Shown: one piece after another, positions 1 through 51,305 of the stretch
Numbering within the stretch: position 1 is the stretch's first letter
Layout of the letters: each line of letters begins with the position of its first letter
Sequence record: DRR723986_811
Direction: 5' to 3' (one strand)
DNA: 51,305 nucleotides
Position numbers and translations under genes: made by a program
Notes under the pieces: generated by a model
Database searches by the model: none
Told to the model about the DNA's origin: nothing
The model's input: only the letters and a program-made list of their open reading frames with translations

Positions 1-40
1 CCATCGCAATGGGCAGCGATCGTTTCGATTACGGCGAACA

Positions 41-813
41 CATGCCCAGCGACAGCGCCTTTTGTCTCTCGACCGGTGCTTCACCTGGCGCGGCGGCGTG
101 ATCTCACTGAGCGATTCGGAATCTCGACGGCACAGGCCGCAAACGATTTTCGGGCCTACCTGTCTCTGATCACTCAGAACACGCCGGAATATGACGCCCA
201 CCTGAAAGCCTATGTCGCAGCGCGAGATCATCAGCCGATTGCGCCTTCTTCGATGCTGGACCTATTCGGCGTTCTCGACACGACCTCGGGCGATGAGTTG
301 ACCGCTGCACTACTCCGCGAAAAGCGGTGGCTGTACCCATACGTCGCGACCGTGCTCCACGACGCCATCTCGAACCAGCGAAAAATCAGAATCGCCTACA
401 CATAGATGAGCTCTGGTGAAACCGCCTCACAATGGGTCGCGCCAACACGGTTTATCTTCGATGGCGAGAGCATTCATTTCCGGGCCCACAGCTACAAACG
501 CGGCGAGTACCGGAACTTTCATCCTGCCAGGATCGAACCGGAGAATGAGTTCCAATCAGGAGAGATCGAGGCGCCGTTGCCTCTGAATTCCGAATGGCAC
601 ACGCTGAGCATCATCTGGCTCAGGCCAAGCGCGCGGCTCAGCGCCGCGCAAGCCGCTGTTGTTCGAAGAGAGTATGGCTTCAGCGAGGATCTCCTGAAAG
701 TCGAATTGCGCAAGGCGCTCGAGTTCTATCTGGACCGGCGCTGGGGGTAGAATGAAGCGGGTGCGAGACTGGAACGCGTCCGCACGGAGTATCTTCCAAT
801 CGAAGCAGGTTGA
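41..813 (+). pseudogene. CapW/BrxR-like WYL-domain transcriptional regulator, disrupted
   Basis: The frame at 41 reads HAQRQRLLSLDRCFTWRG, then shifts frame into RRDLTERFGISTAQAANDFRAY (wHTH). IAYT*MSSG has TAG at 403-405 where Y-x-S-M-S-S is expected. The WYL core follows (APTRFIFDGESIHFRAHSYKRGEYRNFHPARI), then a second TAG at 748-750 and an open frame to TGA 811-813. The true start is unclear. Confidence 0.8.
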
Positions 814-922
814 CCAGAATATTCCCGATCAGGCATTTTATTCGAATATGGTGCGCTCTTGAAAGAAATCTTCCCGAACGGAATGCGGATACATGCTTTA
901 TGGAGCTGTATCGAAGCATCCA

Positions 923-1837
923 TTAACGCAGCAGAGTGTCCAGGCTTGTCCGCTGCGCGGCGTGCTTTTCCGGGTTCGTGTTGCGCAGTTTCAGGATGTT
1001 CTGCAGCTTCCACTGGACAGCGGGTAGGTCTGCAGCGGACGGTAATCCGATGGCGTCGAAGTCCGGTTCGCCTTCGACCAGCGTTCGCAGAAATCGTGCG
1101 GCATTGCCGGTCAGAAGGGACCGGACGTCGTCAATGAGCCTGATCCGGACTTGCTCCAGTTCAGCCACGCTGACCGCATCGACGGTCATGCCGGAAAACT
1201 CAGCCTCGAAGACCTTTTTTAACGGAGCGAGGTTCGGGTTCAGCAATTCATGCGGAGGTCGGCCGGAGCTTGCGACATAGATGAGGAAGGCCCGGAGGAG
1301 ATCATCCGTGATGCCCTCATTCTCGTAAAGCAGCTTCACATCGAACAGATCGCGCGGGTGCTGACGGTCAAGCGCGGCATGAAGCTTGCCGGCATAGAGA
1401 TCCTCGAACGCGACCAGTCTTGTCTCTGCAAACCCGAATTCATCCTCGACCGCTGGTGAGACACGTTTGGTTTCGGGCTCGAAGACCACGCCACGTGTCA
1501 CAGGGGAGGTTTCGACTTTCACGGTCGCAGACCCGCGCCGGAAAAGGACGCGGGTTGCGCCTCTGCCACCGCCTGCGATCCTGCTTGCGGTCACGCCTCG
1601 CACTTTCGAGCCTGCCGCAGCGATGCAGTCCATGGCGGCGTCGATGTCCGCAAGGGACTACACGCGGTCCCTGATCGGAAGGAAGGTCAGATCGACATCG
1701 ACCGACAGGCGCGGAAGATCACGATAGAACAGGTTGATCGCCGTGCCGCCTTTCAGGGCGAACTCTTCCTCTGCCGCTGCGGCTGGCAGAATATCAACGA
1801 GCAGCCGGACCTGATCAACATATCGCTCACGCGCCAT
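923..1837 (-). pseudogene. abiEii: AbiEii-family nucleotidyltransferase toxin (type IV TA), interrupted by an in-frame TAG at 1658-1660
   Basis: FALKGGTAINLFYRDLPRLSVDVDL and LYAGKLHAALDRQHPRDLFD motifs. ORFs 1658-1849 and 923-1633 are in the same frame, separated by one stop and 8 sense codons (SLADIDAA). Confidence 0.88.
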
Positions 1838-2624
1838 GACGAGCCTCACTTTGCGGCATCAGCTCAGGCGGCACTGAGATCGCGTAACGCGGATGAAACT
1901 GTCCCCTTTCAAAAAGGGCGCGAGGCCCCGAGCCGAGCTCGAACCGCTCGGGCGAGAGATGTCGCCGCCAGGCATGTCCATGCTTGTCGGCAAAGACGAA
2001 AAAGAGCCGCTTGACCTTGATGCTGGTGCAGGACGCCAGCAGTGTTTCCAGTCTGCGGGGGCGCGCGGAGGCGAGGCCTTCAAAGGCCGTATCGACGATA
2101 TGAACGCTCTCATGCTTCGGCAGCTCATCCAGCAGTTCGAGGATCGCGCGTTCCGGCGTTGAACATTTCAGTGGACCAGCCGGGGAGTCGACATCCGTCG
2201 TTTCCTCATCATCGTTCATGTCGAACAGTTTGGTGCTGTGCAGCCGGTAGCGGCCAGCCTCATCCAGCCGCTTGAGCCAACTCGGATGCGCATCGCCATA
2301 AAGGTGGACATCCTGAGCGCCGCGCATCGGCAGATAATGGGCGAACCCTTGCAGCTCCAGCGCGGTCCATCCGCCGACAACCGATGAATAGTCCATGACG
2401 TGCTGCAGCGAGCGCACAACGAGTTGCCAGTCTGCGCTGCGAGCGTCAGCCTGCGGACGTCGGTAAAGGCCGCGCACGACCGGTTCGAGCCAACCACTGT
2501 CTATGTATTTATGGGCGAGCATGCGCGTGATGCCATGACGCTGCAGCGTCTGCGTATCGACCAGCCGACCTGGCAGAACGGTCTCAAGCAGCCATTTTAG
2601 CTTTGTCTCGCTTTGTCGCCTCAT
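1827..2624 (-). CDS. abiEi: AbiEi-family antitoxin / transcriptional regulator (AbiEi_3-like)
   Basis: KLKWLLETVLPGRLVD...SGWLEPVVRGLY and STPERAILELLDELP...CTSIKVKRLF motifs. Lies upstream of abiEii and overlaps its start. Confidence 0.88.
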   Translation of the reverse strand: MRRQSETKLKWLLETVLPGRLVDTQTLQRHGITRMLAHKYIDSGWLEPVVRGLYRRPQADARSADWQLVVRSLQHVMDYSSVVGGWTALELQGFAHYLPMRGAQDVHLYGDAHPSWLKRLDEAGRYRLHSTKLFDMNDDEETTDVDSPAGPLKCSTPERAILELLDELPKHESVHIVDTAFEGLASARPRRLETLLASCTSIKVKRLFFVFADKHGHAWRRHLSPERFELGSGPRALFERGQFHPRYAISVPPELMPQSEARHGA

Positions 2625-2631
2625 GGGATAC

Positions 2632-2659
2632 AAAATAGACAAATTTCGAAATTTGGCAA
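2632..2659 (-). promoter_or_regulatory. Probable abiE promoter (TTGCCA-N16-TATTTT) with a perfect 16-bp palindromic operator CAAATTTCGAAATTTG (2640-2655)
   Basis: Seen directly. The -10-like hexamer ends 7 nt before the ATG and there is no Shine-Dalgarno. AbiEi proteins are known to autorepress via promoter inverted repeats. Confidence 0.65.
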
Positions 2660-2927
2660 GCTCAGGGTTTTGAATACATCGCACTTGGTAAACCCAAGGG
2701 ATACGAAATAACGGGCGATCAAAGCGCCCCAAGGACGGGCCTGTCGCCATGCCGCTGACTTGCCGCCGTTCCCACAGTCAAACCAAGAAATGTCTGAGAC
2801 GGGCACCCAAGCGCTCAGTCTTCGTTTCAATGGGAGAGAATGGTCCGGTCGAGAGGAACCAGCTCGAACCGCACCGCAACCATGAGCGCGATTCATTTGA
2901 GCGCAGAGACACGGGATCAAACAGGAA

Positions 2928-3265
2928 TGGTGCGGACGGCGGGACTCGAACCCGCACGGGGATACCCCCGACAGATTTTCTTACCAACTACGGTTTTCAC
3001 CGCCGACGCCCAGGCTGCAGAAGCAAAAGGCACCGTTTGTGGTCTGGACTATCCCTTCATCATAGTCAGCGCGCTGACCTTAGATGCTGCCCGTCTAGTC
3101 TCTACACCTTCCGGGCTTTCGCCAGGCTTGGCTCGGGATTGGCATCGGTCCGATCTGGACCCTTAGCTTTCCCCGAATTTGAGCAGTTCTACGCCCGGCA
3201 TTTCCACCGGGGCACTCAATCACATGGTTTAAGTCTGTTGTGTCTACCGATTCCACCACGTCCGC
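2928..3265 (-). tRNA. tRNA-Leu(UAA) split by a group I intron; exons 3265-3231 and 2979-2928, 87 nt spliced, CCA encoded
   Basis: The spliced sequence folds fully: acceptor GCGGACG/CGUCCGC-A-CCA, D arm GUG/CAC, anticodon arm ACAGA-CUUAAAA-UCUGU, long variable arm, T arm GCGGG-UUCGAGU-CCCGC. Confidence 0.95.
2980..3230 (-). ncRNA. Group I self-splicing intron (IC3-like, 251 nt, no ORF) between anticodon positions 34 and 35
   Basis: The 5' exon ends in U and the intron ends in G. P1 is ACUU^AA/UUGAGU with a U.G wobble at the splice site. Core elements: P (AAAUUCGGGGAA), Q (CAAUCCCGAGC), R (GUAGAGACUAGA), S (GAAGGGAUAGUCC); P7 GACUA/UAGUC; P8 hairpin GUCAGC/GCUGAC. Confidence 0.93.
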
Positions 3266-3407
3266 TTGCAAGGCCTTCTAACTGCATTGGCTCCCATTTG
3301 GCACCCAGTCTTCAGCAACTGCAAATTTTGCATTCTTCTAAGCGCCCGACAACTCCCTGTTCTTGTTTCACTTTTTTACTCGACCCCGTGCAGGCGTGTA
3401 GGGGTGA

Positions 3408-3452
3408 CAACAGATTTTAAGTCCCCTGTGTCTACCATTCCACCAAGCGCGC
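3408..3452 (-). pseudogene. 5' half of an intron-less tRNA-Leu(UAA) fused to a foreign anticodon 3' strand; probable att junction
   Basis: Minus strand reads GCGCGCT TG GTG GAATGGTAGA CAC A GGGGA CTTAAAA TCTGT TG. The stem GGGGA/TCTGT mispairs, and no complete T arm or acceptor 3' strand follows. Confidence 0.85.
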
Positions 3453-3634
3453 GAACCGTCTGGTTGCTTTTCTGGCATATACGCCCATTCCGCCACAACA
3501 CCATGTGTCATCGTGGGCAAACTGTGTATTTCCATCAGACAAAAGCGGGGGGTGAAACGCGCCGGGGTGGACTTGGCAGACCTTGCCGGGCGATGTTGCG
3601 CGGCGAGTGACGCAACCGCCCACCGGAGGAACCC

Positions 3635-4069
3635 ATGCTAAAAGCCCTGCCCTTCTTTTGGTTCCTGCTGGCGGCGCTGGGGGCAGCGGCGCAGCTGTTC
3701 GTGGCCCGCATGGCGGGCGGGGATGCCATGGGCACGATGCTGATCAGCGCCGCATCCAACGTGCTGATGACAACCATCAGCACGATCGGCATGGCGCTGG
3801 TCTATCTACTGATCCTGCGCACGCGCCCATCGCTGTCCGTCGCGATTGTCGGCTACAGCCATTTCTTCCTGGCCTGCGCCGCCTATACCGGCCAGACAAT
3901 CGGCACGCTGGAGCGCAACCGCTACCTGGCCGGGACGGGAGACATGACGTCCCTGAGCTTCGCCTACACTGCGGGCGGCCTCGCCAGCCTGCTGGCAGGC
4001 ATTGTCTTCATCCTGGCGCTGATCGTGGCGCTGAACACGCGCCACGAACGCCTTGAGGATATTTTCTAG
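3635..4069 (+). CDS. Hypothetical membrane protein
   Basis: GGAGG RBS, about four hydrophobic helices, stop overlaps the thiolase stop. Confidence 0.75.
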   Translation: MLKALPFFWFLLAALGAAAQLFVARMAGGDAMGTMLISAASNVLMTTISTIGMALVYLLILRTRPSLSVAIVGYSHFFLACAAYTGQTIGTLERNRYLAGTGDMTSLSFAYTAGGLASLLAGIVFILALIVALNTRHERLEDIF

Positions 4070-5277
4070 ACGACGCGCTCGAACACCGCCGCGAGGCCCT
4101 GCCCGCCGCCGATGCACATGGTCTCAACGCCATAGCGGGCTTCGCGGCGGTCCATCTCACGCAGCAGCGTGGTCAGGATGCGCACGCCCGTACAACCGAC
4201 CGGGTGGCCCAGCGAGATGCCGGAACCGTTGACGTTCAGGCGGGTCATGTCGTCATCGCTGAAGTTCAGCGCCTTGGTGCAGGCGAGCACCTGCGAGGCG
4301 AAAGCTTCGTTCAATTCGAACAGGTCGATGTCCTTCAGTTCCAGCCCGGCGCGTGCCATCGCTTTTTCCGAGGACGGAACGGGTCCAATGCCCATGACTT
4401 CCGGGCCGACACCGGCCACCTGCCAGGACAGCATCCGGCCAAGCGGCTTCAGGCCATAATTGTCTGCCGCTTCGCGCGTACAGACGATGCAGGCCGCCGC
4501 GCCATCGTTCTGGCCGGAAGCGTTACCTGCCGTGACAGTCGCATCCGGATCTGCCTTGCCGCGAATGGCACGAAGAGAGGAAAGTTTCTCCAGCGTGGAA
4601 TCGGCGCGGATATGCTCGTCCTTGTCCACCACCGTGTCAGCCTTGCGGCCCTTCACCGTGAACGGAATGATCTCGTCATCGAACTTGCCAGCGGCCTGCG
4701 CGGCGGCGGCCTTCTGGTGCGAGTTGTAGGCGAACTCGTCCTGTGCTTCGCGGGTGATCTGGTAGTCACGGCGGAGGTTCTCTGCCGTCTCGATCATGCC
4801 GCCCGGCACGGGGTGGTACTTGCCGCCAGCCGTGTAACGCCCGCGGGAGAGGCCATCATGCAGCATCAGGCCATCGCCCTTGATGTCCCAGCGCATATCG
4901 ATGGAGAAGAAGGGCGCATTCGACATGCTCTCTGCTCCGCCCGCGATGACGAGGTCGTTCGCGCCGGACCCGACCTGCATGATCGCATTGATCACCGCCT
5001 GCAGGCCTGAGCCGCAGCGGCGGTCGATCTGGTAGCCGCCGGTCGTCGTGGTCAGGCCTGCGTCCAAGGCCACCATCCGCCCGAAGGCCGGGGCTTCCAT
5101 GGTCGGGTAGCATTGTGCGAAAATGCAGTCTTCGACCGCCTCGGCCGGCAGGCCGGTGCGCTTCATCAGTTCACTGATGACATGACTCGCCATCTCATGG
5201 GCATGCACGGTCTTGAAGCTGCCGCCAAAGCCGCCGACCGCGGTACGTACGGGCTCGCAGATTACAACGTCTCTCAT
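4066..5277 (-). CDS. Acetyl-CoA C-acyltransferase (thiolase)
   Basis: RRCGSGLQA, NEAFA, GHPVG and CIGGGQG motifs. Confidence 0.95.
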   Translation of the reverse strand: MRDVVICEPVRTAVGGFGGSFKTVHAHEMASHVISELMKRTGLPAEAVEDCIFAQCYPTMEAPAFGRMVALDAGLTTTTGGYQIDRRCGSGLQAVINAIMQVGSGANDLVIAGGAESMSNAPFFSIDMRWDIKGDGLMLHDGLSRGRYTAGGKYHPVPGGMIETAENLRRDYQITREAQDEFAYNSHQKAAAAQAAGKFDDEIIPFTVKGRKADTVVDKDEHIRADSTLEKLSSLRAIRGKADPDATVTAGNASGQNDGAAACIVCTREAADNYGLKPLGRMLSWQVAGVGPEVMGIGPVPSSEKAMARAGLELKDIDLFELNEAFASQVLACTKALNFSDDDMTRLNVNGSGISLGHPVGCTGVRILTTLLREMDRREARYGVETMCIGGGQGLAAVFERVV

Positions 5278-5282
5278 CGGAA

Positions 5283-6065
5283 CTATCCTTGCTGGTCGCG
5301 GCCACGGGCGGTGACCTGTTTGCGGGCTTCCTCAACGGAATCGGCGGTGACGGAATTTGCGTGCTCGATCGAGCGGCGCACTTCTTCCTTCATCGCGTCA
5401 GCGAACGGCATGCCGAAGCCGTCATCGATCAGCGCCTTGTATTTCTTGAGCAGCACCGGCTGCGTATCACACATTTCATGGGCAAGCTTCATGGCTGCCG
5501 GCACGAGCTCGTCTGCCTTGTAGACGCGGTTCACGAGGCCCCAGCACTCCGACATTTCGGCATCGATGAAATTGCCGGTGAAGGAGAGTTCCTTGGCGCG
5601 GCTGATGCCGATGAGGCGCGAGAGTTTCTGCGACAGGCCCCAGCCCGGCACGATGCCGACGCGGGCATGCGTGTCAGCGAATTTCGCATTCTCGGAGGCA
5701 AGCAGCACATCGCACATCAGGGCGAGTTCAAATCCGCCGGTGATGGCAAAGCCGTTGATCGCGCCAATGATTGGCCACGGATAGGCTTCCATGGCGGCGA
5801 GGATATTGATCGCCTTGGAGTCTTCGTCTGCGCCAAGGGCGAAGCCGGTCTGGCCCGCCTCTTTCAGGTCGACGCCAGCAGTGAAGGCGCGGCCGGCGCC
5901 AGTCAACACGACGGCGCGGATCTCCGGATCGTCTTTCAGCTCCGTGAACACGCGCACGATTTCAGCGCGCAGCGCGCGGCTGAGCGCATTCAATGCGTCC
6001 GGCCGGTTGAGGGTCACAAGTGCAACGGGTCCGTCGCGCTCAACAAGAATGATGTCGTCAGCCAA
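5283..6065 (-). CDS. Enoyl-CoA hydratase/isomerase
   Basis: LNRPDALNAL, AFTAGVDL and GGFELALMCD crotonase motifs. Confidence 0.93.
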   Translation of the reverse strand: MADDIILVERDGPVALVTLNRPDALNALSRALRAEIVRVFTELKDDPEIRAVVLTGAGRAFTAGVDLKEAGQTGFALGADEDSKAINILAAMEAYPWPIIGAINGFAITGGFELALMCDVLLASENAKFADTHARVGIVPGWGLSQKLSRLIGISRAKELSFTGNFIDAEMSECWGLVNRVYKADELVPAAMKLAHEMCDTQPVLLKKYKALIDDGFGMPFADAMKEEVRRSIEHANSVTADSVEEARKQVTARGRDQQG

Positions 6066-6098
6066 GATGGCCTCCTTTGTTCGTCAGTCCGGGAATAT

Positions 6099-6587
6099 TC
6101 AGGCCTGCTTCCGGCGAAACAGGTTCACGATGGCAATGATCAGGGCAACGAGCGCAATCGCCGCAGCCAGGAATAACAGACCGAACTTCAGCGGCGTCAG
6201 CCATTCCTTGGCGTCCAGCACGTCAGCAGAGCCTTTCAGCGCCAGCGCCTGCACCGTGTTTTCGGTCAGGTCCACAATAATGGTCGCAAAGGCCGGCACG
6301 GCAGCGGCGGTGCCAAGGCTGCCGAAGAAACGCAGCGCCATTCCGGCAAGGAAGCCGCCATAGGCCAGCGGGTAAGCCGTATCGAGCAACACAGTCACCC
6401 AGAAGTGCACGTCGCGCTGCTCTGCGGTCATGCCCGCCACGATCTCGCGCGCCTGCACGGCGGAAGACGACATGTCGAGATAGGTGCCGCCGACGGCCTC
6501 GTTGAACACGCCGAATCCGGCACCGATCACGATCATCAGGACGAAAAGCGTCCAGATGACCGGTGTTCTCTTCAGGAATTGTGTCAT
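6099..6587 (-). CDS. Hypothetical membrane protein
   Basis: Four hydrophobic segments; translationally coupled to the upstream gene. Confidence 0.75.
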   Translation of the reverse strand: MTQFLKRTPVIWTLFVLMIVIGAGFGVFNEAVGGTYLDMSSSAVQAREIVAGMTAEQRDVHFWVTVLLDTAYPLAYGGFLAGMALRFFGSLGTAAAVPAFATIIVDLTENTVQALALKGSADVLDAKEWLTPLKFGLLFLAAAIALVALIIAIVNLFRRKQA

Positions 6588-7360
6588 GTATTGGCGTCCT
6601 CCAGCCGTTCGGGTCTTACGCCCGCTTGTTCGATGATCGCCGACAGTTTCGCGGCGACCTCTTCAATCAGCTCTTCATGGAGGGTGGAGGCGACGAGGTG
6701 CACGCCATTGTCGCCAACGGTCCGGAACCAGGGATAGGAGCCGAAGGAGACCTGCGGCATTTCCTTGGCCAGCGCGCCCAGCGGCTCGGCAATGTCCCCT
6801 TCCCTGAGGCCCGTGCCGCGGATCGTGATCTTGTGAACGACCGCGCCGGTTTCGAGGCGCGGGCCGATGTCTTCCAGCATGGCGCGGGCGACCTGCGGCA
6901 CGCCGGCCAGCGTGAACACATTGCCCGTCTGGAAGCCTGGCGCGCCGGACACCGGATTGGCAACGACCGACGCCCCGTGCGGGATGCGCGCCATGCGCCG
7001 GCGGGCCGGCGTGTATTCCGTGCCCATGGCCTTGTAGCGTTCGGCCAGCATGGCGGTGACTTCCGGATGCTCCGAAATGCCGACCCCGAAGGCCTTGGCA
7101 ATGGCGTCCGCCGTGATGTCGTCATGCGTCGGGCCGATCCCACCCGTGGTGAAGACATAGGTGTATTTGGCCCGCAGATCGTTCACCGCCGCAACGATTT
7201 CCTCTTCGGTATCGCCCACCGTGCGGCTTTCCCGCACCGGGATGCCGAGCGGTGCCAGATAGGTCGCGATCTGCTGGAGATTGATGTCGCGGGTACGCCC
7301 GGACAGGATTTCATCTCCGATCAGGAGGACGGCGGCGGTGGGGGAACTTCGGTCAGTCAT
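6584..7360 (-). CDS. CinA-like molybdopterin-binding domain protein
   Basis: IGDEILSGRTRDIN and GGIGPTHDDIT motifs; no PncC C-terminal domain. Confidence 0.9.
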   Translation of the reverse strand: MTDRSSPTAAVLLIGDEILSGRTRDINLQQIATYLAPLGIPVRESRTVGDTEEEIVAAVNDLRAKYTYVFTTGGIGPTHDDITADAIAKAFGVGISEHPEVTAMLAERYKAMGTEYTPARRRMARIPHGASVVANPVSGAPGFQTGNVFTLAGVPQVARAMLEDIGPRLETGAVVHKITIRGTGLREGDIAEPLGALAKEMPQVSFGSYPWFRTVGDNGVHLVASTLHEELIEEVAAKLSAIIEQAGVRPERLEDANT

Positions 7361-7383
7361 GCCATTCCATCTCCCAAGCAGCG

Positions 7384-8724
7384 TCACTCTGCAAGCGCGC
7401 GATAAACGAGATCCGCAGATTCCGATCGCATGTCCCGGTCGAGACCGCCCGGAAACCGCTGGATCATACCGATAAAAAACAGGTCATTCACCGGGTCGAT
7501 CCAGAACCACGTCCCGGCAGCGCCGCCCCAGTAATAGACGCCCTGCGGCTGGCTCGCCCCGGTCAGCGACGGGTCGACAAAGACGGCAAAGTCCAGTCCG
7601 AAGCCAATCCCGGCCATATCCGGATTGGGGCTGACGCCATCGGAAAACAGGCTCACGCCGTCGGGCAGTACGTCGGTGCGCATCAGCTTCACCGTTTCCG
7701 GTTTCAGGATGCGGACGCCGTTCAGCTCGCCGTCATTGACCAGCATCTGGCTGAAACGGGCATAGTCGCCCATGGTCGAGACGAGGCCATGCCCGCCCTT
7801 TTCCATGCCGATCTCGCCTTTCCGGAATGCGAAGCCCGGCGCTTCAAGTGGTACCAGCTCGCCGGTCTCGGTGTCGGGCGTGAAAACTTCGGAGAAGCGG
7901 TCGCGTTTCTCTTCAGGCACATAGAAGCCGGTATCCATCATGCCGAGCGGCGCAAAGACTTCATCCTGAAGGTATTGGCCAAACGGCTTCCCGCTCAGCT
8001 TCTGGACGATATAGCCCTGCACATCGACAGACGTGCTGTAGGCCCAGCTGGTGCCCGGCTGGTAGAGCAGCGGTACAGTAGCGAGCCGTGAGATGTAGGT
8101 TTCGAGATCCGGGGCCCCCAGCACGTCCGCCTCCGCGAACATGTTGTTGACCGGATCGTCACTGAACAGGCCGTAGGCGAATCCGGCGGTGTGGCTCATC
8201 AGTTCACGCATCGTTGCTGGCCGGTCGGTGTTGACGAGGATAGGTTCCCCGGCCTCATCGAAGCCCTCGAACACTTTCAGACCGGCCAGTTCCGGAATGA
8301 ATTTCGTGATCGGATCATCCAGGCTGAACGCGCCGTCATCATAGAGCGTCATCAGCGCCACGCCGGTGACCGGCTTGGACATGGAATAGATCCGGAAGAT
8401 CGTGTCCTCGGTAATGGCCGCCTGATCGGTCGTGCGGCGGATGCCGTACTGGTCGTAATTGATGACCTGTCCGTCCTTCACCAGCAGGGTGGAAACGCCC
8501 CTGACCATCCCGTCATCGACCGCCTGACGCATGGCGCTATCCAGCGCGGCCAGTCCGCTGGCGGAAAATCCGGCTGGAGATTCCGCTGCCTCCAGCTGGT
8601 CAAACGTGATGGCGTCCGGTTCCTCCGCCCCGGCAGTGGTAAGGGCCGTCAGGCTCAAAATGGCCAAAGACGACAGAAAGACACTTGGACGCCAGTTCAC
8701 CGGATGCTCCTCCCAGCCCCTCAT
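7384..8724 (-). CDS. Serine hydrolase, beta-lactamase-like family, secreted
   Basis: FRIYSMSK (SxxK), LMSHTAG and WGGAAGTWFWIDP motifs; signal-peptide-like N-terminus. Start uncertain. Confidence 0.9.
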   Translation of the reverse strand: MRGWEEHPVNWRPSVFLSSLAILSLTALTTAGAEEPDAITFDQLEAAESPAGFSASGLAALDSAMRQAVDDGMVRGVSTLLVKDGQVINYDQYGIRRTTDQAAITEDTIFRIYSMSKPVTGVALMTLYDDGAFSLDDPITKFIPELAGLKVFEGFDEAGEPILVNTDRPATMRELMSHTAGFAYGLFSDDPVNNMFAEADVLGAPDLETYISRLATVPLLYQPGTSWAYSTSVDVQGYIVQKLSGKPFGQYLQDEVFAPLGMMDTGFYVPEEKRDRFSEVFTPDTETGELVPLEAPGFAFRKGEIGMEKGGHGLVSTMGDYARFSQMLVNDGELNGVRILKPETVKLMRTDVLPDGVSLFSDGVSPNPDMAGIGFGLDFAVFVDPSLTGASQPQGVYYWGGAAGTWFWIDPVNDLFFIGMIQRFPGGLDRDMRSESADLVYRALAE

Positions 8725-8843
8725 CGGAGACTTTTTTCCTTGGTTGAGAGCACCCTACAGAAATCGGACGCCGCGCGCCAAGCCGGAACGTTGCGGCATG
8801 TCACGCATTGTTTCTCCAGATCCTGCAACGAAAGGAGATCCCC

Positions 8844-9284
8844 ATGAAACGCACCGCCACTGCCGTCTGGAAAGGCAACCTGCGCGAAGGTACCGGCACG
8901 CTCGGCACGCAGAGCGGCGCCCTTGCCGACCACCCCTATTCCTTCAAGGCCCGGTTTGAGGATGAAAGCGGCAAGTCCGGCACCAATCCGGAGGAATTGC
9001 TGGCCGCCGCGCATGCCGGCTGTTTCACCATGCAGCTCTCCCACCTGCTGGCCGAGGCGGGTCATCCGGCGGAACGGTTGCACACCGAGGCCACCGTCTC
9101 GGTCGAGCCCAAGGATGGCGGCGGCTTCCAGATCACGCGCAGCGTGCTTGCGCTTGAGGCAAAGGTGTCGGGCATTGAATCCGACGTGTTCGAGGCGATC
9201 GCCGGCAAAGCCAAGGCCGGATGCCCCGTCTCCGTTGCGCTTGGCGCCATCGAAATCACGCTCGAGATGACGCTCGACAGCTGA
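8844..9284 (+). CDS. osmC: OsmC-family peroxiredoxin
   Basis: [16 protein letters not shown] and AKAGCPVS motifs; AGGAG RBS. Confidence 0.9.
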
Positions 9285-9346
9285 GCAAGGGTGGAAATTT
9301 CCCCTGTTTGCTGCCACATTGCTGGGCTCAAGCAGAAAGTTTCCTG

Positions 9347-10168
9347 ATGACCGACACAAACCTCCTCCTGCCCATGCGCACGGGCGAAATCCGCATCCAT
9401 GATGCTGAAGGCTTCGCAGGCATGCGCAAGGCCGGGCGCCTCGTCGCGGAATGCCTCGACATGCTGGTGCCGGAGGTGAAACCGGGCGTGACGACCGAGC
9501 ACCTCGACAACCTGATCCGCGACTTCGTGCTGGACCATGGCGCGACCTCCGCGACGATCGGCTATCGCGGCTATCGCCACGCCTCCTGTATCTCACTGAA
9601 CCATGTCATTTGCCACGGCATTCCAGGGCCGAAGCCGCTGAAGGAAGGCGACATCGCCAATATCGACGTGACCCTCATCATTGATGGGTGGCACGGCGAC
9701 CATTCCCGCATGTACGGCGTCGGCGAAGTGAAACGGAAGGCCGAGCGCCTGATGGACGTCACCTATGAAGCCATGATGGCCGGCATCGCCCAGGTGAAGC
9801 CGGGCAATCGCTTCGGCGATATCGGCGGCGCGATCAGCGAAATCGCCCGCAAGAACCGCATGTCCGTCGTCGAGGATTTCTGCGGCCACGGCCTCGGCCG
9901 TCTCTTCCATGACGAGCCGAACGTGATCCACTCCGCCGACTACAATACCGGCCCGGAACTTAAGCCCGGCATGTTCTTCACCATCGAGCCGATGCTGAAC
10001 CTCGGCCGCAAGGACGCGGCCATCCTGCCGGACGGCTGGACGGCCGTGACGCGCGACCGCCAGCTCTCGGCCCAGTACGAGCATTCGGTCGGTGTCACCG
10101 AAGATGGCGTGGAGATCTTCACGGCCAGCCCGAAAGGCTGGCACCAGCCGCACAAGGTGGTGCTCTAG
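9347..10168 (+). CDS. map: Methionine aminopeptidase type I
   Basis: CISLNHVICHGIP, DGWHGDHS, FTIEPM and SAQYEHS motifs. Confidence 0.96.
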   Translation: MTDTNLLLPMRTGEIRIHDAEGFAGMRKAGRLVAECLDMLVPEVKPGVTTEHLDNLIRDFVLDHGATSATIGYRGYRHASCISLNHVICHGIPGPKPLKEGDIANIDVTLIIDGWHGDHSRMYGVGEVKRKAERLMDVTYEAMMAGIAQVKPGNRFGDIGGAISEIARKNRMSVVEDFCGHGLGRLFHDEPNVIHSADYNTGPELKPGMFFTIEPMLNLGRKDAAILPDGWTAVTRDRQLSAQYEHSVGVTEDGVEIFTASPKGWHQPHKVVL

Positions 10169-10172
10169 GCCC

Positions 10173-10811
10173 CTATTCCTGTTCCGGCGGAGGCGGCGGC
10201 GCATAGAACGGCGCAGCCTCGGCTGGCATCTGTTCCATTGATATGATGATGCCGTGCTCTGCGGCGAGCTGGCCGATCACCGCGCCGGCCTCTTCCGCAT
10301 TGGCGGGCCTGGCGTCAGCGATGCGCGGTGCGGCACTCGCCATGAATGCCTCGAAGGAACTGCCGGTCGTGGTCATCAGCAATTCGGTCGGCGTGTCGCT
10401 GCCATTCCAGAACATGTGGGCATGCCCCCGGTTCAGGGCGGCGAAGTCCCCTGGATTGAGGCGTAGCGTCTCACCATTCGACAGCACGTCGAGCGTGCCG
10501 GAGAGGACGTAGAAGTACTCGTCTTCCAGACTATGCTTGTGCGGCGGCGAGCCCGGGCTCTTCGGCGGCAGCAGGAATTCGTAGATTGTCACCTCGCCAG
10601 CCGATTCCTCGTTCGACAGCAGCAGGCGGACCGGATGGAACGGATTGTCGACCATTTCGCCCGTCGCAGCCCGGACCAGTTTGTCGGGATGGTCAGCATG
10701 GTCCGTTATAGTCATGGCATCATCATCCGCATGCGCGTGCGGGTGCGTGCCGTGTGCACAAGCAGCAAGGCCGAAGGCCAGCACTGGCAAGATTGCATTT
10801 GTCATTTTCAT
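10173..10811 (-). CDS. Cupin-domain lipoprotein
   Basis: Lipobox LAAC, His-rich linker, PPHKHSLEDEYFYVLSG cupin motif. Confidence 0.8.
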   Translation of the reverse strand: MKMTNAILPVLAFGLAACAHGTHPHAHADDDAMTITDHADHPDKLVRAATGEMVDNPFHPVRLLLSNEESAGEVTIYEFLLPPKSPGSPPHKHSLEDEYFYVLSGTLDVLSNGETLRLNPGDFAALNRGHAHMFWNGSDTPTELLMTTTGSSFEAFMASAAPRIADARPANAEEAGAVIGQLAAEHGIIISMEQMPAEAAPFYAPPPPPEQE

Positions 10812-10942
10812 GTTGGTGTCCCCTTTTCTTTTCTACAGGCCTCTTGGCGGGCCATGCGTGTGACGCTTCCACAGGATTCCGGCTCCGGCAAGCGCGCCAA
10901 ACCCACTTTGTCGAAAGGGATTTTCGTGGTTTCTCCGCAGGG

Positions 10943-11275
10943 ATGAAAACCGATCCCGACAAACCTCACTGGCAGGGCCCTCGCGAGCGCCTGCGTGGCA
11001 AGCTGCTGGCGCGCGGGGCCGCGGCGCTCGACGATTACGAAATTCTCTAAGTCCTGCTGATGGCCTTCATCCTCCGGCGCGCGCTGTAGCTGGCGGCGTC
11101 CAGTCTGATCCTGGCTCACAACCACCCTTTGGGTGACACGACGCCTTCCCGGGCAGACATCGACATGACGCGGGAAATCATCGACGCGCTCATTCCCTTT
11201 GAAATCGATGTTCATGATCATCTGATCGCGGGAACGGGCGGCGTCACCAGCTTCCGCTCGGCAGGCCTGATCTGA
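10943..11275 (+). pseudogene. radC: RadC (JAB/MPN domain) pseudogene with two nonsense codons and an internal deletion
   Basis: A single frame reads [62 protein letters not shown]...VHDHLIAG...SFRSAGLI. Stops are TAA 11048-11050 and TAG 11087-11089; only 110 codons in total. Confidence 0.9.
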
Positions 11276-11382
11276 CCGTGACCTTACGATAAGGCTTGCA
11301 GCGGGCGCGCGGGGCACTACCGTGGTGACATCGCCAGCAAATGCTCCGATCAGAAGGGCAACGCTGCATCGGAGGAGACTAC

Positions 11383-12891
11383 ATGAGCGATACGACAGCC
11401 GGCCGGGCAGCACAGCCTGGCCACATCACCGGTTTTGGCTCTCGTGGCTACAGGACGTACGTCCTGATGTCGCTCATGCTGGTTTACACGCTGAACTTCA
11501 TCGACCGGTCGCTGATCGGCGTGGTCGGCCAGCCGATCATGGATTCCTTCGGCCTCAGCGACGCGCAATGGGGCCTGTTGAACGGCCCGCCCTTTGCTCT
11601 CTTCTACGCCCTGATGGGCATTCCGATCGCCATGTGGGCCGACCGCGGCAACCGCGTGTTCATCATCGGTCTCTGCATCATCATCTGGTCGATCATGACG
11701 GCGCTTTGCGGCCTCGCCGCGGGCTTTATCTGGCTGCTCCTCTTCCGCGTTGGCGTCGCCATCGGTGAAGCCGGATGCACGCCGCCTGCCAACTCGCTGA
11801 TCACAGATTACTACCCGCCGAAGAGCCGCGCCAACGCGCTCGGCATCTATTCCATGGGCGTCACCATCGGCGGTGTCCTGGCGCAGCTGTTCGGCGGCAC
11901 GATCGCCTCCATCAAGGGTCCCGATATGGGCGACTGGCTGCATTCCCTCGGCCTCGGCTTCATGTTCGACCACCTGAACTGGGAAACGGTTGAAGGCTGG
12001 CGCATTGCCTTTGTGGTCATCGGTGCACCCGGCGTCCTGATTGCCGCGCTGATCTGGTTCACGATGCGGGAGCCGCCGCGCGGACACTCCGACGCGCCTT
12101 CTCTACATATTGAGAAGGCCGGCATTCTGGAAGCCTTCAAGGAGTTCGGGCGCAAGCCGACCTTCTGGACGCTGTCGCTCGGCGCCGCCTTTGTGGCCTT
12201 TGTCGGCTATGGCCTGTTTGCCTTCCAGACACCGTTCCTGATGCGGGTCCATGGCGTCAGCCTGCATGATGCCGCCGTGAAGTTCGGCGCGCCGCTGTCC
12301 GCGGTTGCTGCGGGCGGGACGTTCCTTGGCGGGTACCTGTCCGAAAAGCTGTCGCACCGCTTCCCGGCCGTTTCCGCGTGGCTGCCCGGTGTCGGCCTGC
12401 TGATCGCCGTGCCAGCCTATTCCATCGCGTTCCTGACCTCTTCGCTGACCATGGCCATCTTCTTCTGGGTCATCGCGGCCGTCACGCACTATGCCTATCT
12501 CGGCGCCCAATACACCGTGGGCACCGGCATCGTCAGCCCGCGCGCCCGCGCGACCACCATTTCGGTGCTGCTGTTCATCGTGGCCCTGATCGGCAACGGC
12601 ATCGGCCCGATGTTCACCGGTTGGATGAGCACGCATTTCATGTCTTCGAGCCTGGCGGCCCAGGGCCTTTCGGACCAGTTCGCCACCTTCGAGCCGAAAT
12701 TCTGTGGCGTGAATGTCGATCAGCTCGGCGCGGATGGCCCAGCCCTCTGCTCGGCCTATGCCGAAGGCCTGCGCCATTCCATGGTCGCCACGGTCATGAT
12801 CTTCATTATCGCCGCAGCCTTCTATTTCCTCGCTGCGCGCACCTTCATGCGGGACCGCTACGACCCGACCGCACCTTCCGGACAAGGATGA
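11383..12891 (+). CDS. MFS transporter, spinster-like family
   Basis: NFIDR, WADRGNR and GEAGCTPPA motifs; about 12 TM segments; GGAGGAG RBS. Confidence 0.9.
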   Translation: MSDTTAGRAAQPGHITGFGSRGYRTYVLMSLMLVYTLNFIDRSLIGVVGQPIMDSFGLSDAQWGLLNGPPFALFYALMGIPIAMWADRGNRVFIIGLCIIIWSIMTALCGLAAGFIWLLLFRVGVAIGEAGCTPPANSLITDYYPPKSRANALGIYSMGVTIGGVLAQLFGGTIASIKGPDMGDWLHSLGLGFMFDHLNWETVEGWRIAFVVIGAPGVLIAALIWFTMREPPRGHSDAPSLHIEKAGILEAFKEFGRKPTFWTLSLGAAFVAFVGYGLFAFQTPFLMRVHGVSLHDAAVKFGAPLSAVAAGGTFLGGYLSEKLSHRFPAVSAWLPGVGLLIAVPAYSIAFLTSSLTMAIFFWVIAAVTHYAYLGAQYTVGTGIVSPRARATTISVLLFIVALIGNGIGPMFTGWMSTHFMSSSLAAQGLSDQFATFEPKFCGVNVDQLGADGPALCSAYAEGLRHSMVATVMIFIIAAAFYFLAARTFMRDRYDPTAPSGQG

Positions 12892-12923
12892 TTTCGAACC
12901 CGGCCCATTAACAGGAGACGCCC

Positions 12924-14405
12924 ATGACTGACGCCGCCTTGACCCGACCGGGACACGAAACGGGATACGGATCCTCCGGATACCGTGCCTATGTGTTGAG
13001 CGCCCTTCTTGTGGTCTACATCTTCAACTTCATCGACCGGTCGATCTTCGCGATCCTGACCGAACCGATGAAGACGTCGCTGCAGCTGGAAGACTGGCAC
13101 ATGGGTGTGCTGGGCGGTCTCGCCTTTGCGATCTTCTACACCACGCTCGGCATCCCGATTGCGCGCCTCGCCGAACGGCGCAGCCGGATCGGCATCATCG
13201 TGATTGCCTTGTCCCTGTGGAGCCTGATGACCGTCCTGTGCGGCTTTGCCATGGGCTTCATGTCGCTGTTCCTGTTCCGCCTCATGGTGGGCGTCGGCGA
13301 AGCGGGCTGCACGCCGCCGGCCCAGTCCGTCATCGCCGACTATTTCAAACCATCCAGCCGCGCGACGGCCGCCTCGATCTATGCGCTCGGCGTTCCGCTC
13401 GGCGGCATGATTGCCGGTCTCGCAGGCGGTCCTATCAATGACTATGTGACTGGCCACAACGTACACGCTGTGCTCGACGGCTGGGGCTGGACCTGGGCGC
13501 GCGACGCCATTGACTGGCAGAGCATGGAAGGCTGGCGCATCGCCTTTGTCGCCGTCGGACTGCCGGGCGTCCTGATCGCCGCGATCCTCGGCTTCACCAT
13601 CAAGGAGCCGCCGCGCGGCTATACGGACCCGCCGAACGCGTCGGGCTTGCCGACGGAACGCTCAAGCTTCGTGGTTGCCTTCAAGACGCTGATGAAGAAG
13701 CCGACCTATGTGCATGTTGTCACCGGGGCGGCCATTGCTTCCTTTGCCGGCTATGGCATCGCGCAATTCTCCACCTCCTTCCTTCGCCGGACCCATGGCC
13801 TCAGCCTGACCGAAGCGGCCTTGATCTTCAGCCTCGTCATCGGCCTGATGGCAGCCATCGGCGTATTCCTGTCCGGCTTTCTGGCCGACAAGATGTCGGT
13901 GCGCCATCCGAAGGCCCTGTCCTGGATGCCGGCACTCGGCATGGGCCTGTCAGTGCCGCTTTACTGGCTCGGCTACCTCGCCCCGACCGTGCCGCTGATG
14001 CTGCCACCGCTGATGGCGGCCGCCTTGCTGCACTATTTCTATCTCGGTCCGATGTATGCCGTTTCCACCGGTGTGGCAGACGCCCGCACACGGGCCACCG
14101 CCGTTGCGCTCACCCTGTTCGCGGTGAACCTGATCGGCATCGGCCTCGGGCCGACCCTGATCGGCATCCTGTCGACATTTCTGAAAACCATGATGCTCGG
14201 CGGGTACGACCTCGGCCTGACGCTGGAGATTTGCAAGGATGTAACCGGCCTGCCGGACGCCCAGGCAGCGGCCTGCAACAGCGCCAACGCCCGCGGCCTG
14301 CAATGGTCGATCATCGTCTTCGCCACGCTCTATGGCTGGGCGGCCCTGCATTATCTGTGGGCCGGCAAGACACTCCAGCGTGACATGATCACCCGGGCAG
14401 CTTAA
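12924..14405 (+). CDS. MFS transporter, spinster-like family (paralogue of the upstream gene)
   Basis: NFIDR, LAERRSR and GEAGCTPPA motifs; AGGAG RBS. Confidence 0.9.
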   Translation: MTDAALTRPGHETGYGSSGYRAYVLSALLVVYIFNFIDRSIFAILTEPMKTSLQLEDWHMGVLGGLAFAIFYTTLGIPIARLAERRSRIGIIVIALSLWSLMTVLCGFAMGFMSLFLFRLMVGVGEAGCTPPAQSVIADYFKPSSRATAASIYALGVPLGGMIAGLAGGPINDYVTGHNVHAVLDGWGWTWARDAIDWQSMEGWRIAFVAVGLPGVLIAAILGFTIKEPPRGYTDPPNASGLPTERSSFVVAFKTLMKKPTYVHVVTGAAIASFAGYGIAQFSTSFLRRTHGLSLTEAALIFSLVIGLMAAIGVFLSGFLADKMSVRHPKALSWMPALGMGLSVPLYWLGYLAPTVPLMLPPLMAAALLHYFYLGPMYAVSTGVADARTRATAVALTLFAVNLIGIGLGPTLIGILSTFLKTMMLGGYDLGLTLEICKDVTGLPDAQAAACNSANARGLQWSIIVFATLYGWAALHYLWAGKTLQRDMITRAA

Positions 14406-14414
14406 TCCGGCTGC

Positions 14415-15392
14415 ATGGCTGTCTATACTCAGGTTTCCGACGAGGCGCTCGCCGCCTTCCTGACCGAATACGATCTCGGCGCCCCGCTTTCCTTCAAAGG
14501 GATCGCGGAGGGCGTCGAGAACTCCAACTATTACCTTGAGACCGAAAAAGGCCGCTACATCCTCACCCTGTTCGAGAAGCGGGTGAATGCGGACGAGCTG
14601 CCCTATTTCGTCGCCCTGAAACAGCACCTCGCCGCCAGGGGCTATCCCTGCCCCTCGCCTGTCGCCGCGCAGGACGGCAAGGCCCTGCGCACGCTGGAAG
14701 GCCGCCCGGCCCTGATCGTCACCTTCCTGGAAGGCCTCTCGCCCCGCCGGCCGAATGTGACCCAGTGCCGCGAACTTGGTGCCGGTATGGCGCGTATGCA
14801 CATGGCCCTCGCAGACTTTGACATGGAGCGCGCAAACAGCCTTGGCCCGGCATCCTGGCCGCGGCTCTGGGCTGGCCGCGAAGCCGACGCCGACGCACTC
14901 CAGCCGGGCCTCGCGGACGCCATCGCAGGTGACCTTGCCGCCATCGCCGAAGCCAAGCTCCAATCGCTCGGCCTGCCGCGCGGCACGATCCATGCGGATC
15001 TCTTCCCCGACAATGCTTTTTTCCTCGGCGACACGTTTTCCGGCGCCATCGACTTCTACTTCGCCTGCACCGATGCGCTCGCCTTTGACCTTGCCATCTG
15101 CCTCAATGCCTGGGCGTTCGAAGATGGCGGCGGCGCTTCGCTCGACTTTAATTTTTCCAAGGGCGCGGCCCTGATCGCCGGCTATGAAAGCGTGCGTCCT
15201 CTGGCCTCCGCAGAGCGCGCCGCCCTGCCCGTGCTGGCCCGCGGCGCGGCCCTGCGCTTCTTCCTCACCCGTCTCGTCGACTGGTCGTCGACACCGGAAG
15301 GTGCCCTCGTAAAGCCCAAAAACCCCCTCGAATATGCCGGACGCCTCGCCTTCCATCGCAAAGTGGAAACGGCGGAAGGCTATGGTGCATGA
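14415..15392 (+). CDS. thrB: Homoserine kinase type II
   Basis: MAVYT, GIAEGVENSNY, IHADLFPDN and IDFYFAC motifs. Confidence 0.95.
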   Translation: MAVYTQVSDEALAAFLTEYDLGAPLSFKGIAEGVENSNYYLETEKGRYILTLFEKRVNADELPYFVALKQHLAARGYPCPSPVAAQDGKALRTLEGRPALIVTFLEGLSPRRPNVTQCRELGAGMARMHMALADFDMERANSLGPASWPRLWAGREADADALQPGLADAIAGDLAAIAEAKLQSLGLPRGTIHADLFPDNAFFLGDTFSGAIDFYFACTDALAFDLAICLNAWAFEDGGGASLDFNFSKGAALIAGYESVRPLASAERAALPVLARGAALRFFLTRLVDWSSTPEGALVKPKNPLEYAGRLAFHRKVETAEGYGA

Positions 15393-15880
15393 CACGAGAC
15401 TGGAAACAGTGGCTTAGGCTCATCCTCGCCGTCCTGTTTGCGCCCATCCTCGCAGCGGGTCTCGTCGCGGCGCTCCTCGCCATGATCATGGTGCCCGATC
15501 TCGTGTTCCAGACCGAGATCAGCTCCGCAACTTACCGCCCGGCCACGGTTCCCGAAATCATGGCCAGCCTGTTCGGCTTCGGTGCCATTGGCGGGGCACT
15601 TGGCATTGTCCTCGGCTGGCCTGCCATGATCCTTGGCGGCCTGCCGGTGCATGCCTGGCTGGTGCGCAAGGGCCGCACAGGCTGGCTGCCCTACGCCCTG
15701 ACCGGCCTCGGCGTCGGAACGCTCACCATGCTGATCTATTTTCTCGCCACCGGCAGCCTGCGCGATTCGTCTCTTTTACTGGACGCATCGCCCCTGCTGC
15801 TATCCGGCCCGCTGACCGGCTTCCTCGCTGCGAGCCTGTTCTGGCTGATCCGCCAACCCGGCCGGATCCAGGCGCCATGA
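15389..15880 (+). CDS. Hypothetical membrane protein
   Basis: Hydrophobic; ATGA-coupled to thrB and to the next gene. Confidence 0.75.
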   Translation: MTRDWKQWLRLILAVLFAPILAAGLVAALLAMIMVPDLVFQTEISSATYRPATVPEIMASLFGFGAIGGALGIVLGWPAMILGGLPVHAWLVRKGRTGWLPYALTGLGVGTLTMLIYFLATGSLRDSSLLLDASPLLLSGPLTGFLAASLFWLIRQPGRIQAP

Positions 15881-16440
15881 CACCGGCGCCGGACCCCGCC
15901 GAACTTCCCAGCTATGCCGGCCCGGCGGCGCGGCGCAGCTTCCGGCGCATCAAGCTCGCCCTCTTCCTGTCCTCCCTGGCCGCCTGTCTGTTCGTGACCC
16001 TTATCGGCGTCGTCTGCACGCGCATCCTGATGCTCGCCATGGGCATCAGCGGTGCAGCGACCAATTACAGCATGCTGAGCGGCGGCGGCTTTCTCGGCGG
16101 GATGAGCGGCGCGTTCCAGCTGGCGAGCTATAATTTCCTGCTCTTTTTCATCAACGTGCCAGCCGCCTGGCTGGCGCTCGGCCTCTCCATCGGTCGCCTG
16201 CCCTATCGCGGCATTATGCACCGCAAGCCTTACGTCCGCTGGGGCAGTATCTGGGGCGCGATTCTTGTCGGCGGCACGACAAGCCTGTTCGGTTTCCTGG
16301 CGGGTTTTGTCAGCGGCACCGGCGCCCTCCTCGGCGGCGCCTTCATTGGCGCCACAGCGGGCGCACTCTGCGGCCTGCTTTTCTACGCTATCGTGAAACC
16401 CGCCAACCAGCTCGCCGATGTGGATATCGACGTCTTCTGA
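15877..16440 (+). CDS. Hypothetical membrane protein
   Basis: Gly-rich hydrophobic segments; coupled start. Confidence 0.75.
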   Translation: MTPAPDPAELPSYAGPAARRSFRRIKLALFLSSLAACLFVTLIGVVCTRILMLAMGISGAATNYSMLSGGGFLGGMSGAFQLASYNFLLFFINVPAAWLALGLSIGRLPYRGIMHRKPYVRWGSIWGAILVGGTTSLFGFLAGFVSGTGALLGGAFIGATAGALCGLLFYAIVKPANQLADVDIDVF

Positions 16441-16479
16441 CGCTTGACGCCTGTCCCGAAGCCAACCACCTGAAACCCC

Positions 16480-16923
16480 ATGACCGATACGATCGAAATC
16501 TGGACCGATGGCGCCTGCAGCGGCAATCCCGGCCCCGGCGGCTGGGGTGCGCTGATGCGCTGGAACGGCCATGAGAAAGAACTTTGGGGGGGCGACAGCG
16601 CGACCACCAATAACCGGATGGAAATGCAGGCCGTGATCGAGGCGCTGAACGCGCTGAAGAAGCCGTCAAAGATCACCCTGCACGTCGATTCCACCTATGT
16701 GAAAGACGGCCTGACCAAGTGGATCCATGGCTGGAAACGCAATGGCTGGAAGACCGCGGCGAAGAAACCGGTCAAGAACCAGGACCTCTGGATGGCGATG
16801 GACGAAGCCTGCCAGCGCCACGACATCACCTGGAAATGGGTGAAGGGCCATGACGGCGACCCCGGCAACGAAAAGGCCGACGAGCTCGCCCGCCGCGGCA
16901 CCGAAGAAGCCCGCGGCCGCTAG
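16480..16923 (+). CDS. rnhA: Ribonuclease HI
   Basis: [22 protein letters not shown] and WVKGH motifs. Confidence 0.97.
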
Positions 16924-17561
16924 AGCCAGCGAAGCGGCGGAGCGTCGGACCGCAGAGTCTCCACCGTGGATCTCAGCTGGTCCATGAAACCCGCCTTGTT
17001 GCCGGACCATTTGAAAGCAGATCCGACAATCGCACTGCAATTGAACGGGACCAGGACTTTCGCGCCGCGCGGCAGCACCCGGCCAGCGCCCTGAATGTAG
17101 ACCGGCACGACCGGCACTTCCGGGAAGGTCTCTGCCAGACGCGCAACGCCAGACTTGAACGCGCCCATCTCCTCCGCCTTGCCGCGGGAGCCTTCCGGGA
17201 AAATGATCAGGATCTCGCCCCGGGCCAGCGCCTCCTTGCAGCCAGCCAGAACATCTTCCCCTGCCGCAGCGCCCTTCCGGTTCACCGGAAGAATGCCGAC
17301 AACTTTTCTGTAGAACCAGCTCGACACCGGTGTGGACAGGAAATGATCGGCCGCGGCCACAGGCCGGATCTTCGGCAACAGCCGGGAATGGAACAGGCAG
17401 ATCAGGATCAGCGTATCGATGTGGCTGTTATGATTGGCCGCAATGATGGCCGGGCCATTTTTCGGCAGGTTCTCCTCCCCATGGACATCAAGGCCGATGA
17501 CCAGCCGCGCAAACGGCTTCGCAATCAGCACAAGGACGAGACGACGCAGTAGCTGGATCAT
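16920..17561 (-). CDS. Lysophospholipid acyltransferase (PlsC family)
   Basis: NHNSHID and IFPEGSR motifs. Confidence 0.92.
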
Positions 17562-18505
17562 CAGAAGCGCTCCAGGGCAAAGTAAGCGAGCATGTGGAAA
17601 TACCAGGGCGCCGTGAACATCAGGCTGTCCAGCCGGTCCAGCGCACCGCCATGGCCGGGGATCAGGCGGCTCGTGTCCTTGACGCCAAGATCCCGCTTGA
17701 TGGCAGACATGGTGATGTCACCGAAGAAGCCGAACACCGGCAGGGTCAGGCCGACCCAGATGTTGGGCCACAGGGTCAGCGGCGTGAAGTAAGGCGCAAG
17801 GCAAACGAATACGAGCGCCGTTGTGAGAAAGCCGCCGATCGCCCCTTCCCATGTCTTGTTGGGACTGATGCGTGGACTGATCTTGTGCCGGCCGAGCAGC
17901 TTTCCCCAGACATACTGGGTCACATCGTTCAGCTGCGTGATCAGGATCAGCAGGAAGACCAGCCCCGCCGGGCCGGCCTGCGGCACTTCCTCTGCCGGAA
18001 CGCGCATCAGGAATGCGACATGTCCCAGATTGAAGACACAGACCACCATCCCCCATTGCATGATCCCCGCCGTCGCGAGGAACCCTTCCGTCCGGCCGGA
18101 CAGGGTCAGCAGCAAAGCCGTCAGTAGGAAGACATAGACGGGGATCGTGACGAGGAAATAGGCGTAATTGTTGATCCAGACGGCGAAGTAACTCGCCACC
18201 AGCGCAAAGTAGGTGAACAGGACGACGAGCCGGTCTTCCCGCCGCGTCGGGGCGAGGGTCATGAATTCCTTCAGCGCAATGAAGCTGATGAAGGCAAACA
18301 GGATCGTGAAGACCTGCCAGCCAAGAATAAGCGCACCCCCCACCAGCAGGCAGATGACCCACCAGCTGCGCATGCGGGGCACCAGGTCATCCCATTTTCC
18401 GGGCTTCATGCGAGGCAGCACGACCGCCGCGACACTGCCTAGCACGAGCAGGACAAGCAGGCCGGCAAATCCGACGGTCAGGGGCAAAGGCAGAGTTGAC
18501 AACAT
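17561..18505 (-). CDS. Phosphatidate cytidylyltransferase (YnbB/CdsA family)
   Basis: SPNKTWEG and IKRDLGVKD...PGHGGALDRLDSL motifs. Confidence 0.92.
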   Translation of the reverse strand: MLSTLPLPLTVGFAGLLVLLVLGSVAAVVLPRMKPGKWDDLVPRMRSWWVICLLVGGALILGWQVFTILFAFISFIALKEFMTLAPTRREDRLVVLFTYFALVASYFAVWINNYAYFLVTIPVYVFLLTALLLTLSGRTEGFLATAGIMQWGMVVCVFNLGHVAFLMRVPAEEVPQAGPAGLVFLLILITQLNDVTQYVWGKLLGRHKISPRISPNKTWEGAIGGFLTTALVFVCLAPYFTPLTLWPNIWVGLTLPVFGFFGDITMSAIKRDLGVKDTSRLIPGHGGALDRLDSLMFTAPWYFHMLAYFALERF

Positions 18506-18569
18506 AACTATATCTCTTGCATGTAAATGTGAGTAAACACTAACTTACTTAGCAAGGCAAGTGCCAACC

Positions 18570-18974
18570 ATGTCCGTCAGACCATCCATTTTCAGCCACA
18601 CGCTAGTGCATGTTGGTTTCGCATTCCTTGCAATGGGAAGTTGGGCCGTGTTCGCCAATCGCGCTCATGCCTTTCCGGATCCCCTGATCGCCGGCGTGGT
18701 TCAGGGCACCCTTTCCGCGACCATCACCCTGGTCATGAAGAAGTCCCTGGAAGCACTGTCTTCCTTTTTTTTCCGCAATAACAACAGAATATTGGCGCTG
18801 ATCGCTCCGCCGCTCACCGTCTGCACCATTTCCCTGTCCGTGCTGATCGGCTGCCATGTGGCGGCCGGAACGCCCGAAATCGCCGCGACGATCGCTGTTC
18901 CATTTAGCGTAGCATTCTCCTATGCGTGCCTATACACGTTCGGATTGTGGCGCCAGGAGACCCAGGAATCATGA
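18570..18974 (+). CDS. Hypothetical membrane protein
   Basis: Four TM-like segments; ATGA-coupled to the downstream gene. Confidence 0.7.
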   Translation: MSVRPSIFSHTLVHVGFAFLAMGSWAVFANRAHAFPDPLIAGVVQGTLSATITLVMKKSLEALSSFFFRNNNRILALIAPPLTVCTISLSVLIGCHVAAGTPEIAATIAVPFSVAFSYACLYTFGLWRQETQES

Positions 18975-19612
18975 CTGAACCGGATGCCCGCAGGCCAATC
19001 GCCTCACGAGACGCCGCCTGGTCGAAGCGCACCGCCGCCTGGCTGGCCCGCACCGGCGTCACGCCAAACCAGATTTCCGTCGCCAGCATGGTCTGCGCAG
19101 CGCTGGCCGCCGTCCTGCTTTGCGGCGCGGCCCACACGCTGGGCGGTCTGCGGGCCGGATTGCTGATCGGCGCCATTGTGGCCTGCCAGGGCCGCCTGCT
19201 GTGCAATCTCTTTGACGGGATGGTGGCCATTGAAGGTGGTCTGGCCGCAAAGGACGGCCCGTTCTGGAACGAATTCCCGGACCGTGTGTCTGACACGCTC
19301 ATCCTCGTCGCCGCAGGATACGCAGCTGGCAGTCTCGCGCTCGGCTGGGCAGCCGCCGCACTTGCCATCGCGACCGCCTATGTCCGCGAACTCGGCCGCG
19401 CCGTCGGCGCACCTGCGGACTATCGCGGCCCGATGGCCAAACAGCACCGCATGGCCCTTCTGTGTGCCGCCCTTGCCGTTTCCGCGATCGAGCCGTTCTG
19501 GAACTGGCAAGGCCAGAGCCTGCAGATCGCCCTGCTTGTGATCGCCCTTGGCGGCGGCCTCACCGTCCTGCGCCGGGCCATGGCCCAGGTGTCGGCGCTG
19601 AAATCGGGTTGA
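18971..19612 (+). CDS. CDP-alcohol phosphatidyltransferase family protein
   Basis: TPNQIS, NLFDGMVA...GPFWNEFPDRVSD and GPMAKQHR motifs. Confidence 0.9.
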   Translation: MTEPDARRPIASRDAAWSKRTAAWLARTGVTPNQISVASMVCAALAAVLLCGAAHTLGGLRAGLLIGAIVACQGRLLCNLFDGMVAIEGGLAAKDGPFWNEFPDRVSDTLILVAAGYAAGSLALGWAAAALAIATAYVRELGRAVGAPADYRGPMAKQHRMALLCAALAVSAIEPFWNWQGQSLQIALLVIALGGGLTVLRRAMAQVSALKSG

Positions 19613-19627
19613 TCCCGACCCTCACGG

Positions 19628-20671
19628 TCACGCCAGCAATTGCGCGGCCGCAGCGCTGAAATCCTCCTCGCTGGTTCCTGCCATCTCAAGCACCGTTTCA
19701 GGCTGGTCTTCCCGCCGCTTGCGGCTGCGCACGTAGAGCGGGTCGTAGTGCTGCTGCATCAGCTGGCGCGCGAGTTCGGTAAAGTTCTTCTGCGCCGCAA
19801 GGGCCAGCCAGTCCTCGATGGTTTCCTTGGACTGGATGCCCTTCAACTTGCCAATGGCCGCTGAGAGGCGCGGGGCCTCCGCGATAATATCCGTATACGT
19901 CCGGACAAGATAATCCGCCCGCACGTCGAGGCTCATGTGCATTTCGATCCGCGGCGCGGCCAGCATGGACCGCCACAGGCGGCGCGGCACACGGCGGCGG
20001 CCGACAAGCGCGGACTCCGCCTCCACGAAGACCGGTTTCGTCAGGTCCATCCGGCGGAGTGCATCCCAGATCTCCGTCTCAAACATGCGCTGGGCCGGCT
20101 GGGGCCCGTCCACATCGCCAAAGGCAGAACCGCGATGATTGGCAAGGCCCTCAAGGTCCAGCACCTGACCGCCCTGCTCCGCCAGCGCGTGCAGCAATGC
20201 CGTCTTGCCCGTGCCGGTCTGCCCGTCGATCAGGTGCACCGGCAGAAGCGGCTCGTCGCAATCGAGGCCCTCGACCACTTCCCGCCGCCAGGTGCGATAG
20301 CCGCCCTTCACCACCCCCGTCGGCCAGCCGACCGAAGACAGGATCGTCGCCATCGCATTGGACCGCATGCCGCCGCGCCAGCAATAGACGAGCGGCCGCC
20401 AGCTTTTCGGCTTGTCGGCAAGCGCCGTTTCCAGATGCTGGGCGATATTTCGCGCCACGATGGCCCCACCGACGCGATTGGCCCGGAACGGGCTCTCCTG
20501 CTTGTAGATCGTGCCCACCTTCGCCCGCTCGTCATTCGACAGGACTGGCAGGCTGATCGCGCCCGGCATGTGGTCGTCCGCGAATTCGGCCGGCGAACGC
20601 ACATCCACGATGTCGTCATAGCGGGCCAGGTTTTCCGGGCTGAGATCGGTGACGGTTTCGAGATAAGGCAT
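19628..20671 (-). CDS. mnmH: tRNA 2-selenouridine synthase
   Basis: Rhodanese domain (DVRSPAEF, YCWRGGMRS), P-loop GQTGTGKT, DLEGLANHRGSAFG; adjacent to selD. Confidence 0.95.
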   Translation of the reverse strand: MPYLETVTDLSPENLARYDDIVDVRSPAEFADDHMPGAISLPVLSNDERAKVGTIYKQESPFRANRVGGAIVARNIAQHLETALADKPKSWRPLVYCWRGGMRSNAMATILSSVGWPTGVVKGGYRTWRREVVEGLDCDEPLLPVHLIDGQTGTGKTALLHALAEQGGQVLDLEGLANHRGSAFGDVDGPQPAQRMFETEIWDALRRMDLTKPVFVEAESALVGRRRVPRRLWRSMLAAPRIEMHMSLDVRADYLVRTYTDIIAEAPRLSAAIGKLKGIQSKETIEDWLALAAQKNFTELARQLMQQHYDPLYVRSRKRREDQPETVLEMAGTSEEDFSAAAAQLLA

Positions 20672-20743
20672 CGGCCACAGACCTATCAGGTTTTCCCCGG
20701 CGCGCCAGAGCGCTAGGGTGCGGACGAAGCAGGAGAAAATGGA

Positions 20744-21790
20744 ATGCCTGATACACTCGTTGAGCCCCGCCTCACCTCCCTCGCCCATGGCGGCGGATGC
20801 GGTTGCAAGCTCGCGCCCAATGTTCTGGCCGACATCCTCTCCGAAATGCCGCTCGCCATCGGCTCAAAGGATCTGCTGGTCGATGCCGGCACCAGCGACG
20901 ATGCCGCGGTCTACCGGATCAACGACACGACAGCCCTCGTCGCGACGACGGATTTCTTCACGCCCATCGTGGACGACCCGCACACGTTCGGTCGTATCGC
21001 GGCCACGAATGCGCTCTCTGACGTCTTCGCCATGGGGGCCAAACCGATCTTTTCGCTCGCCATTGTCGGCATGCCCATCGGGCAGATCTCACCGGAGACA
21101 ATCCGCGCGATCCTCGCAGGCGGGCAGTCTGTGGCGGAGGCCGCCGGGGCACCGGTCGCAGGCGGGCACTCCATTGACGCGGCAGAGCCGATCTATGGGC
21201 TTGTCGCCATGGGACTTGTCGACCCGGCCCGCATTCTGATGAACTCGAACGCAAAAGCAGGCGACGTGCTGATCCTCGGCAAGCCACTCGGCATCGGCAT
21301 CTATTCAGCCGCGCTGAAGCGGGAGATCCTGGAACCTGCGCATTATGAGGAAATGATCGCCTCCACGACGCGCCTCAATACACCGGGCGCGGACCTTTCC
21401 GCCATGGAGGGCGTCCACGCCGCCACCGATGTCACCGGCTTCGGCCTGATCGGCCATGGCAGCGAAATGGCGCGTGGCGCGGGCGTGTCGCTGGTGATCG
21501 AAAAGGCCAGGGTGCCGGTGTTCGACGGCGCGCGGAAACTCGCCGAAAACGGCGTGAAGACCGGCGCCTCGGGGCGCAACTGGGACTCGGTGAAACACAT
21601 GGTCAGCGGCGAGATGACGGACGTTGAGCGCGACCTGCTGTGCGACCCGCAGACCAGCGGCGGCCTGCTCGTCTCCTGCGCGCCGGATGCGGTCGACGAA
21701 GTGCTCGCCCTCTTCGCCTGCCACGGCCATGACGGCGCCGCCATTGTGGGACGGGTAGAAGCTGGCGCACCGGGCGTGAGCGTCGTCTAG
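20744..21790 (+). CDS. selD: Selenide, water dikinase (Cys form)
   Basis: GGGCGCKL, DDAAVY, TTDFFTPIVDDP and DPQTSGGLL motifs. Confidence 0.96.
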   Translation: MPDTLVEPRLTSLAHGGGCGCKLAPNVLADILSEMPLAIGSKDLLVDAGTSDDAAVYRINDTTALVATTDFFTPIVDDPHTFGRIAATNALSDVFAMGAKPIFSLAIVGMPIGQISPETIRAILAGGQSVAEAAGAPVAGGHSIDAAEPIYGLVAMGLVDPARILMNSNAKAGDVLILGKPLGIGIYSAALKREILEPAHYEEMIASTTRLNTPGADLSAMEGVHAATDVTGFGLIGHGSEMARGAGVSLVIEKARVPVFDGARKLAENGVKTGASGRNWDSVKHMVSGEMTDVERDLLCDPQTSGGLLVSCAPDAVDEVLALFACHGHDGAAIVGRVEAGAPGVSVV

Positions 21791-22233
21791 GACGCGTGGC
21801 AACTCTCCGGGTTTCGCCTCGCCCTAGTCAGCGAATCCTCAAGCGGTTGAGCGCCCTGTTTCAGGAATTCTTCCGGAAAGCCATAGAGGTTGCCGTCCCG
21901 ATCATCCTCAATCAGTTCGGCGACATCCTCTGTGGTGAGATCTGTCCCGTCCCGCATCTCGATGATCTTCGTCATCAACGCAATTGTATGGAGACGCGTT
22001 TCCCCGTCGAGACCGGCTTCTACGGTGACGAAGCAGGCGCAGAAATCATCGAGGTCCGCGCCGTCACGGGCCAATCGCTCGGTCAGGCCTGCATCATCCG
22101 CGGTCATCTTCTGACACATGGCAAGCACGTTGTTTGTCCGCGTGGCCGGTTCCTCCACCGGCGTGCTGGCACAGGCCGCAAGTGCGAGCCCGGCCAGCAG
22201 GCTGGCGGATGTTTTCAATTTTCCCCACCCCAT
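21787..22233 (-). CDS. Hypothetical lipoprotein
   Basis: Lipobox LAAC and several Cys; starts 5 nt after the upstream stop. Confidence 0.7.
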   Translation of the reverse strand: MGWGKLKTSASLLAGLALAACASTPVEEPATRTNNVLAMCQKMTADDAGLTERLARDGADLDDFCACFVTVEAGLDGETRLHTIALMTKIIEMRDGTDLTTEDVAELIEDDRDGNLYGFPEEFLKQGAQPLEDSLTRARRNPESCHAS

Positions 22234-22238
22234 GCGGA

Positions 22239-23228
22239 TCAGGCCGGAACCTTGCCTGCCAGCATGCCGGCGAGCGTGCCGGAGATGATATCCTCGGCTT
22301 CCTTCATGATCCGGTCCATCAGTTCCTGGACGGTCGGGATGTCGTGGATCAGGCCCGCGACCATGCCGCAACTCCACGCACCGGCATCCATTTCGCCTTC
22401 CACCATGATCTTCGGATAGACCCCGGCGACTTCCGCGATGATGTCCTCGAACTTGATGTTGGAACCGAGTTCCTTCTCCTTCTGAAGGAGACGCTCGACA
22501 CCGGCATTGTTCAGCACACGCTCGGTATTGCGCAGCGGTCGCATGACGAGGCGCGTGTCAAGCTCGGAGGCGGCGACGATGGCCTGCTTCACGTTCTCGT
22601 GGACCGGCGCTTCCTTCGTGGCGATGAAGCGCGTGCCCATGTTCATGCCCTGCGCGCCCATGGCGAGCGAGGCGACCAGCGAGCGGCCATCGGCCATGCC
22701 GCCGGAAGAGATGAAAGGGATTTCCAGCTCATCGGCTGCGCGCGGCAGCAGGATGAAGTTCGGCACGTCGTCTTCGCCCGGGTGGCCGCCGCATTCGAAG
22801 CCGTCCACTGAGACGGCGTCACAGCCGATCGACTGGGCCTTCAGCGCGTGGCGCACCGCGGTACATTTGTGGATCACCTTGATCCCGGCGCCCTGAAGCG
22901 CGGGCAGAACGGCGGACGGGTTGTTGCCTGCGGTTTCCACCACTTTGACGCCGCCCTTGATCACGGCCTCGACGATGCCCGGATAGTCCGGCGGCGTGGT
23001 CGACGGCAGGAAGGTGATGTTCACGCCGAACGGCTTGTCGGTCATGTCCTTGCAGCGGGCGATCTCGTTGGCGAGGTCCGCCGGGGTCTTCTGCGTCAGC
23101 GCGGTGATGATGCCGAGGCCGCCGGCATTGGACACAGCGGCGGCCATTTCGGCAAAGCCGACATAGTGCATGCCGCCCTGGACGATGGGGCGTTCGATGC
23201 CGAACATTTCAGTGATCTTGGTTTTCAT
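22239..23228 (-). CDS. Nitronate monooxygenase-family flavin oxidoreductase
   Basis: PIVQGGM, VSNAGGLG, GFECGGHPG and MGTRF motifs. Confidence 0.92.
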   Translation of the reverse strand: MKTKITEMFGIERPIVQGGMHYVGFAEMAAAVSNAGGLGIITALTQKTPADLANEIARCKDMTDKPFGVNITFLPSTTPPDYPGIVEAVIKGGVKVVETAGNNPSAVLPALQGAGIKVIHKCTAVRHALKAQSIGCDAVSVDGFECGGHPGEDDVPNFILLPRAADELEIPFISSGGMADGRSLVASLAMGAQGMNMGTRFIATKEAPVHENVKQAIVAASELDTRLVMRPLRNTERVLNNAGVERLLQKEKELGSNIKFEDIIAEVAGVYPKIMVEGEMDAGAWSCGMVAGLIHDIPTVQELMDRIMKEAEDIISGTLAGMLAGKVPA

Positions 23229-23370
23229 GGATCGTCTCCTCCGGTCACGGTTTGCCAATATCCATGGCCGAACGGGCCCGCCCCGGCAAGAGTGACGAAA
23301 GGGAACCTTCCCGCCCCATTGTCGCGAGAGTGCGATAGACTTCTCCGCCGGATTGAAGGACAAATGCGCC

Positions 23371-24291
23371 ATGAAACATCGCATTCTCCTCAGTACCATC
23401 GCCTTTCTCGCCGCCTGCCAGACTGCGCCGCCGCAGCCTGCCCCAACGGAAAAGGTCATCGTAAAGGTGATCGAGACAGCCCCGGAACCGGCCCCTGCTG
23501 CGCCCACCGAGGGCCAGCAATGGCTCTACGGTTCGGCGGAATCCCGCATCGCGCTGAAGCAGGACTGGAACGCCATCGCGGCCTATGTCGAGGCAAAGGC
23601 CGCAAGCCGCCCGAATACCAGCGTCGTGCTGGCGCCCGGCGCGACGGCTGAGGCCGCCGACTTCCTCGCCTGCGATGCCAACCAGCCGCTCGCCGCCGTC
23701 TTCGATGCCGACGAGACGCTGATCTGGAACCTCGGCTCCATGGGCTATTTCACCCGGACCGGTGTCGGCTTCGATCCCGCCATCTGGGACGATTGGGAGA
23801 ATACCGGCGCCGGCAAGGCCGTCGCCATTCCCGGCGTGAAGGACGCGTTCAAGCGCATCCGCGATGCCGGGGTGGAGATCATCGTCAACACGAACCGCTC
23901 CAATGCGAACATCCAGGGCTCCGCCGACACGCTGAAAGCCGCGGGCCTTGGTGAGTTCGCGCATGGCCAGACCCTTTACCTGCGCGGCGACGCCCCCGGC
24001 GGCAGCGGCAAGGACGGGCGCCGTTACATGATCTCCGACAATTACTGCGTCATCGCCCTGGCGGGTGACCAGCTGGGCGACATTGCCGACATATTCAACG
24101 ACAAGGCCCTCACCCCGCCGGAGCGCAAGGCGCTGACCGCCGTCCCGGCCTTCGACCCGATGTGGGGCAATGGGTGGTTCATCCTGCCGAACCCGGTGTA
24201 CGGCCCGTCGCTGGCCGGATCGATGGAAGAGGTGTTCCCGCCTGAAACGGACTGGGCGCCCCCGCCTGCCCCTCCACTCGCAGAGGAATAG
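23371..24291 (+). CDS. HAD-family acid phosphatase lipoprotein (e(P4)-like)
   Basis: Lipobox LAAC; FDADETL, GDQLGD and FILPNPVYG motifs. Confidence 0.88.
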   Translation: MKHRILLSTIAFLAACQTAPPQPAPTEKVIVKVIETAPEPAPAAPTEGQQWLYGSAESRIALKQDWNAIAAYVEAKAASRPNTSVVLAPGATAEAADFLACDANQPLAAVFDADETLIWNLGSMGYFTRTGVGFDPAIWDDWENTGAGKAVAIPGVKDAFKRIRDAGVEIIVNTNRSNANIQGSADTLKAAGLGEFAHGQTLYLRGDAPGGSGKDGRRYMISDNYCVIALAGDQLGDIADIFNDKALTPPERKALTAVPAFDPMWGNGWFILPNPVYGPSLAGSMEEVFPPETDWAPPPAPPLAEE

Positions 24292-24294
24292 GCC

Positions 24295-25041
24295 ATGAAA
24301 GTCTTCATCCATGGCGTGCCGGATACGCCCCACCTCTGGAAGCCGCTCGTCGCGGCGCTCGGCCTTCAGCCATCTGAGTATTTCGCGCCAGCCCTGCCCG
24401 GCTTCGGCACGCCGGTGCCGAAAGGCTTTTCCTGTACCAAGGATGCCTATGCCGCGCACCTGATCGGCGAGATCGAAAAGCGTGTCCAGGAATCCGGGCG
24501 GAAGATCGACCTTGTTGGCCACGACTGGGGCGCGCTCCTGTCCCAACGTATCGCCAGCGTGCGGCCGGACCTGATCCGCACATGGTGCGTCACCAATGCC
24601 GTGATCGACCCGGACTATCGCGGCCACCGGACAGCGCGGATGTGGGCAACGCCCCTGCTCGGCGAATTCGTGATGCTTAACATGCGCAACAAGCAGCGCC
24701 TGGAAGCAGCCCTGATCGAAGGCGGCATGCCTGCCGCTCTCGCCGCCGAAGAAGTCCCGCTGATCGACAAGACGATGCGCCAGTCGATCCTGAAACTCTA
24801 CCGCTCCGCCGTGGGCCTGCGCTTCTCGGGCGACTGGGTCAGCGGCCTTGCGAACCTGCCCTCCCCCGGACAGCTCTTCTGGGGCGAGACCGATCCTTTC
24901 GTGGACCTCTCCGTCGCCGAACGTTTCTCGGAAAACCACAACGTGCCGCTCCACGTCGAAAAAGGAACCGGCCACTGGGCCTGCGCCGACCGGGCAGAAC
25001 AGTTTGCAGGCGTCCTGAAAACGCTCTGGGCGAAGGGCTGA
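24295..25041 (+). CDS. Alpha/beta hydrolase
   Basis: FIHGVP, VGHDWG and GHW motifs. Confidence 0.9.
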   Translation: MKVFIHGVPDTPHLWKPLVAALGLQPSEYFAPALPGFGTPVPKGFSCTKDAYAAHLIGEIEKRVQESGRKIDLVGHDWGALLSQRIASVRPDLIRTWCVTNAVIDPDYRGHRTARMWATPLLGEFVMLNMRNKQRLEAALIEGGMPAALAAEEVPLIDKTMRQSILKLYRSAVGLRFSGDWVSGLANLPSPGQLFWGETDPFVDLSVAERFSENHNVPLHVEKGTGHWACADRAEQFAGVLKTLWAKG

Positions 25042-25335
25042 TCCAGTGTATTCGCCTATAGTCCGGTATGATCATGGCGTAGACGGATTTGGTCTTCCGC
25101 CAGTCATGCTCCACGCGCGTCACGCCCGATAGCTGAAAGGCATCTGGGTGCCCATCTCCCAACCACGCGGCCAGCACGTCATTGCATGACGCACCCGAGG
25201 CATCGTCCCGGGATGGATCCCCGGACAGAAGACAGAGCGAGCCATCCTGAAACCCGCCACGCATGCCTCTGACCGGCTCGACGTTGCGTGCAGCGGGCAG
25301 GCTTATGTGCCCGATTACATCACCCATCTATCGAT

Positions 25336-25525
25336 CTCCACTCAGCCCGGCGAAAACCGGGGTGCGGGCGCGGTACGCGCTGTGCTTGCTGCTCTGAACC
25401 CCGCCCATCGCCAGGATGAGCTGGTACTGGGGAACCTGCCCCTGCTGGAAACCTGACGTCGAACCGGACCTGAAAACTCAGCCCACCCACCAAACGCCTT
25501 CACGGGCGCCGCAGGTGCTGGTGGG
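25336..25525 (-). other. Candidate structured RNA or repeat element of unknown class
   Basis: Several stems on the minus strand: CCCACCAG/UUGGUGGG enclosing GCGCC-CGUGAA-GGCGU; GCUCAUC/GAUGGGC; GCGCG/CGCGC; CCCGG/CCGGG. These are followed by GGAG and an ATG at 25327. Confidence 0.45.
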
Positions 25526-25529
25526 AATG

Positions 25530-25997
25530 CTACCAGTAGCCCGCCATGATTTCCCTGGCCCAGTCCGGCTCATGGAAATCGCCGCGCGGCGCGAAACCGG
25601 ACATGACGGGTTTGATGTCCAGCACCGGCGTACCGTCAATGGCATCGAGGCCGGTCAGCGTCAGGCGCAGGCCCTCCACGGAGGCGATGCGGCAGGTGGT
25701 GAGGCCGATCCGGTTCGGCCGGTTCTTGCCGCGCTGGGCGAAGATACCGATGCGGGGCCAGTCTTCCCGGCCGCGCGGGTGTCGCGCGCCGGTTTCGATC
25801 TTCTCGTCCGGCACCCGGTCGAACAGGAAAACGATTTCACAGTGCGAAAAGGCGCCCAGGCCCATCAGGGCCTCTTCGTCAAACTGGTCCGGGTCGAGAT
25901 CGATATGGGCCGGGATGGCATCCCAGTCGTCATCAATGGGCGTATCACGCGTGGAGGAAACCTTACCGATCGGGCGGAGGGTGAAAGCCTGGCTCAT
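25530..25997 (-). CDS. tsaA: tRNA t6A37 N6-methyltransferase TsaA/TrmO-like
   Basis: GIFAQRGKNRPNRIGLT and GLDAIDGTPVLDIKP motifs. Confidence 0.85.
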   Translation of the reverse strand: MSQAFTLRPIGKVSSTRDTPIDDDWDAIPAHIDLDPDQFDEEALMGLGAFSHCEIVFLFDRVPDEKIETGARHPRGREDWPRIGIFAQRGKNRPNRIGLTTCRIASVEGLRLTLTGLDAIDGTPVLDIKPVMSGFAPRGDFHEPDWAREIMAGYW

Positions 25998-26023
25998 GTC
26001 ACCCTCTCCTCCTCGGCTTCCTT

Positions 26024-28609
26024 TCAGGCGGCTTCCTTGCTGGGGCTGCCGAGTTCCTGTTTCACGCGTTCAGCCAGCTGACGAACTGTGAAGGGCTTCG
26101 GCAGAAAGGAGACGGCCCGGTCGTCGTCAAGCTGCTGGGCGATATCGCGCTCGGCATAGCCGGAGATGAAGATCACGCGGGCATGGCCCAGCAGGTCCTT
26201 CGCCTCGCGGATGAGGGTCGGCCCATCCTTGCCCGGCATGACCACGTCGGAAATGACCAGGTCGAAGCTCTGAGGATTGTCTTCGAGGATCTCCATGGCT
26301 TCCTCGCCATCGCAGGCCTCTTCGACCTCATAGCCGCGCGAGCGCAGGAGGGATGCCGCAATGCCCCGCACGCCATCCTCGTCCTCGATAAGGAGGATCC
26401 GTCCGCGTCCGGAAATATCCATCGGGCGCGCCGCGGCCTTGTCGGCAGCCGTTACCTCGACCGGGGCCGGCACTTCTTCTGCCTTCAGGGCCGGCAGGTA
26501 GATGTGGAAGGTCGTGCCTTTGCCGACGGTAGACGTCGTGCAGACATAACCGCCGGACTGCTTGATGATGCCGTAGACAGTGGCAAGGCCGAGGCCCGTG
26601 CCGACGCCGGCTTCCTTGGTGGTGAAGAAGGGCTGGAAGATCTTTTCCATGACGTCCTTCGACATGCCATGGCCGGTGTCTTCCACCTCGATCAGCATGT
26701 ACTCGCCATCCTCGACGAACTTGAAGCCCTTGGCATGAGCGTCGGCGCCGGTGGCACGGGCGGTGCGGATCGTCAGCTTGCCGCCATTCTTGTGGCTCAG
26801 CATCGCATCGCGCGCATTGGTGGCGAGGTTGAGGATCGCGTTTTCCAGCTGGTTCTTGTCGGCCTTGATATGCGGCACATCGCGGCCATGCACGACTTCC
26901 AGCTCGATCCGCTCGTCCAGCAGCTGGCGCAGCAGGATGGAGAATTCGGAGAGGAAATCGGGCACCGCGAAGATCTCGCGCTTGAAGGTCTGCTGCCGCG
27001 CATAGGCGAGCAGCATCTTCACCAGTTCCTTCGCCCGCATCGCGAACTCGTTGATGGACTGGAGGTTCGAATAGGACGGATCGCCCAGCGGGTGGCGCAC
27101 CATCAGTTCCTCATTGTTGAGGATGATACCCTGCAGGACGTTGTTGAAGTCGTGCGCCACGCCGCCGGCGAGCTGGCCGATGGCCTGCATCTTCTCGCCA
27201 TGCGCCAGACGGATCTCCAGCTGGCGCTGATCGGTAATGTCCATCACATAAGCCACCGACGGGCGGCCATTGCCATCGAGGGCCACGAAAACGTTGACGT
27301 GGCGCGGATCCTTGCCGGCGAGCTTCAGGCCGACCGGCTTGTCGATCGCATCAACCAGCGCGCTGGAGAGCGCATCCTCCCCCTCTTCGGCCTGGAACAT
27401 CGCCGCGAACTGGCTGCCGGGAGCGGCCTGGCCGCCGGTCATTTCCATCAGGGCGCGGTTAGAGTCGAGGATGATCGCCCCTTGCACACTGTCGCCCTGC
27501 AGGCGGACCGCGCCGAAGGGGGCATCGTCGAACATCGGGTCGCCATCCGGACGCGGCGGGCGCGAGCCGGTCAGGGCGAAACGCTCCTCGCCGCCATTCA
27601 GCATCTGCGCACTCGGCAGCAGGATCGTGCGGCCAGCCGCTTCGGCGCCGCGGCCAGACCAGGTCGTGATTGCATGGACCGGGATCTCGATCCCGTCGCG
27701 GCCGCGGATCTGGACGTCGACCCGGCCCGGCAGGCCGGTCTTGCGGTCGCGCGACAGCATCTTCACGAATTCCGGACGCATGATGTCGTCGATCCGGACA
27801 TTGCGCGCCGACTCCGGCAGGCCGAGCGTGTCGCGCAGCCAGGAGTTGGCATAAGTGATCGTGCCGTCAGGGCGGGCGGCGAAGAATCCCATCGGTGCGT
27901 CTTCGACGTAGAGCGACTTCAGGTCGGCTGCCCCGGTCGCCTCGCGCTCCCCGGCAATCGGGCGGATACGCCAGAGCACCTTGCCGCGTGGCAGCGGAGA
28001 AACGGAAATCTCGTACTGGGCCGGCACCTGCTCCGGGCCGATCGTGATCGGCGGCAGCACTTCGCGGCGCGCCATGCCGGCCTTGGCGTCCTTGGACAGG
28101 CGGTAGACCGGCGCGGCGAGCCCCGGGCTCGCACCGAACAGACGGTCCACAGTCACCGGGCCATTGTCGCCCTGGCTGACCATCAGCGCCATGGTGGTGA
28201 GATCCTTGTAAGCGGTGTTCGCTGCGACCGGGGCGCCGCCCTGGTCGGCGATCAGGACACTCTCGTCGAGTGCCTCGATCCAGCCGAAGCGCGGCTGGCT
28301 GGCCTGCGCGGCGCGGATCGCGGAACCCTTCTCCGGGAAGAGGCCCAGCATGCGCCCTGCCCCGCGGACGGTCCACAGCAGGAAGACGAGGCCGCCCGAG
28401 CCCATGGCAATCAGCAGGATCGGCCCCGGCGCGCCGGAGGCTTTCGGCCAGGCGAGTGCCACGCTGGCCGCCGCAATGGAAATCAGCAGGCAGCCCCAGA
28501 ACAGGAGCTGCATCACGTCGATCTTCGGACGCGTGAATTCCAGTCCGGAGCCCTCGGCCGTTTCGACCTCTTCAGGCGGGCTCTCATGCATCCGGGTATT
28601 GGTGTCCAT
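26024..28609 (-). CDS. cckA: Cell-cycle hybrid histidine kinase CckA
   Basis: Two N-terminal TMs, PAS regions, H-box [41 protein letters not shown], and a C-terminal receiver [11 protein letters not shown]. Confidence 0.9.
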
Positions 28610-28801
28610 GCTGCTTTTCACTCCCGCCACCGGCTGACAAGAAATGCATGCCGGGCAATACTGTCCGGCCGGGCCGGCAAGCCGACTCAGCCGCTATGAA
28701 TCCTAGTCTACAGAGAGATAGGCGGCAAAGGTTAACGAAAGCGAAAAAAGCGTTAAGACTGCCCGTCAAGATTACAGATTCCCGCTTACCTGGAGACTCC
28801 C

Positions 28802-30706
28802 ATGAAACCTGTCCTGATTGCCCGTTCGTCGGTGCTGGCCTTGCTCATTGCAACGGCGGGCTGTGCCATGAATGAGGAAACTGCAACGCCCGCTGCAGGG
28901 ACCGAAGCCGCTGCAGCCGAGGCGGTCGCCTCACCGACCATGCCAAGTGCGGAGGACATTGCGGCAGAATCCGCCCGGCTGAACGCGTGGTTCGACCAGA
29001 AGTTCGACGAGACCGTTTCCCGCAGCCCGGTCGCGCAGACCTATCTCGGCATCAAGGACAATTACGGCGAGTGGGACGATGTCTCCGACGCCAATGCATT
29101 GAAAGAGCTGGAGATCCAGCGCGCCAATATTGCAGAAATGGAGACGTCTTTCGATCCGGCCCTGCTGGACCATCAGGCGAAACTCTCGTGGCGCATCACC
29201 GAGCTGAACCTGAACTCAGCCGAGGCCGATTACAAATACCGCCACCACCGCTACGTCTTTGACCAGATGAACGGCGTGCAGGCCGAGATTCCGGCTTTCC
29301 TGATCAACCAGCACCAGATCGCTACCAAATCCGATGCCGAAGCCTACATCTCCCGTCTCAATGGTGTGCCCGCATACATGGAACAGAACCTTGAGAATGC
29401 GCGGATTGCGCTGGCTGACGGCATCCAGCCGCCTGCCTTCGTTTATGACTATGTCCTGTCGGACGCCAAGGGCGTGATCACCGGAGCGCCCTTCGATGAC
29501 AGCGGCAAGGACAGCCCGATCATGGGCGACTTCCGCAAGAAAATTGCCGGTCTGGTCGATGCCGGGACAGTCTCGCAGGAAGAGGCTGACCAGATGCTGG
29601 AAGAGGCCACGGACGCGCTGACCAATTCCGTTGGCCCAGCTTATGAAGCTGCCATCGCGGAACTCGAAGAGCAGGCCAAGACAGCCACGACCGATGACGG
29701 CGCCTGGAAGCTGCCGGATGGCGAGGCGTATTACGCCTCAAGGCTCGCCGACTACACGACCACCGACATGACGGCCGAGGAGATCCACAATCTCGGCCTG
29801 GCAGAAGTCGCGCGGATCCAGGACGAAATGCGCGGGATCATGAAACAGGTCGGCTTCGAGGGCAGCCTGAAGGAGTTCTTCGACTTCACGCGGACCGATC
29901 CGCAATTCTTCAAGCCGAACACGCCGGAAGGCAAAGCCGAATACCTGGACGAAGCCACGACATGGATCGACCAGATGCGCGAAGACCTGCCGACCGTGTT
30001 CAACACATTCCCCAAGGCGGACATGATCGTCAAAGCGGTGGAGCCGTTCCGCGAAAAGTCTGCTGGCAAGGCATTTTATTCGCAGCCCGCTCCCGATGGC
30101 AGCCGCCCGGGCACCTATTACGCCAACCTCTACCGCATGCAGGATATGCCGACCTATCAGATGCAGGCGCTGGCCTTCCATGAGGGCATTCCCGGCCACC
30201 ACATGCAGATCGCCATCGCGCAGGAACTGACCGGCGTGCCGAAGTTCCGTAAGTATGGCGGCTTCACTGCCTTCGTCGAAGGCTGGGGGCTCTATTCGGA
30301 ATACCTGCCCAAGGAGATGGGCTACTACAGCGACCCGTATGACGATTTCGGGCGTCTCGCCATGGAGATCTGGCGGGCGGCGCGCCTCGTGGTCGATACC
30401 GGGATCCACGACCAGCACTGGACCCGCGAACAGGCGATCCAGTACCTGATGGACAATACGCCCAATCCGGAGGGCGACTGCCGCAAAGCGATTGAGCGCT
30501 ATATCGTGATGCCGGGGCAAGCGACGGCCTACAAGATCGGCATGAACAAGATCATTGATCTGCGGAAACATGCGAAGGCCGAACTTGGCGACAAGTTCGA
30601 CATCCGCGCCTTTCACGATGTTGTGTTGAAGGACGGGGCTGTGCCGCTGAACATTCTGGAGGAGAATGTCGACGCATGGATCGCGGAAACCAAAGCCGGA
30701 AACTAG
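28802..30706 (+). CDS. DUF885-family lipoprotein (putative metallopeptidase)
   Basis: HEGIPGHHMQ, EGWGLYSE, RLVVDTGIH and PGQATAYKIG motifs. Confidence 0.9.
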   Translation: MKPVLIARSSVLALLIATAGCAMNEETATPAAGTEAAAAEAVASPTMPSAEDIAAESARLNAWFDQKFDETVSRSPVAQTYLGIKDNYGEWDDVSDANALKELEIQRANIAEMETSFDPALLDHQAKLSWRITELNLNSAEADYKYRHHRYVFDQMNGVQAEIPAFLINQHQIATKSDAEAYISRLNGVPAYMEQNLENARIALADGIQPPAFVYDYVLSDAKGVITGAPFDDSGKDSPIMGDFRKKIAGLVDAGTVSQEEADQMLEEATDALTNSVGPAYEAAIAELEEQAKTATTDDGAWKLPDGEAYYASRLADYTTTDMTAEEIHNLGLAEVARIQDEMRGIMKQVGFEGSLKEFFDFTRTDPQFFKPNTPEGKAEYLDEATTWIDQMREDLPTVFNTFPKADMIVKAVEPFREKSAGKAFYSQPAPDGSRPGTYYANLYRMQDMPTYQMQALAFHEGIPGHHMQIAIAQELTGVPKFRKYGGFTAFVEGWGLYSEYLPKEMGYYSDPYDDFGRLAMEIWRAARLVVDTGIHDQHWTREQAIQYLMDNTPNPEGDCRKAIERYIVMPGQATAYKIGMNKIIDLRKHAKAELGDKFDIRAFHDVVLKDGAVPLNILEENVDAWIAETKAGN

Positions 30707-30717
30707 CCGCCGGATGG

Positions 30718-31326
30718 ATGGCCCTGCCCCTCGCCGCCCTGGCGCTGGGGGGCTGCGTCTCGCTGGCGGCGCCTCTGCTGAAGCCGAAGCTGTCGGCCGA
30801 GATCGCGGCACTGCCGGCCGGCGACTGGAAGCTCGATCCGGCTCATGCCGCGCTCGTCTTCCGGATCAATCATCTCGGCTATTCCGACCTGATCGGCCGG
30901 TTTGAGTCGTTTGACGTCTCGCTGACGGGCGATGCATCCGATCCGGCTTCGGCACGCGCTGACGCCGTCATCGACATGACGTCGCTCGACATTGCGAATG
31001 ACAGCTTCGCCGACGAACTGATGGGGCCGAAATTCTTCGACGCCGCCCGGTATCCTCAGGCCGTTTTCCGGACCTTTTCCGTGACGCCGGGCGAGAACGG
31101 CGGCGCAGAGGTGAATGGCGAGCTGACTCTGCACGGTCAAACCCGGCCTGTGACGCTGGACGTCCAATTCAACGGTACCGCGTTCGACCCGATCCGCGGC
31201 ACTCAGGTAGCAGGGTTCAGCGCAAATGCTGTGATCGACCGGACTGATTTTGGAATATCCGCTTTTTCCGGCCTGGTAACCGATGAGGTCCGAATCCAGA
31301 TCGAAGCGGAATTTCTGAAGCAATAA
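30718..31326 (+). CDS. YceI-family lipid/polyisoprenoid-binding protein
   Basis: WKLDPAHA, FFDAARYP, GELTLHGQTRPV and IDRTDFG motifs. Start uncertain. Confidence 0.88.
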   Translation: MALPLAALALGGCVSLAAPLLKPKLSAEIAALPAGDWKLDPAHAALVFRINHLGYSDLIGRFESFDVSLTGDASDPASARADAVIDMTSLDIANDSFADELMGPKFFDAARYPQAVFRTFSVTPGENGGAEVNGELTLHGQTRPVTLDVQFNGTAFDPIRGTQVAGFSANAVIDRTDFGISAFSGLVTDEVRIQIEAEFLKQ

Positions 31327-31329
31327 GTG

Positions 31330-32421
31330 TTAACGGAAGCCCGGCACGCGGCGCGAGATTCGCAGCGCCATTTTGTTGCCCTTGCGACCGATCTGGGCTT
31401 CCGCCACAATCGGTCCGTCACGCCCGCCGGAGAGCAATTCCACCGGCTGGTCTGCTGGCACGCCCAGCAGAAGTGTCGACCCGGCGGTGAGGTCTGTAAG
31501 GCGCGACAGCGGCACGCTGAGCGAGGCAACGCGCGCGGTCAAAAGGACGGTAACGGACGATGGTGCAGCTTCCGCCGGGAGCGCAGTTGCCGGAGCGGTC
31601 GCAGGCGCCGGGAGGGCGTCCGGCATATCCTCAGCCGCCAGCTCACCCGACAGGATAAGGCGTGCCGCATGACGCCCGCCATCGACGCGGATTTCGAAAT
31701 CGATAATTTCCGCCGTGCCCGGACGGGCCAGCGCGGCCGCGAAGTCCGCCTCGGTCTCCATGCCGGCAAAGCTGAGGCCCGGCGCGATCGCATGACCAAG
31801 TGGCCGGACAAGGCCTTCCAGCAGCGCGCTGTCGAGCGGGGTCAGCTCACGCGGAGACCAGTCCCCCGGCATGCCGCCTCCGCCGCAAGCTGTTTCAATC
31901 AGGGCGTTTGCGAGCTCCGGCGACAGGACGAGCATGGCGTCCACCTCGCCCTCACCGACCGCAAAACAGGCGATGGCTGCCCCTTGCCCGGCAACGCTGC
32001 CGGTGAGGCCGGAATCGAAATCCCCTTCCCGGAGCGCGCGCACCGCGGCCGCTGCCCGCAGGCCGCATCCCTTGCGCAAACCAAGCGAGAGACGCGACGC
32101 CAGGCGCCGTGCCGTGACCGGAATATCCGTAGTCGGGGCGTCACTTTCGGCAGGCTCCCGCACGTTTGCTTCGACATCCGGCAAGGGCTTGTCGGCAATC
32201 GTCTCGGGCGCTGGCTCTGGCAGGCTATCCGGCAGGTCCGAAAGGTCGGGCCGAAGCAGGGCCTCAATCTCCGCAGCGCTCAGCACACCGCGCGACGATG
32301 GCAGGGGCCGTTGGGGAGACAGAGGCTCGAACGAAGTCGGCATGTCCACCATCACCGCCGATTCCCGGCGGGGTGACATGTCCCAGCCGTCGTCGGCGGC
32401 AAGAGGGAGGTCTGACTTCAT
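31330..32421 (-). CDS. Divergent FliM/FliN-like flagellar switch protein (C-terminal SpoA domain)
   Basis: VLSAAEIEALL resembles the FliM CheY-binding peptide; RELTPLD; SpoA-like C-terminus ending IGRKGNKMALRI. Confidence 0.75.
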   Translation of the reverse strand: MKSDLPLAADDGWDMSPRRESAVMVDMPTSFEPLSPQRPLPSSRGVLSAAEIEALLRPDLSDLPDSLPEPAPETIADKPLPDVEANVREPAESDAPTTDIPVTARRLASRLSLGLRKGCGLRAAAAVRALREGDFDSGLTGSVAGQGAAIACFAVGEGEVDAMLVLSPELANALIETACGGGGMPGDWSPRELTPLDSALLEGLVRPLGHAIAPGLSFAGMETEADFAAALARPGTAEIIDFEIRVDGGRHAARLILSGELAAEDMPDALPAPATAPATALPAEAAPSSVTVLLTARVASLSVPLSRLTDLTAGSTLLLGVPADQPVELLSGGRDGPIVAEAQIGRKGNKMALRISRRVPGFR

Positions 32422-32462
32422 GCGCGGCGCTTCCGTAATGGTTACTTCTGCAGCGGAGAGGG

Positions 32463-32477
32463 TTAACGGGCAGTTAG
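32463..32477. promoter_or_regulatory. Candidate CtrA box TTAA-N7-TTAG
   Basis: TTAACGGGCAGTTAG, about 40 bp upstream of the FliM-like gene; one mismatch to TTAA-N7-TTAA. Confidence 0.55.
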
Positions 32478-32672
32478 GAATTGGAATTCCCGGGCCCGGT
32501 CAATGCCTGTCAGACAGCCAGGCGAGTCGCATCGATCCTAACAAATCGGCACTTGCTGTTAAACATAAGGCTTCAGCCTTAAGACCTTGATTACCAAGAT
32601 GTAACAGATCGTTTGGACCTTGCTGGCATTGTGAATTCACCGCGGAACAGGCGGCCGCGGAGACGAATAAGC

Positions 32673-32712
32673 GCCGTGGCGTTGGGATGAATCAGCCGTG
32701 GCGTTGGGATGA
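32673..32712. repeat. Exact 18-bp direct repeat GCCGTGGCGTTGGGATGA x2
   Basis: Copies at 32673-32690 and 32695-32712, period 22 bp. Confidence 0.9.
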
Positions 32713-32713
32713 T

Positions 32714-32753
32714 AAAAAAATGCGGCGGCGCCTCTATTGGAGACGCCGCCGCA
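32714..32753 (-). terminator. Intrinsic terminator of dksA
   Basis: Stem TGCGGCGGCG/CGCCGCCGCA followed by T7 on the minus strand. Confidence 0.85.
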
Positions 32754-32782
32754 AATAATTCCAGGGCAAGATTTTTTACGCC

Positions 32783-33199
32783 TCAATCGTCGCGCAGGGT
32801 GCGTTCCTTGCGCTCATGGCGTTCCTGGGCCTCCAGGCTCAGCGTCGCGGTCGGGCGGGCTTCCAGCCGGCGCAGGCCGATCGGCTCACCGGTCACTTCG
32901 CAGAAACCGTAAGACCCGTCCTCGATCCGGCGCAGGGCCGCATCGATCTTGGAGATCAGCTTGCGCTGACGGTCGCGGGTGCGCAGTTCAAGCGCCTTGT
33001 CGCTTTCCGCGGACGCCCGGTCGACAATATCGGGTAGCGAACCGGACTCATCCTGCAGATTTGTGATGGTCTGCTTGGCGCCGTCGAGAATGTCGGCTTT
33101 CCAGTTCTCAAGCAGCCGGCGGAAGTAAGCCAGCTGCTTTTCGTTCATGAATTCCTCGTCATCCGAGGGACGATAGTCGTCTGCAATTTCCACACTCAT
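32783..33199 (-). CDS. dksA: RNA polymerase-binding transcription factor DksA
   Basis: EEFMNEKQLAYFR, DIVDRAS, LRTRDRQRKLISKID and RRLEARPTA motifs. Confidence 0.96.
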   Translation of the reverse strand: MSVEIADDYRPSDDEEFMNEKQLAYFRRLLENWKADILDGAKQTITNLQDESGSLPDIVDRASAESDKALELRTRDRQRKLISKIDAALRRIEDGSYGFCEVTGEPIGLRRLEARPTATLSLEAQERHERKERTLRDD

Positions 33200-33459
33200 C
33201 GCAGGACACCTCATAGAAACTTGGCCGGGATATAAAGCCGCAGGCGATTCATCGCAATCGGCAAAGCTGAGTTAATTTTCTCCACCTTTTCAGGCGCCTG
33301 GGCCAATAACCCCGAATTGTCGTAAAATTGTGACCGGCCTGGGCCAGACGGACAGGCAGAATCCAGTGCAATATGCAGGCCGGGGCTTGATCTTTCCTGC
33401 CCTCACGCGCTCTATAAAAACTCGCCCAATGTACAGCTTTTGCAACGGTTTCAGCGTTC

Positions 33460-34743
33460 ATGGCCCGACGCCGGAAAAGCACTGGAAAAACCTCGGGCTG
33501 GATGCAGGCTGTCGTTTTCAACTCCATGCTCATCCTGCTTCCGGTAATCGGCGCGCAGGTGCTGGGCGCAGCCTTTTCCGGGTCGGCCTTCTCCGATTCC
33601 CCGGGAATTGAGGCGATCGACCAGACCCGCAAAAACATGGACGACGCATTCGCCTCCTTTGCGCCGCGCAACCCGTCCGACCGGTATGAATTCTGGTATG
33701 ATGTCGTCGATCGTGAGCTCAGCGAACGCGATGTTGCCGCAGCACATGGCTTCCTCCTCGCCGCCCCGCAGATGCTGGACCGCAAGGATGTCAAAGAGCT
33801 GATGGTGGCGGCCGACGCTGAACGGCTGGACCGCGCGGACGAACGGCTGGCGGCTGCAGCCCTTCGCAAGCTGCCGACGGCGATCAGCCTGAAATACGAA
33901 GAGGCACAGGTATCGGCCCGGGTCATGGACGTTCAGTCCGGCCTGGTCGACGCCCCGGAAACGGTCATCGAAGTCGCCGACAGCGGGGCTGGGAATCAGG
34001 GCGGGCCTGAGGTTGAGGTGACATCCGAACGCACAGCTACAGATACGCGTTTCCGCCTGCTTGGCACATTTAGGGACCTCGCAGAAAATTCCGAGCGTTG
34101 GGTCCATGGCGACCGGATGGACGAAATCGCCCTGAAGATCACCGCCATCGGCCTGCTTGAGGCGGAAACCGCAGACGGTCTGTCGGACGCCAATATCCGC
34201 GCCGCCTCGATCCTGAAGTCCGCGCTCCGCTCGCGCCGCCTCACGGAAGACTTCCAGGATTATCTGTCCGCACGGGTGAATGCCGCCCTGCCCGACAGCA
34301 CCTTGCGACCCGCCCTTGAAGAGGCTTTGGGGGAACTCGCCATGATCGATGTCCGAACCGAACGGGCCAAAGCCGCCTTCATCGCCTCCATCGATGCGCG
34401 CGGCCTGCAACGACTTGAAGCCGATCTCGAACAGATTGATCGGATCGGCAGATTGACCAGCCCAGCGGCGGCGGTGACCCTTCTGGAACAGGTGGAAGAT
34501 GCGTCCGACCTCCGCCGGGTCCGACTGATCGCCGAAGCGGGCGGCGACCGGGCTGTCGCTCTCGTCAAGCAATCCGGTGCGGGCGCTTTGCGAACGGCCG
34601 ATACCGGGATCCGCTGGACCCTTCAGATGGTGCTGCAGGTGATGGGCATGACGGCCGCGGGCCTCGCCCTGATCTTCGTGACCTGGTCAACGTTCCGCCG
34701 GAACATCCGGAAAAAGAAGAAACTGGAACCGATGGGGGCCTGA
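33460..34743 (+). CDS. Hypothetical membrane-anchored protein
   Basis: 427-aa ORF with N- and C-terminal TM segments; fills the gap between dksA and the MarC gene. Confidence 0.75.
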   Translation: MARRRKSTGKTSGWMQAVVFNSMLILLPVIGAQVLGAAFSGSAFSDSPGIEAIDQTRKNMDDAFASFAPRNPSDRYEFWYDVVDRELSERDVAAAHGFLLAAPQMLDRKDVKELMVAADAERLDRADERLAAAALRKLPTAISLKYEEAQVSARVMDVQSGLVDAPETVIEVADSGAGNQGGPEVEVTSERTATDTRFRLLGTFRDLAENSERWVHGDRMDEIALKITAIGLLEAETADGLSDANIRAASILKSALRSRRLTEDFQDYLSARVNAALPDSTLRPALEEALGELAMIDVRTERAKAAFIASIDARGLQRLEADLEQIDRIGRLTSPAAAVTLLEQVEDASDLRRVRLIAEAGGDRAVALVKQSGAGALRTADTGIRWTLQMVLQVMGMTAAGLALIFVTWSTFRRNIRKKKKLEPMGA

Positions 34744-34760
34744 CCCCCCGGCCGACAAAT

Positions 34761-35411
34761 TCAGCCGAGATTGAACGCGCCTTTGATTCCGTCGATCAGC
34801 AACTGGATCGACAAGGCCGCCAGCACAACGCCGAGGATCCGCGTCAGTGCCCCGGCCACACTTGCGCCCAGCAAACGCACCAGCGGACCTGCCGCCAGGA
34901 AAATGACCAGCGTCAGAATCAGGTTCAGGCCTATGGCGGCCAGAATGACCCCCTTCTCCATCCAGTTTTCCGTGTCGGACATGTAAAACATCGCCGTGGC
35001 AATGGAGCCGGGCCCTGCGATCATCGGAATACCAAGCGGGAAGACTGAGACATCGTCCGGCTCCGGATCCGTCTCATGCTGACCGAGATGTTCTTCGGTA
35101 CGGTGCTCGCGGCGCTCGGTGCGCTTCTCGAACACCATGTCGAGCGCGATCAGGAACAGCAAAACCCCGCCCGCCGCCCGAAATGCATCGATCGAGATAT
35201 GCATGGCATCCATCAGCCAGGCGCCACCGAAGGCAAAGGCGAAGATGATCACGGCAGCGACGAAGACCGACTTGAACGCCATCTGCCGGCGATAGGCGGC
35301 ATCGCCGCGCGCCGTCAGCGTTGCAAACATCGGCGCCACACCGAGCGAGTCGATCAGGACGAAAAAGGTGACAAACGTTGCCGTGAACAGGGAGAGGAGT
35401 TCTGCGCTCAT
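34761..35411 (-). CDS. MarC-family membrane protein
   Basis: FRAAGGVLLFLIA, FPLGIPMIAGPGSI and TRILG motifs. Confidence 0.92.
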   Translation of the reverse strand: MSAELLSLFTATFVTFFVLIDSLGVAPMFATLTARGDAAYRRQMAFKSVFVAAVIIFAFAFGGAWLMDAMHISIDAFRAAGGVLLFLIALDMVFEKRTERREHRTEEHLGQHETDPEPDDVSVFPLGIPMIAGPGSIATAMFYMSDTENWMEKGVILAAIGLNLILTLVIFLAAGPLVRLLGASVAGALTRILGVVLAALSIQLLIDGIKGAFNLG

Positions 35412-35421
35412 GCGCGGCGCT

Positions 35422-35733
35422 CTAGTCTCTCTGCGTCGTTGCGTCGAGGATTTCCTGCACGCCCGGTGCAATCGTCAACGCATGGGGGCTGGCCGTGAAA
35501 TGTGACAGGTCAGCCGCGCCTGAGGCAAGCGCCAGCATCATCTTGTGACCGCGAAGCCGCTGCAGCAGACCTTCGGAGCCACGCGGGCCGTCGGCACGGG
35601 CGAGGCGCCCGTCGCCAAGATCGACGCAGATGTCCTGCCCCTGTCCGGCTTCCAGAAGTCGAATGGCCTCGTCCAGGCCCAGCGGCTTGGTGTCGGGAGC
35701 GGGGTGGACGCGCATCGCGGAGCCGTCTGCCAT
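35422..35733 (-). CDS. Hypothetical protein
   Basis: Start overlaps the flbT stop; ends 10 nt before the MarC gene. Confidence 0.55.
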   Translation of the reverse strand: MADGSAMRVHPAPDTKPLGLDEAIRLLEAGQGQDICVDLGDGRLARADGPRGSEGLLQRLRGHKMMLALASGAADLSHFTASPHALTIAPGVQEILDATTQRD

Positions 35734-36119
35734 CAGGCCGCCGCCGCTTCGCCGTCAGCCAGCAGACGCCGGCACCGGCTGAGGGCGCGGTAAAGGTTGG
35801 AGCAAGCCACATCGGCAGAAATATCCAGCACGGCCGCGCGGGACTCTTCAGTCTCGCTGGCAGCCAGCAGCGTGGCGAGCGACTCTGCGGCCTGCGAATA
35901 GGTCGGCCCGTCGGCTTCGCCGAGCAGGTACATCTGCATCACGCTGAAATAGGCGCGCGCCGCCGGCGTCGTGGCATCGCGCGGATGCAGGATGTCCTTC
36001 TCGCGCAGGACCCGGGCCTGGTTTTCCAGCAGCAGCACGCCCCGGCGGTCGCCATTGCGCACGACGGCCCCGTTCACGACGAACGTTTCACCCGGCTTGA
36101 GCGACAGTTTGAGAGGCAT
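35733..36119 (-). CDS. flbT: Flagellar biosynthesis repressor FlbT
   Basis: MPLKLSLKPGETFVVNGAVVRNGDRR...LREKDIL...ATTPA motif. Confidence 0.92.
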   Translation of the reverse strand: MPLKLSLKPGETFVVNGAVVRNGDRRGVLLLENQARVLREKDILHPRDATTPAARAYFSVMQMYLLGEADGPTYSQAAESLATLLAASETEESRAAVLDISADVACSNLYRALSRCRRLLADGEAAAA

Positions 36120-36520
36120 GGTTTCAGATCCAATGCGGCGAATTTCGCAAAGAATCGCAGGAAGGCGTTAACGCTTGATTGCCGGTTCACGAACTTTCCA
36201 GGTTAGCGCGACGCGGCCTCAATCCCGAACGGAAAAGTGCCATGCGCGCGTTTCCCGGCAGGGTTCTGGATCATAAGTCCTGCATCGGCCCGGGCCTGTC
36301 CCGACCCAACGGGGTCAGACCTGCCCGGACCGGTGCGGCACTCCGCTGAAGCATGAGACGCTGCGGTCGTGCGCATGGCAAATCCTGTTTACCACACGCA
36401 GGAGGGGGCGAAAAATGAAACCCTTGCTGCAGTGCGGAACGCACCTCCCGCCACGTCAGAGCTTGCTCCCTCCGGGCCACTCCCTATTGTGGAGGAAAGA
36501 CAGATAAGGACGGGACACCC

Positions 36521-37396
36521 ATGCGTTTCGAAGGCACTGAAAACTATGTGGCAACTGACGACCTGCGCGTGGCCGTCAACGCCGCCATTGCACTGGAGCG
36601 CCCGCTGCTCGTCAAAGGCGAGCCCGGCACTGGCAAGACCGTGCTGGCCATCGAAGTGGCCAAGGCCCTCGGCTGCGAGCTGATCGAGTGGCACATCAAG
36701 TCCACCACCAAGGCGAACCAGGGCCTCTATGAGTATGATGCCGTGTCCCGCCTGCGCGACGGCCAGATGGGCGAAGAGCGCGCCAAGGACGTCAAGAACT
36801 ACATCAAGAAGGGCAAGCTGTGGGAGGCGTTCACCGCCGACAAGCGCCCAGTCCTGCTGATTGACGAGATCGACAAGGCCGACATCGAGTTTCCGAACGA
36901 CCTCCTGCAGGAGCTCGATCGGATGGAGTTCTATGTCTATGAAACCGATGAAACCGTAAAGGCGAAGCAGCGTCCGATCGTGATCATCACTTCGAACAAT
37001 GAGAAAGAGCTGCCGGACGCCTTCCTGCGCCGCTGCTTCTTCCACTTCATCAAGTTCCCGGACGAAGACACGATGCAGGAGATCATCGATGTCCACTATC
37101 CGGGCATCAAGCAGAAGCTGGTGAAGGACGCGCTGACGACCTTCTACGCCATGCGCGAACTGCCGGGTGTGAAGAAAAAGCCATCGACCAGCGAACTGCT
37201 CGACTGGCTGAAGCTGCTGATGAACGAAGACATCGACCTTGAAACGCTGCGCGAGAAGGACCCGGAGCGGCTCACCCCGCCGCTGCACGGCGCCCTTCTG
37301 AAGAACGAGCAGGACATCGCCCTGTTCGAACGCCTCGCCTTCCTCGCCCGTCGTCAGGACGGCCCGGGCGGCGGCCGCCGCGGCCCGGCTGGCTGA
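36521..37396 (+). CDS. MoxR-family AAA+ ATPase
   Basis: GEPGTGKT, LLIDEIDKAD and ELPDAFLRRC motifs. Confidence 0.93.
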   Translation: MRFEGTENYVATDDLRVAVNAAIALERPLLVKGEPGTGKTVLAIEVAKALGCELIEWHIKSTTKANQGLYEYDAVSRLRDGQMGEERAKDVKNYIKKGKLWEAFTADKRPVLLIDEIDKADIEFPNDLLQELDRMEFYVYETDETVKAKQRPIVIITSNNEKELPDAFLRRCFFHFIKFPDEDTMQEIIDVHYPGIKQKLVKDALTTFYAMRELPGVKKKPSTSELLDWLKLLMNEDIDLETLREKDPERLTPPLHGALLKNEQDIALFERLAFLARRQDGPGGGRRGPAG

Positions 37397-37491
37397 TCAC
37401 GGCTTTATATTTCACCGCATCAGCCTCTTCGGGCGATGATATTGATTCCATCTAGATTATTCAGCGTTTCTACTGATATAAGAAATGGATC

Positions 37492-38595
37492 ATGCGCGAT
37501 GATCTGGTGGGAGAAATATACGAGACGGTGACGGACAGGGGGCGCCTCGCCATTTTGGCGACCCGCCTTCAGGACGAACTGAATTCTCACTCTTCTGCAC
37601 TCGTCATTGCAGAACCAGGTCGCTATTTCCTGATGCAGAACAGCGTCAGCCCGGAATCGGCTGATGCCTATAACCAACACCTGTGGCACGGTGACATCTG
37701 GATGAAGGAGTTTTTGGTCCGATCACCCGAGACCGTCCTGTCCGGCCATCAGATGTGCGCCTACACAGACATTCCCGCAGACTATCGTCACCATGTGCTG
37801 GAAGCTGCGGACACATATGACGGTTTGAGCACGCACGTCATCGACAAGCCGGGTCTGACTGCCAGCATCTCATTATACCGGTCCCGGTCCCAGGACGTTT
37901 TTCAAACATCCGACTTCGAAAAAATGCTGTTCCTGGCGCCGCATCTGAAACGAGCTCTGAGCCTGCAGCAAGTCTTTGGCGAGCTCTCACACGACCGCAC
38001 TCTACTGGAACAGGCGATCAATCACATTCCAGGACAAACTTTCATTGTCGATCGGCACTACCGCATCGTGGCGGAGAATGCGCTCGCCCGGGATACTCGG
38101 AGAAAGAACCCAGGAATCGATATCCGGCACGGCCGAATTGTCCTTCGGGACCAGTCGGCCCATAAAAAGCTTGAACACTCCCTGGAAGTGGCCATCAGGA
38201 GCGGCATGCCTGCTACGTTCCTCATGAACACTGCAGACCGCATGACGCCTTGGCTGGTCCGCGTGGTCAGGTTGAATACGGGCCTGGCAGAAAGCGTGCG
38301 AACGATGGCTGGAGGGCCGGCACAGCAGCATTTTGTCATCGTAACGTTCACTTCGCCGGAGCCGCTGCCGCCAGAGGCTGCTTCGGTACTCGTGAGCGCT
38401 TACCAGTTGACCCAAAGGGAAGCCGAGACAGCCATTTTTATCGCACTTGGCCTGAGTCCCGACGAAATCGCTGAACGCATGGGTGTGAAGCTCTCAACCG
38501 TACGCAGTTTTCTGAAGTCGGTACTCGCCAAGATGGATGCCAAACGCCAATCTGAACTGGCCGCCAGGATCCAATCATTATTTGCGCGCCGATGA
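37492..38595 (+). CDS. LuxR-type HTH transcriptional regulator with N-terminal sensor region
   Basis: C-terminal LTQREAE...EIAERMGVKLSTVRSFLKSVLAKMDAKRQSEL. Confidence 0.85.
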   Translation: MRDDLVGEIYETVTDRGRLAILATRLQDELNSHSSALVIAEPGRYFLMQNSVSPESADAYNQHLWHGDIWMKEFLVRSPETVLSGHQMCAYTDIPADYRHHVLEAADTYDGLSTHVIDKPGLTASISLYRSRSQDVFQTSDFEKMLFLAPHLKRALSLQQVFGELSHDRTLLEQAINHIPGQTFIVDRHYRIVAENALARDTRRKNPGIDIRHGRIVLRDQSAHKKLEHSLEVAIRSGMPATFLMNTADRMTPWLVRVVRLNTGLAESVRTMAGGPAQQHFVIVTFTSPEPLPPEAASVLVSAYQLTQREAETAIFIALGLSPDEIAERMGVKLSTVRSFLKSVLAKMDAKRQSELAARIQSLFARR

Positions 38596-38604
38596 TCCGA
38601 GATT

Positions 38605-39390
38605 TCAGTCGTCAGCCTTCATGGGCGTCACGCCCTTGGTCGGCGGACGGAAGTTCACGTCTTCACGGCTTTTCAGGAAGTCGGCCATCTTGGTCTTGTC
38701 GGTGCGCTCATCCCACCAGGTTTTCCAGGCAAGGGTGATCCAGCCGATATGGAAAGCGACACCGCAGATCAATGCCAGCCAGCCTGGAATCGGTCCGATA
38801 TGCGCCCGGCGCATGAAGTGGGCAAAATTGTCCACATCGGTCGGATGAATGGCGATCTTGGCGAAATAGGCCGCGCCGAGAATGGCAAAGATCCAGCCGT
38901 AATTCCGGCGCAGGCGCCGGCCGACTGAGCGGACCATCGAGATCCGGTATTGCGGTTTGACGTAGTCGTCTGACAGGGCTGTGCCCCGGTCGAGCGGGAT
39001 CTGCGCCCCCTCACCACGCAGCATCGGCACGTAGAAGGCAATCTCCAGAACCCGCGCCCGGAACCGCCAGACATAGAAAAACCTGTAGCGTCGCGCTTCC
39101 AGCATCAGGAACATGATGCAGAGCGCACCAACCAGAACAATCGGGAACGGAGAGGCTCGCTCCGACGCAAAGGCAGCAGACAGGCCAATGCCGGTCGAGA
39201 TAACCGCCCAGTTGGTGGTCTGGTCCAGGCGCTGGCGCCAGACGGTCGAACGGTAGACTTCCGCCCGGTAGAGGTGCGCGATCGCGCCGACTTCCTTGTT
39301 GCCGGAAATGCCTGTCGGCGGATCCCCATCCGGGTCTCCGTCGGTTGGTTCGGCCAGAACCGGGTCGTCTCTATCGTCAAATTCGGTCAT
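38605..39390 (-). CDS. DUF2270-family membrane protein
   Basis: HLYRAEVYRSTVWRQRLDQTTNWAV, EARRYR and RRLRRNY motifs. Confidence 0.88.
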   Translation of the reverse strand: MTEFDDRDDPVLAEPTDGDPDGDPPTGISGNKEVGAIAHLYRAEVYRSTVWRQRLDQTTNWAVISTGIGLSAAFASERASPFPIVLVGALCIMFLMLEARRYRFFYVWRFRARVLEIAFYVPMLRGEGAQIPLDRGTALSDDYVKPQYRISMVRSVGRRLRRNYGWIFAILGAAYFAKIAIHPTDVDNFAHFMRRAHIGPIPGWLALICGVAFHIGWITLAWKTWWDERTDKTKMADFLKSREDVNFRPPTKGVTPMKADD

Positions 39391-39436
39391 GCGCGGCGTT
39401 TCCTTGCCCCCGCCTACTCCCAAAAAGGCTGCCGGA

Positions 39437-40183
39437 TCAAGCCGGGCAGTATCCGCGCTCCAGAATTGCCCCGTAGCCTTCCAGCGCTTCGCGCACATGG
39501 CGGGTATCTTCGCGCCCACCTTCGGCCCTCACCCGGCTGGCGAGCGCCCCGGCGCCGCCGGTAATCCGGGCCCGCCAGAATGCATAACGTAGCCCGTCCG
39601 GCTCGACTGTCAGCTGCACGGCCCGGTCGAAGGCAGCGAGATCGCAGTTTTCCATCGCCAGCTCACTCAGCACGTGACCAAAATCGCCCCGCTCGAGATT
39701 CTCCAGCGGCCGGGCGCCGGGCTCCGGCGGGCCTGCCAGAGCGAACATGGCCTCCACGACACGCCGGCGCGTGGCTGTGTCTGGCGCAAGGCGCACGCCG
39801 GCGGCCATCAGTTCCGGCCGGCCGATATTGAAGGGCGGAAGCCCGGCCTGGGCCCGCTGCAGGAAGTGATTCCAATCAGCTTCCCGCAGCTCGGCCTCCG
39901 CCCGCTCGCGGATATAGTCGGGATATTCCGGCGGCGGCGCTGCCACGCCGCCTAGCCGTCCCTCCCATTCCGCGAGCAGCGCTGTGTCCCCACTCAGCGC
40001 TAAGGTATTCAGAAATATCGGTCTCAGACGTTCCCGCTTGTCAGCCGGAAATCCGGCAGCCGCCTCCCAGATCGCCTGTACCATGCAGTTTTTTTCGCCC
40101 TCCCCCGGCGGACAAGCTGTATCCGCCACGGCCATCGGCCCGGCGAAGAGCAAGGAAAGGGACAGGAAAAAGACACGCATCAT
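39437..40183 (-). CDS. Hypothetical exported protein
   Basis: Signal-peptide-like N-terminus; 248 aa. Confidence 0.7.
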   Translation of the reverse strand: MMRVFFLSLSLLFAGPMAVADTACPPGEGEKNCMVQAIWEAAAGFPADKRERLRPIFLNTLALSGDTALLAEWEGRLGGVAAPPPEYPDYIRERAEAELREADWNHFLQRAQAGLPPFNIGRPELMAAGVRLAPDTATRRRVVEAMFALAGPPEPGARPLENLERGDFGHVLSELAMENCDLAAFDRAVQLTVEPDGLRYAFWRARITGGAGALASRVRAEGGREDTRHVREALEGYGAILERGYCPA

Positions 40184-40305
40184 GTCGACACACAGCTAGC
40201 GGCCGGAAGCTGAACACAGCATGAGCGGACAGTTAGCGTGACGTCAGCTTGGACACCGGGCGACAGGCAGTCTATGTTTATGACAGGCTAAAGTGAGACA
40301 TCCCC

Positions 40306-41487
40306 ATGTTCCTCAATTTCTTCAACCAATTGCGCGAAGCCAAGGTGCCCGTCACGCTGAAGGAATACCTGATGCTGATGGAAGCGATGGACAAGAAAGT
40401 CACCGATATGGATGTCGAGGACTTCTACTATCTCTCCCGCGCCGCATTGGTGAAGGACGAGCGGAATATCGACAAGTTCGACAAGGTCTTCTCCCACGTC
40501 TTCAAAGGTCTCGACTCCCTGGCAGATGCTGTGGACGTGCAGGATCTGCCGGAAGAATGGCTGCGCAAGATGACCGAGAAATTCCTCACTCAGGAGGAAA
40601 TGGACGAGATCGAGGCCATGGGCGGCTTCGAGAAGCTGATGGAAACGCTGAAACAGCGCCTCGAAGAGCAGAAAAAGCGCCACGAAGGCGGAAACAAGTG
40701 GATCGGCACGGGCGGCACCTCCCCCTTCGGCGCCAATGGCTACAATCCGGAAGGCGTACGCATCGGGCAGGAAAAATCCCGCCACCGCCGCGCCGTGAAA
40801 GTCTGGGACAAGCGCGAATTCAAGAATTACGACGACAGCGTCGAGCTTGGCACGCGCAACATAAAAGTGGCGATGAAACGCCTGCGCAAATGGGCCCGCA
40901 AGGGTGCGCCGGACGAACTGGATCTGGACGGCACCATCAACAACACCGCGCGCAAAGGCTATCTCGACATCGAGATGCGCCCGGAAAAGCGCAATGCCGT
41001 CTCCGTCCTCCTGCTGCTCGATGTCGGCGGCTCGATGGACCCCTATGTGCGGATCATGGAAGAGCTGTTCTCGGCGGCCAAGTCCGAGATCAAGAACCTC
41101 GAATACTATTACTTCCACAACTGCCCGTATGAGGGTCTGTGGAAGGACAATCGCCGCCGCATGAACAATCGCATCCCGACCTGGGACGTGCTGAACAAGT
41201 ATCCGTCGGACTACAAGGTCATCATCGTCGGCGACGCCACGATGAGCCCGTACGAGATCACCTATGCCGGCGGCTCGGTCGAACACTGGAACGAGGAGGC
41301 GGGCGGCCTGTGGATCCAGCGTTTCGTCGAACGCTACCCGAACCTCGTCTGGCTGAACCCGGTCAAGGAAGGCGCCTGGGAATACACAGGCTCCATCAAG
41401 CTGATCCGTGAACTGATCGGCCCCCAGCGTATGTTTGAACTGACACTTGGCGGCTTGGACGAGGCAATGAAGGAACTGAGCCGCTAG
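40306..41487 (+). CDS. VWA-domain (CoxE-like) protein, probable MoxR partner
   Basis: GGNKWIGTGGTSPFG, MIDAS DVGGSMD and VGDATMSPYEI motifs. Confidence 0.9.
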   Translation: MFLNFFNQLREAKVPVTLKEYLMLMEAMDKKVTDMDVEDFYYLSRAALVKDERNIDKFDKVFSHVFKGLDSLADAVDVQDLPEEWLRKMTEKFLTQEEMDEIEAMGGFEKLMETLKQRLEEQKKRHEGGNKWIGTGGTSPFGANGYNPEGVRIGQEKSRHRRAVKVWDKREFKNYDDSVELGTRNIKVAMKRLRKWARKGAPDELDLDGTINNTARKGYLDIEMRPEKRNAVSVLLLLDVGGSMDPYVRIMEELFSAAKSEIKNLEYYYFHNCPYEGLWKDNRRRMNNRIPTWDVLNKYPSDYKVIIVGDATMSPYEITYAGGSVEHWNEEAGGLWIQRFVERYPNLVWLNPVKEGAWEYTGSIKLIRELIGPQRMFELTLGGLDEAMKELSR

Positions 41488-41568
41488 CACACCTTTCCTC
41501 CCACGGATCTTGTGAATCGTCCGGAGCACGTCTCGTGCACCGTGGAAACACAGACCAGAGGGGAAATC

Positions 41569-42054
41569 ATGATCCGCTATTTCAAGACTGTCCTGATCGT
41601 TTTCGTCGGGCTTCAGGGCCTTTTCTACTTCATTTCAAACGCTGTGAACTGGGAATACGCCCAGATGGCAGTTGGAGCAGTGCTGGGCCAGACTGACAGC
41701 CCGGCCTATCCGAACCTTGTCATACCGGCGATCACGTCCCCCTTCCTGATCAAGCTGGCCCTGATCGGGATCATGACCGGCGAGTTGCTGGTCGGATTGC
41801 TTTGCTTCAAGGGCGCATTCGACATGTGGAAGCAGGTGGGTTCAGACGCTGGCGCGTTCAATGCGTCCAAGACCTGGGCCATAGCAGGCTGCTGCGTCGC
41901 GCTGATCGTCTGGTTCGGCATCTTCCAGGTGTTCGGCGCCGCTCTCTTCCAGATGTGGCAGAGCCAGGTGGGTGTCGGCTCCTTCGAAGGCGCGTTCATG
42001 TACCACGCGGCCAGCGCCATCATCCTGATTTTCGTCAATCAGAAGGATGATTGA
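41569..42054 (+). CDS. DUF2165-like small membrane protein
   Basis: Four TMs; PAITSP and LFQMWQS motifs. Confidence 0.7.
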   Translation: MIRYFKTVLIVFVGLQGLFYFISNAVNWEYAQMAVGAVLGQTDSPAYPNLVIPAITSPFLIKLALIGIMTGELLVGLLCFKGAFDMWKQVGSDAGAFNASKTWAIAGCCVALIVWFGIFQVFGAALFQMWQSQVGVGSFEGAFMYHAASAIILIFVNQKDD

Positions 42055-42154
42055 CGGCACAAATTCGCAATCGGCTGAATACGCTTCTGATCAGCGGTTG
42101 TGCTTTGCTCTGCGTCTCCTAATCTGGCCCGAAATGAAACTGGAGGAAGCAGGT

Positions 42155-43066
42155 ATGGCGCGCATCAAGGCCAACGGCATAGAGATCGAATACGAGGAAT
42201 TCGGATCGAAGGACGATCCGCTCATGCTCCTCGTCATGGGATTTTCGAGCCAGATGATCAATTGGCCGGAAAGCCTGATCAGAGGCCTGACCGATGCCGG
42301 CCGGCGGGTCGTGATATTTGACAATCGCGACATCGGCCTCAGCACCGAACTCGAAGGCCATGTTCCCCCGTCTCCGCGCGACATCGTCAAAGGAATCGCG
42401 GCCGGAGAACCGATGCATGAAAAAGTGCCCTACCTCCTGGACGACATGGCGGCCGATGCCGCCGCACTGATCGAAGCACTCGGCGCAGACGAAGCCGATG
42501 TCATGGGGGTTTCCATGGGGGGCATGATTGTCCAGCTTATGGCGCTCAATCATCCCGAGCGTGTCCGTACGCTGATCCCTGTGATGACAACGTCCGGCGA
42601 CCCATCGCTGCCTCCGGCCACGCCAGAGGCGACCGCTGCGCTGACCGCCGTTCCGGAGGAACGCACGCCTGAAGCCATCGCCGATCTCGCCGTCAAGGGG
42701 CGGGCCGCTTATGGTTCCCATCCGGATATACGTACGCCGGATGACGAAATTCGCGCGAGTGCAATTACGGCCATGCAACGGTCAGACCGGCCCATGGGCG
42801 TCGCCCGGCAATACGCCGCCATTCTGGCCCAGCCCCGCTGGCACGACCGCCTCGGCAGCCTGAATCTGCCCACGCTCGTTCTGCACGGCGAAAGGGATAA
42901 TCTGATCCTGCCTGCGGCCGGGCAGGACATCGCGCGGCGTGTTCCCAATGCCAGCATCGAGATCATCGAGAAATGGGGCCACGACTTGCCGGAGGCCGTC
43001 ATGCCGGTCCTGCTGAATCGCATCGTGCCGTTCCTTGGCCAGTCCGCGCCATCAGGGCCAGCATGA
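42155..43066 (+). CDS. Alpha/beta hydrolase
   Basis: FDNRDIGLS, GVSMGG and GHDLP motifs; GGAGG RBS. Confidence 0.9.
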   Translation: MARIKANGIEIEYEEFGSKDDPLMLLVMGFSSQMINWPESLIRGLTDAGRRVVIFDNRDIGLSTELEGHVPPSPRDIVKGIAAGEPMHEKVPYLLDDMAADAAALIEALGADEADVMGVSMGGMIVQLMALNHPERVRTLIPVMTTSGDPSLPPATPEATAALTAVPEERTPEAIADLAVKGRAAYGSHPDIRTPDDEIRASAITAMQRSDRPMGVARQYAAILAQPRWHDRLGSLNLPTLVLHGERDNLILPAAGQDIARRVPNASIEIIEKWGHDLPEAVMPVLLNRIVPFLGQSAPSGPA

Positions 43067-43767
43067 TGCTTGAACCGGTCGACACAGACCTATGGCTGAC
43101 CGAAGGACCGGTCGTCGATTTTCACGGCTTCCCCTATCCTACGCGAAGCGTGATCGTGCGATTGCCGGATGGAATGCTGTGGGTTTGGTCGCCTGTGGCG
43201 CTGACGCCTGAACTGAAAAAGGACGTGGATGCGCTTGGCCCGGTGGGTCACCTCGTCAGCCCGAACAAGATCCACCACCTCTACCTGACCGAATGGCATG
43301 CCGCCTATCCCGAGGCAAAACTCTGGGGCCCAGCCTCCACGATCCGCAAACGGAAAGATCTGCCCTTCCAGCCCGCGCTGGAGGATATCCCCCCTGGTGA
43401 CTGGCAAGGTGTGTTCGAACAGGCCTGGTTTCGCGGCTCTTTCTTCATGGACGAGATCGCCCTCGTCCACCGGCCGACCGGTACAGCTATCTTCGCCGAC
43501 CTGTCTGAACACTTCAGCGACAGCTTTCTGGAACGCTACTGGCAAGGCTGGAAACGGCTGATCGCCAAGCCTTGGGGCATTGTGGTCGGCAAGGGCTATG
43601 CCCCGCTGGAATGGCGGCTGAGTTTCACAAACCGCACGCCCGCACGCACGGCGTTCAACAAAGTCGCCGCCACGCATCCTGACCGGATCATCATGGCCCA
43701 TGGCGAATGGGTAAAAACTGGCGGCGAGGCTTTCCTGCGCCAGGCATTCGCCTGGCTGATCCGCTGA
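43063..43767 (+). CDS. DUF4336-family protein (metallo-beta-lactamase-like fold)
   Basis: VWSPVAL, VSPNKIHHLY and IMAHG motifs. Confidence 0.82.
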   Translation: MMLEPVDTDLWLTEGPVVDFHGFPYPTRSVIVRLPDGMLWVWSPVALTPELKKDVDALGPVGHLVSPNKIHHLYLTEWHAAYPEAKLWGPASTIRKRKDLPFQPALEDIPPGDWQGVFEQAWFRGSFFMDEIALVHRPTGTAIFADLSEHFSDSFLERYWQGWKRLIAKPWGIVVGKGYAPLEWRLSFTNRTPARTAFNKVAATHPDRIIMAHGEWVKTGGEAFLRQAFAWLIR

Positions 43768-43781
43768 AGAGGAAGAGACAC

Positions 43782-44564
43782 ATGACGACGCCAGCGCCTC
43801 AAGGTATCCGGACAGAAACTGATGGCGAGGTCCTGATCGTCACCATTGATCGCCCCCCGGCCCGAAATGCGGTCGACCGGCCAACCGCCGACGCGCTTTA
43901 CGAAACGTTCAAATCCTTTGACGCGGATGACACCCTTTCGGTTGCAATCCTGACCGGTGCGAACGGAAATTTCTGCGCTGGTGCCGACCTGAAAGCCGTT
44001 GCCGAGGGACGGGGGAACAAATCCGTACCCGATGGTGATTACGGACCGATGGGCCCATCCCGGCTGGAGCTCTCCAAGCCCGTAATCGCCGCCGTCGATG
44101 GGTATGCCGTTGCCGGCGGGTTGGAGCTTGCCTGCTGGTGTGACCTCCGGGTCGCCTCACCGGGGGCGAAGTTCGGCGTTTTCTGCCGCCGCTTCGGTGT
44201 CCCTCTGATTGATGGCGGCACGATCCGCCTTCCCCGGCTGATCGGTGCATCCCGGGCAATGGACATGATCCTCACGGGCCGGGAAGTCGGCGCGGAAGAG
44301 GCTCTTGCCTTCGGGCTTGCCAACTATGTATCGGAGGAAGACTCCGCGCGTCAAAAAGCGCTGGAGGTCGCCCGAAGGATCGCTGCGTTCCCACAAGTCT
44401 GCATGCGGACGGACCGCGCCTCTGCCGTGGCGCAATGGTCCCTTCCAATGGACGAGGCGTTACGCCGGGAGATCGCAGGCGGCCTGCGCGTCATCGAGAT
44501 GGGAGAAACCCGGGATGGTGCCAAACGTTTCGCCGCCGGCATCGGCCGCGGCGGCGTCTTCTGA
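43782..44564 (+). CDS. Enoyl-CoA hydratase/crotonase
   Basis: NFCAGADL, AGGLELACWCD and GVPLIDGGT motifs. Confidence 0.92.
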   Translation: MTTPAPQGIRTETDGEVLIVTIDRPPARNAVDRPTADALYETFKSFDADDTLSVAILTGANGNFCAGADLKAVAEGRGNKSVPDGDYGPMGPSRLELSKPVIAAVDGYAVAGGLELACWCDLRVASPGAKFGVFCRRFGVPLIDGGTIRLPRLIGASRAMDMILTGREVGAEEALAFGLANYVSEEDSARQKALEVARRIAAFPQVCMRTDRASAVAQWSLPMDEALRREIAGGLRVIEMGETRDGAKRFAAGIGRGGVF

Positions 44565-44837
44565 GAGGTAAGGCGCACCGGGGCGTTCCGTCAGGCGGCG
44601 GCCCTGCCACAGCGTGAAGATGCCGATCCCGACCCAGATGATATTGATCGTGGTCGACGGGATGGCGCCGTTGTAGCCGCTGTTGATGATGAACCCCGTC
44701 GCGCCGACCACGTTCATCACCTGGTAGGCTTTCGAGCGGCCGTCCATCTTTCCAGCGGAAAGCATCAGGTAGGCAATCAGGATGAGAACGGCACCGGCCC
44801 AGCCGGACATTTCAATGAGCAAGTGCGTAAAAGACAT
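44460..44837 (-). CDS. Small membrane protein (CBU_0592-like)
   Basis: GWAGAVLILIAY...YQVMNVVG...INIIW; the 3' end overlaps the convergent gene. Confidence 0.7.
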   Translation of the reverse strand: MSFTHLLIEMSGWAGAVLILIAYLMLSAGKMDGRSKAYQVMNVVGATGFIINSGYNGAIPSTTINIIWVGIGIFTLWQGRRLTERPGAPYLSEDAAAADAGGETFGTIPGFSHLDDAQAACDLPA

Positions 44838-44957
44838 GGAGCGCCTCGCGAGTCCGGTGTATTTTCGCCCCGTAATCTCACTTTTCTTCTCACGCAATCA
44901 TAAAATTACACTGCCTTTGAAATTTCATTTTTCTGCCGCCGCGCCGGCCGGAAATGT

Positions 44958-46667
44958 TTACCAGCCGCCTCCGCCGCCGCCTCCGCCGCCACCACCAGAC
45001 GAGCCACCCCCTCCCCCACCAGACGAACTGGAACTCTGCGGCAGGGAGCTGGAGACGCCCGTGTTCATGCTGGACATGATCGCATCGTTCATGCCTCCGA
45101 CATTACTGAAGGAGCGACTGCCAAACTGCCCCCAGGCCGGGGCATAGTTTTCTGCCTCCGCGGGTAGTTGGTGTTCAAAGTATTTTGTCCACGGCTTTTC
45201 GACATTCAGCGCCACAGCGTAAGGCAGGAATCGTTCATACCGCTCCAGACTCATGGGCGGCGGCGCATCGCTGCCGACCTTGACGGCATTCATCTGAAGC
45301 TTTTCGGCGGTTTCGAGGTAAAGGCGGAACCCCTCAATTTCCGTACGGATTTTTTGCCCTTTCACGGTTGGCGCCGGCATCAGGTACATGAAAAGACCGT
45401 TCAGGCTGGCAAAGGCCAGAACCACCAGCGTATGCCAGCCTGACCAGTTGGTCGCCTGGAATATGGCGAATATCACCGCTGCGATGGTCATCACGGCCGC
45501 GGCCAGCGTGTAGCCAATGTTCCAGCGGAAATAGGCGCTGCCGTATTTGCGGGAAAGCGCGATGCGGAATTTCTGATACGCCGAGGTGAAAGTCGCATCA
45601 TACTTTCCGCCAAGAGTACGCTCGGCCAGCCCGCCAAACAGGCCGGCATCGAGGATTGCCTCGTCAGGGGTGATCGCAGCATTGCCACCCTGTTTGCGCG
45701 TCAGCGTGGTTTCCTTCTTGCTCGAAGCATCAATGTCGACCAGTCCCTTCACGCCCATGCCGATAAGGGTCGAAATCAGAGCGCCATGCCCGCGCAGGCC
45801 GCGATAGAAAATGTAGTGCGCAGCGGCGGGAGAATAGCCTTCCGGTGGCTCGTAGCGCGGAAATACCGGTCCTTTGGGCGGGTCCTGACCCACCTTCTGA
45901 AACCCCGACATCAGAAACCAGAAGACCCCGCAGAAAGACGCGATCAGTATAGCCAGCGCCCCGTTTCGCAACCACCAGAGCGCCCCCTTGTCGCCAAGGG
46001 ACGGCGGCGCAATCGTCCCCTTAGGCATCGACACCGACACCGTCATGCCTTCAAACCGGCCCATCGGGCGGGTCGTCTCAAAAACGAGCACATTGCCATC
46101 CTGACTGTAGGAATAGTCCCGCCCCACGTCTCCGGACTTGCCGGTATAGGCGATCGCCTCCGTCACTCTCGCCCCGTCCGGGAGCGCTATCCGGGCCGAG
46201 GCTACTTCGATGGAGAACAGCCAGTAATTGCCGGTGACGTTCCAGTAGAGTTCGTCATGGCTGTCGAAATACCGGATCTGGTTCTTCACCTCATATTCGA
46301 TCACATAGGTGTGGTCGCCATAGTCGAGCAGCACATCGGCATCGCCAATCCGGATACGATAGGCATTGCCATCGTGTTCGACCGTGTAGGGTTCCCTGCT
46401 GTCGTCCCGGCGCACCCGGCGAATGTCATACTGATAGGGCAGCTTGTCGCCCGGATTCAGATCGTCGGCATAGTAGCGCGGCAGGTCGCGAAAGATGCCG
46501 CGGCGGATGTCCCGGCCTTCGACGGTTACATTGATCGTCTCGGTGACGATGATGTCCCCGTCCTTCTGGACTTCGATACCGACATCGAAGCGGTTGATCT
46601 TCTCTTCTGCCCCGGCCGCCAGAACGAACAGGCAGGCAGCCAGTACTCCGATCAGATAACGCAGCAT
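44958..46667 (-). CDS. DUF2207-family membrane protein
   Basis: RRGIFRDLP, ELYWNVTGNYW and YERFLPYAVAL motifs; Gly-rich GGGGGW tail; coupled to lemA. Confidence 0.9.
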   Translation of the reverse strand: MLRYLIGVLAACLFVLAAGAEEKINRFDVGIEVQKDGDIIVTETINVTVEGRDIRRGIFRDLPRYYADDLNPGDKLPYQYDIRRVRRDDSREPYTVEHDGNAYRIRIGDADVLLDYGDHTYVIEYEVKNQIRYFDSHDELYWNVTGNYWLFSIEVASARIALPDGARVTEAIAYTGKSGDVGRDYSYSQDGNVLVFETTRPMGRFEGMTVSVSMPKGTIAPPSLGDKGALWWLRNGALAILIASFCGVFWFLMSGFQKVGQDPPKGPVFPRYEPPEGYSPAAAHYIFYRGLRGHGALISTLIGMGVKGLVDIDASSKKETTLTRKQGGNAAITPDEAILDAGLFGGLAERTLGGKYDATFTSAYQKFRIALSRKYGSAYFRWNIGYTLAAAVMTIAAVIFAIFQATNWSGWHTLVVLAFASLNGLFMYLMPAPTVKGQKIRTEIEGFRLYLETAEKLQMNAVKVGSDAPPPMSLERYERFLPYAVALNVEKPWTKYFEHQLPAEAENYAPAWGQFGSRSFSNVGGMNDAIMSSMNTGVSSSLPQSSSSSGGGGGGSSGGGGGGGGGGGW

Positions 46668-47230
46668 CAGCTTGCGCCTCCAAGATCGACCTTTGGCAAC
46701 GCCCGCTCGGGCATGGACACTTCAAAGAATTCCCGCGTGCGGAAACCGAACATGCCGGCGAGCAGGTTTGCCGGGAAACTCTGCACGCGCGTGTTCAGCT
46801 CGCGCACCGCCCCATTGTAAAACCGGCGGGCCATCTCGATCTTGTCCTCAGTGTCCGCCAGCTCCTGCTGCAGGTCGAGGAAGTTCTGGCTGGCCTTCAT
46901 GTCAGGATAATCTTCGGCTACAGCCATCAGTTTCGCGACGGGCCGCGACAGCTCGCTTTCCGCTTCGCCCCGGCTGGCAAGGTCATCTCCGGCGGCAAGA
47001 GCCTTTGCTCGCTTCTCTGCGATATCGGCGAACAGCTCCCGTTCATGCGTGGCATAGCCCTGCACCGTGTTCACAAGCTGGGGGATCAGGTTTGCGCGGC
47101 GCTTCAGCTGGACGTCGATATCGGACCAGCCATTGTCCGCCATCTGAGACTTCTGAACGAGCCCATTATAGATCAGGATCACGCCGATGATCAGCAGGAT
47201 CACAATGGCGCCGGTTATGTAAAGTCCCAC
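46667..47230 (-). CDS. lemA: LemA-family protein
   Basis: WSDIDVQLKRRANLIP, AEDYPDMKAS and ARRFYN motifs. Confidence 0.93.
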   Translation of the reverse strand: MGLYITGAIVILLIIGVILIYNGLVQKSQMADNGWSDIDVQLKRRANLIPQLVNTVQGYATHERELFADIAEKRAKALAAGDDLASRGEAESELSRPVAKLMAVAEDYPDMKASQNFLDLQQELADTEDKIEMARRFYNGAVRELNTRVQSFPANLLAGMFGFRTREFFEVSMPERALPKVDLGGAS

Positions 47231-47293
47231 GTGTCGCGTCCTCCAAATCAGGAAGATTCATGCATATCCAGCATTGGCCGCGCTGTTAAGGCG

Positions 47294-47911
47294 TCAGCCC
47301 TGCGGGGACCCATGCGTCGCGGCCCATTCCTGGCGCGTCATTTCCCACACCAGAGAGTCCCGTGTCGTGCCATCGGGCCGGGTTGAGGTGACCTGGCCCA
47401 TCCGGTGAAAACCCATTCCGTCCAGCATGCGCTGAGTGATCACGTTCTCAAGGCTCGCTGTTTCGCAGATCAGGTCCAGGTGCAGCACTTCGAACATCCA
47501 GGTGAAAGTCTGCGCAGCGCCTTGCGTCCCGCTGCCCTTTGAGTGCAGCGATGGGTGCAGGCCGCCAGCGATCTCCCCTGCAGCCCATTCAGGCCAGATC
47601 TGGATATCGGAATAACCCATGATCCGGCCGTCTCCGGCATCCCGCACGAAAAGCAGCCCCTCCCCGCGCTCCCGCTGGGCGATATGATCCTCGATGAATT
47701 TGCGAACATTCCCCACATTCAGCGGACGTGGCAGGGAGTAAATCGGCGCATTCACCTTCGGCTCGGCGAACAGGGCATGGAGCCCGTCGGCATCTTCTGG
47801 CCGGGCAAGACGGGAATCGCGCAGCATTTCCGCCCCGCGAACCGCCGTACGGATACCCTCAACCTGTTCCGGCGGGGCCGGATGGCGCGTGATCGGAATG
47901 CCCTCCATCAT
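47294..47911 (-). CDS. GNAT-family N-acetyltransferase (RimJ/RimL-like)
   Basis: LHSKGSGTQG (acetyl-CoA loop) and ENVITQRMLDGMGF. Confidence 0.75.
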   Translation of the reverse strand: MMEGIPITRHPAPPEQVEGIRTAVRGAEMLRDSRLARPEDADGLHALFAEPKVNAPIYSLPRPLNVGNVRKFIEDHIAQRERGEGLLFVRDAGDGRIMGYSDIQIWPEWAAGEIAGGLHPSLHSKGSGTQGAAQTFTWMFEVLHLDLICETASLENVITQRMLDGMGFHRMGQVTSTRPDGTTRDSLVWEMTRQEWAATHGSPQG

Positions 47912-48007
47912 GACAACATACTGCGTCTTGGCTGATGATCCGGCAATCCATGACGATACGTCAAAACCGATTGACCCTTCCGGCGGGCAAGGCCAAACCT
48001 GCCAGCC

Positions 48008-49261
48008 ATGTCGGACAGCGCCTCTCCCAGAAAGCACGGCAAGAGCGCCTTCTTCTTCGTGATCGTGACGGTCGCGCTGGACATGTTGGCCTTCGGCCTC
48101 ATCATCCCGGTCATTCCCGCGCTGATCCGCGAACTGGCGAATGTGACGTCAGAGGAAGCGACGCTCTGGCTCGGCCCTCTGGCAGCGACCTATGCGGTGA
48201 TGAACTTCCTGTTCGGTCCGGTCATGGGCGCGCTATCGGACAAGTTCGGCAGACGCCCCGTCCTACTGGCCTCGATTTCGACGCTGGCACTCGATTTTCT
48301 GATCATGGGCTTTGCCCACAATATCTGGCTGCTGTTCCTTGGTCGGGCCCTGTCCGGCATCTCCGGGGCGACGTATTCCACCGCCAATGCCTACATCGCG
48401 GATGTGACGACACCGGGGGACCGGGGCCGTGCCTTCGGCATGATCGGCGCGGCTTTCGGGTTTGGCTTCGTCTTCGGCCCGGTGATCGGCGGGTTTCTCG
48501 GAGAGATCGACCCGCGCGCGCCTTTCTTCGCAGGCGCCGGCCTCGCCTTGCTGAACTTCCTTTATGGCCTGATCGTGCTACCGGAATCGCTGGCGCCGGA
48601 GAACCGCCGCGCCTTCGACATCCGGCGCGCCAATCCGCTCGGCGCCGTCAAGCATTTCTCGAAACTGCCGCATGTCGGCTGGTTCCTGATTGCAGCCGGC
48701 ATCTTCATGCTGGCGCACACCGTCTTCCCGTCCACCTGGAACGTCTATTCCGAGATCCGCTACAACTGGACACCGAAGGAGATCGGCTTCTCGCTTGGCC
48801 TGGTCGGCGTTGGCGCCGCGGTGGTGCAGGCCGGCCTGATGGGCCTGATCCTCGACCGGATCGGCACGGTGAAAACCGCCCTGCTCGGCTTCGGCGTGAA
48901 CGTCGTATCCTTGTTCGCCTACGCCTTCGCGAGCCATGGCTGGATGGTCTATGCAATCATTCCGTTCGGCGCGCTCGGTGGTGTCGCCTCACCCTCGCTG
49001 AACTCGCTGATGTCGACCGTGACCCCAGCCAACGCGCAAGGCGAGCTTCAAGGCGCCTCGTCCAGCCTGAATGCGATGGCCATGATCATCGGACCGCTTA
49101 CCATGAACGGCGTGCTGTTTGCTTTCACGCATGACGGCGCTGCCGTTCACTTTGCCGGCGCGGCTTTCCTGCTCGCCGGAATGCTCACTCTGCTCTCGCT
49201 CGCACCTTTCATGCGCGGCGTGGCCGTCAACCGGAACGCCATTCCATCCTCATCAGAATAG
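48008..49261 (+). CDS. TetA-like MFS efflux transporter (DHA1)
   Basis: GALSDKFGRRPVLL, AYIADVT, GFVFGPVIGG and LPESL motifs. Confidence 0.9.
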   Translation: MSDSASPRKHGKSAFFFVIVTVALDMLAFGLIIPVIPALIRELANVTSEEATLWLGPLAATYAVMNFLFGPVMGALSDKFGRRPVLLASISTLALDFLIMGFAHNIWLLFLGRALSGISGATYSTANAYIADVTTPGDRGRAFGMIGAAFGFGFVFGPVIGGFLGEIDPRAPFFAGAGLALLNFLYGLIVLPESLAPENRRAFDIRRANPLGAVKHFSKLPHVGWFLIAAGIFMLAHTVFPSTWNVYSEIRYNWTPKEIGFSLGLVGVGAAVVQAGLMGLILDRIGTVKTALLGFGVNVVSLFAYAFASHGWMVYAIIPFGALGGVASPSLNSLMSTVTPANAQGELQGASSSLNAMAMIIGPLTMNGVLFAFTHDGAAVHFAGAAFLLAGMLTLLSLAPFMRGVAVNRNAIPSSSE

Positions 49262-49264
49262 GCG

Positions 49265-49519
49265 TCAGGTTTTCTTGCGTATCATGAAACCGCCTGCGAG
49301 GCCGAGCACTGCTCCGCCCGCAGCCCCTTCCAGCAGCGCCATCAGCGGCTCCGGCGCGGCCCCCTCCGACACCGGGTGCAGGTAAAAGAACACTCCCATC
49401 GCGCCGATCATGCCGCCCAGCAATCCGCCGGTCATGTTCCCGCGGGTGAGGCGCGCGGCCACGAGACCGGCAACAATACCGCCAAGGGCGCTCAGCAGAA
49501 CGGACACTAGAAAACCCAT
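49265..49519 (-). CDS. Small Gly-rich membrane protein
   Basis: Three hydrophobic Gly-zipper-like helices and a basic C-terminus. Confidence 0.6.
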   Translation of the reverse strand: MGFLVSVLLSALGGIVAGLVAARLTRGNMTGGLLGGMIGAMGVFFYLHPVSEGAAPEPLMALLEGAAGGAVLGLAGGFMIRKKT

Positions 49520-49632
49520 CGGCACAATCTCCCGGCAGGCCTGCAACAAACGCTGACTTCCTGCCGGCGTCCACCCCCGCCTGCATTCGCCGCAGTTGCC
49601 AGCGCCGGGAGATGCAGGCAAAGACCGGCCCG

Positions 49633-50163
49633 ATGGCTGAAATGCGTCCTGCCCTATTCCTCGACCGCGACGGCGTGATCAACGTCGACAAGGGGTATGT
49701 GAACCGTATCGAAGATTTTGAATGGGTTGAAGGCGCGGCCGAAACCATTGCGGCCTTCAACAGGCGTGGCTGGTATGTTTTCGTTGTGACCAACCAGTCC
49801 GGCATTGCGCGAAACTACTACACCGAAGCGGACATGCATGCGCTGCATGAATGGATGCAGGCAGAACTCGCCAAGGCCGGCGCGAATATCGACCGGATCT
49901 ACTATTGCCCCTACCACGAGGCAGGCGAAAACCCCGCCTACCGGAAGGACAGTTTCGACCGCAAGCCAAAGCCCGGCATGCTGCTCCGCGCCATGTCGGA
50001 TTTCCCGGTAAAGCGGGAACTGAGCTTCATGATCGGCGACAAGGAAGCCGACATGCAGGCCGCACGCGCCGCAGGGGTCGCCGGTTTCCTTTTCAGCGGC
50101 GGCAACCTCGCGCAATTCGCAGAATGGACCCTTGCCAGCTTCGAAGAAGGCAACCGGGGGTAA
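49633..50163 (+). CDS. HAD IIIA phosphatase (GmhB/HisB-N-like)
   Basis: FLDRDGVIN, VTNQSG, RKPKPGM and IGDKEAD motifs. Confidence 0.9.
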   Translation: MAEMRPALFLDRDGVINVDKGYVNRIEDFEWVEGAAETIAAFNRRGWYVFVVTNQSGIARNYYTEADMHALHEWMQAELAKAGANIDRIYYCPYHEAGENPAYRKDSFDRKPKPGMLLRAMSDFPVKRELSFMIGDKEADMQAARAAGVAGFLFSGGNLAQFAEWTLASFEEGNRG

Positions 50164-50243
50164 CCCAAAAGCGACTTCACGTTGAGAGCCATCCCATGCT
50201 ATGAGCAGGCGATGATTTATCTGTCCTCTGATTGTACCCGGCT

Positions 50244-50978
50244 ATGAAAGACTACGGTCCGGAAACCTTCGGCGAGCTGAACGCCGACGAATACGATTTG
50301 CTACATAATCCCGGCACGACAGAAGCCGCTATTGATCTGCTCTCTGAATTTGCCCTGCCGGGACGCACGCTGGAATTTGCCATAGGCACCGGACGTATCG
50401 CACTGCCCCTGGCTGAACGCGGTTGCAATATCGAAGGCATCGAAGCATCTCCCTTGATGGTGGAGAAACTGCGCGAGAAGCCAGGCGGACAGGACATCCC
50501 CGTCACCCTGGGCGACATGTCCGAAGTCAAAGCCGATGGCAGCTTCGATTTCATCTTCCTGATCTTCAACACGCTCTACAATCTGACCAGCCAGGCGGCG
50601 CAGGTGAAGTGCTTCCGGAATGCCGCAGACATGCTCGCGCCCGGCGGAGCGTTCCTGGTCGAGGCCTTCGTGCCGGATCTCTCCCAGTTCCACGATCATC
50701 GCAGCGTGAAGCCGCGCCACATCAGTTTCGGCGCACTCGCACTGGAGGCCGCCATTCATGATCCGGTGACGCAGAAGATCGACTACCAGGTCCTGCGGGT
50801 CACATCCGAAGGGACAAAGCTGACACCGCTGCCCATGCGCTATGCCTGGCCACAGGAGACGGATCTGATGGCGCAGCTTGCCGGGCTCGAACTCGAAACC
50901 CGTTGGGGCGGCTGGGACAAATCCCCTTTCACCGCCAACAGCCGGATGCACATCTCCGTCTATCGGAAACCGGCCTAG
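50244..50978 (+). CDS. Class I SAM-dependent methyltransferase
   Basis: LEFAIGTGRIA and LAPGGAF motifs. Confidence 0.88.
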   Translation: MKDYGPETFGELNADEYDLLHNPGTTEAAIDLLSEFALPGRTLEFAIGTGRIALPLAERGCNIEGIEASPLMVEKLREKPGGQDIPVTLGDMSEVKADGSFDFIFLIFNTLYNLTSQAAQVKCFRNAADMLAPGGAFLVEAFVPDLSQFHDHRSVKPRHISFGALALEAAIHDPVTQKIDYQVLRVTSEGTKLTPLPMRYAWPQETDLMAQLAGLELETRWGGWDKSPFTANSRMHISVYRKPA

Positions 50979-51305
50979 ACGGGCTTCAGTGTCTTCGGGT
51001 CGATGCCGCCCATTTTGCAGACTTCTTTCCACTCCGCCGCGGTGACCGGCTGAACGGACAGGCGGAATGAGGTAACGAGGCTCATCTCGCTCAGCTTCGG
51101 ATTGGCCTTCACATCTTTCAGGCTGACCGGCTTCGGCATTGGCGCCAGCGCCTTGACCCATACACAGTCCCAACGCGGATCATCCGTCGTCGAATCCGGT
51201 GTGCTTTCCTTGCAGACCTCGGCAATACCGACGACTTCGAGTCCCTTGTTGGAATGATAGAAGAACAGCCGGTCACCGAGCTTCATCTCGCGCATGAAAT
51301 TGCGG
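50975..51305 (-). CDS. EVE-domain protein (5' end outside the window)
   Basis: RNFMREMKLGDRLFFYHS and RLSVQPV motifs. Confidence 0.9.
   Translation of the reverse strand, partial: RNFMREMKLGDRLFFYHSNKGLEVVGIAEVCKESTPDSTTDDPRWDCVWVKALAPMPKPVSLKDVKANPKLSEMSLVTSFRLSVQPVTAAEWKEVCKMGGIDPKTLKPV

What the first reader, a model, noticed from the sequence alone, without database searches (positions are those of the whole stretch)
2928..3452. Island that breaks the host tRNA-Leu(UAA) at the anticodon loop and complements it with an intron-shielded replacement tRNA
Seen: two different tRNA-Leu(UAA) sequences lie in tandem on the minus strand. The upstream one (3452-3408) is only a 5' half with an intact GA-CTTAAAA-TC core. 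Left of the loop its stem is GGGGA, but right of the loop it reads TCTGT, the 3' stem strand of the other tRNA (ACAGA/TCTGT), so it is a crossover-like hybrid and cannot fold. The downstream gene (3265-2928) is complete, but a group I intron splits that same 7-nt loop, so neither of its DNA junctions contains GACTTAAAATC. Established: many tyrosine integrases cross over in the 7-bp anticodon loop and normally restore the target by carrying a duplicate 3' end; tRNA introns have been proposed to protect against such integration. Inference: this element does not restore its target. Instead it carries a whole replacement gene, co-oriented behind the host tRNA promoter, that its integrase (or rivals using the same site) cannot recognise as DNA but that splices to a functional tRNA. 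This would also penalise imprecise loss of the island end. I do not know of a named system like this, but cannot verify novelty.
Basis: partly seen in the sequence, partly recalled or inferred. Interest (0 to 1): 0.93.

Follow-up and report, generated by a model that had tools for sequence, protein, structure and literature searches.

The report
Mobile element replaces tRNA it breaks
A mobile DNA element has cut this bacterium's tRNA-Leu(UAA) gene in two at the anticodon loop and supplies its own complete copy, interrupted by a self-splicing intron, and the same design recurs in many other bacteria.

Summary
On the minus strand, 3452-3413 is the 5' half of a host tRNA-Leu(UAA). It ends in the loop motif CTTAAAATC and runs into foreign DNA. 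After 147 nt comes a complete tRNA-Leu(UAA) gene (3265-2928) with a 251-nt group I intron between U34 and A35.

Four Hyphomonas genomes have the intact host tRNA beside the same flank genes. A fifth (G001) has the split arrangement, with the missing 3' half 46.4 kb away next to a tyrosine integrase, at the end of a conjugative element. In G001 the intron tRNA is the only tRNA-Leu(UAA) found.

The design is widespread:
- Class A integrases occur in Hyphomonas and relatives.
- A distant class C integrase sits directly upstream of an intron tRNA-Leu in 30 of 133 metagenome/viral loci and in 8 loci among 401 sampled Alphaproteobacteria.

The anatomy and the complementation are well supported. The idea that the intron is selected as a shield remains open, because relatives that split tRNA-Leu(CAA) or (UAG) carry intronless whole replacements. 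Ten literature searches found no description in bacteria. An archaeal analogue and the protective-intron hypothesis are in print.

The parts
3413..3452 (-). 5' half of the host tRNA-Leu(UAA): acceptor 5' strand, D arm, anticodon stem 5' strand GGGGA and loop. This is the host side of attL.
   Evidence: Identical to positions 1-40 of the intact tRNA in L001-L004. No tRNA is called here.
3413..3421 (-). Crossover core CTTAAAATC (anticodon loop plus 2 nt), shared by attB, attL and attR.
   Evidence: attB, attL and attR of G001 differ on either side of these 9 bp only. The 9-mer occurs once in the window.
3266..3412 (-). Element DNA between the core and the replacement tRNA (P' arm of attP, 147 nt). 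It begins TGT and is not a usable tRNA 3' half.
   Evidence: Homologous spacers of 147-151 nt (156-160 counted with the 9-nt core) in G131, G001 and G208 all start TGT after the core. Likeness to a T arm is weak: p about 0.03 in window and G131, not significant in G001 and G208.
3231..3265 (-). 5' exon of the element's tRNA-Leu(UAA), ending at U34.
   Evidence: ARAGORN -i: tRNA-Leu(taa) c[2928,3265] i(36,251). U-1 pairs with G of the conserved TTGAGTGC guide in 26 of 26 sequences.
2980..3230 (-). Group I intron, 251 nt, with no ORF called in this report.
   Evidence: Rfam RF00028 at 42.8 bits, E 2.4e-9. Core invariant and peripheral helices covary in alignment A1. The terminal G is invariant.
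2928..2979 (-). 3' exon: AAAA of the loop, anticodon stem TCTGT, long variable arm, T arm, acceptor, A73, CCA.
   Evidence: Anticodon-stem pairs across the intron keep pairing through changes on both sides in 3 of 5 pairs.
1827..2750 (-). Element cargo: AbiEi-type antitoxin/regulator (307 aa).
   Evidence: Pfam AbiEi_3 1.2e-36 and AbiEi_3_N 4.4e-23. Window 1733-3448 is 90% identical to the G131 island.
923..1633 (-). Element cargo: AbiEii-type nucleotidyltransferase toxin (236 aa).
   Evidence: Pfam AbiEii 1.1e-22. Not shared with G131 or G001.
3635..5277 (.). Host flank: ORF 3635-4069 (+, no family) and thiolase 4066-5277 (-). These lie next to the intact tRNA in island-free relatives.
   Evidence: Pfam Thiolase_N/C. 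The flank from 3453 on adjoins the tRNA at 88.5% (L001), 91% (L002) and 92% (L005) identity.

Best explanation
Window 2928-3452 is the left junction (attL) of an integrative element in a Hyphomonas-like chromosome.

**Shown**
- A tyrosine integrase of the element family (class A: arm-binding domain plus catalytic domain) exchanged strands within CTTAAAATC, the anticodon loop of what appears to be the host's single tRNA-Leu(UAA) gene.
- A classical tRNA-targeting island carries a matching 3' part and rebuilds the gene. Here the element DNA that follows the core is not a tRNA 3' half. The host gene is left as a 5' half here and a 3' half at the far end of the element.
- 147 nt downstream, in the same orientation, the element carries its own complete tRNA-Leu(UAA) gene. 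Its anticodon loop is split by a group I intron between U34 and A35.

**Inferred**
- The transcript self-splices, and the product decodes UUA/UUG in place of the broken host tRNA.
- Precise excision (attL x attR) would rebuild the host gene.
- Carrying a whole gene frees the element from needing a 3' half that pairs with each host's 5' half. It needs only the conserved loop, which fits the very different host halves seen.
- The intron removes the loop motif from the element's own copy. Whether that is selected is open.
For: **Empty site**
- L001-L004 hold the intact tRNA, whose first 40 nt equal window 3452-3413, beside the same flank.

**Occupied site with both ends in G001**
- 5' half + CTTAAAATC + TGTCGG.., an intron tRNA 87% identical to the window's, and 46.4 kb away ..GGCACG + CTTAAAATC + the host 3' half.
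- Joining the two halves gives exactly the L001 tRNA.
- A 426-aa integrase starts about 140 bp from attR (Phage_integrase 9.5e-17, Arm-DNA-bind_3 8.2e-16).
- The element also has a relaxase, a coupling protein and VirB4/6/8/9/10-type genes.

**Complementation needed**
- Among 41 RF00005 matches in G001, the Leu anticodons are CAG, UAG, CAA and GAG. None is UAA apart from the intron gene.
- A D-arm+loop pattern hits once in each of the 4 island-free genomes and twice in G001.
- In G131, G208, G260 and G112, no other CTTAAAATC site is a tRNA.

**Recurrence**
- Of the 10 of 262 family genomes with a full-length intron tRNA, 3 show the class A arrangement with other host halves: G131, G001, G208.
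- 2 show a class C arrangement: G260 and G112.
- The window's module is 99% (tRNA) and 90% (1.7 kb) identical to G131's, although the host halves differ.

**Functional RNA**
- 41 of 82 consensus pairs have double compensatory changes.
- The U-1.G pair and the terminal G are invariant in 26 of 26 sequences.

**Match between target and cargo**
- Elements with a Leu(CAA) host half carry a tRNA-Leu(CAA) (L242, L272, G621). The one next to a Leu(UAG) half carries tRNA-Leu(UAG) (L261).
Against: - The window holds neither the far junction nor an integrase. No match to the host 3' half and no class A or C integrase by tblastn were found. No genome is held for the window, so its own tRNA set and element size are unknown.
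- The nearest relative of its module (G131) is a 3.6-kb island with AbiEi and HipA but no integrase. The window's copy may therefore be immobile.
- Splicing, aminoacylation and excision were not observed. Contigs from RNA libraries of one study cover the unspliced gene only, and may be DNA.
- The Rfam score is below the family's gathering score.
- The tRNA census used Rfam plus ARAGORN in one genome, and short patterns in the others. A tRNA-Leu(UAA) of unusual shape could be missed.
Confidence: 0.85

Rival explanations
1. Shield reading. The intron is kept by selection because it removes the integrase's target from the element's own tRNA gene. This prevents attP from recombining with the element's own copy, and leaves no attB in the cell for rival elements.
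For: - The core is absent from both intron junctions.
- A spliced-form DNA copy would share 12 nt (window) to 15 nt (G001) with attP core plus P' arm.
- The integrase accepts hosts with different anticodon stems: GGGGA/TCCCC, GGGGA/TCCCT and GCGGA/TCCGC. The element's own ACAGA/TCTGT stem would therefore hardly protect it.
- In the integrase-led samples, all 8 class C loci followed by a tRNA-Leu(UAA) (7 with the host 5' half seen), plus G001, have the intron.
- Only 11 further intron tRNA-Leu(UAA) loci without such an integrase were seen among 30 loci read from 401 genomes.
- Two integrase lineages that share only 22% identity over 79 aa both carry it.
- The idea is in print for an archaeal element (PMC3293823, passages).
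Against: - Intronless whole replacements exist in the same integrase lineages: L272 (Leu-CAA, same loop as its target), L261 (Leu-UAG) and G621 (Leu-CAA, loop TTCAAAA versus target CTCAAAA).
- The elements share ancestry, so 9 of 9 is not nine independent events.
- No recombination assay was done.
Confidence: 0.4
2. Passenger reading. The intron was simply present in the tRNA-Leu(UAA) gene that an ancestral element captured, and is neutral. What is selected is the whole-gene replacement, for host range.
For: - Intron tRNA-Leu(UAA) genes occur without a split host gene or a nearby integrase. G176, G209, G225, G248 and G184 are examples, and G225 and G248 share upstream synteny.
- 11 of 19 alphaproteobacterial Leu(UAA)-intron loci have no class A or C integrase.
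- Williams 2020 (whole text read) maps thousands of such introns across phyla.
- Intronless replacement cassettes work for CAA and UAG.
Against: - Intron genes are rare among native tRNA-Leu(UAA) genes, yet the intron is present in every UAA-type element seen, in two integrase lineages.
- The intron persisted when the cassette changed anticodon to CAA (L242 and L180, C-1 type).
Confidence: 0.45
3. Remnant reading (compatible with the best explanation). The copy in this window is a decayed, integrase-less island like G131's. It is kept because it now holds the only tRNA-Leu(UAA).
For: - G131 carries the same module at 99% and 90% identity in a 3.6-kb island with both att sites and no integrase.
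- The window's cargo next to the tRNA is toxin-antitoxin genes only.
- The window's module is only about 80% identical to G001's, and it shares nothing else with the G001 ICE.
Against: The window ends 2.9 kb beyond the tRNA, so a full element may lie to the left. No P-arm motif or host 3' half lies in 1-2927. The island is therefore longer than about 3.4 kb.
Confidence: 0.4
4. No integrase involved. The half gene is a relic of local duplication, gene conversion or misassembly.
For: Only that the window alone shows one junction.
Against: - Precise empty sites exist.
- The far-end halves join to the exact host tRNA.
- Integrases sit at the ends.
- The arrangement recurs in independent assemblies and metagenomes with different host halves.
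Confidence: 0.02

Closest known systems
Classical tRNA/tmRNA-targeting genomic islands and ICEs (Islander definition; PMC4383910, start of abstract seen in the listing; sublocation classes recalled from Williams 2002)
   Same: A tyrosine integrase crosses over inside a tRNA gene, here in the anticodon loop. A short direct repeat marks both ends. Precise empty sites exist in relatives, and there are conjugation genes in G001. A 38%-identical integrase relative (G265) behaves classically, with an intact tRNA-Leu(CAA) and an identical displaced 3' fragment beside the integrase.
   Different: The element does not regenerate the target. The P' arm is not a tRNA 3' half, the host gene stays split into 5' and 3' halves, and a separate whole gene replaces it. 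In class A the integrase lies by the displaced 3' half, not by a rebuilt gene.
Group I introns of bacterial tRNA-Leu(UAA) (type Leu.3Ug, and Leu.3Cg in Proteobacteria; Williams 2020, bioRxiv 10.1101/2020.01.27.920355, whole text read)
   Same: Insertion between U34 and A35, U-1.G in P1, a terminal G and a conserved core. The CAA-type cassettes L242 and L180 have C-1, like Leu.3Cg.
   Different: That paper maps introns. In the text I read, it says nothing about the genes lying on integrative elements or replacing a broken host gene. Its Table 1 is an image and its supplementary files could not be seen.
Archaeal element with an intron-bearing attP, and the protective-intron hypothesis (Sugahara et al. 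2012, PMC3293823, passages read; it cites Randau and Soll 2008, which I did not read)
   Same: A mobile element brings an intron to the tRNA att site. The authors suggest this could protect the integrated element from further invasion.
   Different: The archaeal intron is protein-spliced and lies at 24/25 in a gene rebuilt by the element. Here a self-splicing group I intron lies in a separate whole replacement gene, and the host gene is left broken.
Intronless whole-tRNA replacement cassettes in the same integrase lineages (G621, L272, L261; found here)
   Same: A host tRNA-Leu half at the junction, no rebuilt gene, and a complete tRNA-Leu of the same anticodon carried next to attL or the integrase.
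   Different: There is no intron. In G621 the cassette's loop differs from the target core at position 32 (TTCAAAA versus CTCAAAA).

Membership tests
tRNA-targeting integrative (conjugative) element with tyrosine integrase | Tyrosine integrase gene at one end of the element | tested here: inconclusive
   Present in G001 (426 aa, PF00589 9.5e-17) and G208 (74% identity). Not in the window and not in G131. The window's far end is not available.
tRNA-targeting integrative (conjugative) element with tyrosine integrase | Insertion bounded by a direct repeat inside a tRNA gene, with a precise empty site in relatives | tested here: met
   The CTTAAAATC core lies at both ends in G001, G131, G208 and G260. 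L001-L004 have the intact tRNA beside the same flank. In the window only the left junction can be seen.
tRNA-targeting integrative (conjugative) element with tyrosine integrase | Element sequence regenerates the disrupted tRNA gene | tested here: not met
   After the core the sequence is TGTTGTCACCCC.., with no variable arm or acceptor strand. ARAGORN calls no tRNA at the junction in the window or G001. This is the point of difference.
tRNA-targeting integrative (conjugative) element with tyrosine integrase | Conjugation module (relaxase, coupling protein, type IV secretion) | tested here: inconclusive
   Met in G001 and partly in G260 (coupling protein). Unknown for the window.
Group I intron in tRNA-Leu(UAA) (Leu.3Ug) | Insertion between U34 and A35 with U-1.G in P1 and a terminal G | tested here: met
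   columns 35/51 are U.G in 26 of 26 sequences, and the G before AAAATC is invariant.
Group I intron in tRNA-Leu(UAA) (Leu.3Ug) | Conserved catalytic core scoring as Rfam Intron_gpI | tested here: inconclusive
   42.8 bits, E 2.4e-9, full model 1-253, but below the gathering score of 50. Covariation supports the helices.
Group I intron in tRNA-Leu(UAA) (Leu.3Ug) | Self-splicing to a mature tRNA | not testable with these tools
   Only unspliced contigs were seen in RNA libraries.
Element-delivered protective intron (Sugahara 2012; Randau-Soll hypothesis) | Intron lies at the attachment site of the tRNA gene and is brought by the element | tested here: met
   The intron splits the 9-bp core within the element-borne gene.
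Element-delivered protective intron (Sugahara 2012; Randau-Soll hypothesis) | Intron blocks integrase recombination at that gene | not testable with these tools
   No assay was done. Intronless relatives exist.

The most novel reading that the evidence does not exclude
Integrative elements of at least two integrase lineages use a portable 'target-replacement cassette'. They break tRNA-Leu at the universally conserved anticodon loop. They supply a whole tRNA, so that any host will do. They also keep a group I intron in it, so that neither their own integrase nor rivals can use the copy as an attachment site, which closes the site behind them. If so, mobile elements, not vertical descent, would account for much of the patchy spread of tRNA-Leu group I introns outside cyanobacteria. 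That would include the copy now sitting unannotated in resistance regions of 1267 plasmids. It would also give bacteria a directly testable case of the protective-intron hypothesis.
Probability: 0.3. Interest if true: 0.85.

Novelty: new variant of a known kind. Interest (0 to 1): 0.72.

Why it matters
Textbook tRNA-targeting islands repair the gene they enter. These do not. They leave the host gene in halves and make the cell depend on an element-borne, intron-containing copy.

This changes four things:
- **Finding islands.** Methods that look for an intact tRNA plus a displaced 3' fragment may mis-set the borders of such elements or miss them.
- **Annotating tRNA sets.** Default ARAGORN and Rfam gathering scans saw no tRNA-Leu(UAA) here at all.
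- **Host range.** Only the loop needs to be conserved.
- **Why group I introns persist in bacterial tRNA genes.** The hypothesis that introns protect tRNA genes from integration has so far been argued mainly for Archaea. These elements offer a tractable bacterial system to test it.

The module is common. It occurs in 30 of 133 loci with this intron core, and in 8 loci among 401 sampled Alphaproteobacteria.

Tried and rejected
- **Default scans.** Default ARAGORN and the Rfam gathering scan of the window found nothing. The features appear only with introns allowed or with an E-value threshold.
- **Window's own genome.** None is held, so the far junction, the integrase and the tRNA census of this organism could not be checked.
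- **Host 3' half.** Not found in the window with up to 3 mismatches.
- **Integrases in the window.** No class A or C integrase and no P-arm motif.
- **Promoters.** No sigma-70-like site in 2700-3700, so the promoter of the replacement gene is undetermined.
- **Sequencing runs.**
  - No run holds half or more of the sampled words.
  - Contigs of two RNA libraries of one study cover 2832-3437 and 2929-3437 unspliced, at 95-96% identity. These libraries may contain DNA, so this shows neither transcription nor splicing.
  - The 'joints' at 2958-2969/3412-3413 in DNA metagenomes carry other letters between the two sides. They are intronless tRNA-Leu genes of other organisms, not spliced forms.
- **P' arm as a decayed tRNA 3' half.** Likeness beyond the core is weak: p 0.03, 0.03, 0.23 and 1.0 in four copies, two of which are not independent. 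One class C element (L255) does keep a T-arm+CCA relic.
- **Class C integrase.** No NCBIfam hit and no PDB sequence hit, either alone or as a 13-member profile. It is called a tyrosine recombinase because 11 of 13 members hit Pfam Phage_integrase at E <= 0.01 (best 1e-5), and because of SAM-like domains and conserved R..RH..Y motifs.
- **Distant class A relatives.** G460, G621 and G265 hold no intron tRNA by BLAST.
- **Literature.** Ten searches found no paper that describes an integrase plus intron-tRNA replacement module in bacteria. The library lacks most subscription journals, and supplements were closed.
- **Not used.** Structure prediction, complex prediction and the large protein searches. 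They would not bear on the question.
Full report
**What is in the window**

Read on the minus strand, the order is as follows.
- Host flank genes: ORF 3635-4069 and a thiolase at 4066-5277.
- A conserved upstream region.
- GCGCGCTTGGTGGAATGGTAGACACAGGGGA-CTTAAAATC (3452-3413).
- 147 nt of unrelated DNA beginning TGT (3412-3266).
- A complete tRNA-Leu(UAA) gene (3265-2928).
- AbiEi (2750-1827) and AbiEii (1633-923).

The complete gene is seen only when introns are allowed. ARAGORN then calls tRNA-Leu(taa) with a 251-nt intron after position 35. Default ARAGORN and the Rfam gathering scan report nothing in the whole window. With an E-value threshold, Rfam Intron_gpI matches 3240-3022 over the full model at 42.8 bits, E 2.4e-9, below its gathering score of 50. 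CTTAAAATC occurs once in the window, at the half gene, and at neither intron junction.

**The half gene is a host gene cut by an insertion**

A 35-nt pattern from the half gene found 5 loci in the genome collection, all titled Hyphomonas.

Four of them (L001-L004) have an intact tRNA-Leu(UAA). Its first 40 nt equal window 3452-3413, and it continues CCCATCCTTCGGGAGTGTGGGTTCGAGTCCCACAGCGCGCACCA. The window's flank from 3453 onward lies directly beside that tRNA at 88.5% (L001), 91% (L002) and 82% (L003) identity.

The fifth locus (L005, genome G001) has the window's arrangement: the same half, CTTAAAATC, TGTCGG.., a diverged spacer, and an intron tRNA 87% identical to the window's.
- In G001 the missing host 3' half lies on the same contig, about 46.4 kb away. 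It is preceded by ..GGCACG-CTTAAAATC.
- attB, attL and attR differ only outside these 9 bp. Joining the left side of attL to the right side of attR gives the L001 tRNA exactly.
- A 426-aa tyrosine integrase (Phage_integrase 9.5e-17, Arm-DNA-bind_3 8.2e-16) starts about 140 bp from attR and reads away from it.
- The element also encodes VirB4-, VirB6-, VirB8-, VirB9- and VirB10-type proteins, a MobA/VirD2-type relaxase and a coupling protein, plus defence-like cargo. It is an integrative conjugative element.

**Is the replacement needed?**

In G001 the tRNA model found 41 matches. ARAGORN on those loci gives Leu anticodons CAG, UAG, CAA and GAG and no UAA. One weak match (29.6 bits) gave no call. 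The intron gene is thus the only tRNA-Leu(UAA) found.

A D-arm-plus-loop pattern hits once in each of the four island-free genomes and twice in G001, at the half gene and at the intron gene. In G131, G208, G260 and G112, none of the other CTTAAAATC sites is a tRNA. These pattern checks would miss a gene with an unusual loop context.

**Is the intron gene functional?**

I aligned 26 intron tRNA-Leu(UAA) genes: the window's, 10 from the family of G001, and 15 from metagenomes. They give a consensus with 82 pairs, and 41 of these keep pairing through changes on both sides.
- The acceptor stem covaries, as does the anticodon stem that forms across the intron (3 of 5 pairs) and the peripheral intron helices.
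- The core is nearly invariant.
- U-1 pairs with G of a conserved TTGAGTGC guide in 26 of 26 sequences.
- The base before the 3' exon is always G.
- The 3' exon has a long variable arm, A73 and CCA.

Splicing itself was not observed.

**How widespread is it? Class A**

Searching the 262 genomes of G001's family with the window's gene gave full-length matches in 10: G131 99%, G176 93%, G001 87%, G208 84%, G209 73%, G225 73%, G248 72%, G112 71%, G184 68% and G260 66%.

Three of these (G131, G001, G208) have the window's 'class A' layout, and there are three different host halves overall: GCGCGCT..GGGGA, GCCGGCG..GGGGA and GCGGGCG..GCGGA. The sequence after the core always begins TGT.

| Genome | Element size | Integrase |
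|---|---|---|
| G001 | 46.4 kb | 426 aa, next to the host 3' half |
| G208 | 31.7 kb | 74% identical to G001's, next to the host 3' half |
| G131 | 3.6 kb | none; holds the tRNA, AbiEi and a HipA-type kinase, yet both att sites are intact |

Window 1733-3448 is 90% identical to the G131 island. The same module thus sits in two hosts whose own tRNA-Leu genes differ. A 3'-half repair could not serve both hosts, but a whole gene can.

**A second lineage: class C**

In G260 and G112 the order is host 5' half, a 429/457-aa recombinase, the intron tRNA, then cargo.
- G260's host 3' half lies 22.6 kb away.
- G112's host 3' half is on another contig.

This protein is only remotely like the class A integrase: 22% identity over 79 aa. 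It has no PDB or NCBIfam match. It does carry SAM-like integrase domains, and 11 of 13 members hit Pfam Phage_integrase at E <= 0.01.

- 30 of these 133 loci have a class C integrase directly upstream of the intron tRNA. None has a class A integrase.
- Of 17 loci with a near-complete integrase and upstream sequence, 16 show a tRNA-Leu 5' half ending in the loop, followed by AT-rich DNA. The 17th is degenerate.
- The host halves are very diverse.

**Unbiased samples**

| Sample of 401 Alphaproteobacteria | Result |
|---|---|
| Class C integrase relatives | 21 genomes |
| Class A relatives (E <= 1e-70) | 4 genomes: G001, G621, G460, G265 |
| Intron core pattern | 33 genomes |

Of the 30 class C loci read:
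- 8 have an intron tRNA-Leu(UAA) after the integrase, 7 of them with the host half visible.
- 13 have an intact tRNA-Met just upstream, which is the classical rebuilt arrangement. Several of these loci overlap one another.
- 1 has a tRNA-Arg upstream.
- L272 has a tRNA-Leu(CAA) host half and an intronless whole tRNA-Leu(CAA).
- L261 has an inverted tRNA-Leu(UAG) 3' half and an intronless whole tRNA-Leu(UAG).
- The other 6 (L257, L263, L267, L269, L271, L273) show neither pattern.

All three class A relatives of G001 sit by a tRNA-Leu(CAA) 3' half.
- G265 is classical, with an intact tRNA elsewhere that has the identical 3' part.
- G621 has a host 5' half, about 150 nt of spacer, and an intronless whole tRNA-Leu(CAA) whose loop is TTCAAAA against the target's CTCAAAA.

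Of the 30 intron-core loci read, 19 are tRNA-Leu(UAA) introns. Eight of these are element-borne (7 class C, 1 class A), and 11 show neither integrase nor a host half.

**What this says about mechanism**

Three points are shown by comparison.
- The crossover is in the loop.
- The target is not rebuilt.
- A whole tRNA of the same anticodon is carried. Cargo anticodon tracks target anticodon for UAA, CAA and UAG.

The remaining points are inferred.
- The cassette complements the broken gene.
- Precise excision restores the host gene.
- The whole-gene solution widens host range.
- Deletion of the element is penalised. This fits G131, where almost everything except the tRNA is gone.

The shield role of the intron is attractive.
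- The spliced form would share 12-15 nt with attP.
- The integrase tolerates different stems.
- Every UAA-type cassette seen has the intron, although native intron genes are rare.
- Two distant integrase lineages carry it.

But the elements share ancestry, and intronless cassettes exist for CAA and UAG. One of these (L272) has the same loop as its target. I put the shield reading at about 0.4 and a neutral passenger at about 0.45.

**Literature**

[quoted passage not shown] These include Leu.3Ug and a proteobacterial Leu.3Cg type, which matches the CAA cassettes found here. It does not mention elements carrying them. Its table is an image and its supplements were not visible.
- The Islander abstract (PMC4383910, listing) states the classical rule that island sequence restores the split gene.
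- Sugahara et al. 2012 (PMC3293823, passages) describe an archaeal element whose attP brings a protein-spliced intron into a rebuilt tRNA-Thr. They suggest the intron could protect the integrated element from further invasion, citing Randau and Soll 2008.
- A review of bacterial group I introns (PMC3984707, passages) does not link them to integrases.
- Ten searches found no description of the bacterial module. The library is incomplete.

**Verdict**

The anatomy and the complementation part of the interpretation are strongly supported, through relatives rather than in the window itself. The adaptive role of the intron is open. This is a new variant of a known kind: a tRNA-targeting integrative element that replaces rather than repairs its target. 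It is common enough to matter.

Noticed in passing
L290 5001-5297 (E. coli plasmid LR890263.1) and L291 4001-4298 (K. pneumoniae plasmid NZ_KT818627.1): 1267 PLSDB plasmids (Escherichia 486, Klebsiella 357, Salmonella 114, Acinetobacter 78 and others) hold an unannotated, apparently complete group-I-intron tRNA-Leu(UAA), about 69% identical to the window's. It lies between small hypothetical ORFs and the AAA ATPase + aac(3)-IId genes. About 165 nt upstream is ..GCGGA-CTTAAAA-AGTCTTTTTCTACCATCC.., which resembles the P' arm of the G621 element. It looks like a captured end of such an element. Described only.
   Followed up: partly
L285 (G621:C1:190276-193294) and L279: A roughly 92-kb element with a 49%-identical class A integrase splits tRNA-Leu(CAA). 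It carries an intronless whole tRNA-Leu(CAA) whose loop has U32 (TTCAAAA) where the target core has C32. This may be a point-mutation alternative to the intron.
   Followed up: partly
L272 (G351:C460) and L261 (G407:C20): Class C integrases followed by intronless whole tRNA-Leu(CAA) and tRNA-Leu(UAG), next to a host half of the same anticodon. In L261 the host 3' half is inverted relative to the integrase.
   Followed up: partly
L242 and L180 (metagenome contigs): Class C integrase followed by an intron tRNA-Leu(CAA) with C at -1 (Watson-Crick C.G in P1). In L242 a tRNA-Leu(CAA) 5' half lies upstream of the integrase. In L180 the integrase match is partial and no host half was seen. This is the Leu.3Cg type of Williams 2020, here on an element.
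   Followed up: partly
L255 (G565:C1), 1301-1377 in the integrase-forward orientation: The host 5' half plus the element's P' arm is called by ARAGORN as a 77-nt 'tRNA-Leu(taa)'. The arm keeps a T arm and CCA but has no long variable arm and a mismatched acceptor stem. It is probably a relic of a former repairing 3' half.
   Followed up: no
L257 (G527:C6): A class C integrase lies next to an initiator-type tRNA-Met 5' part cut just after the anticodon stem. No rebuilt gene and no replacement tRNA lie within 480 nt.
   Followed up: no
L119, L124, L127 (viral contigs of 143-281 kb): Large viral contigs carry this intron core inside tRNA gene arrays. ARAGORN labels the host gene SeC(tca), which is probably a mis-placed splice site.
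   Followed up: no
L292 4033-4804 (Bradyrhizobium plasmid NZ_CP094524.1): A C-terminal remnant of a class C integrase and an intron tRNA-Leu(UAA) lie beside IncP-type trb genes on a 317-kb conjugative plasmid. The tRNA is not annotated.
   Followed up: no
L280 and L282 (G460:C1:5120859 and 5180002); L286, L288: Two identical-scoring class A-like integrase copies lie 59 kb apart, each by a different tRNA-Leu(CAA) 3' half. There is also a host 5' half followed by a decayed tRNA-like sequence, and a separate intact tRNA-Leu(CAA). This may be tandem or nested elements.
   Followed up: no
window 7384-8724 (-): A 446-aa protein of the Beta-lactamase Pfam family (2.7e-68) lies among host fatty-acid genes. 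This is the broad serine-hydrolase family, and no resistance role is implied.
   Followed up: no
window 1-3300 versus 3600-9000: G+C is 55-62% on the element side and 59-66% (mostly 60-66%) in the host flank.
   Followed up: no
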